From a virus, in IMG/VR virus record IMGVR_UViG_3300015263_000627: a stretch of 64,000 nucleotides of DNA; one strand, written 5' to 3'. The notes beneath the pieces are model-generated. The model ran no database searches. It saw nothing but the letters and a program-made list of their open reading frames with translations, and was not told where the DNA came from. Positions 1 through 64,000 of the stretch are shown one piece after another (position 1 is the stretch's first letter; each line of letters opens with the position of its first letter). A program made the translations under genes and the position numbers.

Positions 1-366
1 TTTGTTCCCAACCCATTCAATATGTTTGAAAAGGTCTATTATGACGATGTAAGTGGCAAATATCCAAAAGTAAATTTCGATAATTTGAAGGGTAAGATCG
101 TCAAACTTATCATCAAGAGCCAAACCAATAGTGATCAATATAATTGGTTTGTCAATCAAATTGAAGCTGCTGGACCATTGGAATTGGTGCCGGTGCAGGA
201 TCATCTGAATTTCGAAAATATTTCGGATGAAACCATTGTATCGGAAACGAAGGATACTTTGACCTTGATGAAAGAATACATTTCTCAATCCAATAATGTA
301 GTCAATTCATCCAAGCTGGACAAGCTTATAACTGAATTATATCATGAAGCAATGAGTGTGGAATGA
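1..366 (+). CDS. 47: Recombination endonuclease subunit gp47 (Mre11/SbcD-like), C-terminal part; 5' truncated by window
   Basis: Frame open from base 1; FVPNPFNMFEKVYYDD...KLIIK...LMKEYI...ELYHEA tail typical of gp47; upstream of gp46. Confidence 0.85.
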   Translation, partial: FVPNPFNMFEKVYYDDVSGKYPKVNFDNLKGKIVKLIIKSQTNSDQYNWFVNQIEAAGPLELVPVQDHLNFENISDETIVSETKDTLTLMKEYISQSNNVVNSSKLDKLITELYHEAMSVE

Positions 367-815
367 TTAAGCAAAAATTTGGTAAATGGATTATAATAGA
401 TAAAGCTCCCGATAGGAGAGGAGAAAAATATTGGCTATGTCAATGTGAATGTGGTAATACATCAGAAGTTTATGCATTTTCTTTGAAATATGGATCATCT
501 ACTCAATGTAAATCGTGTGCGAAAAAAGGCAAAGCTCCCCGCCTTACACATAATATGACACATAGTAGAGAATATGATAGTTGGCAAAGTATGAAAACTC
601 GTTGTTATAATTCTAATCATAAGTTTTATAATTATTATGGAGGTCGTGGAATACGAGTTTGTAGAAGATGGAAAAATAGTTTTGAGAATTTCTATGCTGA
701 TATGGGAAAACGTCCATTAGGTAGATCATTAGATCGAATTAATACCAATGGTAACTATGAACCTTCTAATTGTAAATGGGCTACTCCAAAAGAGCAAATG
801 AGAAATAGACGATGA
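363..815 (+). CDS. Free-standing HNH homing endonuclease
   Basis: WLCQCECG, MKTRCYN, YGGRGIRVC, SLDRINTNGNYEPSNCKWAT motifs; overlaps gp47 stop and gp46 start. Confidence 0.9.
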   Translation: MIKQKFGKWIIIDKAPDRRGEKYWLCQCECGNTSEVYAFSLKYGSSTQCKSCAKKGKAPRLTHNMTHSREYDSWQSMKTRCYNSNHKFYNYYGGRGIRVCRRWKNSFENFYADMGKRPLGRSLDRINTNGNYEPSNCKWATPKEQMRNRR

Positions 816-2524
816 AATTAATTCTGAAAAAGGTGAGATTTGCTAACTTTATGTCATTTGGCAATATGTGGACTGAAATTGACCTGAATACCCATCCTAC
901 TACTTTGATTGTCGGTAAGAACGGTAGCGGAAAATCGTCGGCTATTCTGGATACTATTTCTTTTGCTTTGTTCAATAAGCCATTCCGTAACATCCGGAAG
1001 CCGCAATTGACCAATTCAATAAACAACAAGAACTGCCTTGTCGAGTTATATTTCTCCGTCAACAACAACAATTTCAAGGTTGTTCGGGGTATTAAACCTG
1101 CCGTTTTCGAAATCTATAAGAATGAAGAATTGATCACGCAATCCGCCGATAACAGGGATTATCAGGATGCATTTGAGAAATATATCCTACGGGTCAATCA
1201 TAAGACATTTTGCCAGATTGTTATGCTTGGATCAGCTATATTCACCCCTTTTATGGGATTGCCTGCCCAAGCGCGACGTGATGTTATCGAGGATTTGCTT
1301 GACCTGAAAATCTTCTCGACAATGAATGTATTGTTGAAAACCCGCCTTTCTTCGAATGAAGCTACTTTATCATCTATCCAGACCGAAAAGCGCATTCTTA
1401 CCGAAAAGATAGAAATTACCCGGAAACATATTGCCGAAGCTTTGGAAGCAAAGCGAGTATCGATCCATGAAAAGGAAGAACAAATTAGTTCTCTTGAAAT
1501 GGAGCGACAGACACATAGTATCGATATTGCAGGCATTCAAAAACTAATCAGCGATCTTATCACTAATCTTGGGGATATAAAACACGTCAAAAAAACCAGC
1601 GACGAAATCAACAAATTGTATCATCAGTTGATACATAAGAGCGAATCGATCAAGAAAGAGATTGATTTTCTGACCAATGAAAAAAACTGTCCAACCTGCG
1701 AACAAGTTATCGATAATGACTTTCGAGAACGGAAAGTTGTGGAAAAAACCAAGACCTATGAAGAATTAAATAATGGTATTGCTCAATTGCTCAAGAAACA
1801 AGAGAATTTGAATAATAAGCTGACCCATATTGCCGAAATTCAGGCAAAAATTCAGGAATGGAATGATGTTATCAAGGAACACCGTTCCAAAATGGATGTT
1901 ATTGATATGCAAATCAAACATATCGAAACAGATATTGAGAATATAAGCAAGTCCAAGCGAGAGATTGATCTATCAGGTCTGGAAGGGATGATAAATCAGC
2001 TTGGGGATGTAAAGACCCATCTTGTTCAATTGGAAGATGATCAGAATATCATGGGATTTGCTGCCAATATGCTAAAGGATACCGGAATCAAGGCACGTAT
2101 TATCAAGATGTATATTTCGGTGATCAATACCCTTATTGCCAAATATCTAGCTGCTTTGGATTTCTTCGTTTCCTTTGAATTGGACGAGAATTTCAATGAA
2201 ACTATCAAGAGCCGGTTCCGGGACGAGTTTTCCTATATGTCTTTTTCGGAAGGGGAAAAGTGCCGCCTAAATATTGCTATATTGTTCGCATGGCGGGCAA
2301 TAGCCAAAATGAGGGGGTCAATCGACTGTAATTTGATCGTTTTGGACGAATTGTTCGATTCTTCCTTGGATTTGACCGGTATTGATGATATGATGAAGCT
2401 CTTAAATAACTTGACAAATAACGAGAATGTGTTTATAATAAGTCATCGTGAGGATCAGATTTCGGAAAAATTTGCCCGAGTAATTCGGTTCCAGAAAACC
2501 AAGAACTTTTCGGAGATAGGATGA
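812..2524 (+). CDS. 46: Recombination endonuclease ATPase subunit gp46 (Rad50/SbcC-like)
   Basis: Walker A GKNGSGKS, CPTC zinc hook, signature FSEGEK, Walker B LDELFD, ISH. Confidence 0.97.
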   Translation: MKLILKKVRFANFMSFGNMWTEIDLNTHPTTLIVGKNGSGKSSAILDTISFALFNKPFRNIRKPQLTNSINNKNCLVELYFSVNNNNFKVVRGIKPAVFEIYKNEELITQSADNRDYQDAFEKYILRVNHKTFCQIVMLGSAIFTPFMGLPAQARRDVIEDLLDLKIFSTMNVLLKTRLSSNEATLSSIQTEKRILTEKIEITRKHIAEALEAKRVSIHEKEEQISSLEMERQTHSIDIAGIQKLISDLITNLGDIKHVKKTSDEINKLYHQLIHKSESIKKEIDFLTNEKNCPTCEQVIDNDFRERKVVEKTKTYEELNNGIAQLLKKQENLNNKLTHIAEIQAKIQEWNDVIKEHRSKMDVIDMQIKHIETDIENISKSKREIDLSGLEGMINQLGDVKTHLVQLEDDQNIMGFAANMLKDTGIKARIIKMYISVINTLIAKYLAALDFFVSFELDENFNETIKSRFRDEFSYMSFSEGEKCRLNIAILFAWRAIAKMRGSIDCNLIVLDELFDSSLDLTGIDDMMKLLNNLTNNENVFIISHREDQISEKFARVIRFQKTKNFSEIG

Positions 2525-2697
2525 TAAAAACGCATGAAATCAGGGTCACCCTGTCTATCGATGGTAATAAGACAAGTATGAATCGGCTTGTAGATGATTT
2601 GGAAGTGAAAAACTCCTTAGTTGACGTAATAAAAGAACATACTAAACAAATGTTTGATGAAATAATCAAACATTGGGATGAAATAAAACATAACTGA
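2521..2697 (+). CDS. Hypothetical protein (58 aa)
   Basis: Translated by hand; ATGA overlap with gp46 stop. Confidence 0.55.
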   Translation: MIKTHEIRVTLSIDGNKTSMNRLVDDLEVKNSLVDVIKEHTKQMFDEIIKHWDEIKHN

Positions 2698-2698
2698 T

Positions 2699-2950
2699 AT
2701 GATATATACCATGACCCCCGATCCTCAACCAATATATTCCCGAAAAGCAATCAAAATCTTGCTCCGGAAAGGAGCTATTGGTTCACCCGAGGAATGGAAT
2801 AAGGCTTGTATTCTGGCATTACAGCATGATTGGAGAAAGGAAGAAATCCTCCGTATTCTTTGGTGGTGGAACCCATTCATGATTTTTCTTTATGCTGTAA
2901 TTTTCCTTCTTGTTGGAGCCGGATTAGTAAAATATTTTATAGGATGGTAA
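2699..2950 (+). CDS. Hypothetical membrane protein
   Basis: C-terminal hydrophobic helix; operon packing. Confidence 0.6.
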   Translation: MIYTMTPDPQPIYSRKAIKILLRKGAIGSPEEWNKACILALQHDWRKEEILRILWWWNPFMIFLYAVIFLLVGAGLVKYFIGW

Positions 2951-3048
2951 AGATGAAGTTATACGTGAAACTCATGGATATATCTATCCAGTATTTTTTG
3001 ATAATTCATTCCTTTTCGAAGCAACCCTAAAATTAATAAAGGCAGTAA

Positions 3049-3588
3049 ATGACTATACTACCAATTTTAACCAACGACATACTAAAGTTGACGAAACCCT
3101 CACAAGAATGGGATTTCAACAATCCACCTATGGATGCGGTTGAATTAGCTCGAAATCTAGCCGACACCATGCTCGATTCTAAGGGTCTTGGATTAGCAGC
3201 TATTCAAGTCGATATTCCCTATCGAGTTTTCGTAATGCGAGGATTAGTCAACGAAAAAGGGGCGTTGGAAATTTTTTGTTTTTTCAACCCCCGGATCGTC
3301 ATGCCATCAACCGAGCAAGTAAAGCTGGAAGAAGGGTGTCTTTCTTTTCCCGGTCTTGTTGTTGAAATAAAACGCCCCCGCGATGTTAGGTTCCGATTTA
3401 CCTTACCTAATGGGGAAACAGATACTAAATTATTCACCGGTATGACCGCCCGAGTGATTCAGCATGAAATGGATCATCTGGATGGTCTTTTGTTTTATAA
3501 CAGAGCCAACAAATACAAGCGCAACAAAGCCTTCAAAGAACAGGCTAAATTCATGAAATTTCAAGCTTCAAGAAAGGAACTTGTATAA
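3049..3588 (+). CDS. def: Peptide deformylase
   Basis: GLGLAAIQ, EEGCLS, QHEMDHLDG motifs. Confidence 0.97.
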   Translation: MTILPILTNDILKLTKPSQEWDFNNPPMDAVELARNLADTMLDSKGLGLAAIQVDIPYRVFVMRGLVNEKGALEIFCFFNPRIVMPSTEQVKLEEGCLSFPGLVVEIKRPRDVRFRFTLPNGETDTKLFTGMTARVIQHEMDHLDGLLFYNRANKYKRNKAFKEQAKFMKFQASRKELV

Positions 3589-3845
3589 TGAAGAAAAATG
3601 ATTTGAGGGAAGTAAATAATCTAATTTCTCAATTAGCAATGGCTGAAAATGATTTACGAATGGTGAACGAAGGAATGTCTAAAAAAGGCGATGAATTTTT
3701 ATTATCCGATTCGTTTGGTATTCCTTCATCTATGGTGCATTATGCGCCCCATAATGAATTTGGGGAATTTATTATCCCTTATATTAAAAAAAATATTAAT
3801 AAATTGAAGGAAGAATTACACAAATTTGGTATAGAGGATGCCTAA
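3588..3845 (+). CDS. Hypothetical protein
   Basis: TAATG coupling to def. Confidence 0.6.
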   Translation: MKKNDLREVNNLISQLAMAENDLRMVNEGMSKKGDEFLLSDSFGIPSSMVHYAPHNEFGEFIIPYIKKNINKLKEELHKFGIEDA

Positions 3846-3956
3846 ATAGAGTTTGATATACTATGATAATCGTGAAGGTCTAACTAAAAGAGGTATTCAA
3901 GTGCAATATGTCAAAAAGACACCTGTTAGACCTAATGCCTTTCCTACAAAAGTCGC

Positions 3957-4184
3957 ATGTCCACCTCCGAGATAAAGGAATATAAAATGATATTACATGA
4001 TCCAAATTATGATCTTGTGGAATATCATCCTTTACCTAAAAAAAGGGGACAACAATGTGGCAAATGTGGAATGAAATTTGAGTATGATAAAAGTTATGGT
4101 TATTGGTGTGCTGAAATTGATTGTCCAATGGGTTATGGATCATCCCCTGTTTTTTCGGAGGAAAATAATCCATCTGGATGTTAA
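3957..4184 (+). CDS. Hypothetical Cys-rich protein
   Basis: CGKC...C...CP possible zinc ligands. Confidence 0.45.
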   Translation: MSTSEIKEYKMILHDPNYDLVEYHPLPKKRGQQCGKCGMKFEYDKSYGYWCAEIDCPMGYGSSPVFSEENNPSGC

Positions 4185-4249
4185 CATGAAACTGCACACT
4201 AACTCTATCAATGTTAGTGTGCAGTTTAATAATAAGAATGGAGTAAATT

Positions 4250-5119
4250 ATGCCACAAATCAAAGTCCCTATGTCAGAGTTACAAAAAGACAAAATATTT
4301 CTAGCTACCCCTTGTTATGGTGGAATGTGTGGAGGAATGTTTGCTAAATCTGTTGCTGATTTATCTTCATTATGCACTCGATTTCAAATTCCCCTTCAAA
4401 TTTATTTTCTATTCAATGAAAGTTTGATTACTCGCGCTCGAAATTATGCATGTGATGAATTTATGCGTTCGGGAGCTTCTCATTTGGTTTTTATTGATGC
4501 TGATATTGGATTTGATGCTAATGATGTTATTGGAATGGTTGCTCTCCAGCGTCAAAATTCTTCCTATGATATTATGGGTGGACCATATCCCAAGAAAACT
4601 ATTTCATGGGAAAAAATAAAAATAGCTGTTGATAAAGGAAAAGCTGATAATAATCCCAATGATCTTGAAAAATATGTTGGAGATTATGTTTTCAATCCCA
4701 AAAGCGGACAAAATCAAATTTCTATTGTTGATCCTGTTGAAGTGTTAGAAGTTGGAACTGGATTTATGTCGATTCAAAGATCAGCTATGCAAAAATTTGT
4801 CGAACAGTATCCACAATATATGTATCGTCCTGATCATGTTCGAACTCAACATTTTGATGGTAGTCGAGAAATCATGCAATTTTTTCAAGCTGAAATCGAC
4901 TCAAAATCCAAACGATATTTATCAGAAGATTATTGGTTTTGTCAAAAAGCACAGGCAATAAATCTCCGCACATGGTTATGTCCATGGATAAAATTAAACC
5001 ATACTGGAACCTATGTGTTTGGGGGATCATTATTTGATTTGGCTCAAATTCAGGCTCCCGCTACGGCTGATGCTGCGTTATTGAAGAAAAATAATGAAAA
5101 TATAAAACCTACCAATTAA
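4250..5119 (+). CDS. GT-A fold glycosyltransferase-like protein
   Basis: FLATPCYGG, SLITRARN, FIDADIGF (DxD), VGTGFM, LSEDYWFC, LNHTG. Confidence 0.7.
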   Translation: MPQIKVPMSELQKDKIFLATPCYGGMCGGMFAKSVADLSSLCTRFQIPLQIYFLFNESLITRARNYACDEFMRSGASHLVFIDADIGFDANDVIGMVALQRQNSSYDIMGGPYPKKTISWEKIKIAVDKGKADNNPNDLEKYVGDYVFNPKSGQNQISIVDPVEVLEVGTGFMSIQRSAMQKFVEQYPQYMYRPDHVRTQHFDGSREIMQFFQAEIDSKSKRYLSEDYWFCQKAQAINLRTWLCPWIKLNHTGTYVFGGSLFDLAQIQAPATADAALLKKNNENIKPTN

Positions 5120-5126
5120 AGAACGC

Positions 5127-5155
5127 TTGACTTAGGTAGGATAGTGTGATATTAT
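5127..5155 (+). promoter_or_regulatory. sigma70-type promoter for gp45 operon
   Basis: TTGACT-17 nt-TATTAT. Confidence 0.75.
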
Positions 5156-5187
5156 AGACGATATCATTATAGATTATGGAGATGTGA

Positions 5188-5856
5188 ATGCAATTAACGC
5201 CGCGAACGTTGGCTATCCTGAAAAATTTTGTATATTTAAATCCCGGGATTGTTTTTAAACCCGGGATAGAAATCAGTACAGGAACGGTAACCATGGATGT
5301 GGTTGCCTTGGCGCAGTCAGAAAACAAATTTATAAAACAATTTGCTATTTCTGACCTTTCCCAATTTTTACAAGTAATGTCCTCATTTTCTAATCCTGAG
5401 TTGGAATTTGATGAAAAGGTCCTTTTTATTCGGGAAGGGGAAAAAGAAATTCGTTATACTTATGGGGATGAACAAAGCATCAAAACTCCCCCCGGCAAAT
5501 CCATCAATATGCCGAAAATTCTTGCATCATTTTCCTTGACGGAATCCGAGCTAACAGGATTGACCCGGATAGCAGGTGTTATGCATTTTACTGAAATTGC
5601 TATTGTTAGTGATAAGAAAAAATTGACCCTGCAAGCATTGGATATGAAAAATCCCACCGGGAACATCTATAAACAAAAATGCACTAATGGGGAAGGAACA
5701 AGCAAATTCATTAGTGCCTTTGCGGCTGAGAAAATCAATCTTCTAATGTCAATGGATTATAATGTAACAATAGGCAAGGGAGTTGCCGAGTTCAAGGGTA
5801 AGGATGTTACCTATTGGATTGCTCCGCAAGCAAAGTTTTCAACATATGAAGATTAA
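5188..5856 (+). CDS. 45: Sliding clamp gp45
   Basis: TLAILKNF..NPGI, FAISDLSQFL, YWIA; precedes gp44/gp62. Confidence 0.93.
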   Translation: MQLTPRTLAILKNFVYLNPGIVFKPGIEISTGTVTMDVVALAQSENKFIKQFAISDLSQFLQVMSSFSNPELEFDEKVLFIREGEKEIRYTYGDEQSIKTPPGKSINMPKILASFSLTESELTGLTRIAGVMHFTEIAIVSDKKKLTLQALDMKNPTGNIYKQKCTNGEGTSKFISAFAAEKINLLMSMDYNVTIGKGVAEFKGKDVTYWIAPQAKFSTYED

Positions 5857-5859
5857 AAA

Positions 5860-6243
5860 ATGAAAAAAATTGAAATTGGTTTGAATACAGCGGTTGATTT
5901 TTTCCACACTTTGAATCAAAAGGCTGGATGGTGGGATGATCCGGAAACGGGTGAAAGTCTTCGAACAAATCCATATGTTATCGGAACCAAATTAGGTCTA
6001 ATTCATTCGGAAATATCCGAAGCATTGGAAGCGTATCGCAAGGATACTATGGATGATCATTTACCGAATCGAAGGGGGGTCGCTGTTGAATTAGCCGATG
6101 CCTTTATTCGATTGTTTGATATTTGCGGAGTATTGGGTATCGATAATATCGGAACTGTTATTATAGAAAAACACAATTACAACCAAAAGAGAGCCGATCA
6201 CAAGGTAGATAATCGTCGCAAAAAGGGTGGAAAGAAATTCTAA
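5860..6243 (+). CDS. MazG-like NTP pyrophosphohydrolase
   Basis: LIHSEISEALEA...ELADAFIR acidic helical motif. Confidence 0.8.
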   Translation: MKKIEIGLNTAVDFFHTLNQKAGWWDDPETGESLRTNPYVIGTKLGLIHSEISEALEAYRKDTMDDHLPNRRGVAVELADAFIRLFDICGVLGIDNIGTVIIEKHNYNQKRADHKVDNRRKKGGKKF

Positions 6244-6485
6244 TGATTTCTATATGTAAAAATTGCAGGTTTCATGAAAAAGTTTCAAGCTATGTCGGAG
6301 TACCATTTCACCATTGTTTACATCCATTTTTACGAAAAACAGATATAGTAACAGGTGAAAAAGTTGCAACTGGATCACTTAATTGTTATGATGTAAGAGC
6401 TAACAAAGATAAGTGTGGTCTAACAGGTAAATGGTATGAATCAAAAAGTGGGTTTAAATTTGGGGGTACGATACTACATGAATAA
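6243..6485 (+). CDS. Hypothetical Cys/His protein
   Basis: CKNC...HHC...C...C; coupled to neighbours. Confidence 0.55.
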   Translation: MISICKNCRFHEKVSSYVGVPFHHCLHPFLRKTDIVTGEKVATGSLNCYDVRANKDKCGLTGKWYESKSGFKFGGTILHE

Positions 6486-7413
6486 AGATTTTGTATGGGC
6501 TGAAAAATATCGTCCTGCTACAATAGATGAATGTATTCTTCCCAAAGAATTGAAAGAAACCTTTCATTCTTTTGTAAAAAACGGCGATATTCCCAATCTA
6601 TTGTTGATTGGTCCCCCGGGTTGTGGAAAAACCACCATTGCCATTGCCATGCTCAAAGAACTTGAGTGTGATTATATGGTTATTGACGGATCGCTTAAGG
6701 GGGATATGGATACCCTTCGAAATGAGATTGCTAATTTTGCTTCGACTGTCTCGTTTGTCGGCAAGCGCAAGTATATTATTCTGGATGAAGCGGATTATAT
6801 CAATTGGCGCACCCAACCAGCATTGCGAAATTTTACCGAGACTTATAGCTCGAATTGTGGGTTTATCCTGACGTGTAATTACGCTAACCGCATTCTAAAG
6901 GAACTACGTTCGCGTTGTGCTAATATTGAGTTTACCATTGCCAAGGATGAACGTCCAGTTCTGGCTAAACAATTCCTGAAACGTTTGACCCAAATCCTTG
7001 ATGCCGAGGGGGTAAAATACGATAAGACTACATTGGTTGAAGTGATCACCAAGTATTTCCCCGATTGGCGGCGAATGCTCAATGAAATTCAGCGTTATGC
7101 CGTTAACGGTAAAATTGATTATGGTATTCTTACTAGCCTATCATCTATTTCAATCAAGGAATTGGTTGGATATATGAAGAATAAGGATTTTACCAAAGTA
7201 AGGCAATGGGCGGCAGAAAATTTGGCTAATGATTCTCAATCTATTTTCCGAGAGTTTTACAATGAAGCTTCAGTTTATTTTGAACCTTCCTATATTCCGG
7301 AATTAGTTGTTACCCTTGCCAAGTATCAACATCAGGCTTTGTTTAGTGCCGATCAGGAAATCAACCTTGCAGCCTTTTTGGTTGAAGTTATGGTAGAGGC
7401 GATCTGGAAATGA
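6478..7413 (+). CDS. 44: Clamp loader large subunit gp44
   Basis: WAEKYRP, GPPGCGKTT, ILDEAD, LRSRC; start moved to ATG 6478. Confidence 0.97.
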   Translation: MNKDFVWAEKYRPATIDECILPKELKETFHSFVKNGDIPNLLLIGPPGCGKTTIAIAMLKELECDYMVIDGSLKGDMDTLRNEIANFASTVSFVGKRKYIILDEADYINWRTQPALRNFTETYSSNCGFILTCNYANRILKELRSRCANIEFTIAKDERPVLAKQFLKRLTQILDAEGVKYDKTTLVEVITKYFPDWRRMLNEIQRYAVNGKIDYGILTSLSSISIKELVGYMKNKDFTKVRQWAAENLANDSQSIFREFYNEASVYFEPSYIPELVVTLAKYQHQALFSADQEINLAAFLVEVMVEAIWK

Positions 7414-7787
7414 CAGAACCATTTGACTATTTGAACAGTATAATGTTCAAGAAAGAATACTTGATGGATGATGAAGATAACGAAAAAAAGTATCCTCCAT
7501 TCATGGTCAATCGTGGTTTGTCTCAACATATTGATTGTTTACTTTTTTCCAATGAAATGAATATTCATTATGATTTGGATAATAAATTGCAATATGATTA
7601 CCTGTATCATTCTATTCGCAAGATGCATCGTAAGCTTGGAAAATGGGCAAAACGTCCGGATGATGATATTGTAGGAGTAATATCGAAATATTTCAAGGTC
7701 AATATCCGTCGAGCAAGAGAATTTGCATCTCTAATGACAGAGAAACAAAAACGTGAAGTCATGATGAAGGGAGAAACAAATGGCTGA
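7410..7787 (+). CDS. 62: Clamp loader small subunit gp62
   Basis: PFDYLNSI, YPPFMVNRGLS, QYDYL; follows gp44. Confidence 0.93.
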   Translation: MTEPFDYLNSIMFKKEYLMDDEDNEKKYPPFMVNRGLSQHIDCLLFSNEMNIHYDLDNKLQYDYLYHSIRKMHRKLGKWAKRPDDDIVGVISKYFKVNIRRAREFASLMTEKQKREVMMKGETNG

Positions 7788-8046
7788 AAATGAAACTGAT
7801 AAACTTTTGGCAGCATTCGCAGGCTTGTTTTTGCTTCCATTTATATTGTTCTTTGCTACGATAATTGGAACCGTAGCAGGAGCAATTGGAGGATGGGCTG
7901 TTGGTTTATTCTATGGGGATACTATTCTTTTTATTCTGAACCAATTGGGTGTCCATGGAGTAACCATGGGACAATTCGGAGCCTTTTTGGGATTTGTGGG
8001 GGGATTTTTCAAATCAGTATATATGTTTAGAAATCCTAAAAAATAA
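7780..8046 (+). CDS. Hypothetical membrane protein
   Basis: Gly-rich hydrophobic helices. Confidence 0.6.
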   Translation: MAENETDKLLAAFAGLFLLPFILFFATIIGTVAGAIGGWAVGLFYGDTILFILNQLGVHGVTMGQFGAFLGFVGGFFKSVYMFRNPKK

Positions 8047-8555
8047 TGAATTTTCGAAAAGCTAATCTGGACGATATTGACGATATCCTTCGTTTGGAAA
8101 GACTTGGTTTTGGAGAGCATCGATTTTCTCGTAATGCCCTTCGAAACCAGTTGAAATCCAAGAGCGTTGATGTTTTGGTAGCCGAAGATTTCAAAACAAT
8201 AGGATTTACTAAACAATATAGTAATTCTAAATTTAGTATTGTTCCATCCAAGGTTTTTAGAAGTGAAAAATGTATTGGATATGTAAGTGTTTTCTATAGG
8301 TCCAATAGTTCCAAGGCTCTAATAGCCTCAATTACGGTTGATCCAGCTTATAGACATAAAGGAATAGCCACAAAATTGATGGAAAAAGCTATAATATATG
8401 CTTATGACCGGGATATTACCCAAATCAAGCTACAGGTAGCCAAAACCAATACCAATGCTATAAAGATAAATACTAAGTTCGATTTCAAAATTGAAAAAAC
8501 ATTATCGAATTATTATGGTAAAGGAAAATCTGCTTACCTGATGGTCAAGAATTAG
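8046..8555 (+). CDS. GNAT (RimI-like) N-acetyltransferase
   Basis: IASITVDPAYRHKGIATKLM acetyl-CoA motif; LQVAKTNTNA; NYYG. Confidence 0.85.
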   Translation: MNFRKANLDDIDDILRLERLGFGEHRFSRNALRNQLKSKSVDVLVAEDFKTIGFTKQYSNSKFSIVPSKVFRSEKCIGYVSVFYRSNSSKALIASITVDPAYRHKGIATKLMEKAIIYAYDRDITQIKLQVAKTNTNAIKINTKFDFKIEKTLSNYYGKGKSAYLMVKN

Positions 8556-8564
8556 GAGAGAAAA

Positions 8565-8723
8565 ATGGAACCACTTGTTGGATTAATAGTAGCAGTTGCT
8601 TGGCTAATTGGAACCATTTGGTTATTCAAGGAACAACATTGGGGATGGGGAATTGCCGGAATATTTATTCCTATCATTTCTATTATCTATCTAGTATATC
8701 GGTATTTACCAAAGGGAACCTAA
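8565..8723 (+). CDS. Small membrane protein (52 aa)
   Basis: GGAG RBS; two hydrophobic helices; hand-translated. Confidence 0.6.
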   Translation: MEPLVGLIVAVAWLIGTIWLFKEQHWGWGIAGIFIPIISIIYLVYRYLPKGT

Positions 8724-8724
8724 G

Positions 8725-9135
8725 ATGAAATTTTTAGTATATGGAATACTCGCTCTATTTTTAGGAACTGGTTTAGTTTATGCGGCTCCGACTTCTGAAA
8801 AAGAAAAACCAATAACCCAAGAATTGAAACCCGGGGAAAAACCTTTAGAAGATCAAGGAAAAGATGGAATTATCATTTATTCTGTTCCGACTAAGGTTAC
8901 CTGTATGACTAAAGAGGATGGGGATAATTTTGTAAAATACAGTATGTTGCAACCATATTTTGTTGCTAAGTCAAATAATCAAGCGTTTTTAGTAATGGTA
9001 AATCCTGTTAATAAAACATGGGCAATAATGATTGTTCCTGAGCCGGGAAAACAAACTATGATTTGTATAGCAGGAGGGGGTACTGGTTTTGCAATCAATC
9101 CTGATGGAGCAAAAGAAACTAATGAAACAAAATAA
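8725..9135 (+). CDS. Hypothetical exported protein
   Basis: Signal peptide ending VYA-AP. Confidence 0.65.
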   Translation: MKFLVYGILALFLGTGLVYAAPTSEKEKPITQELKPGEKPLEDQGKDGIIIYSVPTKVTCMTKEDGDNFVKYSMLQPYFVAKSNNQAFLVMVNPVNKTWAIMIVPEPGKQTMICIAGGGTGFAINPDGAKETNETK

Positions 9136-9322
9136 TTGGCGACCTCTTGATATCAAGAATTTTCTCCCCGGAATGTATTATGATTTCAAAATGAAGGATA
9201 ATACAATAATTGAGGGGGGTATGTTCAAAGGTGGGAAATTCGGCAATCGATATGGTCTTCCAATCGGTAAACCCCGATTTTTCCGATATCAAAAATTCGT
9301 CGTTCAGGAACTTAAGATATGA
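9122..9322 (+). CDS. Hypothetical protein
   Basis: Overlapping start; operon packing. Confidence 0.45.
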   Translation: MKQNNWRPLDIKNFLPGMYYDFKMKDNTIIEGGMFKGGKFGNRYGLPIGKPRFFRYQKFVVQELKI

Positions 9323-9534
9323 TCGATAAAAGGGTCTTAAAACTATTAGAGGAATATCTTCAAAATCCTGACCTTTCGGATGATATTCGGGAACATTATC
9401 AAAAATTCGTAAAAATGGTGCAGGAAAACAAGCCTCTACCTACGGGGAAACGCCTAAAGGTTAGAAATAAGCTGTAGAATAAATACTATACTGGCTATGT
9501 CGCTCATATAATAATAAAAAGAATGGAGTGAAAA

Positions 9535-9945
9535 ATGAATGAAACTGACAGTTTATTTCGAGGTTATGGAATTGAAGTTATCCTACCTGACGATCAAGCA
9601 TTTCTAAAAATCCGAGAAACATTACAACGTATTGGCGTTGCTTCCCGTAAAGATAAGACTTTGTATCAATCTGCTCATATTCTACATAAACAGGGACAAT
9701 ATGCGATTCTACATTTTAAGGAATTGTTTGCTCTGGATGGAAAGAAAACCGATTTTTCGGAAGATGATCGCCAACGTCGAAACGCGATTGCGTCACTTTT
9801 GGAAGAATGGAATTTGGTCAAGATTAAAAACCCTGACCTAGTAATTGACAAGGCTCCGATGAGTCATATCAAGGTAGTCCGTTACAAGGAAAAAAACGAT
9901 TGGGTTTTAAAGTGTAAATATTCCGTAGGAAGGAAAAAAGTCTGA
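9535..9945 (+). CDS. regA: Translational repressor RegA
   Basis: FLKIRETLQRIGVAS, YQSAHILHKQGQYAILHFKELFALDG, RRNAIASLLEEW. Confidence 0.96.
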   Translation: MNETDSLFRGYGIEVILPDDQAFLKIRETLQRIGVASRKDKTLYQSAHILHKQGQYAILHFKELFALDGKKTDFSEDDRQRRNAIASLLEEWNLVKIKNPDLVIDKAPMSHIKVVRYKEKNDWVLKCKYSVGRKKV

Positions 9946-10012
9946 TGGTCTTGGGATCGCCACGGCTTCTAATCTGTATGGCAGACGGGTTCGAATCCCG
10001 TATCAGACGCCA
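9940..10012 (+). tRNA. Atypical tRNA / tRNA-like RNA (loop CUUCUAAU; degenerate Arg-UCU or 4-nt UCUA anticodon)
   Basis: 7-bp acceptor GTCTGAT/ATCAGAC + G + CCA; T arm ACGGG-TTCGAAT-CCCGT; reduced D arm; 8-nt anticodon loop. Confidence 0.65.
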
Positions 10013-10110
10013 ATTTAAGAGGACAATAAGATGATCAGATAGATGCATTAGGGCACCACCTTTTACTCTCCAAAATAAATTCAACCAAATTTATAACAAA
10101 GGAGAGTAAA

Positions 10111-10500
10111 ATGAAAGATTATCTTAAAACAAAATGTTGTTCACTGGCAGAAGAAGCCAAAATTATTCGCAGACTTGAACGTTCCCGTATCAAAAAGGGA
10201 CGGCGAGCCGCGTCATTAGGTAAAACCGAGGCGGCAAATTATCACTATTCAGTCTTATTCGGATTGCGCGACCATCGCACTAGAGATGTGCGACAGGAAT
10301 CTCGTCATTCGAATTTGGCGTATGGTTTTATAAAAGGTCGCGAATATAATGAAATTGAACAGTCGGCTTTCAAACAACCAAATTGGAAACGTGTTCAAAC
10401 ATTAGTGGAAAAATATGGCGAGGGGGATAAAACAATCCTACTCGAAAATTTTGCTACGTGGAAAAACAAGGCTATCGTTTCATTCGAAAAGAAAGCCTAA
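10111..10500 (+). CDS. Conserved basic hypothetical phage protein
   Basis: GGAG RBS; LKTKCCSLAEEAKIIR, VRQESRHSNLAYGFIKGR. Confidence 0.75.
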   Translation: MKDYLKTKCCSLAEEAKIIRRLERSRIKKGRRAASLGKTEAANYHYSVLFGLRDHRTRDVRQESRHSNLAYGFIKGREYNEIEQSAFKQPNWKRVQTLVEKYGEGDKTILLENFATWKNKAIVSFEKKA

Positions 10501-10508
10501 AATAAAAA

Positions 10509-10540
10509 CAGGTCCGGGGTTTATTCCGGACCTGTACTTT
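10509..10540. terminator. Intrinsic terminator between convergent units
   Basis: CAGGTCCGG/CCGGACCTG stem with A-run before and T-run after. Confidence 0.75.
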
Positions 10541-10594
10541 CACCCGCATTTAGACAATCAGGAGGTGATACAAAAACGCAGGTGAGGGGCGAGC

Positions 10595-10798
10595 TTAGGA
10601 AGCCATTCGGTAATAATTTACCCGATTGCCGTTCGAACCCCGCGTATTCAGGTAAATGGTATTACCCTCATTACGAAGATCACGAACTGCCGCCGAAACG
10701 CTATTCAAGCCGGTCTTACGCTGGCATTGCGTAACCGGATGGTTCTTACTATCGCTTAGAAGCCTGAATAGCTTGTCGATCTTAGTCAGCTTAGTCAT
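10595..10798 (-). CDS. Small winged-HTH DNA-binding protein
   Basis: SVSAAVRDLRNEGNTI helix plus wing; GGAG RBS; own promoter. Confidence 0.6.
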   Translation of the reverse strand: MTKLTKIDKLFRLLSDSKNHPVTQCQRKTGLNSVSAAVRDLRNEGNTIYLNTRGSNGNRVNYYRMAS

Positions 10799-10856
10799 TA
10801 TTAATTTCTCCTTGTTTTAAATTCGCCGCGAATAAAGATTCACAAGCCTATTGTCT

Positions 10857-10885
10857 ATAGTATCACACCTTGGGATCAGAGTCAA
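10857..10885 (-). promoter_or_regulatory. sigma70-type promoter
   Basis: TTGACT-17 nt-TACTAT on minus strand. Confidence 0.75.
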
Positions 10886-11039
10886 GCGTTTTTTTCACGT
10901 CCCTTACATATATTTTCCACAAATTTTTATGGACATATTTATAAGGTCCCAATAATTGTTTTACGTTGACTAGGCGATAAGCTTCATCATCCGGACGGCG
11001 TAATATTTCACCGGTTTTTATATTTTGAATTGTTTTCAT

Positions 11040-11489
11040 TTAGTTATCAAACCAAAATACAATGCGATAATTATCGAAAAATTTATCATCATTTTCATCA
11101 TATTTTTCTACCCCGAAATAATAACTTTCGGGATATTTTTCTCTATATCCATTTTCTTCGGCAAGTTGATATTCAGTTTCCAAGAATATTTTAGAAGCCT
11201 CTTTCAATGGCAACCATGAATGAGAATGACCATCCCCACCCCATTGAGCAACCATTTCTTGGGTAGTTTCGGAAATATCAAGGGGAAGTCCACGCGCCGC
11301 AGGTCCGTTTCCTCTTACTCCTGCCAATGCAGCAAAACGTTCATAATTCCGCCCTCTGGCTACGGGAGAATCCCAATCAAATTCGCCTTTTTTGGCATAT
11401 AACCGATGATGACCAAGGAAGGTATCAATCCCCACCCATTTGCCGTCTTTTCGGCGTTTTTCTAAAACTAGATGAATATCGCAACTCAT
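11040..11489 (-). CDS. Conserved hypothetical phage protein
   Basis: MSCDIH, RNYERFAALAGVR, DGHSHSWL, YRIVFWFDN. Confidence 0.75.
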   Translation of the reverse strand: MSCDIHLVLEKRRKDGKWVGIDTFLGHHRLYAKKGEFDWDSPVARGRNYERFAALAGVRGNGPAARGLPLDISETTQEMVAQWGGDGHSHSWLPLKEASKIFLETEYQLAEENGYREKYPESYYFGVEKYDENDDKFFDNYRIVFWFDN

Positions 11490-11490
11490 T

Positions 11491-11721
11491 TTATCCCTCT
11501 ACTGTCTCTATTGGTTGCCATGTAATCTCTCCCGTAGAACGATTCCAATATGCCTGTTCGAGAACTTTTTCATCAGGTATATAATTACCCGTAAGAGGAT
11601 CAGTTGTCCAATGCCTAATAATTCGCCAACGCAAGGCAGTTGTTCTTTCTATAATAGCACTTTCTTCCGGTTTATTCATTACGATTTTCATATTCTTTTG
11701 CCCGTTCTTCAAGATCATCAA
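11491..11721 (-). CDS. Hypothetical protein
   Basis: LRW...VLEQAYW...WQPIETV; operon packing. Confidence 0.55.
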   Translation of the reverse strand: MMILKNGQKNMKIVMNKPEESAIIERTTALRWRIIRHWTTDPLTGNYIPDEKVLEQAYWNRSTGEITWQPIETVEG

Positions 11722-12265
11722 TAGAACAATCGAAGATCATTTCTTCATTTTCAGGATTAGCGTTATCCCAAAAATTGGTAGAAAATGCTTTCACCCGCAA
11801 TTCATTTTGATTGCCTTTATAAATTTCATAGCGATATTCGATATCGCCCGGGGCTACATCATAAACCTCTTGACCCCTTCCGGAATGAAGCAAACGAACA
11901 CCCCCACCCGATAAATCGGAATCCGGATAAGGATTTTCTAATTTTACAATTGCTTCACCAATATTTCCTCCGAAACGATTAGCGTTCGATTTTTTTAAAT
12001 TTTCGGGTTTTCTTGTTTTCTCTATTCCCTCAATAAATTGATCATCACACCACCAAGGTAATTTATTGGCAGTTATAAATGCAGCCGCAAATTCGTCCGC
12101 TTCATAACGGGGCAAATGCCATGCAAAGATTAGAGCTTGTTTTATTGATTTTGCGGCTCTGGTGGGATAATTATCCGAATGTTTATAAACGTGGTAAGTG
12201 CGACCATCGCCCATACCCCATTCAGGATCGTTATCGATAAATGAATAAACTCCGCGTGTGGACAT
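11672..12265 (-). CDS. Conserved hypothetical phage early protein
   Basis: MSTRGVYSF...YKHSDNYP...DIEYRYEI. Confidence 0.7.
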   Translation of the reverse strand: MSTRGVYSFIDNDPEWGMGDGRTYHVYKHSDNYPTRAAKSIKQALIFAWHLPRYEADEFAAAFITANKLPWWCDDQFIEGIEKTRKPENLKKSNANRFGGNIGEAIVKLENPYPDSDLSGGGVRLLHSGRGQEVYDVAPGDIEYRYEIYKGNQNELRVKAFSTNFWDNANPENEEMIFDCSIDDLEERAKEYENRNE

Positions 12266-12372
12266 TTCAACCCCTATACATATTGATTGCTGTTCCAATT
12301 AGAAAGCACAATGATCCAGCAATATAAAACCAATTTGCCATAATTCTTCCTGTGCCGAATCCAGTTTGTTAT

Positions 12373-12476
12373 ATCGGCTTTAGTGCACGGATTTACCCCA
12401 CACCGCTGGAAATAACGTCAGGTGTTTAGGAGGCGACCTGACGCGCCTATTTCGCGGACTGAGCTTAAGTGCCGAC
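12373..12476 (-). ncRNA. Candidate structured RNA / attenuator
   Basis: GC-rich intergenic stretch with nested stems GUCGGC/GCCGAU, CCGC/GCGG, GAAAUA/UAUUUC, CGUCAGG/CCUGACG. Confidence 0.4.
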
Positions 12477-12488
12477 CACGCCTAACTT

Positions 12489-12968
12489 TTACGCTACTCC
12501 TGCCAGCTTTTGCTTCGCTGCCCGTAACTGGGCGCGAATATCATCCATTGCCTTTTTCTTTTCAACAACCGGGGCGGTAGCCTTGACCGGCTTTACCTTT
12601 GGCTTGATTTCAACAATGACTTGCTTGACCGGCTTTTCTACCGTTTTCTTGGCTTTGTTCTTGCTGCCCTTGGGACGACCACGCTTCCTCGGAACCTTAT
12701 TCAATTCCGCTTCAGCTTGGGCGATCTTGCCACGCAAAAACTCCACCATTCCCGCTTGCGTAATGTGCTGCACCAAATGCTTCATGGCATCCAGCTTAGA
12801 CATTACATGGGGAAGGTGGACAAACCGAAATTCGGTATGACCTTTGGTTGCAACTTGGAATAGCTGCAACTTTTCTGTCCGACCCGACACGTTCAACTTA
12901 TACGTGCCATTGATGCAGGACACACCCGCGACCTTTATCTGTCGGGGCTTCTTTGTTTTATCGCTCAT
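12489..12968 (-). CDS. Lys-rich protein with AT-hook motif
   Basis: RKRGRPKG, histone-like C-terminal tail; first gene after an early promoter. Confidence 0.7.
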   Translation of the reverse strand: MSDKTKKPRQIKVAGVSCINGTYKLNVSGRTEKLQLFQVATKGHTEFRFVHLPHVMSKLDAMKHLVQHITQAGMVEFLRGKIAQAEAELNKVPRKRGRPKGSKNKAKKTVEKPVKQVIVEIKPKVKPVKATAPVVEKKKAMDDIRAQLRAAKQKLAGVA

Positions 12969-13010
12969 TATATAAAGTTTTCCTCATAGGTTGTAGTCAC
13001 CATGGTTCTA

Positions 13011-13071
13011 AGTATGCCTGAAAACTGGTTCAAAGTCAAGTTTTTTATTTTTCAATGATATCAATGGGTTA
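13011..13071 (-). promoter_or_regulatory. Early promoter with upstream IHF-consensus site
   Basis: TTGACT-17-CATACT on minus strand; TATCAATGGGTTA at 13059-13071. Confidence 0.75.
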
Positions 13072-13165
13072 TAGAGCCATGCTTTTTTTGTAATAGAGCT
13101 ATGCGTTTAGGACATACCAATCAGGGTTGTATTTGAAATAATTATAAAATTTCTGATTATCCGGC

Positions 13166-13226
13166 TAACTCATTGATATCATTATGAAACAAAATTGTTG
13201 ACTTAGGGGTGGGGCTATGGTAGGCT
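13166..13226 (+). promoter_or_regulatory. Early promoter with upstream IHF-consensus site
   Basis: TAACTCATTGATA at 13166; TTGACT-17-TAGGCT at 13198-13226. Confidence 0.7.
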
Positions 13227-13234
13227 TTATTCAC

Positions 13235-13408
13235 ATGAAAATAATGTCCTTCAATGAACGATTCACCCGCGCCTTTCTTACGGCGATTTTATATATGTTA
13301 GCTATACATTATATAGCTCCAAATAATGGATCATTCAATGCTGTAGTGCTTTATATAACTTTTATGTTTTTGAGCGCAATGCAATATTTCGAAGGGAAAG
13401 TGTCTTGA
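13235..13408 (+). CDS. Small membrane protein
   Basis: Two hydrophobic helices; first gene after promoter. Confidence 0.5.
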   Translation: MKIMSFNERFTRAFLTAILYMLAIHYIAPNNGSFNAVVLYITFMFLSAMQYFEGKVS

Positions 13409-13611
13409 CTGAAACGCCAAAATTATGCACTACCTATGTCCGTCCCGCGCAAGCGAACAATTCATGGGAATATGGAATCGTCGCGCCGCTAGGTGATGGC
13501 AGGGAGCGATTTATTCCGCGCGGTTGGGCGAGCAAGGATATTGCTGATGCCCGCGCCGCCGATCTTGCGGCTACCGGCGATGAATATTTAGAAAGTCTAA
13601 AGAGGCTATAA
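13405..13611 (+). CDS. Hypothetical early protein
   Basis: TTG start with AGGGA RBS; coupled. Confidence 0.55.
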   Translation: MTETPKLCTTYVRPAQANNSWEYGIVAPLGDGRERFIPRGWASKDIADARAADLAATGDEYLESLKRL

Positions 13612-13865
13612 TGACTCAAAAACCTGAATTGTTAGGATACATTGTGTCCGATACCCCGTATAACCGGGAATTTTTTCCATATCTAATTGGGCGCGGCTTT
13701 GCGGCTCCCCCGGGATATGAACAAATTTTGCCCTATCGGTCCATCAAAACCGAAGGGTTTTATGCTATCCCCAAGGCGGTGGAACCGGAGAAATCCGATC
13801 CAATTTTAGAAACCATTGACCCATCTTGGGCTGACGATGGTTCCGATCCGGGAAAATCCGAATAA
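13611..13865 (+). CDS. Hypothetical early protein
   Basis: TAATG coupling. Confidence 0.55.
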   Translation: MTQKPELLGYIVSDTPYNREFFPYLIGRGFAAPPGYEQILPYRSIKTEGFYAIPKAVEPEKSDPILETIDPSWADDGSDPGKSE

Positions 13866-13922
13866 CCCCTTGATTTTCCATCGTTCTTAGTTCTTGACTC
13901 GAACCCGAATCTATGGTAAAAT
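13863..13922 (+). promoter_or_regulatory. Early promoter module with IHF-consensus site
   Basis: TAACCCCTTGATTTT...TTCTTAGTTCTTGACT-17-TAAAAT. Confidence 0.75.
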
Positions 13923-13930
13923 TATAAACA

Positions 13931-14134
13931 ATGTCGAGATATTCTGACCGCTTCGAAGAAATCTATATGCCGATCCCGGCAGGCACAAAAGTCCGGGACC
14001 ATCATGGCGACCTTGGCATTATTGTTCGCTGTCTTTCCCCTAAAAACACAAAATACACTGTTCGCTTCGAAGATGGCGATGCTATTCGATTTGTGGGCGA
14101 TCTAACCGTTATATATGATAACGACAAATACTGA
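13931..14134 (+). CDS. Hypothetical early protein (SH3-like beta barrel possible)
   Basis: GTKVRD...GII...YTVRFEDG. Confidence 0.55.
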   Translation: MSRYSDRFEEIYMPIPAGTKVRDHHGDLGIIVRCLSPKNTKYTVRFEDGDAIRFVGDLTVIYDNDKY

Positions 14135-14379
14135 TGGAAACATTTATTTTCAAACGTTATCGAATTGTCCGCATTGATACAATGAACGGTAAACGGACAT
14201 TTTTATGGTCATATGACCATGAAGATGATGCCAAAGCTTGTCTAAATGACTACCAAAACGATCCGGATAAATTATCGTTTCATAGCTATGAAATGGTAGA
14301 TTCGGGGGTTCCATACGTTGAGATTGAATTGCTCGATATACCCCGATCCATCTTAGCTAAATTTGAGGAAAAGAAATGA
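14134..14379 (+). CDS. Hypothetical early protein
   Basis: Coupled start/stop. Confidence 0.6.
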   Translation: METFIFKRYRIVRIDTMNGKRTFLWSYDHEDDAKACLNDYQNDPDKLSFHSYEMVDSGVPYVEIELLDIPRSILAKFEEKK

Positions 14380-14996
14380 ACGTCGAACCTGTTGAAACAA
14401 AAACCGTTGGACTTTTTACCGTAAAGATATTTCCCGATTATGGAAATGATCAAGAATGTCCCCTTGATGGTTGGGATAATGATATCAAATTTGTAACATT
14501 TGAAAGACGTTCTACTCTCTCAAATTATCACGATTTTGATAAACCTGACGATGTTGAAAAGTGGGCGAAAAAGAATCGTTATGAAGTCTTTCCGCTTTTC
14601 AAGTATGAACATGGCTTAGTTTCCTATTCAACTAGTTCATTCCGGGGGCGAGCGCATCATGCCGAATGGGATTCAGGACCGGTAGGGTTTGTTCTGATCA
14701 AGAAATCGGCATATCGCAAGCCTGCTAAACGTGCCGAGATTGCCGAAAGCATTTGCCAAAGTGTGACCAAATGGTGCAACGGTGAGTATTACGGTTACAC
14801 TATTGAACAGGACGATGAAATTATTGAATCCTGTTGGGGATTTGAAGATTCCGATTATTGTCTTTCGGAAGCTATGAATTTGGCTAAATTTCTTACCAAA
14901 GAACCAAAAATGTGTGATGAATGTGGAGTCAATAGAGCCGATCCACCCTCAAAACTTTGTCCCGGTTGCCAAGCTTATAAGGAACATACCCAATGA
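14376..14996 (+). CDS. Conserved hypothetical early protein
   Basis: YEHGLVSYS, WDSGPVG, WCNGEYYGY, ESCWGF; C-terminal CxxC-CxxC. Confidence 0.7.
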   Translation: MNVEPVETKTVGLFTVKIFPDYGNDQECPLDGWDNDIKFVTFERRSTLSNYHDFDKPDDVEKWAKKNRYEVFPLFKYEHGLVSYSTSSFRGRAHHAEWDSGPVGFVLIKKSAYRKPAKRAEIAESICQSVTKWCNGEYYGYTIEQDDEIIESCWGFEDSDYCLSEAMNLAKFLTKEPKMCDECGVNRADPPSKLCPGCQAYKEHTQ

Positions 14997-15244
14997 ACAA
15001 TTTTGATATATTTTTTGTAATATTTTATATAATTTTGGGAGTTCCAGCTATGGCTTGGGTAATGATTCAATCTTTTCAACAAACTTTGACTTGGGGTATT
15101 CTCTTATATTCTATCGTAATTGGTCCGTTTATCGGATTACCCATTCTTCTTCTTGTGTTTTTAGTCTTAGGTATAATAAAACTTTTCTCCTATGAATTTT
15201 GGAATAAACCGGTATTCAAAAAAAGGAAAAAATATGCTCAATAA
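14993..15244 (+). CDS. Hypothetical membrane protein
   Basis: Two TM helices, basic tail. Confidence 0.6.
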   Translation: MNNFDIFFVIFYIILGVPAMAWVMIQSFQQTLTWGILLYSIVIGPFIGLPILLLVFLVLGIIKLFSYEFWNKPVFKKRKKYAQ

Positions 15245-15392
15245 GGAAGCCGTCGAAAATTTTATCAAGAATGATCGTCAATGGACTCGTCCTATGCGGA
15301 TAGCTCATGCGAAATATCAGCTATCCATCGCCAAAAACGCCGATGATAAGGAATTTTGGACGGAAATTCTGAATCGTAATGAAGGGGAATGA
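15234..15392 (+). CDS. Hypothetical protein
   Basis: AGGA RBS; coupled. Confidence 0.5.
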   Translation: MLNKEAVENFIKNDRQWTRPMRIAHAKYQLSIAKNADDKEFWTEILNRNEGE

Positions 15393-15393
15393 A

Positions 15394-15876
15394 ATGAGTC
15401 ATACAGTCTCTAATCACGACGAAATCATCGATTCACGCGATGTTATCGATCAGCTTGAAACGTTGGAAGATCAGTATCAAGAATTGAAGGATGCTGTTCA
15501 AGATTCATCCGATCAAATAGATACTATCGATGATGAAGATAATGAATATGATAAAAAAGAACTTATAGAAAGTTATGAAAGTGCCAAGATATCCTTAGAA
15601 CTTTGGGAGCAGGATAATCTTGCTGAATTGAAGGTTTTGCGAGATTTTGCCGAAGAAGGTGAATCATTGTCGCGAGATTGGCGGCATGGCGAAACCCTGA
15701 TTCGTGAGGATTATTGGGTCGATTATGTGAAACAAATGCTTGAGGATTGTGGCGACCTTCCCCGCGATCTTCCGGACTATATCGAAATTGATTGGGATAA
15801 AACCGCCAATAATATTGCGATGGATTATTCTACATTGGAATTTGATGGGGTAACTTACTATATTAGGAGTTCGTGA
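15394..15876 (+). CDS. Highly acidic ArdA-like antirestriction (DNA-mimic) protein
   Basis: Asp/Glu-rich; LPDYIEIDWDKTANNIAMDY resembles the ArdA C-terminal YIDYEAIARDL motif. Confidence 0.6.
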   Translation: MSHTVSNHDEIIDSRDVIDQLETLEDQYQELKDAVQDSSDQIDTIDDEDNEYDKKELIESYESAKISLELWEQDNLAELKVLRDFAEEGESLSRDWRHGETLIREDYWVDYVKQMLEDCGDLPRDLPDYIEIDWDKTANNIAMDYSTLEFDGVTYYIRSS

Positions 15877-16028
15877 TGAATAAAGCAAAAAAGATTGTCG
15901 AAACCATTCTTGACGATATGACAGATCGTGGTGGATTGTCGGGAGTATGGGATATGATTGATGATGATATCCAAGAGGAAATCAAGGAAACTTGGGTCAA
16001 ATTAGTCGAAAAAATATTGAAAAAATGA
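15876..16028 (+). CDS. Small acidic hypothetical protein (50 aa)
   Basis: Hand-translated; TGATG coupling. Confidence 0.6.
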   Translation: MNKAKKIVETILDDMTDRGGLSGVWDMIDDDIQEEIKETWVKLVEKILKK

Positions 16029-16198
16029 CCGATAAATACGTTGAAGTATTACGAAAAATAGCCGAGCAAAAACTACCGTCCGAAATGGATGATGGCGGCG
16101 AGGGTGCTGACTATGAATATGCCTATGAAGCTATTGTAAATCTTGCTCGTTATATTTTGAAAGATGATTCCAAAAATGAATCGCGAAAAGATATATGA
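16025..16198 (+). CDS. Hypothetical protein
   Basis: ATGA coupling. Confidence 0.5.
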   Translation: MTDKYVEVLRKIAEQKLPSEMDDGGEGADYEYAYEAIVNLARYILKDDSKNESRKDI

Positions 16199-16505
16199 AC
16201 AGTATAAAGTAAAAATGGGTTTTATAGCTTCCCCCGGCAAGTTCGAGGGCGAGCCGGTATATGCTCCATATTTCTATGACATTTCCCTATATGATTGTGT
16301 AGAAATGTATAATGAGGATTGTTTTTCGGAGGTTATTATCAAAATTAAACCGGAAGATCGTGAAATGTTTCCGGAAATAACTGCCGTAGCCGAATATGTT
16401 AGTGTGCAGGAAAATGGTGATGGATTTGTAAAAATCCAACTATTAACTGAACAGGATTTTGAAAAAATCCAAGCCTATTATGAATTATGGGATAGTGATT
16501 TTTAA
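16164..16505 (+). CDS. Acidic hypothetical protein
   Basis: SPGKFEGEPVYAPYFY. Confidence 0.6.
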   Translation: MIPKMNREKIYEQYKVKMGFIASPGKFEGEPVYAPYFYDISLYDCVEMYNEDCFSEVIIKIKPEDREMFPEITAVAEYVSVQENGDGFVKIQLLTEQDFEKIQAYYELWDSDF

Positions 16506-17053
16506 GAGCCGTAATTACAAAGCCATCCTTTATGATGGTTATATTTACCTTTTGCAACATGAGTAAGAGCCGCTTGAGAAAGATTGTATTCTCTTGAAAA
16601 TTTACTTAAATTACGAATTTTAAATACTTTATTTTGAGGACTAATTAATATATAATTTTTAGATCGAAGATTGGCGTTTTTAGCAGCAATATTTGGTAAT
16701 TTCATTGGATTGTTTTTATACATTCTTTCTTTTACATGAGGTAAATTATTAGGATTACGTTTATCAAACATATATGGTCCTGCTCCACCACTTCCTTCTT
16801 CTATCCGGAGGTTTGCCCATTGATCAGATTCGACAATATTCCAGACTTTAGAGTAAAAAGTACCAGCTTCTTTTAATTCTTCGGGGGTATTATAAGTTCC
16901 AACAATATAGGTGGATATATCAGTACCATGAATTTTTATATGATTTTTCCAATATTTTCCTGATCCATTATATTGGTAAGGATTATGTTTAGTATAACCC
17001 AAATATTTCAATCTAGTTTTATTATGTTGTTTGATATAAAGATAAAACATCAA
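16502..17053 (-). CDS. GIY-YIG (Seg-like) homing endonuclease with NUMOD1-like tail
   Basis: FYLYIKQH...KYLGYT, YNGSGKYW; C-terminal NLSKFSREYNLS...HHKGW. Confidence 0.85.
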   Translation of the reverse strand: MMFYLYIKQHNKTRLKYLGYTKHNPYQYNGSGKYWKNHIKIHGTDISTYIVGTYNTPEELKEAGTFYSKVWNIVESDQWANLRIEEGSGGAGPYMFDKRNPNNLPHVKERMYKNNPMKLPNIAAKNANLRSKNYILISPQNKVFKIRNLSKFSREYNLSQAALTHVAKGKYNHHKGWLCNYGS

Positions 17054-17352
17054 TTTTTGAATCTTCGTTTAGCATTTGTATAAAATTGTTTAAGAGAAGC
17101 CATACTTGCACCACATACCTTATTGTTTTCATCTAATCGAACAATTAATCGAGCTACCTCTAAATCTGTAAGAGTTTCAGGTTTAGGTAAATTAGCTAAT
17201 TGTGGACAAGAATACATACTATCCGGGGGAGCAACCACGATGTATTTGTCCTGCACGATAATTTGGGGAGGATTCATAAATTTAGCAAGACTTTCACAAC
17301 CACCTAACATCGATCCTAAACCAATAATTAATAATATTCTAAACATGATCAT
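17050..17352 (-). CDS. o-spanin (Rz1-like lipoprotein)
   Basis: Lipobox LGGC, Pro-rich, overlaps i-spanin end. Confidence 0.8.
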   Translation of the reverse strand: MIMFRILLIIGLGSMLGGCESLAKFMNPPQIIVQDKYIVVAPPDSMYSCPQLANLPKPETLTDLEVARLIVRLDENNKVCGASMASLKQFYTNAKRRFKN

Positions 17353-17759
17353 TTTCCTAATTGTCTAATTGTTTCTTTTAATATTTGAGAAGATTCTCGA
17401 TTTGCCTTAGCCGCTTCGGTAGAATCAAGAAATGCATCCAATTTATCATTTTTAGTATTAATATTTTGAATAGTTGCTGCTAATTCGGCGGATAATCTCT
17501 TTTCTGCCTCAACCAAATATTTGGTATCTTCGGCAAATTGTTTTTGGTTTTTTAAAACCTGTTCTAATTGTGCTTTTTGATCTTTTAGTAATTGGGTTTG
17601 AGAAGCATTATGGGAAATTGACCAATACAGACCAGAAATCAAAGCGATAACTCCAATTCCCAATAGTAAATATCCTGAAAGTTCAGCCCAAATACTCCCA
17701 AGACCGGTCCAAACTGCTATACCTGCACCTTTAATAACCTTCAAAAAAGACATTGACAA
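17349..17759 (-). CDS. i-spanin (Rz-like)
   Basis: N-terminal TM helix then coiled coil; upstream of lipoprotein; late-type CTAAATA upstream. Confidence 0.75.
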   Translation of the reverse strand: MSMSFLKVIKGAGIAVWTGLGSIWAELSGYLLLGIGVIALISGLYWSISHNASQTQLLKDQKAQLEQVLKNQKQFAEDTKYLVEAEKRLSAELAATIQNINTKNDKLDAFLDSTEAAKANRESSQILKETIRQLGK

Positions 17760-17781
17760 CCTCCACCAAATGATATATTAT
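17753..17781 (+). promoter_or_regulatory. sigma70-type promoter for deacetylase operon
   Basis: TTGACA-17-TATTAT. Confidence 0.7.
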
Positions 17782-17806
17782 ATTTAGGACAACGGAGAAT
17801 ATAAAA

Positions 17807-18511
17807 ATGAAACTGACTACCCTATTTACTCTTTTTCTTATGATAGCAACTCCAACCTTGGCGGCTGAATGTATTCCGTCCCGGGTTGCTGGTCCTAATC
17901 CTATGGATAAGGTAGGCGAGGAATATGGTAAAACTGTTTCAAGTTTAAAAGATCATCAAGTTATTTTAACATTTGATGATGGTCCAAGTCCGGGAAATAC
18001 CCAAAGAGTTTTGGAAATTTTGAAAAATAATTGTATTTCGGCAGTATTTTTTGTTATTGGAGAAAAAGCACAACGGCATCAAGAGTTAGTCCGGATGATG
18101 GCTAATTATGGTCATATTGTTGGTTCTCATTCTTGGAGCCATCCCCAACCGTTCAATCGATTTTCCAATGTTGTAACAGCATCAGAAATAGATAATGGAG
18201 CCAGTATTGTTCATCAACTTGTGCCGAATAATGACCGATCATTTTTTCGTTATCCGGGATTTGGACACAATTCTTTTACCGAACATTATACTGAACGACA
18301 AGGTTTAACTGTATGGGGAGCCAATATTGATCCTAAAGATTGGAAAGAACCGGGAACAGAAACTTTAGTTCAACGCATTCTTTCGCAGCTATCTAAATTA
18401 CACCGAGGAATTATAGTTCTTCATGAAAATCATACAACTACAGTAGCAGCTTTACCATCTATTATAAAAAGCTTGCGTGAGAATGGTTATGAAATAGTGG
18501 GGATTTTTTGA
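17807..18511 (+). CDS. Exported polysaccharide deacetylase (NodB/CE4 family)
   Basis: Signal peptide; TFDDGP, HSWSHP, FRYPG, DPKDW, IIVLHE. Confidence 0.93.
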   Translation: MKLTTLFTLFLMIATPTLAAECIPSRVAGPNPMDKVGEEYGKTVSSLKDHQVILTFDDGPSPGNTQRVLEILKNNCISAVFFVIGEKAQRHQELVRMMANYGHIVGSHSWSHPQPFNRFSNVVTASEIDNGASIVHQLVPNNDRSFFRYPGFGHNSFTEHYTERQGLTVWGANIDPKDWKEPGTETLVQRILSQLSKLHRGIIVLHENHTTTVAALPSIIKSLRENGYEIVGIF

Positions 18512-18750
18512 TCTATCTTCTAGCATTTTTGGCAATGTTTGCTTTGGATTTTGTATGGGCATATTATACAAAGTCCATTCAAGATAATGCTATTATGATG
18601 GCAGGAATAACTGCCATGCTTATCCTACTTTTGAATAGTGCGGTTACTTTGAGCTATGTTGATGATCAATGGGCGATCATTCCAGCAGCTTTAGGGGCAT
18701 TTTTAGGCACTATTTCCGCCATGAAACTACATGGACCATCAAAAAGCTAA
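18508..18750 (+). CDS. Small multi-pass membrane protein
   Basis: Three hydrophobic helices. Confidence 0.65.
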   Translation: MIYLLAFLAMFALDFVWAYYTKSIQDNAIMMAGITAMLILLLNSAVTLSYVDDQWAIIPAALGAFLGTISAMKLHGPSKS

Positions 18751-18761
18751 ATATTAAAAAG

Positions 18762-18950
18762 GTGGATCATGATTTTGAATACCAAAAAAAAACTGTTATC
18801 AATTTGGATGAAAAAGCCTATGAGGATTTCATCCGATATATCAATAGTCCACCCAAACCGTCAAAGGTTTTAATTGATTTGATGAAACGTGTCACCCTAT
18901 GGGAGAAAAACAAAAAGGATGCGACCAATGACTTTATTTCAGAAGATTAA
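18762..18950 (+). CDS. Possible DUF1778/TacA antitoxin C-terminal fragment (no RHH domain)
   Basis: INLDEKAYEDFIRYINSPPKPSKVLIDLMKRVTLWE matches the L-x-x-x-x-(W/Y)-x-x-F...PP.P...L..LM....WE pattern; start uncertain (GTG 18762). Confidence 0.5.
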   Translation: MDHDFEYQKKTVINLDEKAYEDFIRYINSPPKPSKVLIDLMKRVTLWEKNKKDATNDFISED

Positions 18951-19371
18951 AGATATTTTGTTCGCCAAATCTGAGCATGATAAATTCTTCGAAGAATATA
19001 CAGAATATATGAAAGATATAGCAAAAAATTCTGCTCAAACGGATAAAATAATCGAAGAAATTCAATTAATGCTCAAGAAAATAAAAACAAAAGAAAAACA
19101 AATGGCAAATACCACAATTCAAAACATTATTGAACCTGATTCCCTACCAAAACCTGTCGATATTAGTGAAATCAATATCGAGGTTCCGGAAATGATGATC
19201 CAGCAAGCCGCAGGATCAATTGGAGGGGTCAATAATTTCGTCCGATTATTACAAACGGCGAATTTATATAGAGAAGCCAATTTGACCCCGATTTATCTAA
19301 CCAATGCGTCCCAAACCGCTTTGCGGGTTGTTGCCCGAGAATTTTTAGAAAATCCGTATATTATCAACTAA
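18928..19371 (+). CDS. Hypothetical protein
   Basis: AAGGA RBS; 147 aa. Confidence 0.6.
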   Translation: MTLFQKIKDILFAKSEHDKFFEEYTEYMKDIAKNSAQTDKIIEEIQLMLKKIKTKEKQMANTTIQNIIEPDSLPKPVDISEINIEVPEMMIQQAAGSIGGVNNFVRLLQTANLYREANLTPIYLTNASQTALRVVAREFLENPYIIN

Positions 19372-19420
19372 AAAGGTCTTGACAATCCCCTCTAAATACA
19401 TTATACTACTACCATATACC

Positions 19421-19479
19421 ATAGATGCCAATAATGGGTCTATAAAATATCAACTCGCTTATAAAGGAGAAACAATATG
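19421..19479 (+). promoter_or_regulatory. ROSE-like RNA thermometer upstream of sHsp
   Basis: CUCGCUU-AUA-AAGGAG hairpin with bulged G pairing the SD; upstream hairpin ATAGAT...GTCTAT. Confidence 0.65.
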
Positions 19480-19968
19480 TTTAGTAACCTTCCGTCTATT
19501 TCTGACCAATTCAACAAATATTTCCTTGGCTTTGACGATATGTTCGAGCGTTTGCAGGATTTTGGGGTCAGTGTCCAACATGAAGTCGCCAAAAATTGGC
19601 CACCTTTTAATATCGTAAAGAATAAAGAAAATTCCTACACCATTGAAATGGCTGTAGCAGGTTTCGGCTCTAACGATATCAATGTTGAAATGGGCGATGG
19701 CACCTTGACCATTACAGGCAAGATGCAATCAACTGATGAAAAGGATACCGGTAATTATCTATTCAAGGGAATTGCCGAGCGATCCTTCACCCGCAAGTTT
19801 AGTCTTGCCGACACTGTTGAAGTGAAAAATGCTGAATTAGTCAATGGTATGCTAAAGGTTTATCTTGACAATCTAGTGCCTATGGCAAAAGCTATCAAGA
19901 AAATCCCAATTCTCAATGGAAACGGGAAAACCGAAGATACTCGCGAACTATTGAACGAGAAAGCGTAA
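19477..19968 (+). CDS. hsp20: Small heat-shock protein Hsp20 (IbpA-type)
   Basis: WPPFNIVK, IEMAVAGF, YLFKGIAERSFTRKFSLAD, AELVNGML, IPI. Confidence 0.96.
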   Translation: MFSNLPSISDQFNKYFLGFDDMFERLQDFGVSVQHEVAKNWPPFNIVKNKENSYTIEMAVAGFGSNDINVEMGDGTLTITGKMQSTDEKDTGNYLFKGIAERSFTRKFSLADTVEVKNAELVNGMLKVYLDNLVPMAKAIKKIPILNGNGKTEDTRELLNEKA

Positions 19969-20123
19969 TGTGTCGGAGATTGAATGAGGGATTCAAGGAA
20001 GCATTCAAAAGGCTCTTTGGTCCTAAGAATGAATTGGAAGATTATATAAAAGGGTCCACCAGTATTGCGGAAATAGAACGCCGCCAACAGGAATGGCACT
20101 TTGATCTTCACAATTATCGCTAA
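19968..20123 (+). CDS. Small hypothetical protein (51 aa)
   Basis: TAATG coupling; hand-translated. Confidence 0.5.
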   Translation: MCRRLNEGFKEAFKRLFGPKNELEDYIKGSTSIAEIERRQQEWHFDLHNYR

Positions 20124-20147
20124 TTTATAATAACCAAATAATACTAT

Positions 20148-20173
20148 GGGGGGGCGTTTTGCTCCCCCTTTTT
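20148..20173 (+). terminator. Intrinsic terminator
   Basis: G-run/C-run stem followed by T tract. Confidence 0.7.
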
Positions 20174-20175
20174 AC

Positions 20176-20204
20176 TTGACTTTGCCATATTATTCAAGTA
20201 TAAT
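20176..20204 (+). promoter_or_regulatory. sigma70-type promoter for gp43
   Basis: TTGACT-17-TATAAT. Confidence 0.85.
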
Positions 20205-20227
20205 AGAGGATTATCAAAAGGACAAAT

Positions 20228-22750
20228 ATGGCATTTTTCTATACAAACGTATATCAGCGATCCAATAAAATATACATTCGGGGTTATAATAACGACAAAC
20301 GTTTTCAAGACGTTGCCGATTATGAACCATATTTATTCATTCCAGACAAGGATGGCAAATCAGACTACCATACCTTACAAGGTGAACCGGTAAAAAGAAT
20401 ATCTTTCAATTCTATAAAAGAAGCCCGAGATTTCGTAAAGAAATACGAAGATGTTGAAAATGCCGCTTTTTATGGTATGACCAATTTCCAGTATGTAGCC
20501 TTGAACGACGAATTTCCGGGGATGATCGATTATAATCCCAAGGTTATTTCTGTTGCTTCACTCGATATCGAAGTTCATTCTCCCAACGGATTTCCAGACG
20601 TTGATAAAGCTGATCAAATGGTATCGGCTATTACACTAATCAAACGAGACAAGATCATCACATTTGGATTGAAAGCTTTTACACCATCTGATCCCAATGT
20701 TACCTATATTCTTTGTGATGATGAAAAGGATTTGTTGAAAAAATTTATTGCTATCTGGAGTGATGATCATCCGGATGTGGTTACCGGCTGGAATATTGAA
20801 ATGTTTGATATTCCCTACCTAGTCAACCGAATCCGCAAATTACTTGGTAACAAATGGGTCAATCTTCTTTCGCCATATGGATTCGTTTATCCACGCGAAA
20901 TAATTCGGGGAAAGTATGCCAGTTCCAATTTTGATGACCGAAAAGAAATCGTTTATGATATCACTGGTATTTCCCAATTAGACTATCAACAGCTTTATCG
21001 TAAATTCACTTTCACCAACCATGAAAGTTATGCTCTTGGGCATATTGCTTTTGTGGAATTGGGTGAGAAGAAAATCGACTATTCGGAAGTCCGATCCTTG
21101 GCTGAATTGTATGAGAAGGATCACGACAAATATATAAATTATAACGTCCGGGACGCCGTATTGGTGGACAAGCTAGAAAAGAAACTTGGTTTCATTCAAC
21201 TAGTGTTTGCTTTGGCATACAAAGCTAAAATCAATTACGTTGATGCTTTGACTACCCTTCGTCCATGGGACGTGATCATTCACAATCATTTGATGGAAAA
21301 AAAGATAGTTATTCCGCAAGCATTCAATCAGGATATGCGTCCGTTTGAGGGAGCCTATGTGAAAGACGTTCAAATCGGAATGCATCGATGGGTGGTATCC
21401 TTCGACTTGAACTCTCTATATCCGTCTATTATTTCGCAATGTAACATTTCACCTGAAACGATGGTAAAGAAAATTGAAATTCCATCCATTGATGAAATTC
21501 TCAAGACCAAATCAATCAATACTAAAGATTTTGATAACATCAATATGCTAAAGGATTGTGAACTATCATTGGTCGCCAACGGTTGGTGTTATATCCGAGA
21601 GAAAAAGGGTTTCCTTGGAGAACTGGTCGATATTTTTATTGCTGATCGTTCTTCCATCCGAAAAGAAATCAAGGTTTTACAAAAAGAAAACAATTCCAAG
21701 AACGAAAACAAAATCTCTCAATTACATAATTACCAGTGGGCGCTAAAGATTTTGACCAATGGTTTGTATGGAGCCTTGGGTAACCGTTATTTCCGTTGGT
21801 TCAATGTTGATCTTGCCGAATCAATTACCAAAACAGGACAATTAGCTGATCGATGGATTGCCGATGCACTCAATGATTATCTCAATAAAGAGCTATCTTC
21901 TCAAGATATGGATTACATTATCGCGGGAGATACTGATTCCGTCTATATCAATCTTGAACCGCTGGTCCAAAAGAACTTTGCATCACTCGATGATACAAAG
22001 CGGATCGTTGAATTTTTGGACAAGGTATGTAAGGAAAAACTGGAACCTTTTATTAAGCGACAGTATCTATCTCTTGGCGAGATGCTTAATTCTTATAACC
22101 AAAAACTGATAATGAACCGGGAAGCTATCTGCAATAAAGCAATCTTCCGGGGCAAAAAAATGTATATTCTCAATGTCTGGAATAGTGAAGGTATTGCCTA
22201 TGAAAAACCCAAGCTGAAAATCAAGGGTATTGAAGCTGTCCGTTCCAGCACCCCTATGGTTTGTCGTAATTCTATTCGGGAAGCTTTAAGTGTTATCATG
22301 AACAAGGAAGAAACTGATTTGCATCAGTTTGTTGCTGAGTTTGAAAAGAAATTCATGGAACTACCATTCGAAGATATTGCTTTTCCCCGAACCTTGAACA
22401 ATTTGGAAACCTATTATGATCCAAATACATTGTTCAAATTGCATTGTCCTATCCATGTGCGAGGATCGATCCTTTACAATAAATTGTTGCAGGATAAAAA
22501 GCTTACATCCAAATATCAAGTTATTCATAATAAGGATAAAATCAAATTTGCTTATTTGAAAAAACCCAATCCAATAAATGAACATGTTATAGCTGCCTAT
22601 AATGAACTACCCGAGGAATTAGGATTGACTAAATACATTGATCATGATATGCAGTTTGAAAAGGCATTTCTATCGCCAATTCGTTCCATTACTTCCATTA
22701 TCGGCTGGAACACCGAAAAACAAAACACATTACTAGGATTTTTTCAATAA
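20228..22750 (+). CDS. 43: Family B DNA polymerase gp43
   Basis: DIEV exonuclease, GWNIEMFD, SFDLNSLYPS, KILTNGLYG, AGDTDS; no intron or intein seen. Confidence 0.98.
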   Translation: MAFFYTNVYQRSNKIYIRGYNNDKRFQDVADYEPYLFIPDKDGKSDYHTLQGEPVKRISFNSIKEARDFVKKYEDVENAAFYGMTNFQYVALNDEFPGMIDYNPKVISVASLDIEVHSPNGFPDVDKADQMVSAITLIKRDKIITFGLKAFTPSDPNVTYILCDDEKDLLKKFIAIWSDDHPDVVTGWNIEMFDIPYLVNRIRKLLGNKWVNLLSPYGFVYPREIIRGKYASSNFDDRKEIVYDITGISQLDYQQLYRKFTFTNHESYALGHIAFVELGEKKIDYSEVRSLAELYEKDHDKYINYNVRDAVLVDKLEKKLGFIQLVFALAYKAKINYVDALTTLRPWDVIIHNHLMEKKIVIPQAFNQDMRPFEGAYVKDVQIGMHRWVVSFDLNSLYPSIISQCNISPETMVKKIEIPSIDEILKTKSINTKDFDNINMLKDCELSLVANGWCYIREKKGFLGELVDIFIADRSSIRKEIKVLQKENNSKNENKISQLHNYQWALKILTNGLYGALGNRYFRWFNVDLAESITKTGQLADRWIADALNDYLNKELSSQDMDYIIAGDTDSVYINLEPLVQKNFASLDDTKRIVEFLDKVCKEKLEPFIKRQYLSLGEMLNSYNQKLIMNREAICNKAIFRGKKMYILNVWNSEGIAYEKPKLKIKGIEAVRSSTPMVCRNSIREALSVIMNKEETDLHQFVAEFEKKFMELPFEDIAFPRTLNNLETYYDPNTLFKLHCPIHVRGSILYNKLLQDKKLTSKYQVIHNKDKIKFAYLKKPNPINEHVIAAYNELPEELGLTKYIDHDMQFEKAFLSPIRSITSIIGWNTEKQNTLLGFFQ

Positions 22751-23172
22751 TGAGATTAGAACAATATTGTTATACACGTAAAGATTTCAAGATTGAATGG
22801 TTTTCGGGAACAGGTCCGGGTGGACAAAACCGAAACAAAGTTCAAACTTGTGTTCGTATAACACACATTCCAAGCGGTATAAAATCAATAGGACAGACTG
22901 AGCGAACCCGCACTGGTAATTTTCGTTTAGCCTTTCAAAACCTTGGAAAGAAAATAGAAATGTGGGTCAAAAAACAAATCGCTTTAGAATCTGTTCCCCG
23001 TAAAAAAATAGATGAACGAATAAGAACATATCATTTTGTGGATAATTGGGTCAAAGATCATCTATCTGGACATACCATTCCAGCTTCCCTTTTGGACAAG
23101 AAATTTGGGGAATTGATAACTGCTCGTAATATCGCAAAACACTTGGAGATAGTTAATGAAAGAATTTCTTAA
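22750..23172 (+). CDS. Mini class I release-factor-like peptidyl-tRNA hydrolase (GGQ)
   Basis: SGTGPGGQNRNK, VRITHIPSG, ERIRTYHF...VKDHLSG; lacks RF domains 1 and 2. Confidence 0.85.
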   Translation: MRLEQYCYTRKDFKIEWFSGTGPGGQNRNKVQTCVRITHIPSGIKSIGQTERTRTGNFRLAFQNLGKKIEMWVKKQIALESVPRKKIDERIRTYHFVDNWVKDHLSGHTIPASLLDKKFGELITARNIAKHLEIVNERIS

Positions 23173-23575
23173 AGAAACTATTGGTCTAATTGTGTTGACT
23201 TTGTTGTTTGCTCTAGTATTTGGAGCATTCAATAAATCTCATGCCCGCACTTGGAAACAAGGCGCAATGCGATATATTCATTATCACAATAATTGCCATG
23301 CTGGTAGTAAACCTGTTATTGCTTCGTTTTATTGGCAGGGACAACGGCTGGCATCCGGGGGACGTTTCAATCCCAATGGACATTCAGTTGCCCATCGATC
23401 ATTGCCTTTTGGACATAAACTTCGAGTAACCAATCCTAAAAATAGAAAAAGTGTTTGGGTAGTAGTCAATGATCGCGGTCCTTATGTAAAAGGGGTAACT
23501 CTTGATTTATCACGCGGCGCTGCTCGCCATATCGGAATGACTAGCTCACAATATGTATGTGTGGAGGGACTATGA
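23156..23575 (+). CDS. rlpA: RlpA-like lytic transglycosylase (DPBB)
   Basis: ASGGRFNP, AHRSLPFG, VNDRGPY, LDLSRGAA; signal peptide. Confidence 0.9.
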   Translation: MKEFLKETIGLIVLTLLFALVFGAFNKSHARTWKQGAMRYIHYHNNCHAGSKPVIASFYWQGQRLASGGRFNPNGHSVAHRSLPFGHKLRVTNPKNRKSVWVVVNDRGPYVKGVTLDLSRGAARHIGMTSSQYVCVEGL

Positions 23576-23781
23576 CTATAGCACCCGAAGATCAAAAATT
23601 TTTGAAATTTCTTTTTTATACCGAAGGGGTGGATAGAGAAGCAGGATTTTGTTTGTTAGAAGGAAGATTTTTGGGTTATTTACATTATAAAACGATGTTA
23701 TATCTTATACTATATCCAATAATGTTTATATGGGAATTTTGTCGATTTATAAAATATAAAATATGGAGAAAAATACAATGA
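23572..23781 (+). CDS. Hypothetical protein
   Basis: Coupled; hydrophobic C-terminus. Confidence 0.45.
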   Translation: MTIAPEDQKFLKFLFYTEGVDREAGFCLLEGRFLGYLHYKTMLYLILYPIMFIWEFCRFIKYKIWRKIQ

Positions 23782-24038
23782 AAGAAAACGATTTCGGATT
23801 TACCTTTGTTGATGAAACTGAATACGAAACTTATGAACGTAGTCTGAAAGATCAACTATCAAAAATATCAACAACAACCGATATAACTCAAAAAAAGCTT
23901 GATCAGATTTTGGGGATTATTGCCCCATTCTTGAAACAACTTGCTTCCGACCCATCCAAGATTTATATCAAATGGGAAAATCGAAGCAATAAAATCAAGG
24001 AAATCCAAGACAAAATTGATAAAGTGTTAGGAACATAA
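23763..24038 (+). CDS. Conserved hypothetical T4-like protein
   Basis: DFGFTFVDE...PFLKQL...YIKWENR. Confidence 0.7.
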   Translation: MEKNTMKENDFGFTFVDETEYETYERSLKDQLSKISTTTDITQKKLDQILGIIAPFLKQLASDPSKIYIKWENRSNKIKEIQDKIDKVLGT

Positions 24039-24205
24039 ATGGCACGTTCTGATACATTAACTGCAAAAGCAAATCGTTTACTTGTTCTTGGTGATTATGC
24101 AGTAAATCGTGCCGAGAGTCGCCGCCTCCTTAGAAAATGTCGCCATTATCGACGGTTGGCAAAAGAAGCTCGAAAAATAGAACAAAAGAAATAGGAGAAT
24201 AAATT

Positions 24206-24838
24206 ATGTCAGAAGTAAAAGTTGTAATTGAATTGCCGGGAGATGGCGGTAATTATGAAGTGATTGATGATGCAATAAGCTCTACCAAGGGTGTTCCGGG
24301 TATGGCTCTTGAAATTGGCTTGCGCCGAGGCGGGGGTTGCAAACATATGATTGATATGATGGTTGCCTCTGATCAAAAAAGAGTTTTATTGGCTATCGAT
24401 CCTTATGGTAATATTGACTATGTTACCAAGATTGGGGGTCCTACTACTGTAGTAACTAAAATGGACTATACCAATAAAATGCGTAATGAATGTTTGATAA
24501 ATATGTATCTATATTGTCTGAAAAACAATATAAACTTTATATTTTTCAATCTTGAAGATACTGAGTTTATGAACCGATTTGCTGATGGTATTCCCGTTTA
24601 TGAAGAAAATAAACGGATGGAAACTCAATATGCTGTAATCTATTTTGATGGACCCCATGAAGTTGAGCCGGTTATGAAAGAAGTTGAATTTTTCGAACCT
24701 CGCGCCCCCAAGGGAGCCGTCTTTGTCTTTGACGATGTAACCTATTATGATCATTCAGTGATAGATAAATTTATGCTGGATCGGGGTTGGACTAATAAAC
24801 TAAAGACCCATCATAAGTGGTCATATCTCAAAGGATAA
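24206..24838 (+). CDS. Class I SAM-dependent methyltransferase
   Basis: LEIGLRRGG, IDPYG, YFDGPH, VFDD. Confidence 0.8.
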   Translation: MSEVKVVIELPGDGGNYEVIDDAISSTKGVPGMALEIGLRRGGGCKHMIDMMVASDQKRVLLAIDPYGNIDYVTKIGGPTTVVTKMDYTNKMRNECLINMYLYCLKNNINFIFFNLEDTEFMNRFADGIPVYEENKRMETQYAVIYFDGPHEVEPVMKEVEFFEPRAPKGAVFVFDDVTYYDHSVIDKFMLDRGWTNKLKTHHKWSYLKG

Positions 24839-24839
24839 G

Positions 24840-25658
24840 ATGCTAATTCACATTCTAACTCTAATCGTAGCCCTAATTATTTCGGCTGTAGCAGGATTTT
24901 TTTCTGTTTATGGTATCGGTATTATTTTCTCCGGTTCCTTCATATCGGCTATAATAATGGGTAGCGTTTTAGAATTGGGAAAAGTGGTTGCGGTATCGTG
25001 GCTGTATCGAAATTTCAAAACAGCCACATTCTTATTGAAAAGCTATCTAATCGGGGCTATTGTTGTTCTATCCTTGATAACATCCTTGGGTATATTTGGT
25101 TATCTGTCTCGCGCCCATCTTGAACAAACCATATTGATCAATACGGGAGCCGCCAGCCAGATTTCCCTTATCCAGACAAAGATTGATCAACAAAAAGAGG
25201 CGGTTTCTGATTATGATAAACGAATAGACCTTATAAACAAGGCACAAGATAACCTAGTAAAAACCAATCGATCCAATACAGCGTTACGGAATGAACAACG
25301 GCAAAGAGAAAATCGTAATCAATTATATGATGAACGAAATAAAATTCAGAATACAATAAACGATCTGGAACAACAAAAGGTCAAACTTGAAAATGAAAAC
25401 AAAAAAGTCCAGCTTGATGTTGGACCAATCCGATATGTATCCGATGCTATATTTGGCAATACCGATCAGAATACCGTTGATAAGACTGTTCGTTTTCTTA
25501 TCATAATAATAATGTTTGTGTTCGACCCCCTAGCTATAGCACTAATTGTCGCCGCCAATCATGGTTTAGTATTGATGAAAAAGGAAAAAGACTTGACTCC
25601 TTCGGACGATCCTGATATACTTAGGATAAGAAAGAATAGCCTAAAAGAATTTGAATAA
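24840..25658 (+). CDS. Conserved membrane protein with long coiled coil
   Basis: Three N-terminal TMs, LELGKV, GIFGYLS, VGPIRY, FDPLAI. Confidence 0.75.
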   Translation: MLIHILTLIVALIISAVAGFFSVYGIGIIFSGSFISAIIMGSVLELGKVVAVSWLYRNFKTATFLLKSYLIGAIVVLSLITSLGIFGYLSRAHLEQTILINTGAASQISLIQTKIDQQKEAVSDYDKRIDLINKAQDNLVKTNRSNTALRNEQRQRENRNQLYDERNKIQNTINDLEQQKVKLENENKKVQLDVGPIRYVSDAIFGNTDQNTVDKTVRFLIIIIMFVFDPLAIALIVAANHGLVLMKKEKDLTPSDDPDILRIRKNSLKEFE

Positions 25659-25672
25659 AGGGAAATTATATT

Positions 25673-25936
25673 ATGAGAATGAATAGTAAACAAAAACAAG
25701 ACCTATATTATATAATTCTCGACCATATTTCAGACATAAACAATAAACTTTTAGAAATCAACTCTGATAGTTTATATAATAATTTTACTAGCACCCATAG
25801 GTTGCTATATGATAAAATTTACACGTTTGAATGTCTAATATTTGCTGAAATCAAAAACCTAGAACAAGAAAAACAAAAAGAAATATTGCTCAAAAAGGAA
25901 AAATCTCTCAATGAAAAAGACCCATACCAAGTCTAA
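25673..25936 (+). CDS. Hypothetical protein
   Basis: Operon packing. Confidence 0.45.
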   Translation: MRMNSKQKQDLYYIILDHISDINNKLLEINSDSLYNNFTSTHRLLYDKIYTFECLIFAEIKNLEQEKQKEILLKKEKSLNEKDPYQV

Positions 25937-26981
25937 GAAAACAAAAATCAATAACGAATTACGTGATAGAATCCTCAAAATATCCACTCTTGAAGATACA
26001 TCGATGTTATTGGATAGTATCGTCTTTTCTAAAAAGGATATGATTACGACTCCGGTTCCGATGATGAATGTTGCCCTATCAGGATCATTTGATGGAGGAT
26101 TGTTACCCGGGGCGCTTATGATTGCAGGTCCATCCAAACATTTCAAAACCTTGTTTGGTTTATTGTTGGTATTTTCTTTCTTACAACAATATCCAGACGG
26201 TATTGTATTGTTTTACGATTCCGAATTTGGCACTCCCAAACAATATTTCAAACTATTCGGTATTGATGAAAGTCGAGTCATTCATTCTCCTGTTGCAGTT
26301 GTTGAAGATATGACTACTGATATTCTCAATCAAGTCAACGCAATTGAAAAAGGCGAACATGTATTGATTCTAGTAGATTCTATCGGAAATTTGGCGTCCT
26401 CAAAAGAATTAGATGATGCTACAGCCGGTAAAGATAAGACTGATATGACCCGAGCTAAGAAAATCAAGGCTCTATTCCGGATGCTTATTTCAAAGATCAA
26501 TTTGAAAGGTATTCCAATGATTGTTATCAATCACACATATAAAACATTAGATTTGTTTTCCAAGGATGTTGTCGGAGGCGGAACTGGTCCTATTTACGGA
26601 ACCAATGATATTTGGATCGTAGGTCGTCAACAAGACAAGGATGGCAAAGTATTAGAAGGCTTCAACTTTATCATCAGGATTGAAAAATCTCGCACCGTCA
26701 AGGAAAAGAGCCAAATTCCAATTGAGGTTTCGTTTGAATCCGGTATCCAAAAATGGAGCGGATTTCTTGATCTGGCAATTGAAGCGGGTATTGTGCAACA
26801 ATCAGGCATATGGTATAATATTGCCGAAACCCGGTTTCGCCGGAATGAAATTGAATATAATGGTGAAATTTGGCAGAATTTAATGCCGCAATTACAAGAA
26901 TACGTCGAGAAGAAATACAAGCTTCCCGAGGGTATTATTATAAATGAAGATAAAGTAGAAAGTGAAACTGTTTCCGAATGA
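25911..26981 (+). CDS. uvsX: RecA-like recombinase UvsX
   Basis: AGPSKHFKT, FYDSEFG, VDSIGNLAS, DMTRAK, GGGTG. Confidence 0.96.
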   Translation: MKKTHTKSKKTKINNELRDRILKISTLEDTSMLLDSIVFSKKDMITTPVPMMNVALSGSFDGGLLPGALMIAGPSKHFKTLFGLLLVFSFLQQYPDGIVLFYDSEFGTPKQYFKLFGIDESRVIHSPVAVVEDMTTDILNQVNAIEKGEHVLILVDSIGNLASSKELDDATAGKDKTDMTRAKKIKALFRMLISKINLKGIPMIVINHTYKTLDLFSKDVVGGGTGPIYGTNDIWIVGRQQDKDGKVLEGFNFIIRIEKSRTVKEKSQIPIEVSFESGIQKWSGFLDLAIEAGIVQQSGIWYNIAETRFRRNEIEYNGEIWQNLMPQLQEYVEKKYKLPEGIIINEDKVESETVSE

Positions 26982-28369
26982 TTGAAAGAACTATTCTTTC
27001 CAGTTTAGTCCATGATGAAAACTATGCTCGTAAAGTTCTACCTTATATAAAATCTGAATATTTTCAGAATAAATCCGAGCAAGTTGTTTTCAACATAATT
27101 TTCGATCATATCAATCGGTATAACACTATACCGAGTGTATCGACGCTTTTTGTCGAATTGAACAATCGTAAAACAAATATCGATGAACATGAGTTCAAGG
27201 AAGTCAGTGATATTGTTACGGGTTTACAAACTAAACAGGAATGTGATCTACAATGGCTGGTTGATAAAACCGAAGCATTTTGCCAAGAAAAAGCAATCTA
27301 TAATGGTATTATAGAATCAGTTCGTATTCTAAATGATAAATCGGGAAAAATGACTAAACATGCTATTCCCGGTATTCTACAAAATGCATTGGCAGTATCC
27401 TTTGATACTCATATCGGTGTTGATCTAATCAATGATGCTGATGATTGGTTCGAACGTGTTCGCGCTCCCCATATTCGGGTTCCGTTTGATCTTGATATGA
27501 TGAACAAGATCACCAAGGATGGATTATTGAAAAAAACCTTGAACCTATTCATGGGAGGTGTAGGTTTTGGTAAGACCTTGTGGATGTGTCATCTTGCCGG
27601 GGCTAATCTACTATTAGGTAAAAACGTATTGTATATTACCTTGGAAATGTCGGAAGACCAAATTTCCGAACGTATCTATGCTAATATGCTCAACGTTCCG
27701 CTGGATCAGCTTGATATTATTCCCAAAGATGTATTTTTAGCTAAAGTAGATAAACTAAAGGAAAAGACAACCGGTAAGCTTATTGTTCATGAATATCCAA
27801 CCAGTGGAGCCGGGGCAGCAAATTTCCGACACTTATTGAACGAATTGAAGATCAAGAAGAACTTTATTCCGGATATTGTCTATATTGACTATCTGAATAT
27901 CTGTATTTCCAATCGAGTAAAATTCTCTCCGCAAATTGGTATGTATCTATACGTCAAGATGATTTCCGAAGAAATTCGAGGATTGGCAATTGAACAAAAT
28001 GTCCCAATTGTATCGGCTACGCAAATAAATCGAGAAGGGTTTACAGCGTCCGATCCGGGTATGGAAAACATATCCGAATCATTTGCTCTTGCCGCTACCG
28101 CCGACCTGATCTTGATCATTGTGGTATCGGATGAATTGATCAAGCTAGGGCAATATATGATCAAACAAGTAAAAAATCGATATTCAGATATGAACAAAAA
28201 TAATAAATTTGTTATCGGTGTTGACCGCAGCAAGATGCGACTTTATAATGTAGAACAAAAGGCTCAAACTTTGATTCAACCTCCCACCAGTAATGAACCC
28301 AAAAGTATATCGGAACGAGCAATGGCAATGGTCCATAAACCAAAATTTGACTTTAAGGATTTCAAATGA
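26978..28369 (+). CDS. 41: Replicative helicase gp41
   Basis: GGVGFGKT, ITLEM, IDYLNI, SATQINR, SESFAL, VKNRY. Confidence 0.97.
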   Translation: MIERTILSSLVHDENYARKVLPYIKSEYFQNKSEQVVFNIIFDHINRYNTIPSVSTLFVELNNRKTNIDEHEFKEVSDIVTGLQTKQECDLQWLVDKTEAFCQEKAIYNGIIESVRILNDKSGKMTKHAIPGILQNALAVSFDTHIGVDLINDADDWFERVRAPHIRVPFDLDMMNKITKDGLLKKTLNLFMGGVGFGKTLWMCHLAGANLLLGKNVLYITLEMSEDQISERIYANMLNVPLDQLDIIPKDVFLAKVDKLKEKTTGKLIVHEYPTSGAGAANFRHLLNELKIKKNFIPDIVYIDYLNICISNRVKFSPQIGMYLYVKMISEEIRGLAIEQNVPIVSATQINREGFTASDPGMENISESFALAATADLILIIVVSDELIKLGQYMIKQVKNRYSDMNKNNKFVIGVDRSKMRLYNVEQKAQTLIQPPTSNEPKSISERAMAMVHKPKFDFKDFK

Positions 28370-28848
28370 AAATAGAAGAATTGCCGGAACGCCTACGTTG
28401 GCAACCTCCTACAACTGGCATGGAAAAACAAATAGCTAGATTAGTTGAAATGTTGAGATATGGAGAACATAGACGATCTGAATTTGCCGAAACAATTGAG
28501 GCAACTATGGCATATGCCTATAGCCTTGAAAAACAATTGCGTCACATTTATAAAGAAAAATACGAATTAGAAGAATGTCTTGCCGTTTCAACTCCACCTT
28601 TTACAGCAAAGTGGTCTATTGATCAAGCTATATCTAGGGAAGGTTATATATTTGATTGGTATATAGAACCACTTCATTGGCGTTGTTATTTAAATGAATC
28701 TCAAACAAGAGCCGATGAAAAACTTTGGAAACGAATACGATCCTCAACTTATAAGCAATTACTCAAAAAAGTCCGGAAACAATTCGAAAAAACTTTCCCA
28801 ACATACGCTCCAAAATACGCTCCAAAATACGTCCCTAAAAGTAAATAG
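28366..28848 (+). CDS. Hypothetical protein
   Basis: Coupled to gp41; C-terminal YAPK repeats. Confidence 0.55.
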   Translation: MKIEELPERLRWQPPTTGMEKQIARLVEMLRYGEHRRSEFAETIEATMAYAYSLEKQLRHIYKEKYELEECLAVSTPPFTAKWSIDQAISREGYIFDWYIEPLHWRCYLNESQTRADEKLWKRIRSSTYKQLLKKVRKQFEKTFPTYAPKYAPKYVPKSK

Positions 28849-28860
28849 TTTTCCCCAACT

Positions 28861-28886
28861 AAGCCCCTTCGGGGGCTTCTTTTTTG
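28861..28886 (+). terminator. Intrinsic terminator (UUCG loop)
   Basis: AAGCCCC-TTCG-GGGGCTT then T tract. Confidence 0.9.
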
Positions 28887-28899
28887 TCCTAAATACTAC

Positions 28900-30885
28900 A
28901 TGTTCAACCAACATGTAGGTTTTTTTATGCTCAAAGATGAATATTGTTATCCTGAATCGGTTATTTTGATCGATGAAGCCATAATTTATGAAAAGGCAAA
29001 TGAAGCCAAATCGGTAACCGAACCAGCAGTTCCCAAGCCTACCAAATCCCGTATGTCAAGCCAAAGTCATCTTGACCATGCCGAGGATTTGTTGATTCGT
29101 AAAGGTGAAAGAGGCTTTGATGATATTTTGTCGAGTCTTGGAAAGACCTATGACTATATTCGGGGGCGACACCGAAATGGTTACAGTATTTCCATGAAAT
29201 TTGATGGTAGTCCGGGTATTCTTTGGGGTTATATCAAAGGCAAATTCTTTGTCGCAACCAAATCCTTTTTCAATAAGACCCCCAAAATCAATTTCACCGA
29301 AAAGGATATTGCAACTAATCATGCAAGTTCTTCGAGTATTCAGAAAAAACTTAAATTGATGTTGAAATATCTCCCGGCAGTTACCCCCAAAACAGGTATA
29401 TTTCGGGGAGACTTGATGTTCACTCCCGGTGATGTTTCTCAAGATGGGGATGATATCAATTTTACTCCCAATACCCTGACCTATCATGTTCCTTCGACTA
29501 CCCCGGAAGGAAAAGAACTTCTAAAAGCCAAGATAGGCTTAGTTCCTCACATGATTTATCATGAACAAGAAAATGGCGATCTAAAGGCTACCTTTGATAG
29601 CAGTTTGGCTAAATTCCGTCGAAGTCCTGATGTTTACTTATTCGACCCAAAAATTACTGGACCTTTCGACTTTCCTCCGAATAAACAGCAACAATTTGCT
29701 TCAGAATTGATGAAGGCTCGAAATCTTCAAAAGACCTTGGCTGATCTACATGTATTTGATGCAATAAAGGATCATGAGCCTCTATTATTGAGCTACATCA
29801 ATTCATCAATCAAGGAAAAGAAAGAACGATCCGTTGCAGGTTACATATCTTTTGTTCAAAAATTGTTCAAAAAACATATCGAACATGTAAAATTGGATAA
29901 AACTAAGAACCGTATCCAAAAGGAAGTTGATGCCGAATTATTCCGGATCAATCAGAACAAGAAGGGTATTGAAACCCTATTCGATGCCCATAATCATATC
30001 CAAAACGCCAAGCAAGTTCTTGTTGATGTTCTATCTAAGACTTCTCCCTATAAAGAAACTATTCTAGGCAAACCCTCCAAACCGGAAGGTTTTGTCGTAT
30101 CTGTTCATGGTCAACCGGTCAAGCTTGTGGATCGAAAGGAATTTTCCGCTGCTAATTTTGATTGGAACACTAAGGTCGATCCCGAAGATAATCCAATGGT
30201 CATATCATGGGGACGTATGAATCCTATGACAGCAGGACACGAAAAGATGATGAATATTGGAAGTGATATTGCTCGCCGTATTGGAGCTAAACAAAAGGTC
30301 ATTATGTCCCGAAGTCAGGACCCGGAGAAAAATCCTCTAACTCCTCAAGAAAAATTGAAATGGGCAAAGACTCTATTCCCGGGCAAAGATATTGCTGTTG
30401 CGGGAGAAAATGAACCAACCCTTATTGCTCAATTACAACATATGTATAATAGTGGGGTCAAAGACCTTACTATGGTTGCAGGTAGTGATCGAACCAAAGA
30501 ATATACCAAAATCCTTGCTCGATATAACGGTCCCGGTGAAAACAAGCTATTTAATTTCAAGCGAGTTAGGGTTGTATCAGCAGGCGAGCGTGATCCAGAT
30601 AGTGAAGGTATTGCAGGTATCAGCGCAAGCAAGGTTAGAAGCGCCGCTGCCAAGAATGATTATAAAACCTTCTCGTCAATGATCCCTAAACACGTATCTT
30701 CTCTTGCCCGTCAAGACCTATTCCATACCCTTCGAGCTAATCAAGGATTGGTAAAAATAGGCTCAGATACTCCGGGGATAGCTCTTAGCATATATTCTAA
30801 ACGGAAACAGGGGGATAAGGTGGGTGATGATTCTAGGCGCGAGATTGAAAAACGCAAAAAACAAGGAAATTGGACCGGAAAATAA
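28900..30885 (+). CDS. Fusion of putative ligase-fold nucleotidyltransferase and HIGH-family (cytidyltransferase-like) domain
   Basis: N-terminal KFDG, GDLMF, EGFVV, VKLVDR; C-terminal WGRMNPMTAGHEK, KNPL, MVAGSDR, GERDPD, ISASKVR. Confidence 0.7.
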   Translation: MFNQHVGFFMLKDEYCYPESVILIDEAIIYEKANEAKSVTEPAVPKPTKSRMSSQSHLDHAEDLLIRKGERGFDDILSSLGKTYDYIRGRHRNGYSISMKFDGSPGILWGYIKGKFFVATKSFFNKTPKINFTEKDIATNHASSSSIQKKLKLMLKYLPAVTPKTGIFRGDLMFTPGDVSQDGDDINFTPNTLTYHVPSTTPEGKELLKAKIGLVPHMIYHEQENGDLKATFDSSLAKFRRSPDVYLFDPKITGPFDFPPNKQQQFASELMKARNLQKTLADLHVFDAIKDHEPLLLSYINSSIKEKKERSVAGYISFVQKLFKKHIEHVKLDKTKNRIQKEVDAELFRINQNKKGIETLFDAHNHIQNAKQVLVDVLSKTSPYKETILGKPSKPEGFVVSVHGQPVKLVDRKEFSAANFDWNTKVDPEDNPMVISWGRMNPMTAGHEKMMNIGSDIARRIGAKQKVIMSRSQDPEKNPLTPQEKLKWAKTLFPGKDIAVAGENEPTLIAQLQHMYNSGVKDLTMVAGSDRTKEYTKILARYNGPGENKLFNFKRVRVVSAGERDPDSEGIAGISASKVRSAAAKNDYKTFSSMIPKHVSSLARQDLFHTLRANQGLVKIGSDTPGIALSIYSKRKQGDKVGDDSRREIEKRKKQGNWTGK

Positions 30886-30894
30886 TCTATATTT

Positions 30895-30902
30895 ATAAAT
30901 AC
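30895..30902 (+). promoter_or_regulatory. T4-type late promoter
   Basis: TATAAATA; variants (C/A)TAAATA also at ~9480, 28889, 32002, 35601, 38091, 53082 and on minus strand before the spanins and lysin. Confidence 0.65.
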
Positions 30903-30922
30903 TACGAATAAAGGAGAATTAT

Positions 30923-31888
30923 ATGCCAAATCCACACAAATTATTCCGATTAGGTAAACATCCCAAGAAAACTGACCGTCGCACTTTGCAATTGGCACGA
31001 TACTTGCCTACATTGCCGACACCCCCGACTAAAATTGATCATGCGTCGAAATTACCGGCTAATATCGGAATGATGGGAAATGATGTGTATGGAGATTGCA
31101 CTGTTGCAGCCGCAGGACATATGATTCAATCATGGTCAGTATATGCCGATGGTTTATTGACTATTCCAGATTCCGACATTATAGCAGCTTATAAAATCGT
31201 ATCACCAAATGATGATGGCGCATATTTGTTGGATGTTCTAAATCTCTGGAAAAAAACCGGGGTAGGAGTGGATAAGATCGAAGGATTTGTTGAAACTGGA
31301 ATGGCTGATCTTATTCAAGCAAAGATAAGCATCCAATATTTCGGATCAGCTTATATTGGTATGTCCCTTCCAAACACCAATACTTTTGGTCCTTGGGATG
31401 TTCCTAATCCAACATGGTCCCCCAATCCATACAATGGTCATGCAGTCAATTTGATGGCATATGATGATTCTCGACAAATGTTCAAGGTTGCAACTTGGGG
31501 TGAAATATGGGATATGTCCTATGGCTGGTTCCGCAAGTATTGTGATGAAAGTTATGCAGTTTTGAATGATCTGTCTCTATTGAGTCAAACCGGGAAAACT
31601 CCGGAAGGATTTGATTGGAATGCTCTTGTCTATGACTTGCAGCATATTGGCGATCCGATTGTTGATCCTATTCCGGAACCAACTCCAACTCCAACCCCGA
31701 CACCATCAGGACCAATTGATATTACAGGTTTAGGGGGAGCCTATTGGGTTGTTTATTTGAACGATGTAGCTCAAACCCCGCAACATAGCCAGCAATTCGA
31801 AGCGGTGCAACATATAGATAAATTAAGATGGGAAAATCCAAACGCAAAATTAGAAATTAAACATAACGTTATTTACGTTGTAAAATAA
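30923..31888 (+). CDS. Papain-like (C1-type) cysteine peptidase with PT linker
   Basis: ND.YGDCTVAA (Cys), GHAV (His), ATWG; PEPTPTPTP linker. Confidence 0.75.
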   Translation: MPNPHKLFRLGKHPKKTDRRTLQLARYLPTLPTPPTKIDHASKLPANIGMMGNDVYGDCTVAAAGHMIQSWSVYADGLLTIPDSDIIAAYKIVSPNDDGAYLLDVLNLWKKTGVGVDKIEGFVETGMADLIQAKISIQYFGSAYIGMSLPNTNTFGPWDVPNPTWSPNPYNGHAVNLMAYDDSRQMFKVATWGEIWDMSYGWFRKYCDESYAVLNDLSLLSQTGKTPEGFDWNALVYDLQHIGDPIVDPIPEPTPTPTPTPSGPIDITGLGGAYWVVYLNDVAQTPQHSQQFEAVQHIDKLRWENPNAKLEIKHNVIYVVK

Positions 31889-32035
31889 CGAATTAGACCT
31901 TGAATTTTTGCGTCTTTTCGAGAAAGTAATTCCGACATATAATCCTCTTATATTTCCATAAATAATATCACAAATTAGTAATAAAGTCAATCCCAAAAAA
32001 CCTAAATATCATAGTAGTTAGCCTACGGGAACCCT

Positions 32036-35000
32036 ATGGAGAAAATAATGATAAATGGACCATTCACTCAACCTTTGGACAATATTGCCAAGGCTTATCA
32101 AGAAATCCACAAAAAGACGATAGAAGATGCCGAAAAAGCGGAATCTGCCAAGGTTGAGGCTAATACTCAACCTTTGAAAGAAGGATTTGATGATTATAAC
32201 GAAATCGCCAAGGAACTAATCAAACGTTCCAAAGGTAAAGTCACCAAAGAACATATCCGAGATTTGGAAGATGAGCGTGATTCCCGAGGCTCTTTGGATT
32301 GGGATGAAGTTGCTCATCATATAAAAAAACATGGTGGAACTGTTGTTGAAGAAACCAAAAAGAAAGATAAAAAAAAGGTATGGAGTAAGGATGGCGACCC
32401 CAAGGAATATGGGGTAGATAAAGAACGTGAATTGGCAAAGGAAGAAAAGATTGACGAAATCAGTGTTGCCGCTGAAAAGAATTATTATAAGAAAAGCCAT
32501 GGTTGGATAAGCAAGAAAACCCGCGAATTGAATAAACGGGCTTATCATGCCATTTCGGCTGATGAAGTTCCTTCTAAAAAGGAACGGGATAAAGTCGAAC
32601 AGCGAAAGAAAATCAGCAACAAAGTATATCACAAGTTGATGGATGAAACTCAGCTTGATGAAATTTCCAAAAGAGCTTTAACAACCTACATTGACAAATC
32701 TGCTCAAGATTATAATTCTGCTAATAAAGAACGATATAATCAACTAACTTCATTCTATACAACGGCTGAAAAAAGACGCGATAAAAGATTGAAAGGAATT
32801 GGAACAGCATTCAAAAAATTACAGAATAAAATTTATCATGCTGATGAAGAAACTCAATTTGAGGAAGGATTTGCTCCGGTAACAAAAGACCGTCGAGGAA
32901 AATGGTGGGCTGTTGATGTTGAATCTGGTATGGAACATCATGGTCCTTTCGATACCGAAGATGAAGCTCATTCGGCTCATGAAAAATGGGAAGCTGGTAT
33001 TGCGCGTGAAGCTGAAAGAATGCGTAAAGCTTACATGTTGCAAAAATCCGGAAAAATGGATGAAGCAAAACGTCAATCAGTAATTGATGTATCCAGTGAA
33101 GATGCTGCTCGTTCTATTCGAGATGCAACCCGTAAGAATTACGAAACAGCATCTAAACAAAAATTCCGTACTGATGATGCATATGCCAATGCCTTCCTAT
33201 ATCCGAAAATCATTGGAAAATCAAAGGGATTGAAAATTCCGTTTATGTCCGAGGGTTTGAATGAAGCTCTTGATGTTCCGACTCCTTCCGCCGAAGAACT
33301 AGCCAAAAAATACAAACTATCTCTTGACCAAATCACCCAAATGATCAAGGTTGGAGCGGAAGTCGAGAAAGAACATACAACAACTGAAAAGAATGCCGAG
33401 GAAATTGCCCGTGACCATCTTGGCGAACGTCCTGATTATTATGACAAGTTGAAGAAAATGGAGGATTCTAAGGTTACTAAACCGGTCAAGGAAGAAACAC
33501 TTGATGAAATATCATTTGATAAACTGGATCGATATATGCCCAAAGCACAAAAAGAATTGCAAACATATGGAATGAATAAACCCGAAACCGATCTAAGCAT
33601 TTATGGTGACAGTAAAGCCGAGCAAGCAAGAGGGGCAGCTTATGAAAAGGATATTGATCGTCGCCGCCAAAATCGTAAATCAGGTCTAATGACAGCTTAT
33701 CTCAAGATGAAAGCCCGCGCCAAAATTCCAGCGACTTATAATGATGATGATTTGTATCAAAGGGAAGAAACCGAATTGAATGAACTAAATCGATCCACCC
33801 TTGCATCTTATATTCCTAAAGCATATGCTAGTGGTGTTGATTCAACAAGTGATGCCCAAGCTTATTATGTTGGATGGACTGATCCTGATAAACCAAGACA
33901 ACAACGTAATCTTTATCGAAAATCTATGGAAAAAAACTGGGACAAAGTTGGAAATCGAGCAAGGGGTGTTCGTCTTGCTACTAAAAAACTTCAAGACCCT
34001 AAGTATGGAAGATTTGCGACCACTATTGGATTTCAAGCACATCAAGCTGCTACAAAAGAAGAAACCGAATTGAATGAACTTCAATCCAAGGGTGAATTTC
34101 ATCAAAAATTTAAATATGGAGATTGGCCAAAACCCGAACCAGCACAACTTAGTCTTTTCAAAAAGAAAAGAAAGCCTTTGAATAAAAGACCGACTGAATA
34201 TAAGAAAAAAGAATACAAGAGTTTTCCAATTGAAGTTCAAAAGAAAGCAAAACTTGTTCACAAGATGATGGGACAACAAGCGGTTTCGAGATATGAACCT
34301 GCATATCGTGAAGGTTTGAAAGAAAAAATTGCAAAATCAAAACAACGCCAAACAAAATCAGCTAAAAATTTCAAACTATCCCAAACACAATGGATAAAAA
34401 TGAAGAATGAAGAAACTCAGCTTGATGAATTAAACCGCTCAACTCTTGCATCTTATATCAAGAAGGCTCATGTTAGTGGATTGAAAGCAGCAGCAGAAGG
34501 TGAAGAAGCATATCAAGATAATTATCATTATGGTCGTGGTTGGGATACATTTCTCAAAAAAATGTATAAAGCAAATGCCGTTGGGGAAAAGCGTGAACGT
34601 GGTATCAACCTTGCGGCTAAAAAACTTCAAGACCATAAGTATGGAAGATTTGCAACTACTATTGGATTTCAAGCACACCAAGCTGCTGCCCATCGAAACG
34701 AAGAAACCATAAATGAAGGAAAATTACGTCCGCGTAAGATTTCCAGCATTATGAATGACAAACGTGATTGGCAAGGTAATTCCGAAAGAGCAAGGGGAAA
34801 TCCTGAATATCCAGCGGTTTGGCCAAAATATGATGAAAAGAATATTGGGGGCGGGGTCCTTCGCACAACTCATATTCCCAAGGAAAAAGTTGCGGAATAT
34901 GAAAAGGATGTTGTCAAAAAAGGTGTAGCGGCTGGCAAATTCCTGAAACAACAACGCAAGGATTGGCTTGCTAAGAAAAAAGGTGAACGTGAAAAGGTTA

Positions 35001-35059
35001 AGATAAAGAATTTGGGGGTAGCTTGGGGATTTAACCCGGGCACCATGGGAGTCACCTGA
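32036..35059 (+). CDS. Large charged putative capsid-internal polyprotein with repeats
   Basis: Recurrent EET-x-(L/I)-(D/N)-E motifs; EVEKEHT...IARDHL.ERPDYYDKL (DUF5661-like) module. Confidence 0.7.
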   Translation: MEKIMINGPFTQPLDNIAKAYQEIHKKTIEDAEKAESAKVEANTQPLKEGFDDYNEIAKELIKRSKGKVTKEHIRDLEDERDSRGSLDWDEVAHHIKKHGGTVVEETKKKDKKKVWSKDGDPKEYGVDKERELAKEEKIDEISVAAEKNYYKKSHGWISKKTRELNKRAYHAISADEVPSKKERDKVEQRKKISNKVYHKLMDETQLDEISKRALTTYIDKSAQDYNSANKERYNQLTSFYTTAEKRRDKRLKGIGTAFKKLQNKIYHADEETQFEEGFAPVTKDRRGKWWAVDVESGMEHHGPFDTEDEAHSAHEKWEAGIAREAERMRKAYMLQKSGKMDEAKRQSVIDVSSEDAARSIRDATRKNYETASKQKFRTDDAYANAFLYPKIIGKSKGLKIPFMSEGLNEALDVPTPSAEELAKKYKLSLDQITQMIKVGAEVEKEHTTTEKNAEEIARDHLGERPDYYDKLKKMEDSKVTKPVKEETLDEISFDKLDRYMPKAQKELQTYGMNKPETDLSIYGDSKAEQARGAAYEKDIDRRRQNRKSGLMTAYLKMKARAKIPATYNDDDLYQREETELNELNRSTLASYIPKAYASGVDSTSDAQAYYVGWTDPDKPRQQRNLYRKSMEKNWDKVGNRARGVRLATKKLQDPKYGRFATTIGFQAHQAATKEETELNELQSKGEFHQKFKYGDWPKPEPAQLSLFKKKRKPLNKRPTEYKKKEYKSFPIEVQKKAKLVHKMMGQQAVSRYEPAYREGLKEKIAKSKQRQTKSAKNFKLSQTQWIKMKNEETQLDELNRSTLASYIKKAHVSGLKAAAEGEEAYQDNYHYGRGWDTFLKKMYKANAVGEKRERGINLAAKKLQDHKYGRFATTIGFQAHQAAAHRNEETINEGKLRPRKISSIMNDKRDWQGNSERARGNPEYPAVWPKYDEKNIGGGVLRTTHIPKEKVAEYEKDVVKKGVAAGKFLKQQRKDWLAKKKGEREKVKIKNLGVAWGFNPGTMGVT
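33775..34700 (+). repeat. Internal duplicated module in large late gene
   Basis: L(N/D)ELNRSTLASYI.KA and KKLQD.KYGRFATTIGFQAHQAA each occur twice with near-identical DNA. Confidence 0.9.
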
Positions 35060-35084
35060 AACCGAAAACCTACGGGGAACCGGG

Positions 35085-35654
35085 ATGAGTAAACTATCAA
35101 CCGACAAAATACGCTATCTAGCGGCTCTTGGTCTTGCAGGCGATCAAGTCCATATCGGCTATTATGTCGCCGCTATGGAAAATCCATACGAAACGGTGCG
35201 TGATTCATTCCGTCGTGAATATGCCGCCGATGTTCTCAATAAATTGCTCGATATTGCAGCCGAAGATCAGCTTGTCTATGACCATATTGTATCCAATCTG
35301 ACCAAAGGAAATCCCAACCGTGAACGAGGACGCCCATGGATCAGTGATAGGGCTATGGAAGCTATCGAGGACAAAGCGGTTGAAAGTGGTATTCCGGTTC
35401 CGATATTGCTTGAGTTATATAATCGAGGGTATAACCAACCGCCCAAAATTCACTTAACTAAGGAAAATCAGGCATTCAATTGTATCAATAGCTATATTGC
35501 CAAGGGAAAAGCATGGCGCGACAATCCGGATTTACGATTGGATGGCACTGATTCCCTTCGCCAAATCTATTCCAATGATACCCCCGGGGAGCCTAATAGT
35601 CTAAATACTAAGAAATCGACTATTGATACTATCAAAAGGATTGTGAAAAAATGA
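35085..35654 (+). CDS. Hypothetical late protein (DUF5824-like segment)
   Basis: AIEDKAVESGIP..ILLELYNRG...AFNCINSYI. Confidence 0.65.
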   Translation: MSKLSTDKIRYLAALGLAGDQVHIGYYVAAMENPYETVRDSFRREYAADVLNKLLDIAAEDQLVYDHIVSNLTKGNPNRERGRPWISDRAMEAIEDKAVESGIPVPILLELYNRGYNQPPKIHLTKENQAFNCINSYIAKGKAWRDNPDLRLDGTDSLRQIYSNDTPGEPNSLNTKKSTIDTIKRIVKK

Positions 35655-38074
35655 CTAGACCTTTTCAAAGTCTTGAATCTGTTATTCGAGAACATCTAGC
35701 AAGAAAGGACCTTCATGAAGCTGACAATGTGGGGGAACGGGGAGTTATTGCATCCACCGATACACAAAATGTTTCTACGCCGACTGAAACCGCGCCTGAT
35801 AAAAAGAACAAAAAGAAAAAAGAAGACGCAATTCAGAATGATCCCAACACAATTGAAATAGGAAAAACATCACCAATTGATTTAGCTCCAACAACTGACG
35901 ATCCCAAGATCACTGATTTGGTTGATAAAAAAGACAAGAAAATAGTTGAAGAAAAAGAAAAAACTTTGGGTAAGGGCATTCATTATCGTAATTATCATAA
36001 TCATATTCGTAAAGAAGTAATGAGAATTTTATCAGCTAATCAAAATTTAGCGGATAAACACGAAATAAGACCAAGAGGGGACCAAAAAAATGAAGAAAAG
36101 ACTTCGCAAATTATGGACCAAAGCAAAAAGATTCTTACCCAAGAAATCCAAGAAACGCCCATCATCGATCAAAATCGAAATGCCGAAGAAAAAATTTCGC
36201 ATTTAGATGAACGTAAAGACCAAACTGCCGAAGATGAACGTGTTTCAATGTATCATCGTGCCGGAAACGCCGAAGCCACTAAGAAACACCGAAAAGAAAA
36301 GATAGTTCATCGAACCCGACAAACTATCAACGGAATACGTTTGCGTCAAAGAAAGATCAAGGAAGAAACCATTGATGAAACAAGTGATGTAGCGTTGAAA
36401 CGTTATAGACTTGCCCTTGCGCGAAGGCTTGGAATACCGGAAAATAAAATCCCCAAAATGAAAGGGGAATACAAAGATCATGAACATATTCCAATTGCTC
36501 CAACCCCATTGCTTGATAAAGGAAAATATCAACGAGTAGATTCGCATGGTGTTGTGCGTGAGGATACATTTGATCCATTTGCTGCTACTGGACAGTTGAT
36601 TTCAAATATTATCAAAACAATTGCTCAAGCAAGAATGACACATAATAAACGAGCTAAAAACTCGCAATATAAAAATCATCCCCATCAAACTCAAAAAGCT
36701 CCTCCACCAGCTTCGGTTCCTCCGATACAGTCGGTCCAAAAACCTCCTCCGACACAATCAGCGTTGCCTCCACAATCGGGACAACCATCTGTGCAAGCCC
36801 CGGCTCCAAAACCAAAGAAACCAAAGTCTCCAACAGTATCTTATAAGATTGGACAAAAATGGAAACCGGCTCGACAAAAATTTAGAAACAAAGCCGAAGC
36901 TAATGCATTTATTCTATCAGCACTCAAAAGCAAGGGAGCAGGCTCCGGAGTTACATGGCGAATCAACGAAGGAATGATGAAGCGTTGGTTGATGGATATG
37001 GAATACCATGCCGATACTGTTCTACAAGCCAAGAAAGGTGACCGCAAAGCTGCTAAACAGGAATTTTTGAAGAAATTCCCCAACCAAGGTCATGTATTCG
37101 ATAATCATATGAAAGCTAATGATGAATACAATAGCGGACAGCAACAAGAAGAAACCATCAATGAACTTTATGGAAAAGGAACAGATTTATTCAATATTTA
37201 TCGTCACTGGAAAGATGAAGCTGAGAATGACGAAACAAAAACTAGTGCCGAAGCTAGAACAAAAACAAATAGAGCAGCTAATCTTATAAATCGTGGTAGA
37301 AATTACAAGAATTGGAAAAAGAATGTAGCTTCAACTTCTAAAAAGTTTTATCAACAAGATTTAGAACGTAATAAAAAGGAAATGTCCGAAGAAACTATCA
37401 ATGAAATCTCCAAAAGGAGAGCCTTGGATTATATTGGGGGAGCCGTTGGATCAGTTGCCAATAAAAACATGAATTTGGGATATGAAATTGGTATTGGTAA
37501 AAAGGACGAAAAACGTTCCGAAAAAACCCGTAAACTAGGAAATAGGCAAGCATATATATCAATAGCAGCAAATAAGCTTGCTAAAAAGTGGGTCCGGGTT
37601 CCGGCAACCGAAGAAGTTGTTATGGAAGCAAAAAGAGCCGGTCTAACCCCGCGCGATACCGGCGATCAGCATATCATTAACCAACTAAGAACAGCCCAAG
37701 ATTTTGGTACTCATTCCCTTCGATTCAAGGATAATTCAACCCTTGACGTTGATCGAGCAACGGCTGACAAGATTTTGGACAAATATGAGGGATTGCGAAC
37801 CTCTATTGACAAAGAATCCATGACCAATAGGCTATGGGCTTCGAAGCAATCCTTTAACGATTATATGAGTGGAAAGCCGGAAACTGTCCAAAAATCCGGA
37901 CCTTCCATGCCGTTTGGATTTGTTCCCAAGGGTCTAAAAGCCGGTAAAACCGGAGCATCTCGTAATCCAAGTCCTCTTGACCATAAAATAGCCAAGCCTT
38001 TTAGCTCAAAAGAGCTTGAAGATAAGGGAATCAAGTATCGAGAAGGGGAAAAGGACCCGAAATTTTGGACATAA
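35651..38074 (+). CDS. Second large charged putative internal polyprotein
   Basis: EETIDE, EETINE (x2), LHE, VME motifs; Pro-rich linker. Confidence 0.7.
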   Translation: MTRPFQSLESVIREHLARKDLHEADNVGERGVIASTDTQNVSTPTETAPDKKNKKKKEDAIQNDPNTIEIGKTSPIDLAPTTDDPKITDLVDKKDKKIVEEKEKTLGKGIHYRNYHNHIRKEVMRILSANQNLADKHEIRPRGDQKNEEKTSQIMDQSKKILTQEIQETPIIDQNRNAEEKISHLDERKDQTAEDERVSMYHRAGNAEATKKHRKEKIVHRTRQTINGIRLRQRKIKEETIDETSDVALKRYRLALARRLGIPENKIPKMKGEYKDHEHIPIAPTPLLDKGKYQRVDSHGVVREDTFDPFAATGQLISNIIKTIAQARMTHNKRAKNSQYKNHPHQTQKAPPPASVPPIQSVQKPPPTQSALPPQSGQPSVQAPAPKPKKPKSPTVSYKIGQKWKPARQKFRNKAEANAFILSALKSKGAGSGVTWRINEGMMKRWLMDMEYHADTVLQAKKGDRKAAKQEFLKKFPNQGHVFDNHMKANDEYNSGQQQEETINELYGKGTDLFNIYRHWKDEAENDETKTSAEARTKTNRAANLINRGRNYKNWKKNVASTSKKFYQQDLERNKKEMSEETINEISKRRALDYIGGAVGSVANKNMNLGYEIGIGKKDEKRSEKTRKLGNRQAYISIAANKLAKKWVRVPATEEVVMEAKRAGLTPRDTGDQHIINQLRTAQDFGTHSLRFKDNSTLDVDRATADKILDKYEGLRTSIDKESMTNRLWASKQSFNDYMSGKPETVQKSGPSMPFGFVPKGLKAGKTGASRNPSPLDHKIAKPFSSKELEDKGIKYREGEKDPKFWT

Positions 38075-38120
38075 CAACAAAAAAATTTGATAAATATAAT
38101 ATAAACTAAGGAGAATAAAC

Positions 38121-38969
38121 ATGGCACAATGGGGAAATACTGACGTTGTATCTAATTCCGTGACTTGGGCGGCTGAAACTATTCAGGCTGGTAGCGGAAA
38201 AACTGCGATTGCAGCTAATAATACAGCTTTATACCAAAATACCACACCCAATGCATTCGTTGCAGGATTGACCATTGGTCAGTTTGGAGCTTCCAAGACT
38301 GAAATGAAGGTGACTTCCGGGGAAGGTCCCAAGGTCCATGCTCCGGGTTGGCAACTACGCCGAGTTGGTCAGGGACCGCTTATTGGTCTTACTGTTTCGG
38401 ATGGATCGAATTTCGTCAACGGGGAAACTCTTATAGTCAGTGGCGGAACAGTCAATGCTACTTTGGTTCTAACCACCAACGCAACAGGCAATCTTGTTTC
38501 GGCAACGCCGATTGGTGGCGGTGTCTTTGATGCTGATGCAACTTTAGTTTACACTTACACCCATGAAAAGCATTTGGAAGATTTGACCGTTACGGGTGGA
38601 ACAACCGCTTATAACAACACCGATTACATTGTTGTATCAAATGGTATTGCTGATGCATACTCTACCGTAGTGACTAACGCAACCGGTTACATGACCAATA
38701 CAACTCTTACAGGATTGATTACCAATCCGGGATTGTTTGGAAACACCGAAGCTAATACTGATGTTGTCATTACTGTTTATGCGGCAAATGGTGCAGCATC
38801 GAATGGTACAGGCGCAACATTGGTTGCTAACCTTGCAGCATCTTCGGGAGGAACCAATACGGCTCCGATCCTTGGTGGTCGCGCTGGTCGTGTTACCTAT
38901 GAAGCGTTGGCAGTTGTAAAGAAGATTTCGGACGGCGTAGCTGATGATGCAATTCTTCCTAACTCTTAA
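38121..38969 (+). CDS. Virion structural protein
   Basis: MAQWGNTD start, Gly/Thr/Asn-rich beta composition, GRAGRVTYEALA end; late promoter. Confidence 0.7.
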   Translation: MAQWGNTDVVSNSVTWAAETIQAGSGKTAIAANNTALYQNTTPNAFVAGLTIGQFGASKTEMKVTSGEGPKVHAPGWQLRRVGQGPLIGLTVSDGSNFVNGETLIVSGGTVNATLVLTTNATGNLVSATPIGGGVFDADATLVYTYTHEKHLEDLTVTGGTTAYNNTDYIVVSNGIADAYSTVVTNATGYMTNTTLTGLITNPGLFGNTEANTDVVITVYAANGAASNGTGATLVANLAASSGGTNTAPILGGRAGRVTYEALAVVKKISDGVADDAILPNS

Positions 38970-38984
38970 TAGGAAGGATATATT

Positions 38985-39275
38985 ATGACTGAACAAAGTC
39001 AGACCGTTCTGGAATTACCAACCAAATCGTCGGCTAATTCAACCGACAAGATTCTGATTATTTCCGATGCAGCCAGTGCCAATGGCGGTAACGTAGCTCT
39101 TATTCTCGTCAGTAATCTTTTTGGTAATTCTAATGCTGTTCCGGTAGGTCAAGATAATCCAGCTAATTCCTCCAGTTGGACCGGACCTTCCGGAACAGTT
39201 TTTTTCAGCAATACTTATGGCTATGTTGCAATAGCTAACAATACACTTCGGAGATTTGCAATCGAAGATTTCTAA
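38985..39275 (+). CDS. Small structural-type protein
   Basis: PANSS...GTVFFSNTYGYVAIANNT. Confidence 0.6.
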   Translation: MTEQSQTVLELPTKSSANSTDKILIISDAASANGGNVALILVSNLFGNSNAVPVGQDNPANSSSWTGPSGTVFFSNTYGYVAIANNTLRRFAIEDF

Positions 39276-39290
39276 TTATGACGGGTTATA

Positions 39291-39680
39291 ATGTTACAAG
39301 TGCTTAATGATAAAAATTTCCTCATATATTGTGCTTCAGTTTATGACAATCCCAATTGTCGAGACACGAAGGAGTTTCTTGAGGACCTGCAAAGGATCAA
39401 ATATATCAAAAAGTTAATAACTCGTTATGTGGAATCCGGAAATCTCAAGGAAAGGTTAATTCTTAATCATCTCATCGTTCTTTCCAATGTTTTTCCCGCT
39501 GAAGCTCTTGCCCGTATATTATATCTGAAAATGGAGGCTCAAATGCCTTATTTGAAGCCTTTTTTAGTAATGATGGGTCTTTTACCCCGGTTTATCTATA
39601 ATATTGGGGAGATAAATAGAATAGACACCGATTTAATATTGCTTGATAAAGGAATCGTTGAACGATTGAGAAAGATATGA
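39291..39680 (+). CDS. Conserved hypothetical T4-like protein
   Basis: YDNPNC...EFLEDLQRIKYIKKL, LKERLILNHLIVLSNVF. Confidence 0.8.
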   Translation: MLQVLNDKNFLIYCASVYDNPNCRDTKEFLEDLQRIKYIKKLITRYVESGNLKERLILNHLIVLSNVFPAEALARILYLKMEAQMPYLKPFLVMMGLLPRFIYNIGEINRIDTDLILLDKGIVERLRKI

Positions 39681-39868
39681 ATAGGAAACATATAGTCGAA
39701 AATGTCCCAACTAACTCTATGGGGTTGTCGAGTGCAACCCCCGGCTCCGGTCCTATTGATACCTTCAATCCCATTCTCAATCGTAATAAAGTTATACGCC
39801 GGTTCATGACTGTTTGGAAAAAAAGAAAGGAAAAGAATAGTCATGACCATAGTAAAGAGTCCTCCTAA
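39677..39868 (+). CDS. Hypothetical protein
   Basis: IVE-NVPTNSMG start. Confidence 0.5.
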   Translation: MNRKHIVENVPTNSMGLSSATPGSGPIDTFNPILNRNKVIRRFMTVWKKRKEKNSHDHSKESS

Positions 39869-40370
39869 CAACAACGGAAACGGTAACGGGGCTACCGCCT
39901 ACTATCATTACCTAAGCTGGCAAAATGTCGTTGCTACAGCTACCTTGATTCTGTTGATTGGGGGAGCTTTTTGGGCATTGGCATATAATCCAATTCAAAA
40001 CGATATCAAGGACCTGAAGTCAATAGTCAATGAAATACGAAGATCAGATGTCGAGAATTATGAAAAATTACGAAATGAAATAGGTGGTCATTCTAAAATT
40101 GACGAAAGCATTTATGTGACAAACAAAGAATATAAAGAATTTCGAGAACGTCAAGCAAAAACAAATGATGAAGTTTCCAAATTACTTGAACATATGGAAA
40201 ATCGCCTAGATGCTTTACATAATCAACAGCAGGTATTGATTGAATTTAAGAATAATCTTGTTGCTGATTTGGTAAGACTAAAAAATCGAGTTCTATATAT
40301 TGAACGTATTGTCTTAAGATATGTTGGACCAAAACACAATGATGTCACTATTCCTCCACCCGAAAAGTAA
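39843..40370 (+). CDS. Single-TM coiled-coil protein (holin-like candidate)
   Basis: One TM helix then long coiled coil. Confidence 0.5.
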   Translation: MTIVKSPPNNNGNGNGATAYYHYLSWQNVVATATLILLIGGAFWALAYNPIQNDIKDLKSIVNEIRRSDVENYEKLRNEIGGHSKIDESIYVTNKEYKEFRERQAKTNDEVSKLLEHMENRLDALHNQQQVLIEFKNNLVADLVRLKNRVLYIERIVLRYVGPKHNDVTIPPPEK

Positions 40371-40704
40371 TATCATAAAAGTTCCTTGTTTTGTAAACGT
40401 CATTTATTATCGACCACAATCTTTATTACTTCAACAATTTGGTTGGGAAACCTTGGATGAACCCCCGAGATATCCCCGTATTATAAAATTCTTCAATTAC
40501 TGGCATCATAATATTCATGCTGTAATACAAGAAGCAACTATTACCGAGAGAAATAACTCCAAAATTATAAACGTGGATCGTCTTATCAAGTTATCATAAC
40601 AAAAGATTCCACTTGACAAGTTTTTGAGGTGTGTTATACTCAATTCTGTGAAAAATATAGTAATAAAGACATTGTAAATCATTACCTACTAGATGTAGTA
40701 TAAC

Positions 40705-41721
40705 ATGTATATTGAAAAAAAGTATATATCATTCCTATCCAGCCGTTTATTGAAATTTAAATGGAAATCCGGTATATTAGCCAATTGTCGTTGTCCTTTT
40801 TGTGGTGATTCCAAGACTAATCCCAATAAAGCTAGGTTCTATTTTTATACTCGATCCAATAAATGGTTCACAGTATGTCATAATTGTTCCTATAGTGCTA
40901 CTTTTCCAAAATTTCTCAAAAAAATTGATGAAAAGCTTTATTCCGAATATATCATTGAGGTTTTGAGTGATAATAAGCCTATTATTGAAGATTCTCAATT
41001 TGTTGATGAATTACGCTTTGATAATGAAGATGCATTCAAGACTTTTATAAAACTTGACAAGATATCTTCCTTACCCTTGTATCATCCTGCCAAGAAATAT
41101 GTGGATTCTCGTAAAATCCCCAATCCTTATCATGCTATATTCAGATGGTGTCCTAATTTCATGGAATGGAGCAATAAAAGAATACCGGGAAAATTCAAAC
41201 CAGAAGCCCTTGAGCATGATGAAGGAAGAATATTAATCCCATTCTTTAATAAAAACAACCATTTTTTTGCTTATACAGGACGATCATTATCTCCAATAGC
41301 CGAGGTCCGCTATATCACTATTGTTTTAAATTCCAAGGAATTATTGTTATGGGGAGCGAATAAAATCGACTATGAACGCCCAATCAAGGTAACCGAAGGT
41401 CCTATCGATGCTACATTTTTGAATAATTGTATTGCTTTAGCGGGAAATAGCATTTCTTCCTTGACAAATCTAGCCGAACGTGATAGATTCATTATAGTTC
41501 TGGATAATGAACCCCACTCAAAAGAGGCGAAGAAAAAATTCTCGCGGGCAATTGACCAAGGTTTTAAAGTTGTCCTTTTTCCCAATAATATAAAGGAAAA
41601 AGATATAAATGCCATGGTATTAGCAGGATATTCACCGGATTATCTGGAATATGTTATCAACAACAATATCTATTCGGATATTGAAGCTCGAATGAAACTA
41701 GAGGAATGGTCTAAACGATGA
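40705..41721 (+). CDS. 61: DNA primase gp61
   Basis: CRCPFCGDS...CHNC zinc domain, TEGPID, LDNEP, KDIN. Confidence 0.96.
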   Translation: MYIEKKYISFLSSRLLKFKWKSGILANCRCPFCGDSKTNPNKARFYFYTRSNKWFTVCHNCSYSATFPKFLKKIDEKLYSEYIIEVLSDNKPIIEDSQFVDELRFDNEDAFKTFIKLDKISSLPLYHPAKKYVDSRKIPNPYHAIFRWCPNFMEWSNKRIPGKFKPEALEHDEGRILIPFFNKNNHFFAYTGRSLSPIAEVRYITIVLNSKELLLWGANKIDYERPIKVTEGPIDATFLNNCIALAGNSISSLTNLAERDRFIIVLDNEPHSKEAKKKFSRAIDQGFKVVLFPNNIKEKDINAMVLAGYSPDYLEYVINNNIYSDIEARMKLEEWSKR

Positions 41722-42056
41722 AAGTAGAATTGGAATTTAAACCCGTAACATCTGATCCCCTTCCCACTGTTATAATGGACCTTGATAAAGTTTTCTTTCA
41801 TTATCCGCTTATATGGTCGATAATAGTAAGTTTCTTTTCGGCTGTAATATTTGGAATATTTGTTCTTCCAATTATTCAGCTTGGCTGGTTACAAGGATTA
41901 TTGTTACTTGGAGGAACTTTTGGTTCCTTTGGATTAATACTTGTTGTTGCTTATTTTTTGGGAGAATATATCACCAAAGATACCAATGTATTCAAGGTAA
42001 TGTATCGGTCATGGAAAGAAAATTGGTGCGCTCCCGTGGAGTTTACCAATGACTGA
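41718..42056 (+). CDS. Hypothetical membrane protein
   Basis: Two TM helices. Confidence 0.55.
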   Translation: MKVELEFKPVTSDPLPTVIMDLDKVFFHYPLIWSIIVSFFSAVIFGIFVLPIIQLGWLQGLLLLGGTFGSFGLILVVAYFLGEYITKDTNVFKVMYRSWKENWCAPVEFTND

Positions 42057-42357
42057 TATTACCAATTGGGCTGATACCGTTCATATAATGAAATATCCGG
42101 GAAGAAATGCATTTACCGGAGAGGAAGAATATCTCATTGAACGTATCATGGTTCCCCTTGATCATTATCAGATGGGTAATTTGATTGATGCTATTGGACA
42201 GGTTCAAGATACCGGTGATTGGTGGCATGAAATTTGCCATATTGTTGCCCGGGCTATGCAAGTAGCTCGTTTGGATAAATTACATAGTAATAGAGGAAAT
42301 ACCTTTACCTTGCAAGACGTAATCGATGGAAACATCCGGAGAGAAAATGGACCTTGA
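42049..42357 (+). CDS. Hypothetical protein
   Basis: Coupled. Confidence 0.55.
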   Translation: MTDITNWADTVHIMKYPGRNAFTGEEEYLIERIMVPLDHYQMGNLIDAIGQVQDTGDWWHEICHIVARAMQVARLDKLHSNRGNTFTLQDVIDGNIRRENGP

Positions 42358-42526
42358 AAAAATGGCATTTGATTATTTTATGAAAAAAGTGGTGCCGGAA
42401 GCTGATCTTGTTACAGCCAATTCCGAGGAAGCATATGTAACCCCGGATGGTTCTGATAAATTTGAAATAACAAAAACTACAGCGTCTTATGATTTTCAAA
42501 AGTGGCTCAATCCAAGGATGATATAA
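42347..42526 (+). CDS. Hypothetical protein
   Basis: GGAG RBS. Confidence 0.5.
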   Translation: MDLEKMAFDYFMKKVVPEADLVTANSEEAYVTPDGSDKFEITKTTASYDFQKWLNPRMI

Positions 42527-42895
42527 ATGATCGATATTGGCAGCTTGGTGGTTTGTATTACTGATTGGGAACATCTAAAACAAACTATGCCTTATTGGTA
42601 TTACAATGTTCCAAATAAACCCGTAAAAGGTTTGATTTATACAATAAGAGGATTTTCGAAACCTGTTTATTGTGAAGAATATAAAGAAACAATTCAAGGT
42701 ATCTTTCTTGAAGAAATTTATAATCCGGCTGTTAATTGGGAATGGGGTTTGAATACTAAAGATGAAAATAAACTGGAAGGTAATTTTGATATAAAAGGTT
42801 TTGTCCCTGTTCAAAAACCAAGTATCGAAAATATCCGTGAATTATTGACCAAACCTCCCTCTCCTGAATTATTGGAAGAATATGAAAAAGCCTAA
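42527..42895 (+). CDS. Hypothetical protein
   Basis: GSLVVCI...GLIYTIRG...GIFLEEI. Confidence 0.6.
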   Translation: MIDIGSLVVCITDWEHLKQTMPYWYYNVPNKPVKGLIYTIRGFSKPVYCEEYKETIQGIFLEEIYNPAVNWEWGLNTKDENKLEGNFDIKGFVPVQKPSIENIRELLTKPPSPELLEEYEKA

Positions 42896-43088
42896 AATAC
42901 CTTCAAACCTGAAAGATGCTCATGATATTCTAATCATGAAATGTGCAGCTACTTTAGCTGATGGTCGAATTGGGTGGATTAAAAATGTAAGACGACTTAT
43001 TCATTTGCTTGAAGTTTATAATCCGGCTCTTTCATATCAATATGAAGATGTAAAAAAATTGTATGAACCAAAAAATCGTTCAAGATGA
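42882..43088 (+). CDS. Hypothetical protein
   Basis: Coupled. Confidence 0.45.
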   Translation: MKKPKIPSNLKDAHDILIMKCAATLADGRIGWIKNVRRLIHLLEVYNPALSYQYEDVKKLYEPKNRSR

Positions 43089-43698
43089 AGCAAACGTAAG
43101 ACGATTGATTGAAGCCCTCCCGGACGATGCCCCGGGGGTAGCTTTTGATATTGGAGCTAACTTTGGTATATACACGAAAATTCTAGCAACTAAATTTCAG
43201 GATGTATATGCTTTTGAACCTGATCCAAGCAATATGTTTGTTTTACAGGAAAATATAAAAGAACCCAATGTTCATTTTGTGCGAGCCGCATTGGGAAGAA
43301 ATCCAGCCGGAATGGTAAATCTTTATCGTTGTTGGAATCCCGGAGGAAGCACAATCAATGAAGAATGTCCAAGATTTGCAGGATGGGGTCATACATGGGA
43401 TAATTTCATATCGGTGCCGGAAACTACCTTGGACACGTTTACTAAATCCTATATTCCGTGGAACAATCTCAAATTCATCAAGTGTGATGTTGAAGGGGCT
43501 GAAACTTTCCTGTTCGAACATGGAAAGGATACCTTACTAAATAATCGATTGACTATGGTTTTGGAAGTGCATCAAACAGTCAATTTTGCTCGCCTTTACC
43601 AATTATTCAAGGAAGTGGGATATCAAGTATATGATATATTTCATCAACCCGTTTCCGAATTAACCTATGATGCATATTATATAGTGACCAATGAGTGA
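43063..43698 (+). CDS. FkbM-family methyltransferase
   Basis: FDIGANFG, AFEPD, FIKCDVEGAE. Confidence 0.9.
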   Translation: MNQKIVQDEANVRRLIEALPDDAPGVAFDIGANFGIYTKILATKFQDVYAFEPDPSNMFVLQENIKEPNVHFVRAALGRNPAGMVNLYRCWNPGGSTINEECPRFAGWGHTWDNFISVPETTLDTFTKSYIPWNNLKFIKCDVEGAETFLFEHGKDTLLNNRLTMVLEVHQTVNFARLYQLFKEVGYQVYDIFHQPVSELTYDAYYIVTNE

Positions 43699-44299
43699 AG
43701 AAAACGTAAAAAATTATATAGAAGATTTACCTGATAACCAACCCGGGGCAGCGTTGGATATTGGAGCCTGTATTGGACAATATACCGGCTTGTTGGCAAA
43801 AAAATTTGAAATGGTGTATGCGGTTGAAGCTGACCTTTTGAATGTCAGTCGTTTGACCGAGAATATACGAAACATCGAAAATGTTACAATCATTCCCAAA
43901 GCTATGGCGGCTAATGATGGTCATGTGAAATTATTTACAGCCCATCATCCCGGGTGTCATACTATTGTGGAAAAGGAAGAACATTTAAAAAAATGGGGAT
44001 TTTCTCTCGAAAGACATAGGGTGGTTCCAGCAACTACTTTGAATACCATTTATAAAAGATACAAGAATATAAAATTCATCAAATGTGACATAGAAGGCGG
44101 GGAAGATTACATTTTTTACGAGGCTAAAGAATTGTTGACTTCAACCAAGCTAACTGTTATACTTGAAACACATGTAAGTATCGATCATAAGAAATTATAT
44201 ACCTTTTATAAAGATATGGGATATTCCATTTACAGCCTAGACAAAATGGAACCAGTAGATAATTTTCTCCATGAACAACATTATTTATTGAGGAATTAA
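43691..44299 (+). CDS. FkbM-family methyltransferase (tandem paralog)
   Basis: LDIGACIG, AVEAD, FIKCDIEGGE. Confidence 0.9.
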   Translation: MSEENVKNYIEDLPDNQPGAALDIGACIGQYTGLLAKKFEMVYAVEADLLNVSRLTENIRNIENVTIIPKAMAANDGHVKLFTAHHPGCHTIVEKEEHLKKWGFSLERHRVVPATTLNTIYKRYKNIKFIKCDIEGGEDYIFYEAKELLTSTKLTVILETHVSIDHKKLYTFYKDMGYSIYSLDKMEPVDNFLHEQHYLLRN

Positions 44300-44529
44300 T
44301 GGCAGACGTTTTCAAAGAGGGAATTGAAACATCACGTTTTTATTCAGATAGCGGCGATAAGGAAGCCGTGGTAAAAAGAGATGCTTATGGAATGTATTTT
44401 ATCGAGTTCTATAATCAGGGAAATATGATAGATATGACGGAATATCCGAAACTAACCTTCAATACAGTCGAGGATATTGCCGAGGATTATGTAAGTAATG
44501 GAAAAGCGCGTCATGAATCTGTTGAGTAA
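44299..44529 (+). CDS. Conserved small hypothetical protein
   Basis: VEDIAEDYV C-terminus. Confidence 0.6.
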   Translation: MADVFKEGIETSRFYSDSGDKEAVVKRDAYGMYFIEFYNQGNMIDMTEYPKLTFNTVEDIAEDYVSNGKARHESVE

Positions 44530-44989
44530 ATTTTTTTTAGTATTAATCCTGATTATCTTTGGATTGTTTGTTTTTAGTGTCTTTTTTGAATTTCGAAAAG
44601 CATATGCGGCTGATTACCGGGAGCCTGATGTAATAAATTATTATGATACTCTTAAACAACCTGATGATGATACAACAGGATGTTGTGGTCCCGGAGATGT
44701 TTATCAAGCAGATAAAACAGATAATTGTAATCCAAGTATAAGAAATGAAAGAATTGATTGCGCTCTTGTTGCGATCATTACCGATACAAGACCGGATGAG
44801 GTTCATTTGCAAAATGGGAGAATTATTAGGAGAGCGCATATTCCGGTAGGAACTAGAATACCGATTCCCCACAAAAAGATAAGGAAACACCCTATTCCTA
44901 ATCCAACCGAACATAATATAATTTTTGTGAAGTTTTATGAAGATGGGGGTTCTATTGTTTATTGTTGGGAGCCAGCAGTAGGTATATGA
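44513..44989 (+). CDS. Exported Cys-containing hypothetical protein
   Basis: Signal peptide; CCGPGD, PNPT, VYCWEP. Confidence 0.65.
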   Translation: MNLLSKFFLVLILIIFGLFVFSVFFEFRKAYAADYREPDVINYYDTLKQPDDDTTGCCGPGDVYQADKTDNCNPSIRNERIDCALVAIITDTRPDEVHLQNGRIIRRAHIPVGTRIPIPHKKIRKHPIPNPTEHNIIFVKFYEDGGSIVYCWEPAVGI

Positions 44990-45390
44990 TCAATCCATTA
45001 TTACAAACACTTCCGAAACGTCCTTATTCCAATTATATGGAATTTGTTCAGATTCGAAGGGAAAAACATGGAAAACATTTTGGAGTTGTTCTAAAATATC
45101 CATGTTTGTATTGTGATGGATATTATCGAATTGTAGCTCCATGGGAACGTCCCGACCCCGTTGAAGGATATAAGATGGCTGATCGAATTGATTGTCCTCA
45201 TTGTGCCAAAGGGGAATCCAATGAAGCAGTTTATAAAAAACATTATAAAAAGATCATTGCCGAATGGAAAGACAAATATCAAAAAGCCAAGGCGGCAAGA
45301 AAAATTCAAAAAAGCGCCTTTGTTAAGATCAAGAAATATCTATCGAAGGAAGAATTGAAGGCAGTTGGATTTGGTGTGTTATGGAAATGA
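44986..45390 (+). CDS. Hypothetical zinc-binding protein
   Basis: CLYC...CPHC. Confidence 0.55.
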   Translation: MINPLLQTLPKRPYSNYMEFVQIRREKHGKHFGVVLKYPCLYCDGYYRIVAPWERPDPVEGYKMADRIDCPHCAKGESNEAVYKKHYKKIIAEWKDKYQKAKAARKIQKSAFVKIKKYLSKEELKAVGFGVLWK

Positions 45391-45806
45391 AAGTAGAAGC
45401 ATTCCGGGGAAAATATAGATTCCTATCGAATTTCTATCCGGCTATTGTAAGTTATGGGGAAATTGATTTTCCAACCGTCGAACATGCTTATCAAGCTGCA
45501 AAGTTTGATACAGATGAAGAACGGAAACATATCGCTAATTTAGCGACCCCGGTTGAAGCTAAAAGAGCAGGAAAACGTGGTCATAAGGTAACCGATGAAA
45601 TAAAACTAGGAACTATGAAGCTTTTGGTGTTTCGTAAATTCTTTGCTCATGAAAATTTGAGACAAAGATTATTGGAAACAGGAGAAGCTGAATTGATTGA
45701 AGGAAATTATTGGCATGACACCTTTTGGGGTCAATGTCCAATTGGAACCGGAGAAAACCATCTTGGTCGTATTTTGATGAAAGTAAGAGAGGCTTTTAGG
45801 AATTGA
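45381..45806 (+). CDS. NADAR/YbiA family protein
   Basis: FLSNFY, FPTVEHAYQAAKF, LIEGN..HDTFWG, GENHLGRILMKVRE. Confidence 0.92.
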   Translation: MEMKVEAFRGKYRFLSNFYPAIVSYGEIDFPTVEHAYQAAKFDTDEERKHIANLATPVEAKRAGKRGHKVTDEIKLGTMKLLVFRKFFAHENLRQRLLETGEAELIEGNYWHDTFWGQCPIGTGENHLGRILMKVREAFRN

Positions 45807-45807
45807 A

Positions 45808-46287
45808 ATGAATCCAATACTATATCTACTAATGCGTAATGATATTCCGAGCATGAACCCGGGTAAGCTTGCGGCTCAAGCTGCACATGTTGCCAATGCT
45901 TTCGAATATGAGTTCAATAAGAGTGGTTCAGCCAAGAAAAATCTTGGTAAGCTGTATAAGGCATGGAAGAACCAAACCAAGCAAGGATTTGGAACAACCA
46001 TTTGTCTTGGAGCTAATGAAGATCAGTTTTTGTTTCAAGGAAGAAATCTTGGCAATGGTTATTTGAATGGATGTTTTTCGGGAGAGGTTTATGATCCGAC
46101 CTATCCTTGTTCTATTCCTATTGAAGTTGCGGATTATTTGAATCAATCTAATTTGTCTCAACAAATCATTTTTAAGGAAGATTCAGCTATTTTTCTTCGA
46201 AATGAATTGGTTGGAATGTATGTCTTTGGAGACAAGGAAAATGAGGAAGTTCAATTTCTTGTTGGTGGTTTGGAGTTATATCCATGA
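45808..46287 (+). CDS. Peptidyl-tRNA hydrolase 2 (Pth2)-like protein
   Basis: LYLLMRNDIPSMNPGKLAAQAAHVA matches Pth2 N-terminal motif; W...GFGTTICL; G...L.L end. Confidence 0.7.
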   Translation: MNPILYLLMRNDIPSMNPGKLAAQAAHVANAFEYEFNKSGSAKKNLGKLYKAWKNQTKQGFGTTICLGANEDQFLFQGRNLGNGYLNGCFSGEVYDPTYPCSIPIEVADYLNQSNLSQQIIFKEDSAIFLRNELVGMYVFGDKENEEVQFLVGGLELYP

Positions 46288-46796
46288 AGAAATTTTCTAT
46301 CATAAAAGATGGAAAAAAATTATGTATGCATTGTAAAGAAATGAAATCTCTTGAGCAATTTAGTGTTGCAAAACGAGGATTGGGTGGTGTAGCCGCATAT
46401 TGCAAACCTTGTTTCGTTATTAGGTATAAATCCTCTCCGGAATTATCACGAAAACGGACATATGCTTATCGTAAAAGAAATAGAGAAAAATGGTTATCAA
46501 TGCATCGCATTCACCAATTTCGTCGTAGAACACAACAAAAATTTTTAGATGATGGAACCGTAACTGAAAATTTTTTGATTGGATTATATAAAACAGAAAA
46601 TTGTTTTTATTGTGAAAAATATATACAACCTGAAAAACGAACGGCTGATCATAAAATACCTCTTGCAAGAAACGGTTGGCATTCAGCATCTAATATAGTT
46701 ATGGCTTGTTTTTCTTGTAATTCATCAAAAAGCGCCCTAACTTCTGAAGAATATATGGAGAAAATAAATGACCATAACTGCCAAAATAATTTGTGA
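46284..46796 (+). CDS. HNH homing endonuclease
   Basis: CMHC...CKPC; CFYC, TADHKIPL.RNGWH..SNIVMACFSCNSSK. Confidence 0.9.
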   Translation: MKKFSIIKDGKKLCMHCKEMKSLEQFSVAKRGLGGVAAYCKPCFVIRYKSSPELSRKRTYAYRKRNREKWLSMHRIHQFRRRTQQKFLDDGTVTENFLIGLYKTENCFYCEKYIQPEKRTADHKIPLARNGWHSASNIVMACFSCNSSKSALTSEEYMEKINDHNCQNNL

Positions 46797-47682
46797 TAGT
46801 ATTAGTCCCGAAGGTATCCGACTTACAACTATGCAACTTAGATACCCGAGATTCATACATGCAGAGGTAATGACCCATCGCCAATTTTCACGTAATGCTT
46901 CATCATCCCGGGCAGTTCCGGTTGAAAAACTGATTGAGGATATCAAGAACGATACAGCCGGTCCAATTTTTTGGGGAAAAAACCAACCGGGAATGCAAGC
47001 ATTCGAAGAATGTACTAATTTAGTATATGGAACATATTCAAATGAACAAGCATGGTTGGTAGCTAGGGATCGTGCTATTGATATGGCTCAAGAATTTCAC
47101 AAAGCTGGTTATCACAAGCAAATAGTGAACCGTTTGCTTGAACCATTTTCCCATATCAATGTTGTTGTTACATCAACCGAATGGTCGAATTTCTTTGCCC
47201 TTCGTATTCATCCAAGTGCCCAACCTGAAATCCAGCAATTGGCTCGCAGTATGAAACTAGCAATGGATATCAGTACACCTAAAAAACTTGATTATGGACA
47301 TTGGCACCTTCCTTATATTACTGAGGAAGATAAAACACAACTGGAAGGTGATTTGAAAGCCTTGAAATATGCGGGTGGTGATCAAGGTGTACCAAAACTA
47401 AATGTTGAAAAAGAATTTATTGATACTTTGATAAAATGTTCTGTTGCCCGTTGTGCCCGAGTTTCCTATATGACTTATGAAATGAAGAAACCAACCGTTG
47501 CCGAAGATTTGAAATTGTATGAACGTCTTTTAGGAGCGCAACCAATCCACGCTAGTCCTGCGGAGCATATGGCTTATCCTGACATGAAAGATTCCCTAAA
47601 TAATTGGCACCATCCGGAATTACATGGTAATTTCAGAGGATGGATTCAATATCGAAAAACTTTAGAAGGGGAATGTCAATGA
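46768..47682 (+). CDS. thyX: Flavin-dependent thymidylate synthase ThyX
   Basis: AEVMTHRQFSRNASSSRA motif, HKQIVNRLLEP, HASPAEH. Confidence 0.9.
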   Translation: MTITAKIICDSISPEGIRLTTMQLRYPRFIHAEVMTHRQFSRNASSSRAVPVEKLIEDIKNDTAGPIFWGKNQPGMQAFEECTNLVYGTYSNEQAWLVARDRAIDMAQEFHKAGYHKQIVNRLLEPFSHINVVVTSTEWSNFFALRIHPSAQPEIQQLARSMKLAMDISTPKKLDYGHWHLPYITEEDKTQLEGDLKALKYAGGDQGVPKLNVEKEFIDTLIKCSVARCARVSYMTYEMKKPTVAEDLKLYERLLGAQPIHASPAEHMAYPDMKDSLNNWHHPELHGNFRGWIQYRKTLEGECQ

Positions 47683-48212
47683 ATTTATCAAAAAAGGAAA
47701 AAAATGCATGGGTTGCTGGACTATTAGAAGGCGAAGGATGTTTTCGAATAAATGAAAATTATCCAAGAATTACATGTGAAATGACTGATGAAGATACAAT
47801 TAGGCGTTTACATAAAATTATAGGAAAAGGATCGATTTTATATAATAAGCCTCGAATAATACAATCTTATCAAAATATAAAAAAACGAAAACCAACTTGG
47901 TGTTGGGGTGTTTCATCAGCTAATGATGTTTTAGATATTTCAAATAAAATTATTCCATATATGAGTGATCGTCGTCAACAAAAAATACAAGAAATTAGGG
48001 AACTTGCTTCACAAATACTTGAAAGACGAAAAGAACGGAAAAATAATGTAATATGTAGAAAATGTGGAATAAAACTTCACAAAAAAAATCAACATCCTTC
48101 TCGAATAAAACGCGGAGAACGTATTTGTTTGAAATGTTTATATACATATGAACATCATTATCATGAAACTGTTAGAAAACCAAAAAAGAGGGTGAATGCC
48201 AATGAATCCTGA
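47679..48212 (+). CDS. LAGLIDADG homing endonuclease
   Basis: AWVAGLLEGEGCF; MTDEDTI; C-terminal CxxC pairs. Confidence 0.85.
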   Translation: MNLSKKEKNAWVAGLLEGEGCFRINENYPRITCEMTDEDTIRRLHKIIGKGSILYNKPRIIQSYQNIKKRKPTWCWGVSSANDVLDISNKIIPYMSDRRQQKIQEIRELASQILERRKERKNNVICRKCGIKLHKKNQHPSRIKRGERICLKCLYTYEHHYHETVRKPKKRVNANES

Positions 48213-48361
48213 TATCAAAATGATTCAAGATGCTCTTATGCGTGAGGGCATATTGAGGGAGATTATGTAATTGTTCCGGAGGATTTTTTCTTTCGTCTAA
48301 ATAGAGCATTGAATCCTCCCCGGGAAAGTATTTTAGACCAACTTATAGAAAAGGAAACACA

Positions 48362-48556
48362 ATGACTAAATGGGAATATACATCAATACCAATTGCAAAA
48401 ATGCAAGTGCAACAATTGAATGAAATGGGACAATTGGGATGGGAGCTAGTGACTGTTGTTTCAGTTCCGACTCGTAATGATTTGGATTTTGTTTTCAAAC
48501 GACCTATTGAAATTTTTGAAGCAGGACCGGAAATTGGGAAATCTCTAACTGGATAA
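48362..48556 (+). CDS. DUF4177-like small protein
   Basis: KWEY...LNEMGQLGWELV...FKRP. Confidence 0.75.
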   Translation: MTKWEYTSIPIAKMQVQQLNEMGQLGWELVTVVSVPTRNDLDFVFKRPIEIFEAGPEIGKSLTG

Positions 48557-48644
48557 ATAGAGGCAACGTATCTTCCTTAACGATGCCCATCCCGATCATA
48601 ATTTCTATTATGATTGCAAAAAATTTTATAAAAAGGAGTCCTCA

Positions 48645-50723
48645 ATGTCGGCTGTTGCTTCCCCTCAAATTGTTGAAACCCCAAAAAATATTGCGCCAAT
48701 CATGCCCCAAACGAAAGAAATAGAAACAATAGAAAAAGAAGCACAACCGGAAATAACCAATTCAACATTTTTCCCTTCTTTGTTTCAAGAATATGTCTAT
48801 ATCAGTCGATATGCTCGTTATTCCTATGAAAATGGAAGACGAGAAAAATGGGATGAAACAGTAGCTCGCTATTTCAATTTTTACAAGAACCATTTGAAAG
48901 AACGTTGTGGTTATAATCTAACCGACAAGATAAGAAAAGAACTGGAAACATCTATTTTGAATCTTGAAGTTATGCCAAGTATGCGTTGCCTAATGACCGC
49001 AGGACCGGCTCTGGAACGTGATGAAATGGCAGGCTTCAATTGTTCTTACCTAGTCATTGATAATCCCAAAGCTTTTTCCGAAGCATTATATATTTTGATG
49101 GTGGGAACCGGCGTCGGTTTTTCAGTTGAACGTCAATATGTGCAAAAGCTTCCGGAAGTTCCCGAAGAATTACATCCATCTGATACAACCATTATTGTTG
49201 CGGATTCCAAAATTGGTTGGGCAAAGGGTTTGAATGAATTGATTTCTATGTTGTATATGGGTTCAATTCCCAAGTATGATTTGAGTAAGCTAAGACCAGC
49301 GGGTGCGCCGCTAAAGACCTTCGGAGGGCGATCATCTGGACCTGAACCCTTAGATCGATTGTATAAATTCGTTATTGAAATTTTCAAGGAAGCCAAGGGC
49401 AATAAACTAACATCTTTACAATGCTATGATATTGTTTGCATGGTTGGAGAATGTGTGGTTTCAGGAGGGGTTCGACGTTCCGCTACTATTTCCTTGTCTA
49501 ATTTGTCCGATGATCGAATGAGAACAGCAAAATCCGGACAATGGTGGACCTTGACCCCATGGCGATCTATTGCCAATAATAGTGCAGTTTATAATGACCG
49601 CCGCCCAACTATGGATACATTCATGGCGGAATGGAAATCTCTTTATGATTCCAAATCAGGCGAACGGGGTATATTTTCGCGTTATGCAGCCCGAAATGTT
49701 ATTGAAAGAGGAAATGCATTTAGAAAGCAACATTTCGAAAAAGTCAAAGGTGTCCGTTATCGTGATACCGAGCATGAATGGGGATGCAACCCATGTTCTG
49801 AAATCCTTTTGCGACCAAATGAAGTCTGCAATTTGACCGAAGTGATTGTTCGTCCAAGTGATGATTTGGAAGAATTGAAATATAAAGTCCGGATGGCAGC
49901 TACCCTTGGAACATATCAGTCAACATTGACTAACTATCGTTTCCTTTCCAAGAAATGGAGTCAGAATGCCAATGATGAACGATTGTTGGGTGTTTCCTTG
50001 ACCGGTATCATGGATCATAAGGTCCTGTCCGGACAAGCTGGCAAAGAAAAACTAAAAGATATGCTGACTGAACTGCGAAAGGAAGCTATCAAGACTAACA
50101 TTGCAGTTGCCAATGAATTAGGTATTGAAGCGGCGACGGCAGTAACTTGTGTGAAACCATCCGGAACCGTATCATCATTGGTTGATTCAGCGGCAGGCAT
50201 TCATGGTCGCCATTCGCCTTATTACATTCGCACTGTTCGTTCCGATAAGAAAGACCCTGTAGCTCAATTGCTTATTGAGGCAGGTGTTCCTTATGAGGAA
50301 GATCAAATGCGCCCGACACACAATTGGGTATTCTCGTTTCCGCAGAAATCTCCCAAGTCGGCTGTATTGCGTGATAATTTGACGGCTCTTGATCAATTGG
50401 ATGTTTGGTTAGTCTATCAGATGTATTGGGCGGATCATAAACCATCGATCACAGTGTCGGTAAAAGAGGAAGAATGGCTTGATGTAGGAGCATGGGTTTA
50501 TCGTCATTTCGAATATATGTCGGGAGTATCGTTCCTGCCATATTCCGATCATTCCTACGCTCAAGCGCCATATCAGGAAATTACCGAAGAACAATATCAT
50601 GAATGGGTGAAGAAAATGCCCAAGGCTATCAATTGGGCGCACCTTTCGAATTATGAAAAGAACGATACTACAACAGCAAGTCAGGAATTAGCTTGTAGTT
50701 CCGCCGAAGGATGTAATATATAA
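48645..50723 (+). CDS. nrdJ: Class II (B12-dependent) ribonucleotide reductase
   Basis: PSMR, NCSY, GTGVGFS, GGVRRSA, NPCSEI, CNLTEV, KPSGTVS, C-terminal CxxxxC. Confidence 0.93.
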   Translation: MSAVASPQIVETPKNIAPIMPQTKEIETIEKEAQPEITNSTFFPSLFQEYVYISRYARYSYENGRREKWDETVARYFNFYKNHLKERCGYNLTDKIRKELETSILNLEVMPSMRCLMTAGPALERDEMAGFNCSYLVIDNPKAFSEALYILMVGTGVGFSVERQYVQKLPEVPEELHPSDTTIIVADSKIGWAKGLNELISMLYMGSIPKYDLSKLRPAGAPLKTFGGRSSGPEPLDRLYKFVIEIFKEAKGNKLTSLQCYDIVCMVGECVVSGGVRRSATISLSNLSDDRMRTAKSGQWWTLTPWRSIANNSAVYNDRRPTMDTFMAEWKSLYDSKSGERGIFSRYAARNVIERGNAFRKQHFEKVKGVRYRDTEHEWGCNPCSEILLRPNEVCNLTEVIVRPSDDLEELKYKVRMAATLGTYQSTLTNYRFLSKKWSQNANDERLLGVSLTGIMDHKVLSGQAGKEKLKDMLTELRKEAIKTNIAVANELGIEAATAVTCVKPSGTVSSLVDSAAGIHGRHSPYYIRTVRSDKKDPVAQLLIEAGVPYEEDQMRPTHNWVFSFPQKSPKSAVLRDNLTALDQLDVWLVYQMYWADHKPSITVSVKEEEWLDVGAWVYRHFEYMSGVSFLPYSDHSYAQAPYQEITEEQYHEWVKKMPKAINWAHLSNYEKNDTTTASQELACSSAEGCNI

Positions 50724-50852
50724 TGAAAAAGAAATCTATTCTGGATGATGAAGAATGGAATCGTCATTATTCCCCATCTTTGGTTCAAAGTATCCTTGAA
50801 ACGGAAAATGATCGTATTTTACAAGAGATATATAAGACGTATGAGGAAATGA

Positions 50853-51092
50853 ATGAAAAAATTCTGGAAATATATAAATCACAGTAATATAAAGCTGGCA
50901 ATTGACCTCAATCCCTTCGTTTGGTCATTCCGCTATATGCATCAGGGACCGACTGAAAGTGATCCAACTTTAAATATTTGGTATATTAGATTCCTTCCCC
51001 TAAGTATTATCTTGACTATTGATGATGGAACTGTTATACTAATAGATGATGCGGAAAATTATGAATTAGTGGATATTGTATCGGATTTATAA
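50853..51092 (+). CDS. Hypothetical protein
   Basis: ORF track; AGGA RBS. Confidence 0.5.
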   Translation: MKKFWKYINHSNIKLAIDLNPFVWSFRYMHQGPTESDPTLNIWYIRFLPLSIILTIDDGTVILIDDAENYELVDIVSDL

Positions 51093-51319
51093 AATATGGC
51101 AATAGAATGGTATGAACATTTCAGTTATTTGCATTATACTGATAAAATTATTGAATATTTAGAGAAGAAAGAAAATGACTGATACAGACGTATTAGATGT
51201 TGATATTTCTGATGAAGAACTAGAAAGAATAGCATTAGGAACAAAAGAACGAAATGATACTGGTTGGATGACTACCTGTCCAGCAAATTGTTTGGTAATG
51301 CTTTGTATGGGGAATAAAA

Positions 51320-51520
51320 ATGATACCCGGGGGTGAAATGAAATTGCCTAAAATGAACGGCAAGGAAATATCGCCCGGGATTTGGATAATAGGGGAACCG
51401 ACTCCCGTTATTGGAACCGATAAATTGCGATGTTTGGCTGATGTTTATGGAATGCTTGCTTTGGTTGAACTTAAAATTACATTTTCGGAAAATGGTATAT
51501 GTTTAGACCAAAATCCATAG
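51320..51520 (+). CDS. Hypothetical protein
   Basis: LRCLADVYGMLALVEL. Confidence 0.5.
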   Translation: MIPGGEMKLPKMNGKEISPGIWIIGEPTPVIGTDKLRCLADVYGMLALVELKITFSENGICLDQNP

Positions 51521-52034
51521 AAGAAGCAATTGCGCGAATTATTTTTGAAAATATTCCCGATATAGATGGGGCTGCTGCTCATTGGCTATTTTATAAAGAG
51601 GATTTGATAATGGCGGCACAAGAAATTCTAAGACGATATCCATTGAAAATAGGAGATGAAAATGGCAAATAGTTATTATCCACCCGATCCATATAATGGT
51701 TGGAGAAATTTGGATTCATCAGGTAATTATCCAGCATCCCGAATTATGACCGACACATCCGGACAATGGCAATGTGTCTATTATTCCAGTTTCCTTCGGA
51801 TATATCAACAAAGATAATACCAATGGACCCAACATCTGCCGGGGATATGCGAGCCGATCTTATGCGTCGGTGGTATGAACGCAATCGTGAAGGTTGGTTT
51901 GACAGACATAGACCTAGTGCTGACCGCAAAGGTTATCATGCTGATGAATGGATGTTGGGATTGATGAATGAAGCCCGCCGTATAGATTCTCTTTCCGATA
52001 AAGAACTTATCAAAGAATGTAATGGAGACATAAA

Positions 52035-52235
52035 ATGAACGAAAGCACCCTTTTGGTATTACTCGAAGATATGATCAATATCATCATGGAAAATGTTGAG
52101 GATGAACGTCAACGTGCCGAAATATACACCGAAATGTTACAATCCTTCGAGGCGGCTGGTCTGGAAGATTATGAAGCAACATTGGGTTTTGATCCGGTGT
52201 TTGATAATGTAATATCGGAGAATTATATTGCGTAA
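52035..52235 (+). CDS. Small acidic hypothetical protein
   Basis: GGAG RBS; acidic. Confidence 0.6.
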   Translation: MNESTLLVLLEDMINIIMENVEDERQRAEIYTEMLQSFEAAGLEDYEATLGFDPVFDNVISENYIA

Positions 52236-52620
52236 CCGATGGTGTGAGCGAAAACCTGTGGAGCCTGAAATGATGGAATCTGAATGTAGTGAAGTTCCTG
52301 ATGCTATGACTAAAGATTTTTGGGAGAAAGCGAGATTAGTTATGCCGGATATTCCCAAGGAAGCTCTTGATGCGGCATTAGAAGCATTCAGTACGGCTAG
52401 TGGATATCCAATACCCGCCGCTGTCGCAACAGGATCACGTCTTGAAACTGGTATGGAAGCCGCCCTCAAAGCCGCCGCGCCGTACATAACACAAGGCTAT
52501 TATGAAGAATGCACTAAATTGCGTCCAGTAATTGAAACACTTAGTAAAGAAAATACTCGTTTGAAAACAATAATTGATCAACAACAACGTGACGCTAGAA
52601 CTGGAATTAGATCATGGTAG
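52228..52620 (+). CDS. Hypothetical protein
   Basis: ORF track; IPKEA segment shared with next gene. Confidence 0.5.
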   Translation: MRNRWCERKPVEPEMMESECSEVPDAMTKDFWEKARLVMPDIPKEALDAALEAFSTASGYPIPAAVATGSRLETGMEAALKAAAPYITQGYYEECTKLRPVIETLSKENTRLKTIIDQQQRDARTGIRSW

Positions 52621-53006
52621 AAATTCCCAAGGAAGCAATTGCAATTGTAAAAGAAAAACTAAAACTAACTGATAGTTTAGTTGAATATGTTCTCGAAGCT
52701 GTGTATCCTATAATCTTTGAAAAAATTATAAATGATTCTAAAGTTTTACAGGAATCAGCATGGCAGCTTGGTTATAATAGTGGAAAAGCAATAACTGAAG
52801 ATGCTGAATTGCCAATTGAACCATGGGTTCATCCCGGAATGAGCGAATCCGAAGAAACGGAACATTATGTCGAAGTTTGTGTTTATAATGAAGGTGTGGA
52901 AGCAGCGGCGAAAGAAATAGAAAACAGTATTGGGCGGGGATTTCGATCATCATTGACGCTAAGTGAACTCGCCGCCGCTGTCCGCGATATCAAGAAAATC
53001 CCCTAA
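52614..53006 (+). CDS. Hypothetical protein
   Basis: ORF track. Confidence 0.5.
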   Translation: MVEIPKEAIAIVKEKLKLTDSLVEYVLEAVYPIIFEKIINDSKVLQESAWQLGYNSGKAITEDAELPIEPWVHPGMSESEETEHYVEVCVYNEGVEAAAKEIENSIGRGFRSSLTLSELAAAVRDIKKIP

Positions 53007-53053
53007 TTTTATAAAAAATCGTATATAATCACGAAAAAGTGATCAAAAAACCC

Positions 53054-53089
53054 TTGACTTTACCCCTAAGAAGGCTTATATTATAAATA
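53054..53089 (+). promoter_or_regulatory. Overlapping sigma70-type and late promoters for NAD operon
   Basis: TTGACT-17-TATATT followed by TATAAATA. Confidence 0.7.
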
Positions 53090-53137
53090 ACATAGCGGTG
53101 GAGTATCGCTATCCTCAGACAGTAAGGGAGACTTACT

Positions 53138-54187
53138 ATGACGAAAAAATATAATTTTCTAGTTTTTATTGGACGATTTCAACCTTTTCATGCTGGACAC
53201 CAACATGTTCTCGAAAAGGCTCTTAGTTTATCCGACAATGTAATAGTTTTGGTTGGTTCATCCAACGTTCACCGATCCGTCGAAAATCCATGGTCATTTG
53301 AAGAACGCGAAGGCATGATAAAAAATGCCTTGGTTCATAAACTTTCGGCTTATCAGGAATTAGTTATAAAACCTCTTGAAGATTTTCATAACGATACCGC
53401 TTGGGTTATGTCCGTTCAAGATATAGTCGATAAAGTCGCAAATGAATGGGAAACCCATAATACCAAGATTGGTCTAATTGGTTATGATAAGGATTCCACG
53501 TCATATTACCTAAAGATGTTTCCGACTTGGGATGTTGTCGAAATCGATACCCAATATGGAACCATCAACGCTACCCAAATCCGCGAACAGTATTTCCAAG
53601 ACGCCCCGATCATTTCCGAATTTCTTCCGGATACGGTTAGATCGTTTTTGCGAGAGTTTGCTCTTGGTGACACCTTCAAATGGGTGTTGAAAGAATACAA
53701 ATACATTCGCGATTATAAAAAGATTTGGGAAAACGCACCCTTCCCGCCGACATTCGTAACAGTTGACCCCGTTGTGGTTCAATCTGGTAATATCCTTTTG
53801 GTTACCCGAAAGGAACCTCCCTATGCTGGTTCCTTAGCATTGCCGGGAGGCTTTCTCAATGTAAACGAAACATTGGAAAACGCCGTTGTCCGGGAATTGA
53901 AAGAGGAAACCCGTATTAGAGACAATAAGGGCGAAATTCCCCCCGCTATGTTGAAATCGTTCATCACTAAGCGAGAGGTGTTTGATAACCCGAATAGATC
54001 GAAACGGGGTCGAACAATTACCCATGCCTTCCTATTCGATCTTCCCAAAAAGGATGATCTATATATGGTCAAGGGTGATGATGATGCCGAACATGCCGCA
54101 TGGTATAGCTTGGCAGAACTAAAGAATGAGGATTTCATGGAAGATCACGCTTTCATAATCCAGAAAATGTTAGAGATAAAGTTCTGA
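53138..54187 (+). CDS. nadM: Bifunctional NMN adenylyltransferase / Nudix ADP-ribose pyrophosphatase
   Basis: GRFQPFHAGH, SSN...ENPW, ATQIR; Nudix GGF...ETLENAVVRELKEET, GDDDA. Confidence 0.95.
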   Translation: MTKKYNFLVFIGRFQPFHAGHQHVLEKALSLSDNVIVLVGSSNVHRSVENPWSFEEREGMIKNALVHKLSAYQELVIKPLEDFHNDTAWVMSVQDIVDKVANEWETHNTKIGLIGYDKDSTSYYLKMFPTWDVVEIDTQYGTINATQIREQYFQDAPIISEFLPDTVRSFLREFALGDTFKWVLKEYKYIRDYKKIWENAPFPPTFVTVDPVVVQSGNILLVTRKEPPYAGSLALPGGFLNVNETLENAVVRELKEETRIRDNKGEIPPAMLKSFITKREVFDNPNRSKRGRTITHAFLFDLPKKDDLYMVKGDDDAEHAAWYSLAELKNEDFMEDHAFIIQKMLEIKF

Positions 54188-54235
54188 AAGGGGTAGGGGA
54201 GTCCTATTCCTAGTAAATGAGAAGGAGAAAATCTC

Positions 54236-55651
54236 ATGATGTATCGTAAAAATCCAATCCTAAACACCGATAGCTACAAGGCTTCGCACTATCTGCAATA
54301 TCCCCCGGGAACAACCAATGTATCATCGTATATTGAAAGCCGGGGCGGGGAATACGATGAAGTTGTATTCTTCGGTTTGCAAGCTTGGCTCAAGGAAAAT
54401 TTGATGAATGAGGCAAGCCTAGTTACTATGGCAGATATTGACGATGCCGAGGCGGTCTTTACAGCCCATGGTGAACCTTTCAACCGTAAAGGTTGGGAGC
54501 GCATTGTAAAAGAACACAAGGGTCGATTGCCCCTAAAAATCGAGGCAGTTGATGAAGGGACTGTAATGCCCCCGAGCAACGTTTTGGTTCAGGTGTATAA
54601 TACCGATCCGGAATTGCCTTGGCTAACGTCATATATCGAAACATCCCTGCTACGGGGAATTTGGTATCCGACTACGGTAGCAACCCGATCCCGATTTATC
54701 AAGAAATTGATCAAGCGATATCTTGATGAAACGGCGGATAATTCCGATGGTTTACCATTCAAGCTACATGATTTTGGGTTTAGGGGTGTTTCATCCTATG
54801 AATCCGGTGTCTTGGGTGGAATGGGACACTTGGTAAACTTCCTTGGCACCGATACTGTCGGAGCATTAGAAGGGGCAAGAGCCTACTATGATGAACCAAT
54901 CGCTGGTTTCTCAATTCCAGCGGCGGAACACTCGACAATTACCGCTTGGGGTAAGGAAAACGAATATAAAGCCTATGAGAATATGATTGATCGATTTGGG
55001 GGTCCGGGAAAACTTGTTGCCGTTGTCTCTGACTCTTACAATATCATGAATGCGGTCAATCAGATTTGGGGTAATGAACTACGGAATAAGATTATGAGAT
55101 TTGGCGGAACGTTGGTTATCCGTCCGGACTCTGGAACTCCGTGGATTATTGTTCCGGAAATTCTCAATGCTCTAGGAGAAAAGTTTCCGACTACGGTAAA
55201 CTCCAAGGGTTATAAAATGCTTCCGGATTATCTCCGTATCATTCAGGGGGATGGTATCAATCAGGTATCAATTGGTAAAATTCTTGAAGCCGTCAAGAAA
55301 AATGGTTGGTCCACTGATAATGTCGCCTTCGGAATGGGAGGAGCAATGTTGCAGGATTTGACTAGAGATACGTTGAGTTTTGCAATGAAAGCAAACGCAA
55401 TCCTGACGGAAGAATCAATGACCTATGAGGGACATTCCGGATGGATCGATGTTTACAAAAAGCCGGTTGGAGATAATGGAAAATCTTCGAAGGCAGGTCG
55501 ATTAGCACTGATCAATCGCAAGGGTAAGTTCGAAACGGTGCCAGTTGAAGTTGCTGACGATTATCCAAATCTCTTGAAGGTTCGTTATAATAAGTATCAG
55601 CTAGAAAATACCACTACCTTCAAGGAAATCCGCGAAAGAGCGGCATTATAA
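54236..55651 (+). CDS. nadV: Nicotinamide phosphoribosyltransferase
   Basis: TDSYKASH, LHDFGFRG, PAAEHS, VSDSY, IRPDSG, IQGDG, FGMGG. Confidence 0.96.
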   Translation: MMYRKNPILNTDSYKASHYLQYPPGTTNVSSYIESRGGEYDEVVFFGLQAWLKENLMNEASLVTMADIDDAEAVFTAHGEPFNRKGWERIVKEHKGRLPLKIEAVDEGTVMPPSNVLVQVYNTDPELPWLTSYIETSLLRGIWYPTTVATRSRFIKKLIKRYLDETADNSDGLPFKLHDFGFRGVSSYESGVLGGMGHLVNFLGTDTVGALEGARAYYDEPIAGFSIPAAEHSTITAWGKENEYKAYENMIDRFGGPGKLVAVVSDSYNIMNAVNQIWGNELRNKIMRFGGTLVIRPDSGTPWIIVPEILNALGEKFPTTVNSKGYKMLPDYLRIIQGDGINQVSIGKILEAVKKNGWSTDNVAFGMGGAMLQDLTRDTLSFAMKANAILTEESMTYEGHSGWIDVYKKPVGDNGKSSKAGRLALINRKGKFETVPVEVADDYPNLLKVRYNKYQLENTTTFKEIRERAAL

Positions 55652-55663
55652 AATAACCAAGAT

Positions 55664-55699
55664 AAATACCCCATGGTAACAACCGTGGGGTATTTTTTA
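55664..55699. terminator. Bidirectional intrinsic terminator
   Basis: AAATACCCCATGG/CCGTGGGGTATTT stem between convergent genes. Confidence 0.8.
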
Positions 55700-56419
55700 T
55701 GTTGTAATCCATGATTTTACGAAGAATGCGTTTTTTCTTTGTTCCCAATACAGTTTTCGAGCTTTACTCATTTTTTGTTTAGCTTCATCTGTTTGTTGTT
55801 TTCCAAACATTGGATTATTTGATCCGAGATTATTTTCTTTATGTAAATTATAAGATTTTTTTCTTGCATCTCGCATTTTTTGTTTATGTTCTTCAGATTT
55901 AGGTCTGCCACGTTGAAAATTACTTATTTTGTTTTTTGTTTCTTCTGAAAGTTTTTTACCCAAATTACCTTGTCTGATTTTTTCTATAGTTTCTTTAGAA
56001 TGATTCCGTCCTGTTGATGCAACAAAAAATCGATTCATTATGTTACGATTATAAAACGCTCTTTCTCCATTTGGTAATTTAGCATTGAGAACATCATGGC
56101 GAAATTGTTCTGCGACCTCAGTATATGATAATTCTCTTTTAGTTTCACATAATTTTAGAAATTGAAATCTAAAATTTTCTTTTCCTAATCGTTGAATATC
56201 TTCATTCAACTCGTCTGATGAACTAGTATATTCTTTCCAATCGCTATCTTTTATAATAACCTTACGATTTTTTTTACCCTTTATTTTTTTTCTTTTTCTA
56301 AAACGAAATTGTTTTTTCCCAATATAAGCCTGTCCCGAAAGGATATTTGTAATAATATAAACAACCCCAAAATATTTATTTGGGTCAAAATCGGTATCAA
56401 CTTCCCAATGTCCGTACAT
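55697..56419 (-). CDS. GIY-YIG homing endonuclease with NUMOD3 repeats
   Basis: GVVYIITN...AYIGKK, WKEYTSSS; HSKETIEKIR, SEETKNKIS, NPMFGK. Confidence 0.9.
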   Translation of the reverse strand: MYGHWEVDTDFDPNKYFGVVYIITNILSGQAYIGKKQFRFRKRKKIKGKKNRKVIIKDSDWKEYTSSSDELNEDIQRLGKENFRFQFLKLCETKRELSYTEVAEQFRHDVLNAKLPNGERAFYNRNIMNRFFVASTGRNHSKETIEKIRQGNLGKKLSEETKNKISNFQRGRPKSEEHKQKMRDARKKSYNLHKENNLGSNNPMFGKQQTDEAKQKMSKARKLYWEQRKNAFFVKSWITT

Positions 56420-56450
56420 AAATAGTTCCTCAGTTTATAATATATTTATC

Positions 56451-56479
56451 TTGACTTAGAGGGTTTCTTGTGTTACACT
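56451..56479 (+). promoter_or_regulatory. sigma70-type promoter
   Basis: TTGACT-17-TACACT. Confidence 0.7.
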
Positions 56480-56507
56480 TTATCCATACTTAGAAAAGAG
56501 AGGAATA

Positions 56508-56846
56508 GTGCGAAAGTTTTTTATAATATTGGCTTCTTTTTTCATATTCTCCCACACCGCAAACGCTCTAACATCCAAGTTTGATGGGGAATGGGATTTT
56601 ACCATTTATAGCGCCTGTGATAAATCCGAAAATAAAATCAGCATTACTATAAAAGCACCGCGAGTTAATTCGTCTGAAAAAGTTCTTGACTTGGTGGGCG
56701 GAATAAGCGATAATGGTAAGATAGATATCGTTGCTGTTTATAATGGTAAGACCTTTTATACAAAAGGGATTATTATGCAAAAGACCGGAAGCGGTGAATG
56801 GGTATCCGATAATTGTTCCGGAACATGGAAAGCGGAAAAGAAATAA
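56508..56846 (+). CDS. Exported hypothetical beta-rich protein
   Basis: Signal peptide ANA; FDGEW...CSGTWKA. Confidence 0.65.
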   Translation: MRKFFIILASFFIFSHTANALTSKFDGEWDFTIYSACDKSENKISITIKAPRVNSSEKVLDLVGGISDNGKIDIVAVYNGKTFYTKGIIMQKTGSGEWVSDNCSGTWKAEKK

Positions 56847-57118
56847 TGGTAATTGAAACTATAAAAACTATCAAGGCATTCAAATGTAGTTCAGGACATC
56901 TTCATGAATCATTTGAAGAAGCAAAAGATTGTGAATTTGATGAATTGGTTTTTGATGCTTTTCAATCTTCTCCGTCCGGGTTTTATCGTGATATAGGTGG
57001 AGATAAAAGAATTAGAGAATTTGCTCAACTTTTACGAGGAAATGTTTATCCAAATTTTCGCAAAAAATTGATAAAAGCTTTGGAATATCTTCAAATACAT
57101 TTTGGATTCAATGAATGA
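56846..57118 (+). CDS. Hypothetical protein
   Basis: TAATG coupling. Confidence 0.5.
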   Translation: MVIETIKTIKAFKCSSGHLHESFEEAKDCEFDELVFDAFQSSPSGFYRDIGGDKRIREFAQLLRGNVYPNFRKKLIKALEYLQIHFGFNE

Positions 57119-57293
57119 GCAATAAACGCCAAAAATATGCTAATCCCCCCGATTCGGTAACAATGGTGTTCCGCCCCCGAGGAAAATCTCTCAAAAAAGG
57201 TTCTCAAAATCGTCGCGTTATTGCGATTGGTTTGGACGAAAAACGCGAATATTTTTTACATTCAACCAAAGGCTACCGTAATAGGAGAAAATA

Positions 57294-57764
57294 ATGCCTT
57301 ATGTGCCAAGTGAAAAGACCGAAGGAAAACTCGATGATCGTTTTTATCTTGATCCAACAATAAAACAATTAGCCGAAGATATTGCTACTGTAAGTGCAAG
57401 ACACGGTTATGAGGGAGCCTTTGCAGGTGAATTGAATTATTCTCTTACTCGTTTATTGCAAGAACTTCCCCGGGAACTTATCAAACAAAACCAAATCAAG
57501 GAAGAATTGCGTTATTGGATGCAGCCCTTGATGTATGGGGTATTGCTTGATGTTGCCTTAGAGCATAAGCGTCGGGTAAATGTTGCATACGAAGCCGAAC
57601 AGATTGTAAAATCCGGTGATTGTTATGATACCCCATATTATACCCGACTTGTTGAAGTAGTCGATAAGGAAGGGAAACATATCGGTTATCAGGAAATTAT
57701 GATGAAACGTTCAAATGATACGCTTTTTGAAGATAAACTACCCCAAAAAATGGTAGTGGAGTGA
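57294..57764 (+). CDS. Conserved hypothetical phage protein
   Basis: MPYV, GELNYSLTRL, RRVNVAYEAEQIVKSGD. Confidence 0.75.
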   Translation: MPYVPSEKTEGKLDDRFYLDPTIKQLAEDIATVSARHGYEGAFAGELNYSLTRLLQELPRELIKQNQIKEELRYWMQPLMYGVLLDVALEHKRRVNVAYEAEQIVKSGDCYDTPYYTRLVEVVDKEGKHIGYQEIMMKRSNDTLFEDKLPQKMVVE

Positions 57765-58252
57765 GGAGAAAAATGACTTATAAGTATGTTTATCTTGCTG
57801 GTCCTATTATGGGCTGCACTGAGGGGGAAGCGAAAGATTGGCGAAAATTCGTAGCCGACAAGATTGCTCCATATGGAATTGTTGGGGTATCACCTTTACG
57901 GTGTGAACCAATTGTTGGCGAACGTTATAATTTGACGTATGATACCGATCCAAAATTTGGCGCACCCCGAGCAATTGCCGGTAAGAATTATTTCGATGTT
58001 CGCAATTGTGATATGACCTTAGCATATCTTCCCAAACCCGAAGCGGGTAAATATCCATCCCTTGGAACAGTCGGAGAAATTTTCTGGACCAATGGGGTTG
58101 GAAAGCAAACAATTCTAGTTTCAGATGATCCTCTTATCATGAAACATCCGGTTATTGATTCGGTTGTGGCATGGAAATTGGAAAAGCTTCAAGATGCCTG
58201 TGAAGTTATTGTAGGTGTTATGGGAGCATATACGGGAGGAAAAAATGTTTAG
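57761..58252 (+). CDS. Nucleoside 2-deoxyribosyltransferase / nucleotide N-hydrolase-like protein
   Basis: VYLAGPI, DWR, SPLR, DVRNCD, GTVGEI. Confidence 0.8.
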   Translation: MRRKMTYKYVYLAGPIMGCTEGEAKDWRKFVADKIAPYGIVGVSPLRCEPIVGERYNLTYDTDPKFGAPRAIAGKNYFDVRNCDMTLAYLPKPEAGKYPSLGTVGEIFWTNGVGKQTILVSDDPLIMKHPVIDSVVAWKLEKLQDACEVIVGVMGAYTGGKNV

Positions 58253-58655
58253 GACAATTTATCTTTGTGGTCCAATATTTGGATGCACCGATGAAGAATG
58301 TAAGGATTGGCGTGATTATGTAACCAATTTGTGGAAAGATGATTTTCCATTATCTGAACGAAAAACATTGGACCCAATGCGTCGGGATTATCGGGGTCGC
58401 ACCGATGATTTTTACGAAGAACTTGTTGAATTGGACAAGATTGATGTTATGAATAGTGATGTTATTTTGGTCAATTATGATAAGCCTAGCGTTGGCACTA
58501 GTATGGAAATTATGTATGCATGGGAACGAGGTAAATTGGTGGTAGTTGTTACCAAGGAAGGCACCCCGATCAGTCCGTGGATGTTATATCATAGCCATAA
58601 AATTGCTCATTCATTTTTAGATGCAATCAATTATATAGAGGGATTGAATAAATGA
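58245..58655 (+). CDS. Second NDT / DNPH1-like protein
   Basis: IYLCGPI, DWR, DPMRRD, DVMNSD, SVGTSMEIMYA. Confidence 0.85.
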   Translation: MFRTIYLCGPIFGCTDEECKDWRDYVTNLWKDDFPLSERKTLDPMRRDYRGRTDDFYEELVELDKIDVMNSDVILVNYDKPSVGTSMEIMYAWERGKLVVVVTKEGTPISPWMLYHSHKIAHSFLDAINYIEGLNK

Positions 58656-59125
58656 CCAAAATAACCGAGAAATGGGATCGCTTTTATCTGGAATTAGCCG
58701 AGTTTGTTGCAACTAAACTATCCAAAGACCCTTCAACTAAAGTGGGGGCAGTTCTAGTAAATTACGATCATAATAAAGAATTTCTTGGTTATAATGGTTT
58801 TCCCCGGGGTGTGGACGACGATCCAGCCCGATATGATAATCGGGAATTGAAATACAAGATGGTTGTTCATGCCGAAGTGAATGCCATCCTCAAGGCAGGA
58901 TTTTATTCTAAAGGTGGAACATTATATGTTTATCCAGCTTTTTCCCTTCCTCCAATTTGCAATGAATGTGTAAAGTATGCAATTCAAAGTGGAGTCAAGG
59001 AAATTGTTGGATTTGTTCCGACTCCTGAAGATGCCGAAAGAGCAAAACGTTGGCAGGAATCAATTGATATTGCCCGAACAATGTGTGATGAAGCCGGGGT
59101 TACTTATAGAGGCGTTGTAAGATAA
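58652..59125 (+). CDS. cd: dCMP deaminase
   Basis: SKDPSTKVGAV, GYNGFP, VHAEVNAI, PICNEC. Confidence 0.93.
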   Translation: MTKITEKWDRFYLELAEFVATKLSKDPSTKVGAVLVNYDHNKEFLGYNGFPRGVDDDPARYDNRELKYKMVVHAEVNAILKAGFYSKGGTLYVYPAFSLPPICNECVKYAIQSGVKEIVGFVPTPEDAERAKRWQESIDIARTMCDEAGVTYRGVVR

Positions 59126-59169
59126 TGGATTTACGTTACATATCGGAACTAAAAAAGGAATGAAACCAA

Positions 59170-59658
59170 ATGAACCAAAAATCAGTACAAAAATTCGTCA
59201 AAAGAGAGAAGAACTTCAAACAGAACTTAAAACCCTCAATAGTAAAGGGAAAAAATATAGCTGATGGAAGTGGTTTAAGATATAATACTGGTAAAAATAA
59301 ACTTGAATTAATTCCTTCAGAATGGGAATGGGCGTTGGGTATGATCTTGACCCGAGGTGCAATAAAATATGATGTAAGAAACTGGGAAAAAGGAATGAGT
59401 CATTCTTATGTTCTTGGTTCAGGACGCCGCCATTTAGTCAAGTATTTGGCGGGTGAGAGATATGATCCTGAAACTGGTTGCCATCATCTGGCAATGGTTG
59501 CATGGAACATGTTGGCTCTAATGACCTATGACATTCGGGGTATTGGAGAGGATGATCTAAAGGATGTTGGGAACTTGGAATGGTTGGAAAAAACAGCCGT
59601 CGATCCCGGTCCTGCGTTACAGAAACTAATGGAAGAAAAGAATTTGCAACCTAAATAA
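59170..59658 (+). CDS. DUF5664 dATP/dGTP diphosphohydrolase-like protein
   Basis: GLRYNTGK, GAIKY..RNWEKG, RHL, DPETGCHHLA..AWN. Confidence 0.85.
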   Translation: MNQKSVQKFVKREKNFKQNLKPSIVKGKNIADGSGLRYNTGKNKLELIPSEWEWALGMILTRGAIKYDVRNWEKGMSHSYVLGSGRRHLVKYLAGERYDPETGCHHLAMVAWNMLALMTYDIRGIGEDDLKDVGNLEWLEKTAVDPGPALQKLMEEKNLQPK

Positions 59659-59862
59659 ATGCTAAATTTGGAAAAAACAATAGTTATAATTGTTGTGGGA
59701 TTTATGCTTTCGAATTGTACCATATCAAAAGATTACTCATTGAGTTTGAGTATTCCAAGCATTCCTCATGATGAAATAGTTCATCCAGATGCATTAGTCT
59801 CATTGGATAGTTCGCCAGATTTTTCAGGTTTACAAGTAACAATTACTAGGACATTTCCATGA
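59659..59862 (+). CDS. Small exported/lipoprotein-like hypothetical
   Basis: Hydrophobic N-terminus, LSNC. Confidence 0.45.
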   Translation: MLNLEKTIVIIVVGFMLSNCTISKDYSLSLSIPSIPHDEIVHPDALVSLDSSPDFSGLQVTITRTFP

Positions 59863-60422
59863 AAAAGATTATAATTTTTTTCTTATTGGGTCTGATTCTT
59901 GGAAGCTGTGCAGCTACACCCGAAGAAAGACAATTAGTGCGTCAAACTGCGGGTGAAAGTACAACCTTCCAATTACAAGGTACTGATGTAGCTTTAAATC
60001 GTTTGCATCCAATATTTGCAAAACGGTTGTCGTCTGCAATCAAGGAAGCTCGAAAACAAGGATTGAATGTTGGATGTTTTTCAGCATATCGTCCCCCGGG
60101 ATTCAATATCGGGAAATATATAGACAAATATAATTCCCTTCATGCCTATGGTTTGGCTTGTGATGTATATGGTTTGGGGGGTCCAGATGATATAAGGGCA
60201 TTTGTATGGTATCATATTGCCAAGAGACATAATCTTTGGAATCCTTACTATGGAACCAAATCATGGGCATGGGAATATAACCATTATCAGATGTATAAGA
60301 ATATAAAGAAAATTCCCGCCAAATATAAACTTCGGGAAACTATCAAAGATGAAGGTCCTAAAAATATAGTCGATATGTGGCACGAAGGAACTGTGTTATT
60401 CTTTACTCAAATCTTTCATTGA
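59859..60422 (+). CDS. Peptidase M15-family peptidoglycan peptidase (lipoprotein)
   Basis: Lipobox LGSC; SAYR, SLHAYGLACDV, WEYNHYQ. Confidence 0.8.
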   Translation: MKKIIIFFLLGLILGSCAATPEERQLVRQTAGESTTFQLQGTDVALNRLHPIFAKRLSSAIKEARKQGLNVGCFSAYRPPGFNIGKYIDKYNSLHAYGLACDVYGLGGPDDIRAFVWYHIAKRHNLWNPYYGTKSWAWEYNHYQMYKNIKKIPAKYKLRETIKDEGPKNIVDMWHEGTVLFFTQIFH

Positions 60423-60431
60423 GGATATATT

Positions 60432-60707
60432 ATGGTTGTAACTAAAAATCCTGAAAAATTTACCTTAGATCAGGTTGTTTTCGATGTTCGTGAAGAATTA
60501 GAACGGGCTACATCAATTCATGGTCCGTTCTATTCTCCCCATGAAGGATATGCCGTCTTATTAGAGGAAGTCGATGAATTATGGGACGAAATTAAAAAAG
60601 GAAAGGGTCGTTCTTTATCTTATAAGGGAATGACCGAAGCAATTCAAGTAGCAGCAATGGCAATGCGTTTAGCAATGGACTTATATTATGCCAAACCCAA
60701 GGAATAA
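60432..60707 (+). CDS. Short MazG-like protein
   Basis: HEGYAVLLEEVDELWDEI...EAIQVAAMAMR. Confidence 0.75.
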   Translation: MVVTKNPEKFTLDQVVFDVREELERATSIHGPFYSPHEGYAVLLEEVDELWDEIKKGKGRSLSYKGMTEAIQVAAMAMRLAMDLYYAKPKE

Positions 60708-60909
60708 ACCTCAAGCCAGAAACCTATTGGATGGAACGGGGGTCACCTATTCCAATCTTTTACGGTTCCTTGAAAATGCAACCAAAGATTTGGAAACGGA
60801 AGGTAAGGAAGATGCTGCCTTTTATTTCGGTCAGTTTCATGATTGGTTGCGAAATCACTACCACCCAAGCAAAAGTTTTATTTATGAATCTCGCATTTTG
60901 GGGTTATGA
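60688..60909 (+). CDS. Hypothetical protein
   Basis: Coupled. Confidence 0.55.
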   Translation: MPNPRNKPQARNLLDGTGVTYSNLLRFLENATKDLETEGKEDAAFYFGQFHDWLRNHYHPSKSFIYESRILGL

Positions 60910-61112
60910 TGATTTATCCAATCTATAGGAAAATTTGGGAAGAATTTCATAATAAAAAAATTCCAAATGGTTGGCATATACATCATGGAGTAAAAAGAAT
61001 ATATAAGGAGAAATCAAGTGCCTTGGCCCCGAAAACATAAACCCCGAACTGGACGCCGCAAGATTGGTTCGAAGAAACGTCGCGCCCGTCATAAGAACAA
61101 ACATAGGTAAAA

Positions 61113-61388
61113 ATGCAAAAGATAGTTTTTTATTGTGATCGATGTGGCACTGATATAATGCATAATGGTGTCTATGATCTTCAGCTAAATTTACATTATA
61201 GTGGTTTGGCTAACGATATAATTTACTTATCCGGAGATTTTTGTGCAGAATGTTATAATATTATCAAACAAAAAATCGGTAAGGAATTAGAATTTAACCG
61301 TTTTCAAACTTATGAGAATATAAGAAAAATTATGGAATGGGATGTTACACCCAAGCCGCCCGAAGATCATCATCCGACAGATTCGTAA
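61113..61388 (+). CDS. Hypothetical zinc-binding protein
   Basis: CDRCG...DFCAEC. Confidence 0.55.
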   Translation: MQKIVFYCDRCGTDIMHNGVYDLQLNLHYSGLANDIIYLSGDFCAECYNIIKQKIGKELEFNRFQTYENIRKIMEWDVTPKPPEDHHPTDS

Positions 61389-61992
61389 CATTTAGATCAA
61401 GACCTTTGTTACCCGGACAACGAATACCGGGAACCCAATGAGGTTCAGGACCTACCCCATCACCAGTATATTGCCATAAGAAGAAATCATCAAACCCATT
61501 CGGGAAACGATAACGCGATCCATATTGGGCAAGCCAAAGCTTATGGGATGTGATGTAATCCCGATCCACTCGATTTAGATCATCAATTGTTTCTTTCAGC
61601 TTATTACCCGAATAGATAATAGCCTTGCGACCCATCTTTTCTTCGATAAGATGCAAGAAATCGACGGCTTGATGAATGGTCATATCAGACCTGCGATTTT
61701 CTTCATAGTCTAAGGCTAAAAGGGTTCGAGGATCAGGTTGAGATGCATCAAGGAATTTATTGACTTGAGCAACGACATTTTCGGCGGAATTGAAATGATA
61801 GGCTCCCCATTCTAATCCAACCGACAAGGCTCCCTCTCTAAATTCATCATACATGGGGTCTTTATAATTGGTGCCTTGGCTGGCTTTGCAAATTATTCCG
61901 ACAATGCCATAATCCTTGACTTTTTGCCAATCTTGACGGTCAATTTCTTCATAATGTGAAATATCGACCACTTTGGGAATGAAATCGGTCAT
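61345..61992 (-). CDS. GH25 muramidase endolysin
   Basis: VDISHY, KASQG, GAYHF, LDYE, IYS, LWLAQY, WQYT, DLN; late ATAAATA upstream. Confidence 0.93.
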   Translation of the reverse strand: MTDFIPKVVDISHYEEIDRQDWQKVKDYGIVGIICKASQGTNYKDPMYDEFREGALSVGLEWGAYHFNSAENVVAQVNKFLDASQPDPRTLLALDYEENRRSDMTIHQAVDFLHLIEEKMGRKAIIYSGNKLKETIDDLNRVDRDYITSHKLWLAQYGSRYRFPNGFDDFFLWQYTGDGVGPEPHWVPGIRCPGNKGLDLNVTNLSDDDLRAAWV

Positions 61993-62041
61993 TTTGTTGT
62001 TCTCCATTTTCCTAAATACTATTTATTAGGGGAGGGCTTCT

Positions 62042-62254
62042 ATGGCATCTACAACCGAGGAACGGAAAGCGAAACGTTTGAAACAATTACAAGAAAATGT
62101 CGAAGCCCAAATTCTTATGACGGACGGTCCCGAAGATTTGCTGTTATTAGCCACTATATTCCTAGCTACTGCCAAAAACATCTTTTTATCGAATTTTCCC
62201 AAAGAACATACCCGCGACGTTTTGCATAAGTATGTGGACGATGTTACAAAATGA
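62042..62254 (+). CDS. Hypothetical protein
   Basis: GGGAGG RBS; late-type CTAAATA upstream. Confidence 0.6.
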   Translation: MASTTEERKAKRLKQLQENVEAQILMTDGPEDLLLLATIFLATAKNIFLSNFPKEHTRDVLHKYVDDVTK

Positions 62255-62314
62255 TAACCCATTGATTTTCCACGTTTCTTAGTTCTTGACTCTACCCCTT
62301 TTATGTGATAAATT
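62255..62314 (+). promoter_or_regulatory. Repeated early promoter module (IHF site + -35/-10)
   Basis: TAACCCATTGATTTTCCACGTTTCTTAGTTCTTGACT-17-TAAATT. Confidence 0.8.
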
Positions 62315-62320
62315 CTTATC

Positions 62321-62590
62321 ATGACTGAAAAATGCAAATACATAGTATTCGAAGATGATCTTGGTTTAGAGGTCATTATAGTCTTTCCAAATGTAGTAAA
62401 ACATTCGGATATCAAAGTAAATGGCAACATAGTGAGTGCTGGTTTTATTACTAGATGGGAAAATGGACTTAATTATGACTGTGGCTATACTTGCTATGGT
62501 AAGTCGATTAGTTTAGGCGTCGAAAGTCGCCCTGAAAAAGATGCAAAAATAGCTAAAAGACAGCTTGCCACTATGTTGATTAGTGATTGA
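62321..62590 (+). CDS. Hypothetical early protein
   Basis: KYIVF...VSAGF...CYGKSISLGVESR. Confidence 0.65.
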   Translation: MTEKCKYIVFEDDLGLEVIIVFPNVVKHSDIKVNGNIVSAGFITRWENGLNYDCGYTCYGKSISLGVESRPEKDAKIAKRQLATMLISD

Positions 62591-62593
62591 ATT

Positions 62594-62872
62594 ATGAAGA
62601 AAACTCTCAAATTTGGCAAATACCCCGCCGATGGTTTTGTTGCCACCCTTGAAGAATATTACAAGGATGGTTTTGAAACTGGTGCCTCTTGGAAAGAGGA
62701 TTATATTCCGGGGGGTCCGTGGGTTTGCTCCTATGGTTTCATTTTGACGCATGATGCCGATTGGCAGGCTTATTGCCAGCATACCAAGGATGGCAACGCC
62801 GAATGGCTCCGGGGGTTCAAGGCAGGATTAGATTCTCAATCCTCTAACCCATTGAAATCTCACGTTTCTTAG
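62594..62872 (+). CDS. Hypothetical early protein
   Basis: YIPGGPW...WLRGF..G. Confidence 0.6.
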   Translation: MKKTLKFGKYPADGFVATLEEYYKDGFETGASWKEDYIPGGPWVCSYGFILTHDADWQAYCQHTKDGNAEWLRGFKAGLDSQSSNPLKSHVS

Positions 62873-62904
62873 TTCTTGACATCATAAGAACATTCTGCTA
62901 TGAT
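62845..62904 (+). promoter_or_regulatory. Repeated early promoter module
   Basis: TAACCCATTGAAATCTCACGTTTCTTAGTTCTTGACA-17-TATGAT. Confidence 0.8.
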
Positions 62905-62910
62905 TAGCTT

Positions 62911-63050
62911 ATATGTGACGGTGTTACTCCACCTCCCTTGCCCCGGGGGTCGAAGCGTGGTAGCCGAGAGGGAAAAGAGGGCTAACCGGAAAAAAGTCCT
63001 ATTTCCGGGGATGGCAGGGGGGACGCAGCCCATTCAAAAGGCTAGGCAAA
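62911..63050 (+). ncRNA. Candidate ~140-nt structured small RNA with its own promoter
   Basis: GC-rich; closing stem 62933-62942/63013-63022 with internal hairpins TAGCC/GGCTA and CCGGAAA/TTTCCGG; no RBS-led ORF. Confidence 0.55.
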
Positions 63051-63054
63051 CTTC

Positions 63055-63114
63055 TAACCCATTGATTTTCCACGTTTCTTAGTTCTTGACATAGACAAAA
63101 TCTTGTGCTAGGAT
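63055..63114 (+). promoter_or_regulatory. Repeated early promoter module
   Basis: TAACCCATTGATTTTCCACGTTTCTTAGTTCTTGACA-17-TAGGAT. Confidence 0.8.
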
Positions 63115-63119
63115 TAGTT

Positions 63120-63338
63120 ATGATGACAAAAAGCAAGATCAATACCGCAAGGCTCCGGAACAAGGAACCTTCGACGTATCAGAAAATGCGAGCTATTGTC
63201 CGTAAATGGGATGATTTAATACATTTTATGCATTATGATTATCGCCAAGTTGATACAATTGACCTAAACAGTCACGCTCGTATTCGTATGTCCAAAACAG
63301 CCGAAGGTCACACACTCTTAGAGATTTTGGAAAGCTAA
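63120..63338 (+). CDS. Hypothetical early protein (near-leaderless)
   Basis: ATG just after promoter -10. Confidence 0.5.
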   Translation: MMTKSKINTARLRNKEPSTYQKMRAIVRKWDDLIHFMHYDYRQVDTIDLNSHARIRMSKTAEGHTLLEILES

Positions 63339-63339
63339 C

Positions 63340-63534
63340 ATGACAAAACGTCAAGGATATTACCGCTTTTATAATGCAGGTAAATTCAATGGTCGCGGTG
63401 AGGATCATATTATGTTTTGTTTTTATGGTCCTGATAAAACTCCCGGGCAATGTCAACTTGTTCCGGCTTCACATGCTGCCGCAGAACTTGCAGCAATAAA
63501 GGCAAACCGAGATTATTTACCATTAACGGAATAA
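63340..63534 (+). CDS. Hypothetical early protein
   Basis: Operon packing. Confidence 0.55.
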   Translation: MTKRQGYYRFYNAGKFNGRGEDHIMFCFYGPDKTPGQCQLVPASHAAAELAAIKANRDYLPLTE

Positions 63535-63541
63535 TTCACAT

Positions 63542-63853
63542 ATGACAAAAACAGACCTAATTCGACAAGATGCGCTTGATCACGCCCGTAATGGCGAGTC
63601 GATGCGAAATTATGCTCTCATTATTGAGGGCTTCATGGACAAGGGAATCGCGGAAGATGACATTCTTCCGCGTGAGAATGTGTTCACCTATAATGCATGG
63701 ATGGCACAAGGTCGCCGCGTCAAGCGGGGCGAGCATGGTGTGAAGATCACCACGTTTATCCCGAAAAAGGATAAAAAGACCGGCGAGAAAAAGGGTGTCC
63801 GTCCGTGGATTTCGACAGTGTTCCATGTGACGCAAACGGAGAAGGTAGCGTGA
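63542..63853 (+). CDS. ArdC-like N-terminal ssDNA-binding domain protein (stand-alone)
   Basis: FTYNAWMAQGRRVKRGEHG...TVFHVTQTE. Confidence 0.8.
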   Translation: MTKTDLIRQDALDHARNGESMRNYALIIEGFMDKGIAEDDILPRENVFTYNAWMAQGRRVKRGEHGVKITTFIPKKDKKTGEKKGVRPWISTVFHVTQTEKVA

Positions 63854-64000
63854 CAAATTTACCGGAACTGTGTTATACGCGCATTCTTGGCGCTGCCCCG
63901 GGTCACCGCATGGGCGTGATCAAATGTGATGTATCGGGATATTATCCTTGTGATTATGATCAAGCGAAATATTCCGATGAACAAATTGAGGATTGGGTTC

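Follow-up and report, generated by a model that had tools for sequence, protein, structure and literature searches.

Phage T4 makes two small stable non-coding RNAs, rnaC and rnaD, which are encoded beside its tRNA genes and transcribed early or at middle times, and whose function is unknown. Both RNAs are processed out of a tRNA precursor and are stable and folded. The put RNAs of phage HK022 are another case of non-coding early transcription, as they are cis-acting antitermination RNAs located just downstream of early promoters, and the cI mRNA that phage lambda makes from PRM is leaderless. Leaderless genes have also been described in mycobacteria (Shell et al. 2015, as cited in PMC8244752). 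In T4-type phages, PeSL (promoter-early stem-loop) cassettes are shuffled between genomes, and the motif that accompanies them combines a stable stem-loop (a terminator or attenuator) with a Shine-Dalgarno sequence and the start codon of the next gene, which close the motif (Arbiol et al. 2010, PMC2839356; Comeau et al. 2014, PMC4122927).

We analyzed a stretch of 64,000 nucleotides (the window), which corresponds to bases 111557 to 175556 of a virus record that is 181,157 bp long and has a terminal repeat of 144 bp. The source is an uncultured T4-like phage, which encodes the core proteins gp43 polymerase, UvsX, gp41 helicase, and a gp46-like nuclease, and the relatives of its gp43 do not exceed 50% identity. 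The genome has a G+C content of ∼38%.

The locus that we describe shares with PeSL cassettes a repeated sigma-70-type early-promoter motif placed between small ORFan genes of a T4-like phage. As in PeSLs, the stop codon of the upstream gene lies inside the motif, and insertions, deletions, and replacements among related phages are jointed in it (62254/63055, 62320/62594, and a new upstream context for the copy termed P2). The modules differ from PeSLs in lacking a conserved stem-loop or terminator and in having a start codon but no Shine-Dalgarno sequence, the ATG following the -10 element by 5 to 8 nt, which implies leaderless mRNAs. Their sequence is also unrelated, and one of the cassettes, that of P2, has no ORF. 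We found no report in the PeSL papers (PMC2839356, PMC4122927) of a module form devoid of both stem-loop and Shine-Dalgarno sequence. Compared with the described leaderless mRNAs, what differs here is that the predicted leaderless start comes with the mobile promoter modules of an entire family and that, in the P2 cassette, a stop codon follows it directly.

The P2 cassette also invites comparison with known phage RNAs. Unlike rnaC and rnaD, its GC-rich stretch lies outside the tRNA array and shows no fold signal and no evident processing signal. It resembles the put RNAs in being probably non-coding and promoter proximal and in having adjacent stem-loops (62961 to 62984, then an A, then 62986 to 63008). 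However, these hairpins have short stems of 5 and 7 bp that enclose large loops, and we identified no terminator downstream.

A family of early-promoter modules

We found that a 20-mer, CACGTTTCTTAGTTCTTGAC, is present in exact form at positions 62271, 62861, and 63071 of the window, together with one copy carrying 3 mismatches, where 0 copies are expected by chance. It belongs to a module of 36 to 60 nt, whose aligned extent runs from TAACCCATTGA to the -10 element and which has six copies genome-wide, every one on the + strand. The modules and the features of the P2 cassette are as follows.

13849-13933, 62255-62323, 62845-62915, and 63055-63125, + strand: module copies in the window
Genome positions 20540-20622 and 30303-30385, + strand: module copies outside the window
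62255-62314, + strand: module P1; drives a predicted leaderless 89-aa ORF at 62321; left partner of the 62254/63055 deletion in a soil contig
62845-62904, + strand: module P2; TAA at 62845-62847, TGA at 62853-62855, TAG at 62870-62872; -35 element TTGACA at 62876-62881; extended -10 element TGcTATGAT ending at 62904
63055-63114, + strand: module P3; TAA at 63055-63057, TGA at 63063-63065, TAG at 63080-63082; -35 element at 63086-63091; -10 element TAGGAT at 63109-63114; drives a predicted leaderless 72-aa ORF at 63120
62911-63054, + strand: GC-rich cargo of P2, 57% G+C, with no canonical-ATG ORF; holds the hairpins of the preliminary description
62915-63082, + strand: the only frame that stays open, with 55 codons from its GTG start to the TAG of P3; atypical codon usage and no homologue

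The TAA, TGA, and TAG of the module fall in three different frames, so that any ORF entering a module terminates there. Two upstream ORFs illustrate this, one of 84 aa (13611) that stops at the TAA and one of 92 aa (62594) that stops at the TAG. At the other end, five of the six modules have an ATG 5 to 8 nt past the -10 element that opens an ORF (67, 72, 89, 292, and 304 aa), a spacing that leaves no room for a Shine-Dalgarno sequence. If transcription starts ∼7 nt past the -10 element, the mRNAs made from the modules would be leaderless or nearly so, and the start codon of all six copies would lie at, or no more than ∼2 nt from, the predicted transcription start. Neither a terminator-like site nor a conserved stem-loop was found in or beside the modules, and a 6-bp AU-rich inverted repeat (62872 to 62877/62886 to 62891) is present in P2 only.

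The ORFs flanking the cassette region belong to no Pfam or PHROG family, and the proteins of neighboring genes begin with MTE, MTK, MMTK, MTKR, or MTKT. Directly upstream of this early region, on the opposite strand, lies a gene for a GH25-family endolysin (61345 to 62007, - strand). Further downstream, an early ORF of 103 aa (63542 to 63853, + strand) weakly matches the N-terminal domain of the antirestriction factor ArdC (Pfam E value of 1e-4, just over the cut-off). This ORF has at least 80 relatives in IMG/VR contigs, with 46 to 58% identity, and it therefore belongs to a widespread family of small phage proteins.

We then looked into the P2 copy. The full promoter claimed by the preliminary description at 62876 to 62904 is indeed there: its sequence is TTGACA-17-TATGAT, a TG precedes the -10 element, and the agreement with the consensus, at 11 of 12 positions, is the best in the region. 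P2 is predicted to be a strong, near-consensus sigma-70-type early promoter. The GC-rich sequence of ∼140 nt reported to follow it was likewise recovered (57% G+C versus ∼38% in the genome), and the next promoter module, reported at 63055, is the start of P3. The same description held that no ORF led by a ribosome-binding site (RBS) is present. It is true that no ORF starts at a canonical ATG, but the observation is not diagnostic, since the sister modules drive genes without an RBS, and the absence of an RBS at P2 thus carries no weight.

Two features had been left out, the frame that remains open up to 63082 and an ATG at 62913, 8 nt past the -10 element, whose next codon is TGA (62913 to 62918, + strand). 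At this very place, the sister modules begin their predicted leaderless ORFs. A duplication of TG within ATGACG would give the local sequence, ATGTGACG. Reading the TGA as tryptophan, as in an alternative code, gives a frame of just 16 aa.

The promoter geometry would place the transcription start of P2 near 62911 to 62913. No terminator-like site was detected between 62911 and 63120, and the P2 transcript should therefore run on past the ATG at 63120 into the downstream genes. Such a read-through transcript would hold the AGGA of the P3 -10 element, 6 nt before that ATG. A self-BLAST over the whole phage revealed neither a paralogue nor a significant antisense target of the cargo.

Rearrangement of the cassettes in other metagenomes

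We compared positions 62000 to 63600 with Logan contigs of four other sequencing runs. In a contig from soil, 62254 is joined to 63055, with both of the cassettes between P1 and P3 gone and a shared run of 36 letters that could belong to the left or the right of the joint. In another study, a sediment contig contains P2 and its cargo (62839 to 63025) with at most 1 difference and behind 49 unrelated letters, and a contig of a third run contains 62990 to 63083. In a marine-sediment contig, 62320 is joined to 62594, which removes the 89-aa ORF and brings P1 immediately in front of the 92-aa ORF; this run also has a loose end similar to what precedes the module at 13884. In one run, contigs cover the 92-aa ORF (62594 to 62872) and none spans the P2 cargo, which is a coverage hole and not evidence of absence. 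Among the twelve public runs identified as containing parts of the stretch, none is listed as an RNA run.

Each joint thus coincides exactly with a module or with the ATG(A) of a predicted leaderless start, and the cargo is near-identical in at least two other metagenomes, once with a different upstream context. As these contigs show, the element is no assembly chimera but real DNA, travels with its promoter, and is dispensable. The presence of joints at modules in both soil and sediment contigs also indicates that relatives of this phage occur in runs labeled soil.

Outside these near-identical copies, we found no diverged copy of the element or of the module in IMG/VR, JGI metagenome contigs, GTDB genomes, GenBank phages, or PLSDB plasmids. 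IMG/VR gave 0 matches to the module pattern and 0 to an exact 30-mer from the element, JGI metagenome contigs gave 0 to the module pattern, and blastn of 62000 to 64000 and of 62905 to 63060 against phages and plasmids gave no match. The flanking 92-aa and 72-aa ORFs had no match in IMG/VR, and the 92-aa ORF retrieved only itself from a set of 5.8 billion proteins. Module and element were both absent from the 80 loci around homologues of the 103-aa ArdC-N-like ORF.

A proposed gene-less cassette

Our preferred reading, which we hold tentatively, is that the cargo is a transcribed but functionless relic, or an untranslated leader, and that its cassette, part of a PeSL-like shuffling system, is empty or decayed. 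We propose that the 140 nt would form the cargo carried by one of the copies of a mobile early-promoter module. Each copy would end any entering ORF, supply a strong sigma-70-type promoter, and set a leaderless ATG 5 to 8 nt past the -10 element. At P2, the ATG-TGA would leave the cassette without a translatable gene, and the GC-rich cargo would most likely be a decayed or foreign fragment gained by recombination at the modules. It may be transcribed only as the untranslated 5' part of an early transcript that reads from P2 through P3 into the genes for the 72-aa ORF (63120), the 64-aa ORF (63340), and the 103-aa ArdC-N-like ORF (63542). In that case, P2 would serve as a second promoter in tandem, and the cargo RNA would need no function of its own. 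In this scheme, we infer where transcription starts, that it reads through, and that the cargo lacks a function.

Several observations support the scheme: the five sister modules open ORFs where P2 has ATG-TGA, the modules carry three-frame stops, and the rearrangements run from module to module. The cargo has no terminator, no fold signal, and no Rfam family, and its codon usage is not that of the phage (see below). PeSL cassettes of T4-type phages behave alike (PMC2839356, PMC4122927), which makes such an origin plausible by analogy. Against it, a G+C content of 57% in a 38% genome is unexpected for old junk and is similar to the mean of the phage tRNAs (0.52), and the cargo persists and moves, as shown by the near-identical copies. 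A missing fold signal is, in addition, compatible with a trans-acting small RNA (sRNA).

The setting is in our view worth more than the small-RNA candidate that drew attention to it. The mobile modules unite a strong early promoter with a translational stop in all three frames and a start codon predicted to be leaderless, and they extend the idea of PeSL cassette shuffling to a form without stem-loop or Shine-Dalgarno sequence. Such shuffling can leave, or carry, gene-less cassettes. Should the cargo prove to function as RNA, the mechanism that moves ORFans would also have moved an RNA gene.

Fold and family tests of the cargo RNA

The preliminary description saw in the cargo a multibranch fold with the following helices.

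62933-62942/63013-63022, + strand: 10-bp closing stem, including two G-U pairs
62961-62965/62980-62984, + strand: TAGCC/GGCTA hairpin
62986-62992/63002-63008, + strand: CCGGAAA/TTTCCGG hairpin
63027-63030/63040-63043, + strand: AGCC/GGCT hairpin

All of these helices exist and are part of the minimum-free-energy fold, but its stability is not beyond chance. The folding energy is -44.6 kcal/mol versus a mean of -47.9 (SD, 3.8) for dinucleotide shuffles (z = +0.88), and 164 of 200 shuffles fold at least as well as the cargo. The opposite strand gave a z score of +0.23, and sub-windows of the cargo ranged from +0.9 to -1.4, with the best parts between -0.7 and -1.4. As a calibration, the 25 tRNAs that ARAGORN predicts in this phage have a mean z score of -1.67 (SD, 0.85), none of them exceeds +0.5, and the cargo is 3 SD away.

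An Rfam cmscan, one of the checks proposed for the candidate, returned 0 matches at the gathering score in the window (Rfam 15, including 6S, CsrB/RsmZ, tRNA, tmRNA, and riboswitches). When 62700 to 63250 was searched at E values up to 10, two chance-level matches appeared, neither of them to the + strand of the element, and ARAGORN detected no tRNA or tmRNA in the window. We also considered a tRNA-like element, as a GGTCGAAGC stretch resembles a T-loop, and rejected it because the stretch has no stem and found no support from ARAGORN or Rfam. With no fold signal, no Rfam family, and no terminator or 3' end before the next promoter, the claim of a discrete structured small RNA was not borne out. 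The roles proposed for it, namely, a sponge for Hfq, CsrA, or Cas proteins, a 6S-like decoy, or an antidefense RNA, fared no better, as none of their defining features was found. An intrinsic terminator hairpin with a U-tail, the 3' end of an Hfq-type sRNA, is not present between 62911 and 63120. The idea of a CsrA sponge was dropped upon reading the sequence, which has ∼4 GGA motifs in 140 nt, about as composition predicts. We therefore regard the stretch as a weak small-RNA candidate, which on present evidence should not be counted as a new phage RNA.

Many trans-acting sRNAs give no fold z-score signal, and its absence does not exclude them. A functional non-coding RNA made early from P2, either a processed trans-acting sRNA or a cis-acting leader of the downstream genes, is a serious alternative, although we deem it rather unlikely. 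A trans-acting form could work, for example, via the CACCUCC stretch at 62930 to 62936, which we take to match the anti-Shine-Dalgarno core of 16S rRNA, and a cis-acting form could control translation or, like put, modify RNA polymerase. Such a role is consistent with the strong promoter, with the ATG-TGA, which looks deliberate and blocks translation of the stretch, and with a codon usage of non-coding character. The cargo also has a G+C content that is alien to the genome and like that of the structured RNAs of the phage, it is near-identical in other samples and moves with its promoter, and a single base separates its two central hairpins. These points are countered by the fold z score of +0.88, at 3 SD from the phage tRNAs, by the lack of any Rfam match at E values up to 10, and by the missing terminator or U-tail. 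In addition, the CACCUCC match and the likeness to put RNAs were picked post hoc, and the other five modules serve protein genes, with 0 of 5 serving an RNA gene.

A more specific form of this explanation strikes us as unlikely. It supposes that the early non-coding RNA of a mobile cassette has its translation purposely blocked by the 5' AUG-UGA and acts in cis or in trans. In cis, it would act on the polymerase or the ribosome entering the downstream antirestriction-like genes; in trans, its anti-Shine-Dalgarno-like CACCUCC would favor the leaderless early mRNAs of the phage over host mRNAs.

As for the composition of the cargo, the genome contains 21 G+C peaks. Some coincide with the tRNA island, and 14 of the 21 lie outside it; those that we checked fall within ORFs, and G+C peaks are thus not specific to RNA genes in this phage.

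The open frame from GTG 62915

We then analyzed the coding potential of the cargo. The only open frame starts at the GTG at 62915, and its open stretch reaches back to 62900 (60 aa up to 63082). A frame this long is open by chance in 19% of dinucleotide shuffles for a given frame and in 51% for any frame. Codon preferences tabulated over 131 long phage ORFs, with a composition-matched null, gave log-odds per codon of -0.53 for the GTG frame versus +0.09 (SD, 0.11; 1st percentile, -0.27) for in-frame windows of real genes. GC-rich in-frame windows scored -0.03 (SD, 0.21), with 4.8% of them as low as the element, and chance-open windows in the RNA island scored -0.13. A CAI-like index gave the same picture, with 0.44 for the GTG frame versus 0.74 (SD, 0.08; 1st percentile, 0.51) for real genes and 0.55 to 0.78 for the six neighboring small ORFs and a GC-rich 68-aa ORF. 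Given the ATG-TGA and a sole open frame whose codon usage lies outside the phage range, we agree with the earlier view that the stretch under the strong promoter is likely not translated as a normal phage protein.

Searches with the frame were in line with this. phmmer against 1.84 billion representatives retrieved only the protein itself and repetitive low-complexity noise, and the 60-aa frame forms a one-member protein cluster from the same record. When back-translated and searched against metagenome and genome contigs, the 60-aa frame gave one match in each, off-frame in high-GC bacterial DNA, which we discarded as spurious. An AlphaFold2 model of the 55-aa frame, made without an alignment, has a pLDDT of 61, a pTM of 0.18, and one helix, and is uninformative.

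We doubt that the cassette encodes a small, basic, foreign ORFan protein of 55 aa (starting with MTVLLHLPCPGG) translated from GTG 62915 of a near-leaderless mRNA, or that it is a very recent pseudogene produced by a TG duplication (ATGACG to ATGTGACG). In favor of such a protein, no stop interrupts the frame between 62915 and the TAG of P3, the GTG (or the ATG before the duplication) gives an M-T start like those of the neighboring genes, and the ATG sits at the canonical leaderless position. The G+C content by codon position (0.63/0.50/0.63) is lowest at position 2, and the phage has another small GC-rich ORF with a non-ATG start (13405 to 13611). What speaks against it, besides the frequency of open frames by chance, is a codon usage below the 1st percentile of phage genes and the absence of a homologue in the phmmer search. 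Moreover, the overlapping AUG-UGA should capture initiation at the 5' end, and the GUG sits within a small hairpin.

An element acting at the DNA level or during transcription, such as non-template G-runs that favor an R-loop as at promoter-dependent replication origins, or a protein-binding or recombination site, is very unlikely: the cargo has 58% purines, a GC skew of +0.15, and several G-runs directly past a strong promoter (GGGGG, GGG, GGG, GGGG, and GGGGGG), but the skew is modest, C-runs occur too, a canonical four-run G-quadruplex would require a 25-nt loop, there is no AT-rich unwinding element, and the stretch is wholly absent from one relative.

Other GC-rich and ORF-free segments of the phage

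The 68-aa ORF at 13405 to 13611 (+ strand) has a G+C content of 53%, with a peak of 62%, starts with TTG, and is coupled to its neighbors by overlapping stop and start codons; this phage does have GC-rich small genes with non-ATG starts. A crude scan of coding coverage also pointed to a 361-nt ORF-free gap with 45% G+C at genome positions 34627 to 34987, outside the window and outside the tRNA island. A second GC-rich ORF-free gap of the window lies between convergent genes at 12299 to 12488 and contains a long hairpin (the GTCAGGTG...CACCTGAC region), with fold z scores of -0.7 and -0.15 on the two strands. This gap is probably a bidirectional terminator region of the two convergent genes.
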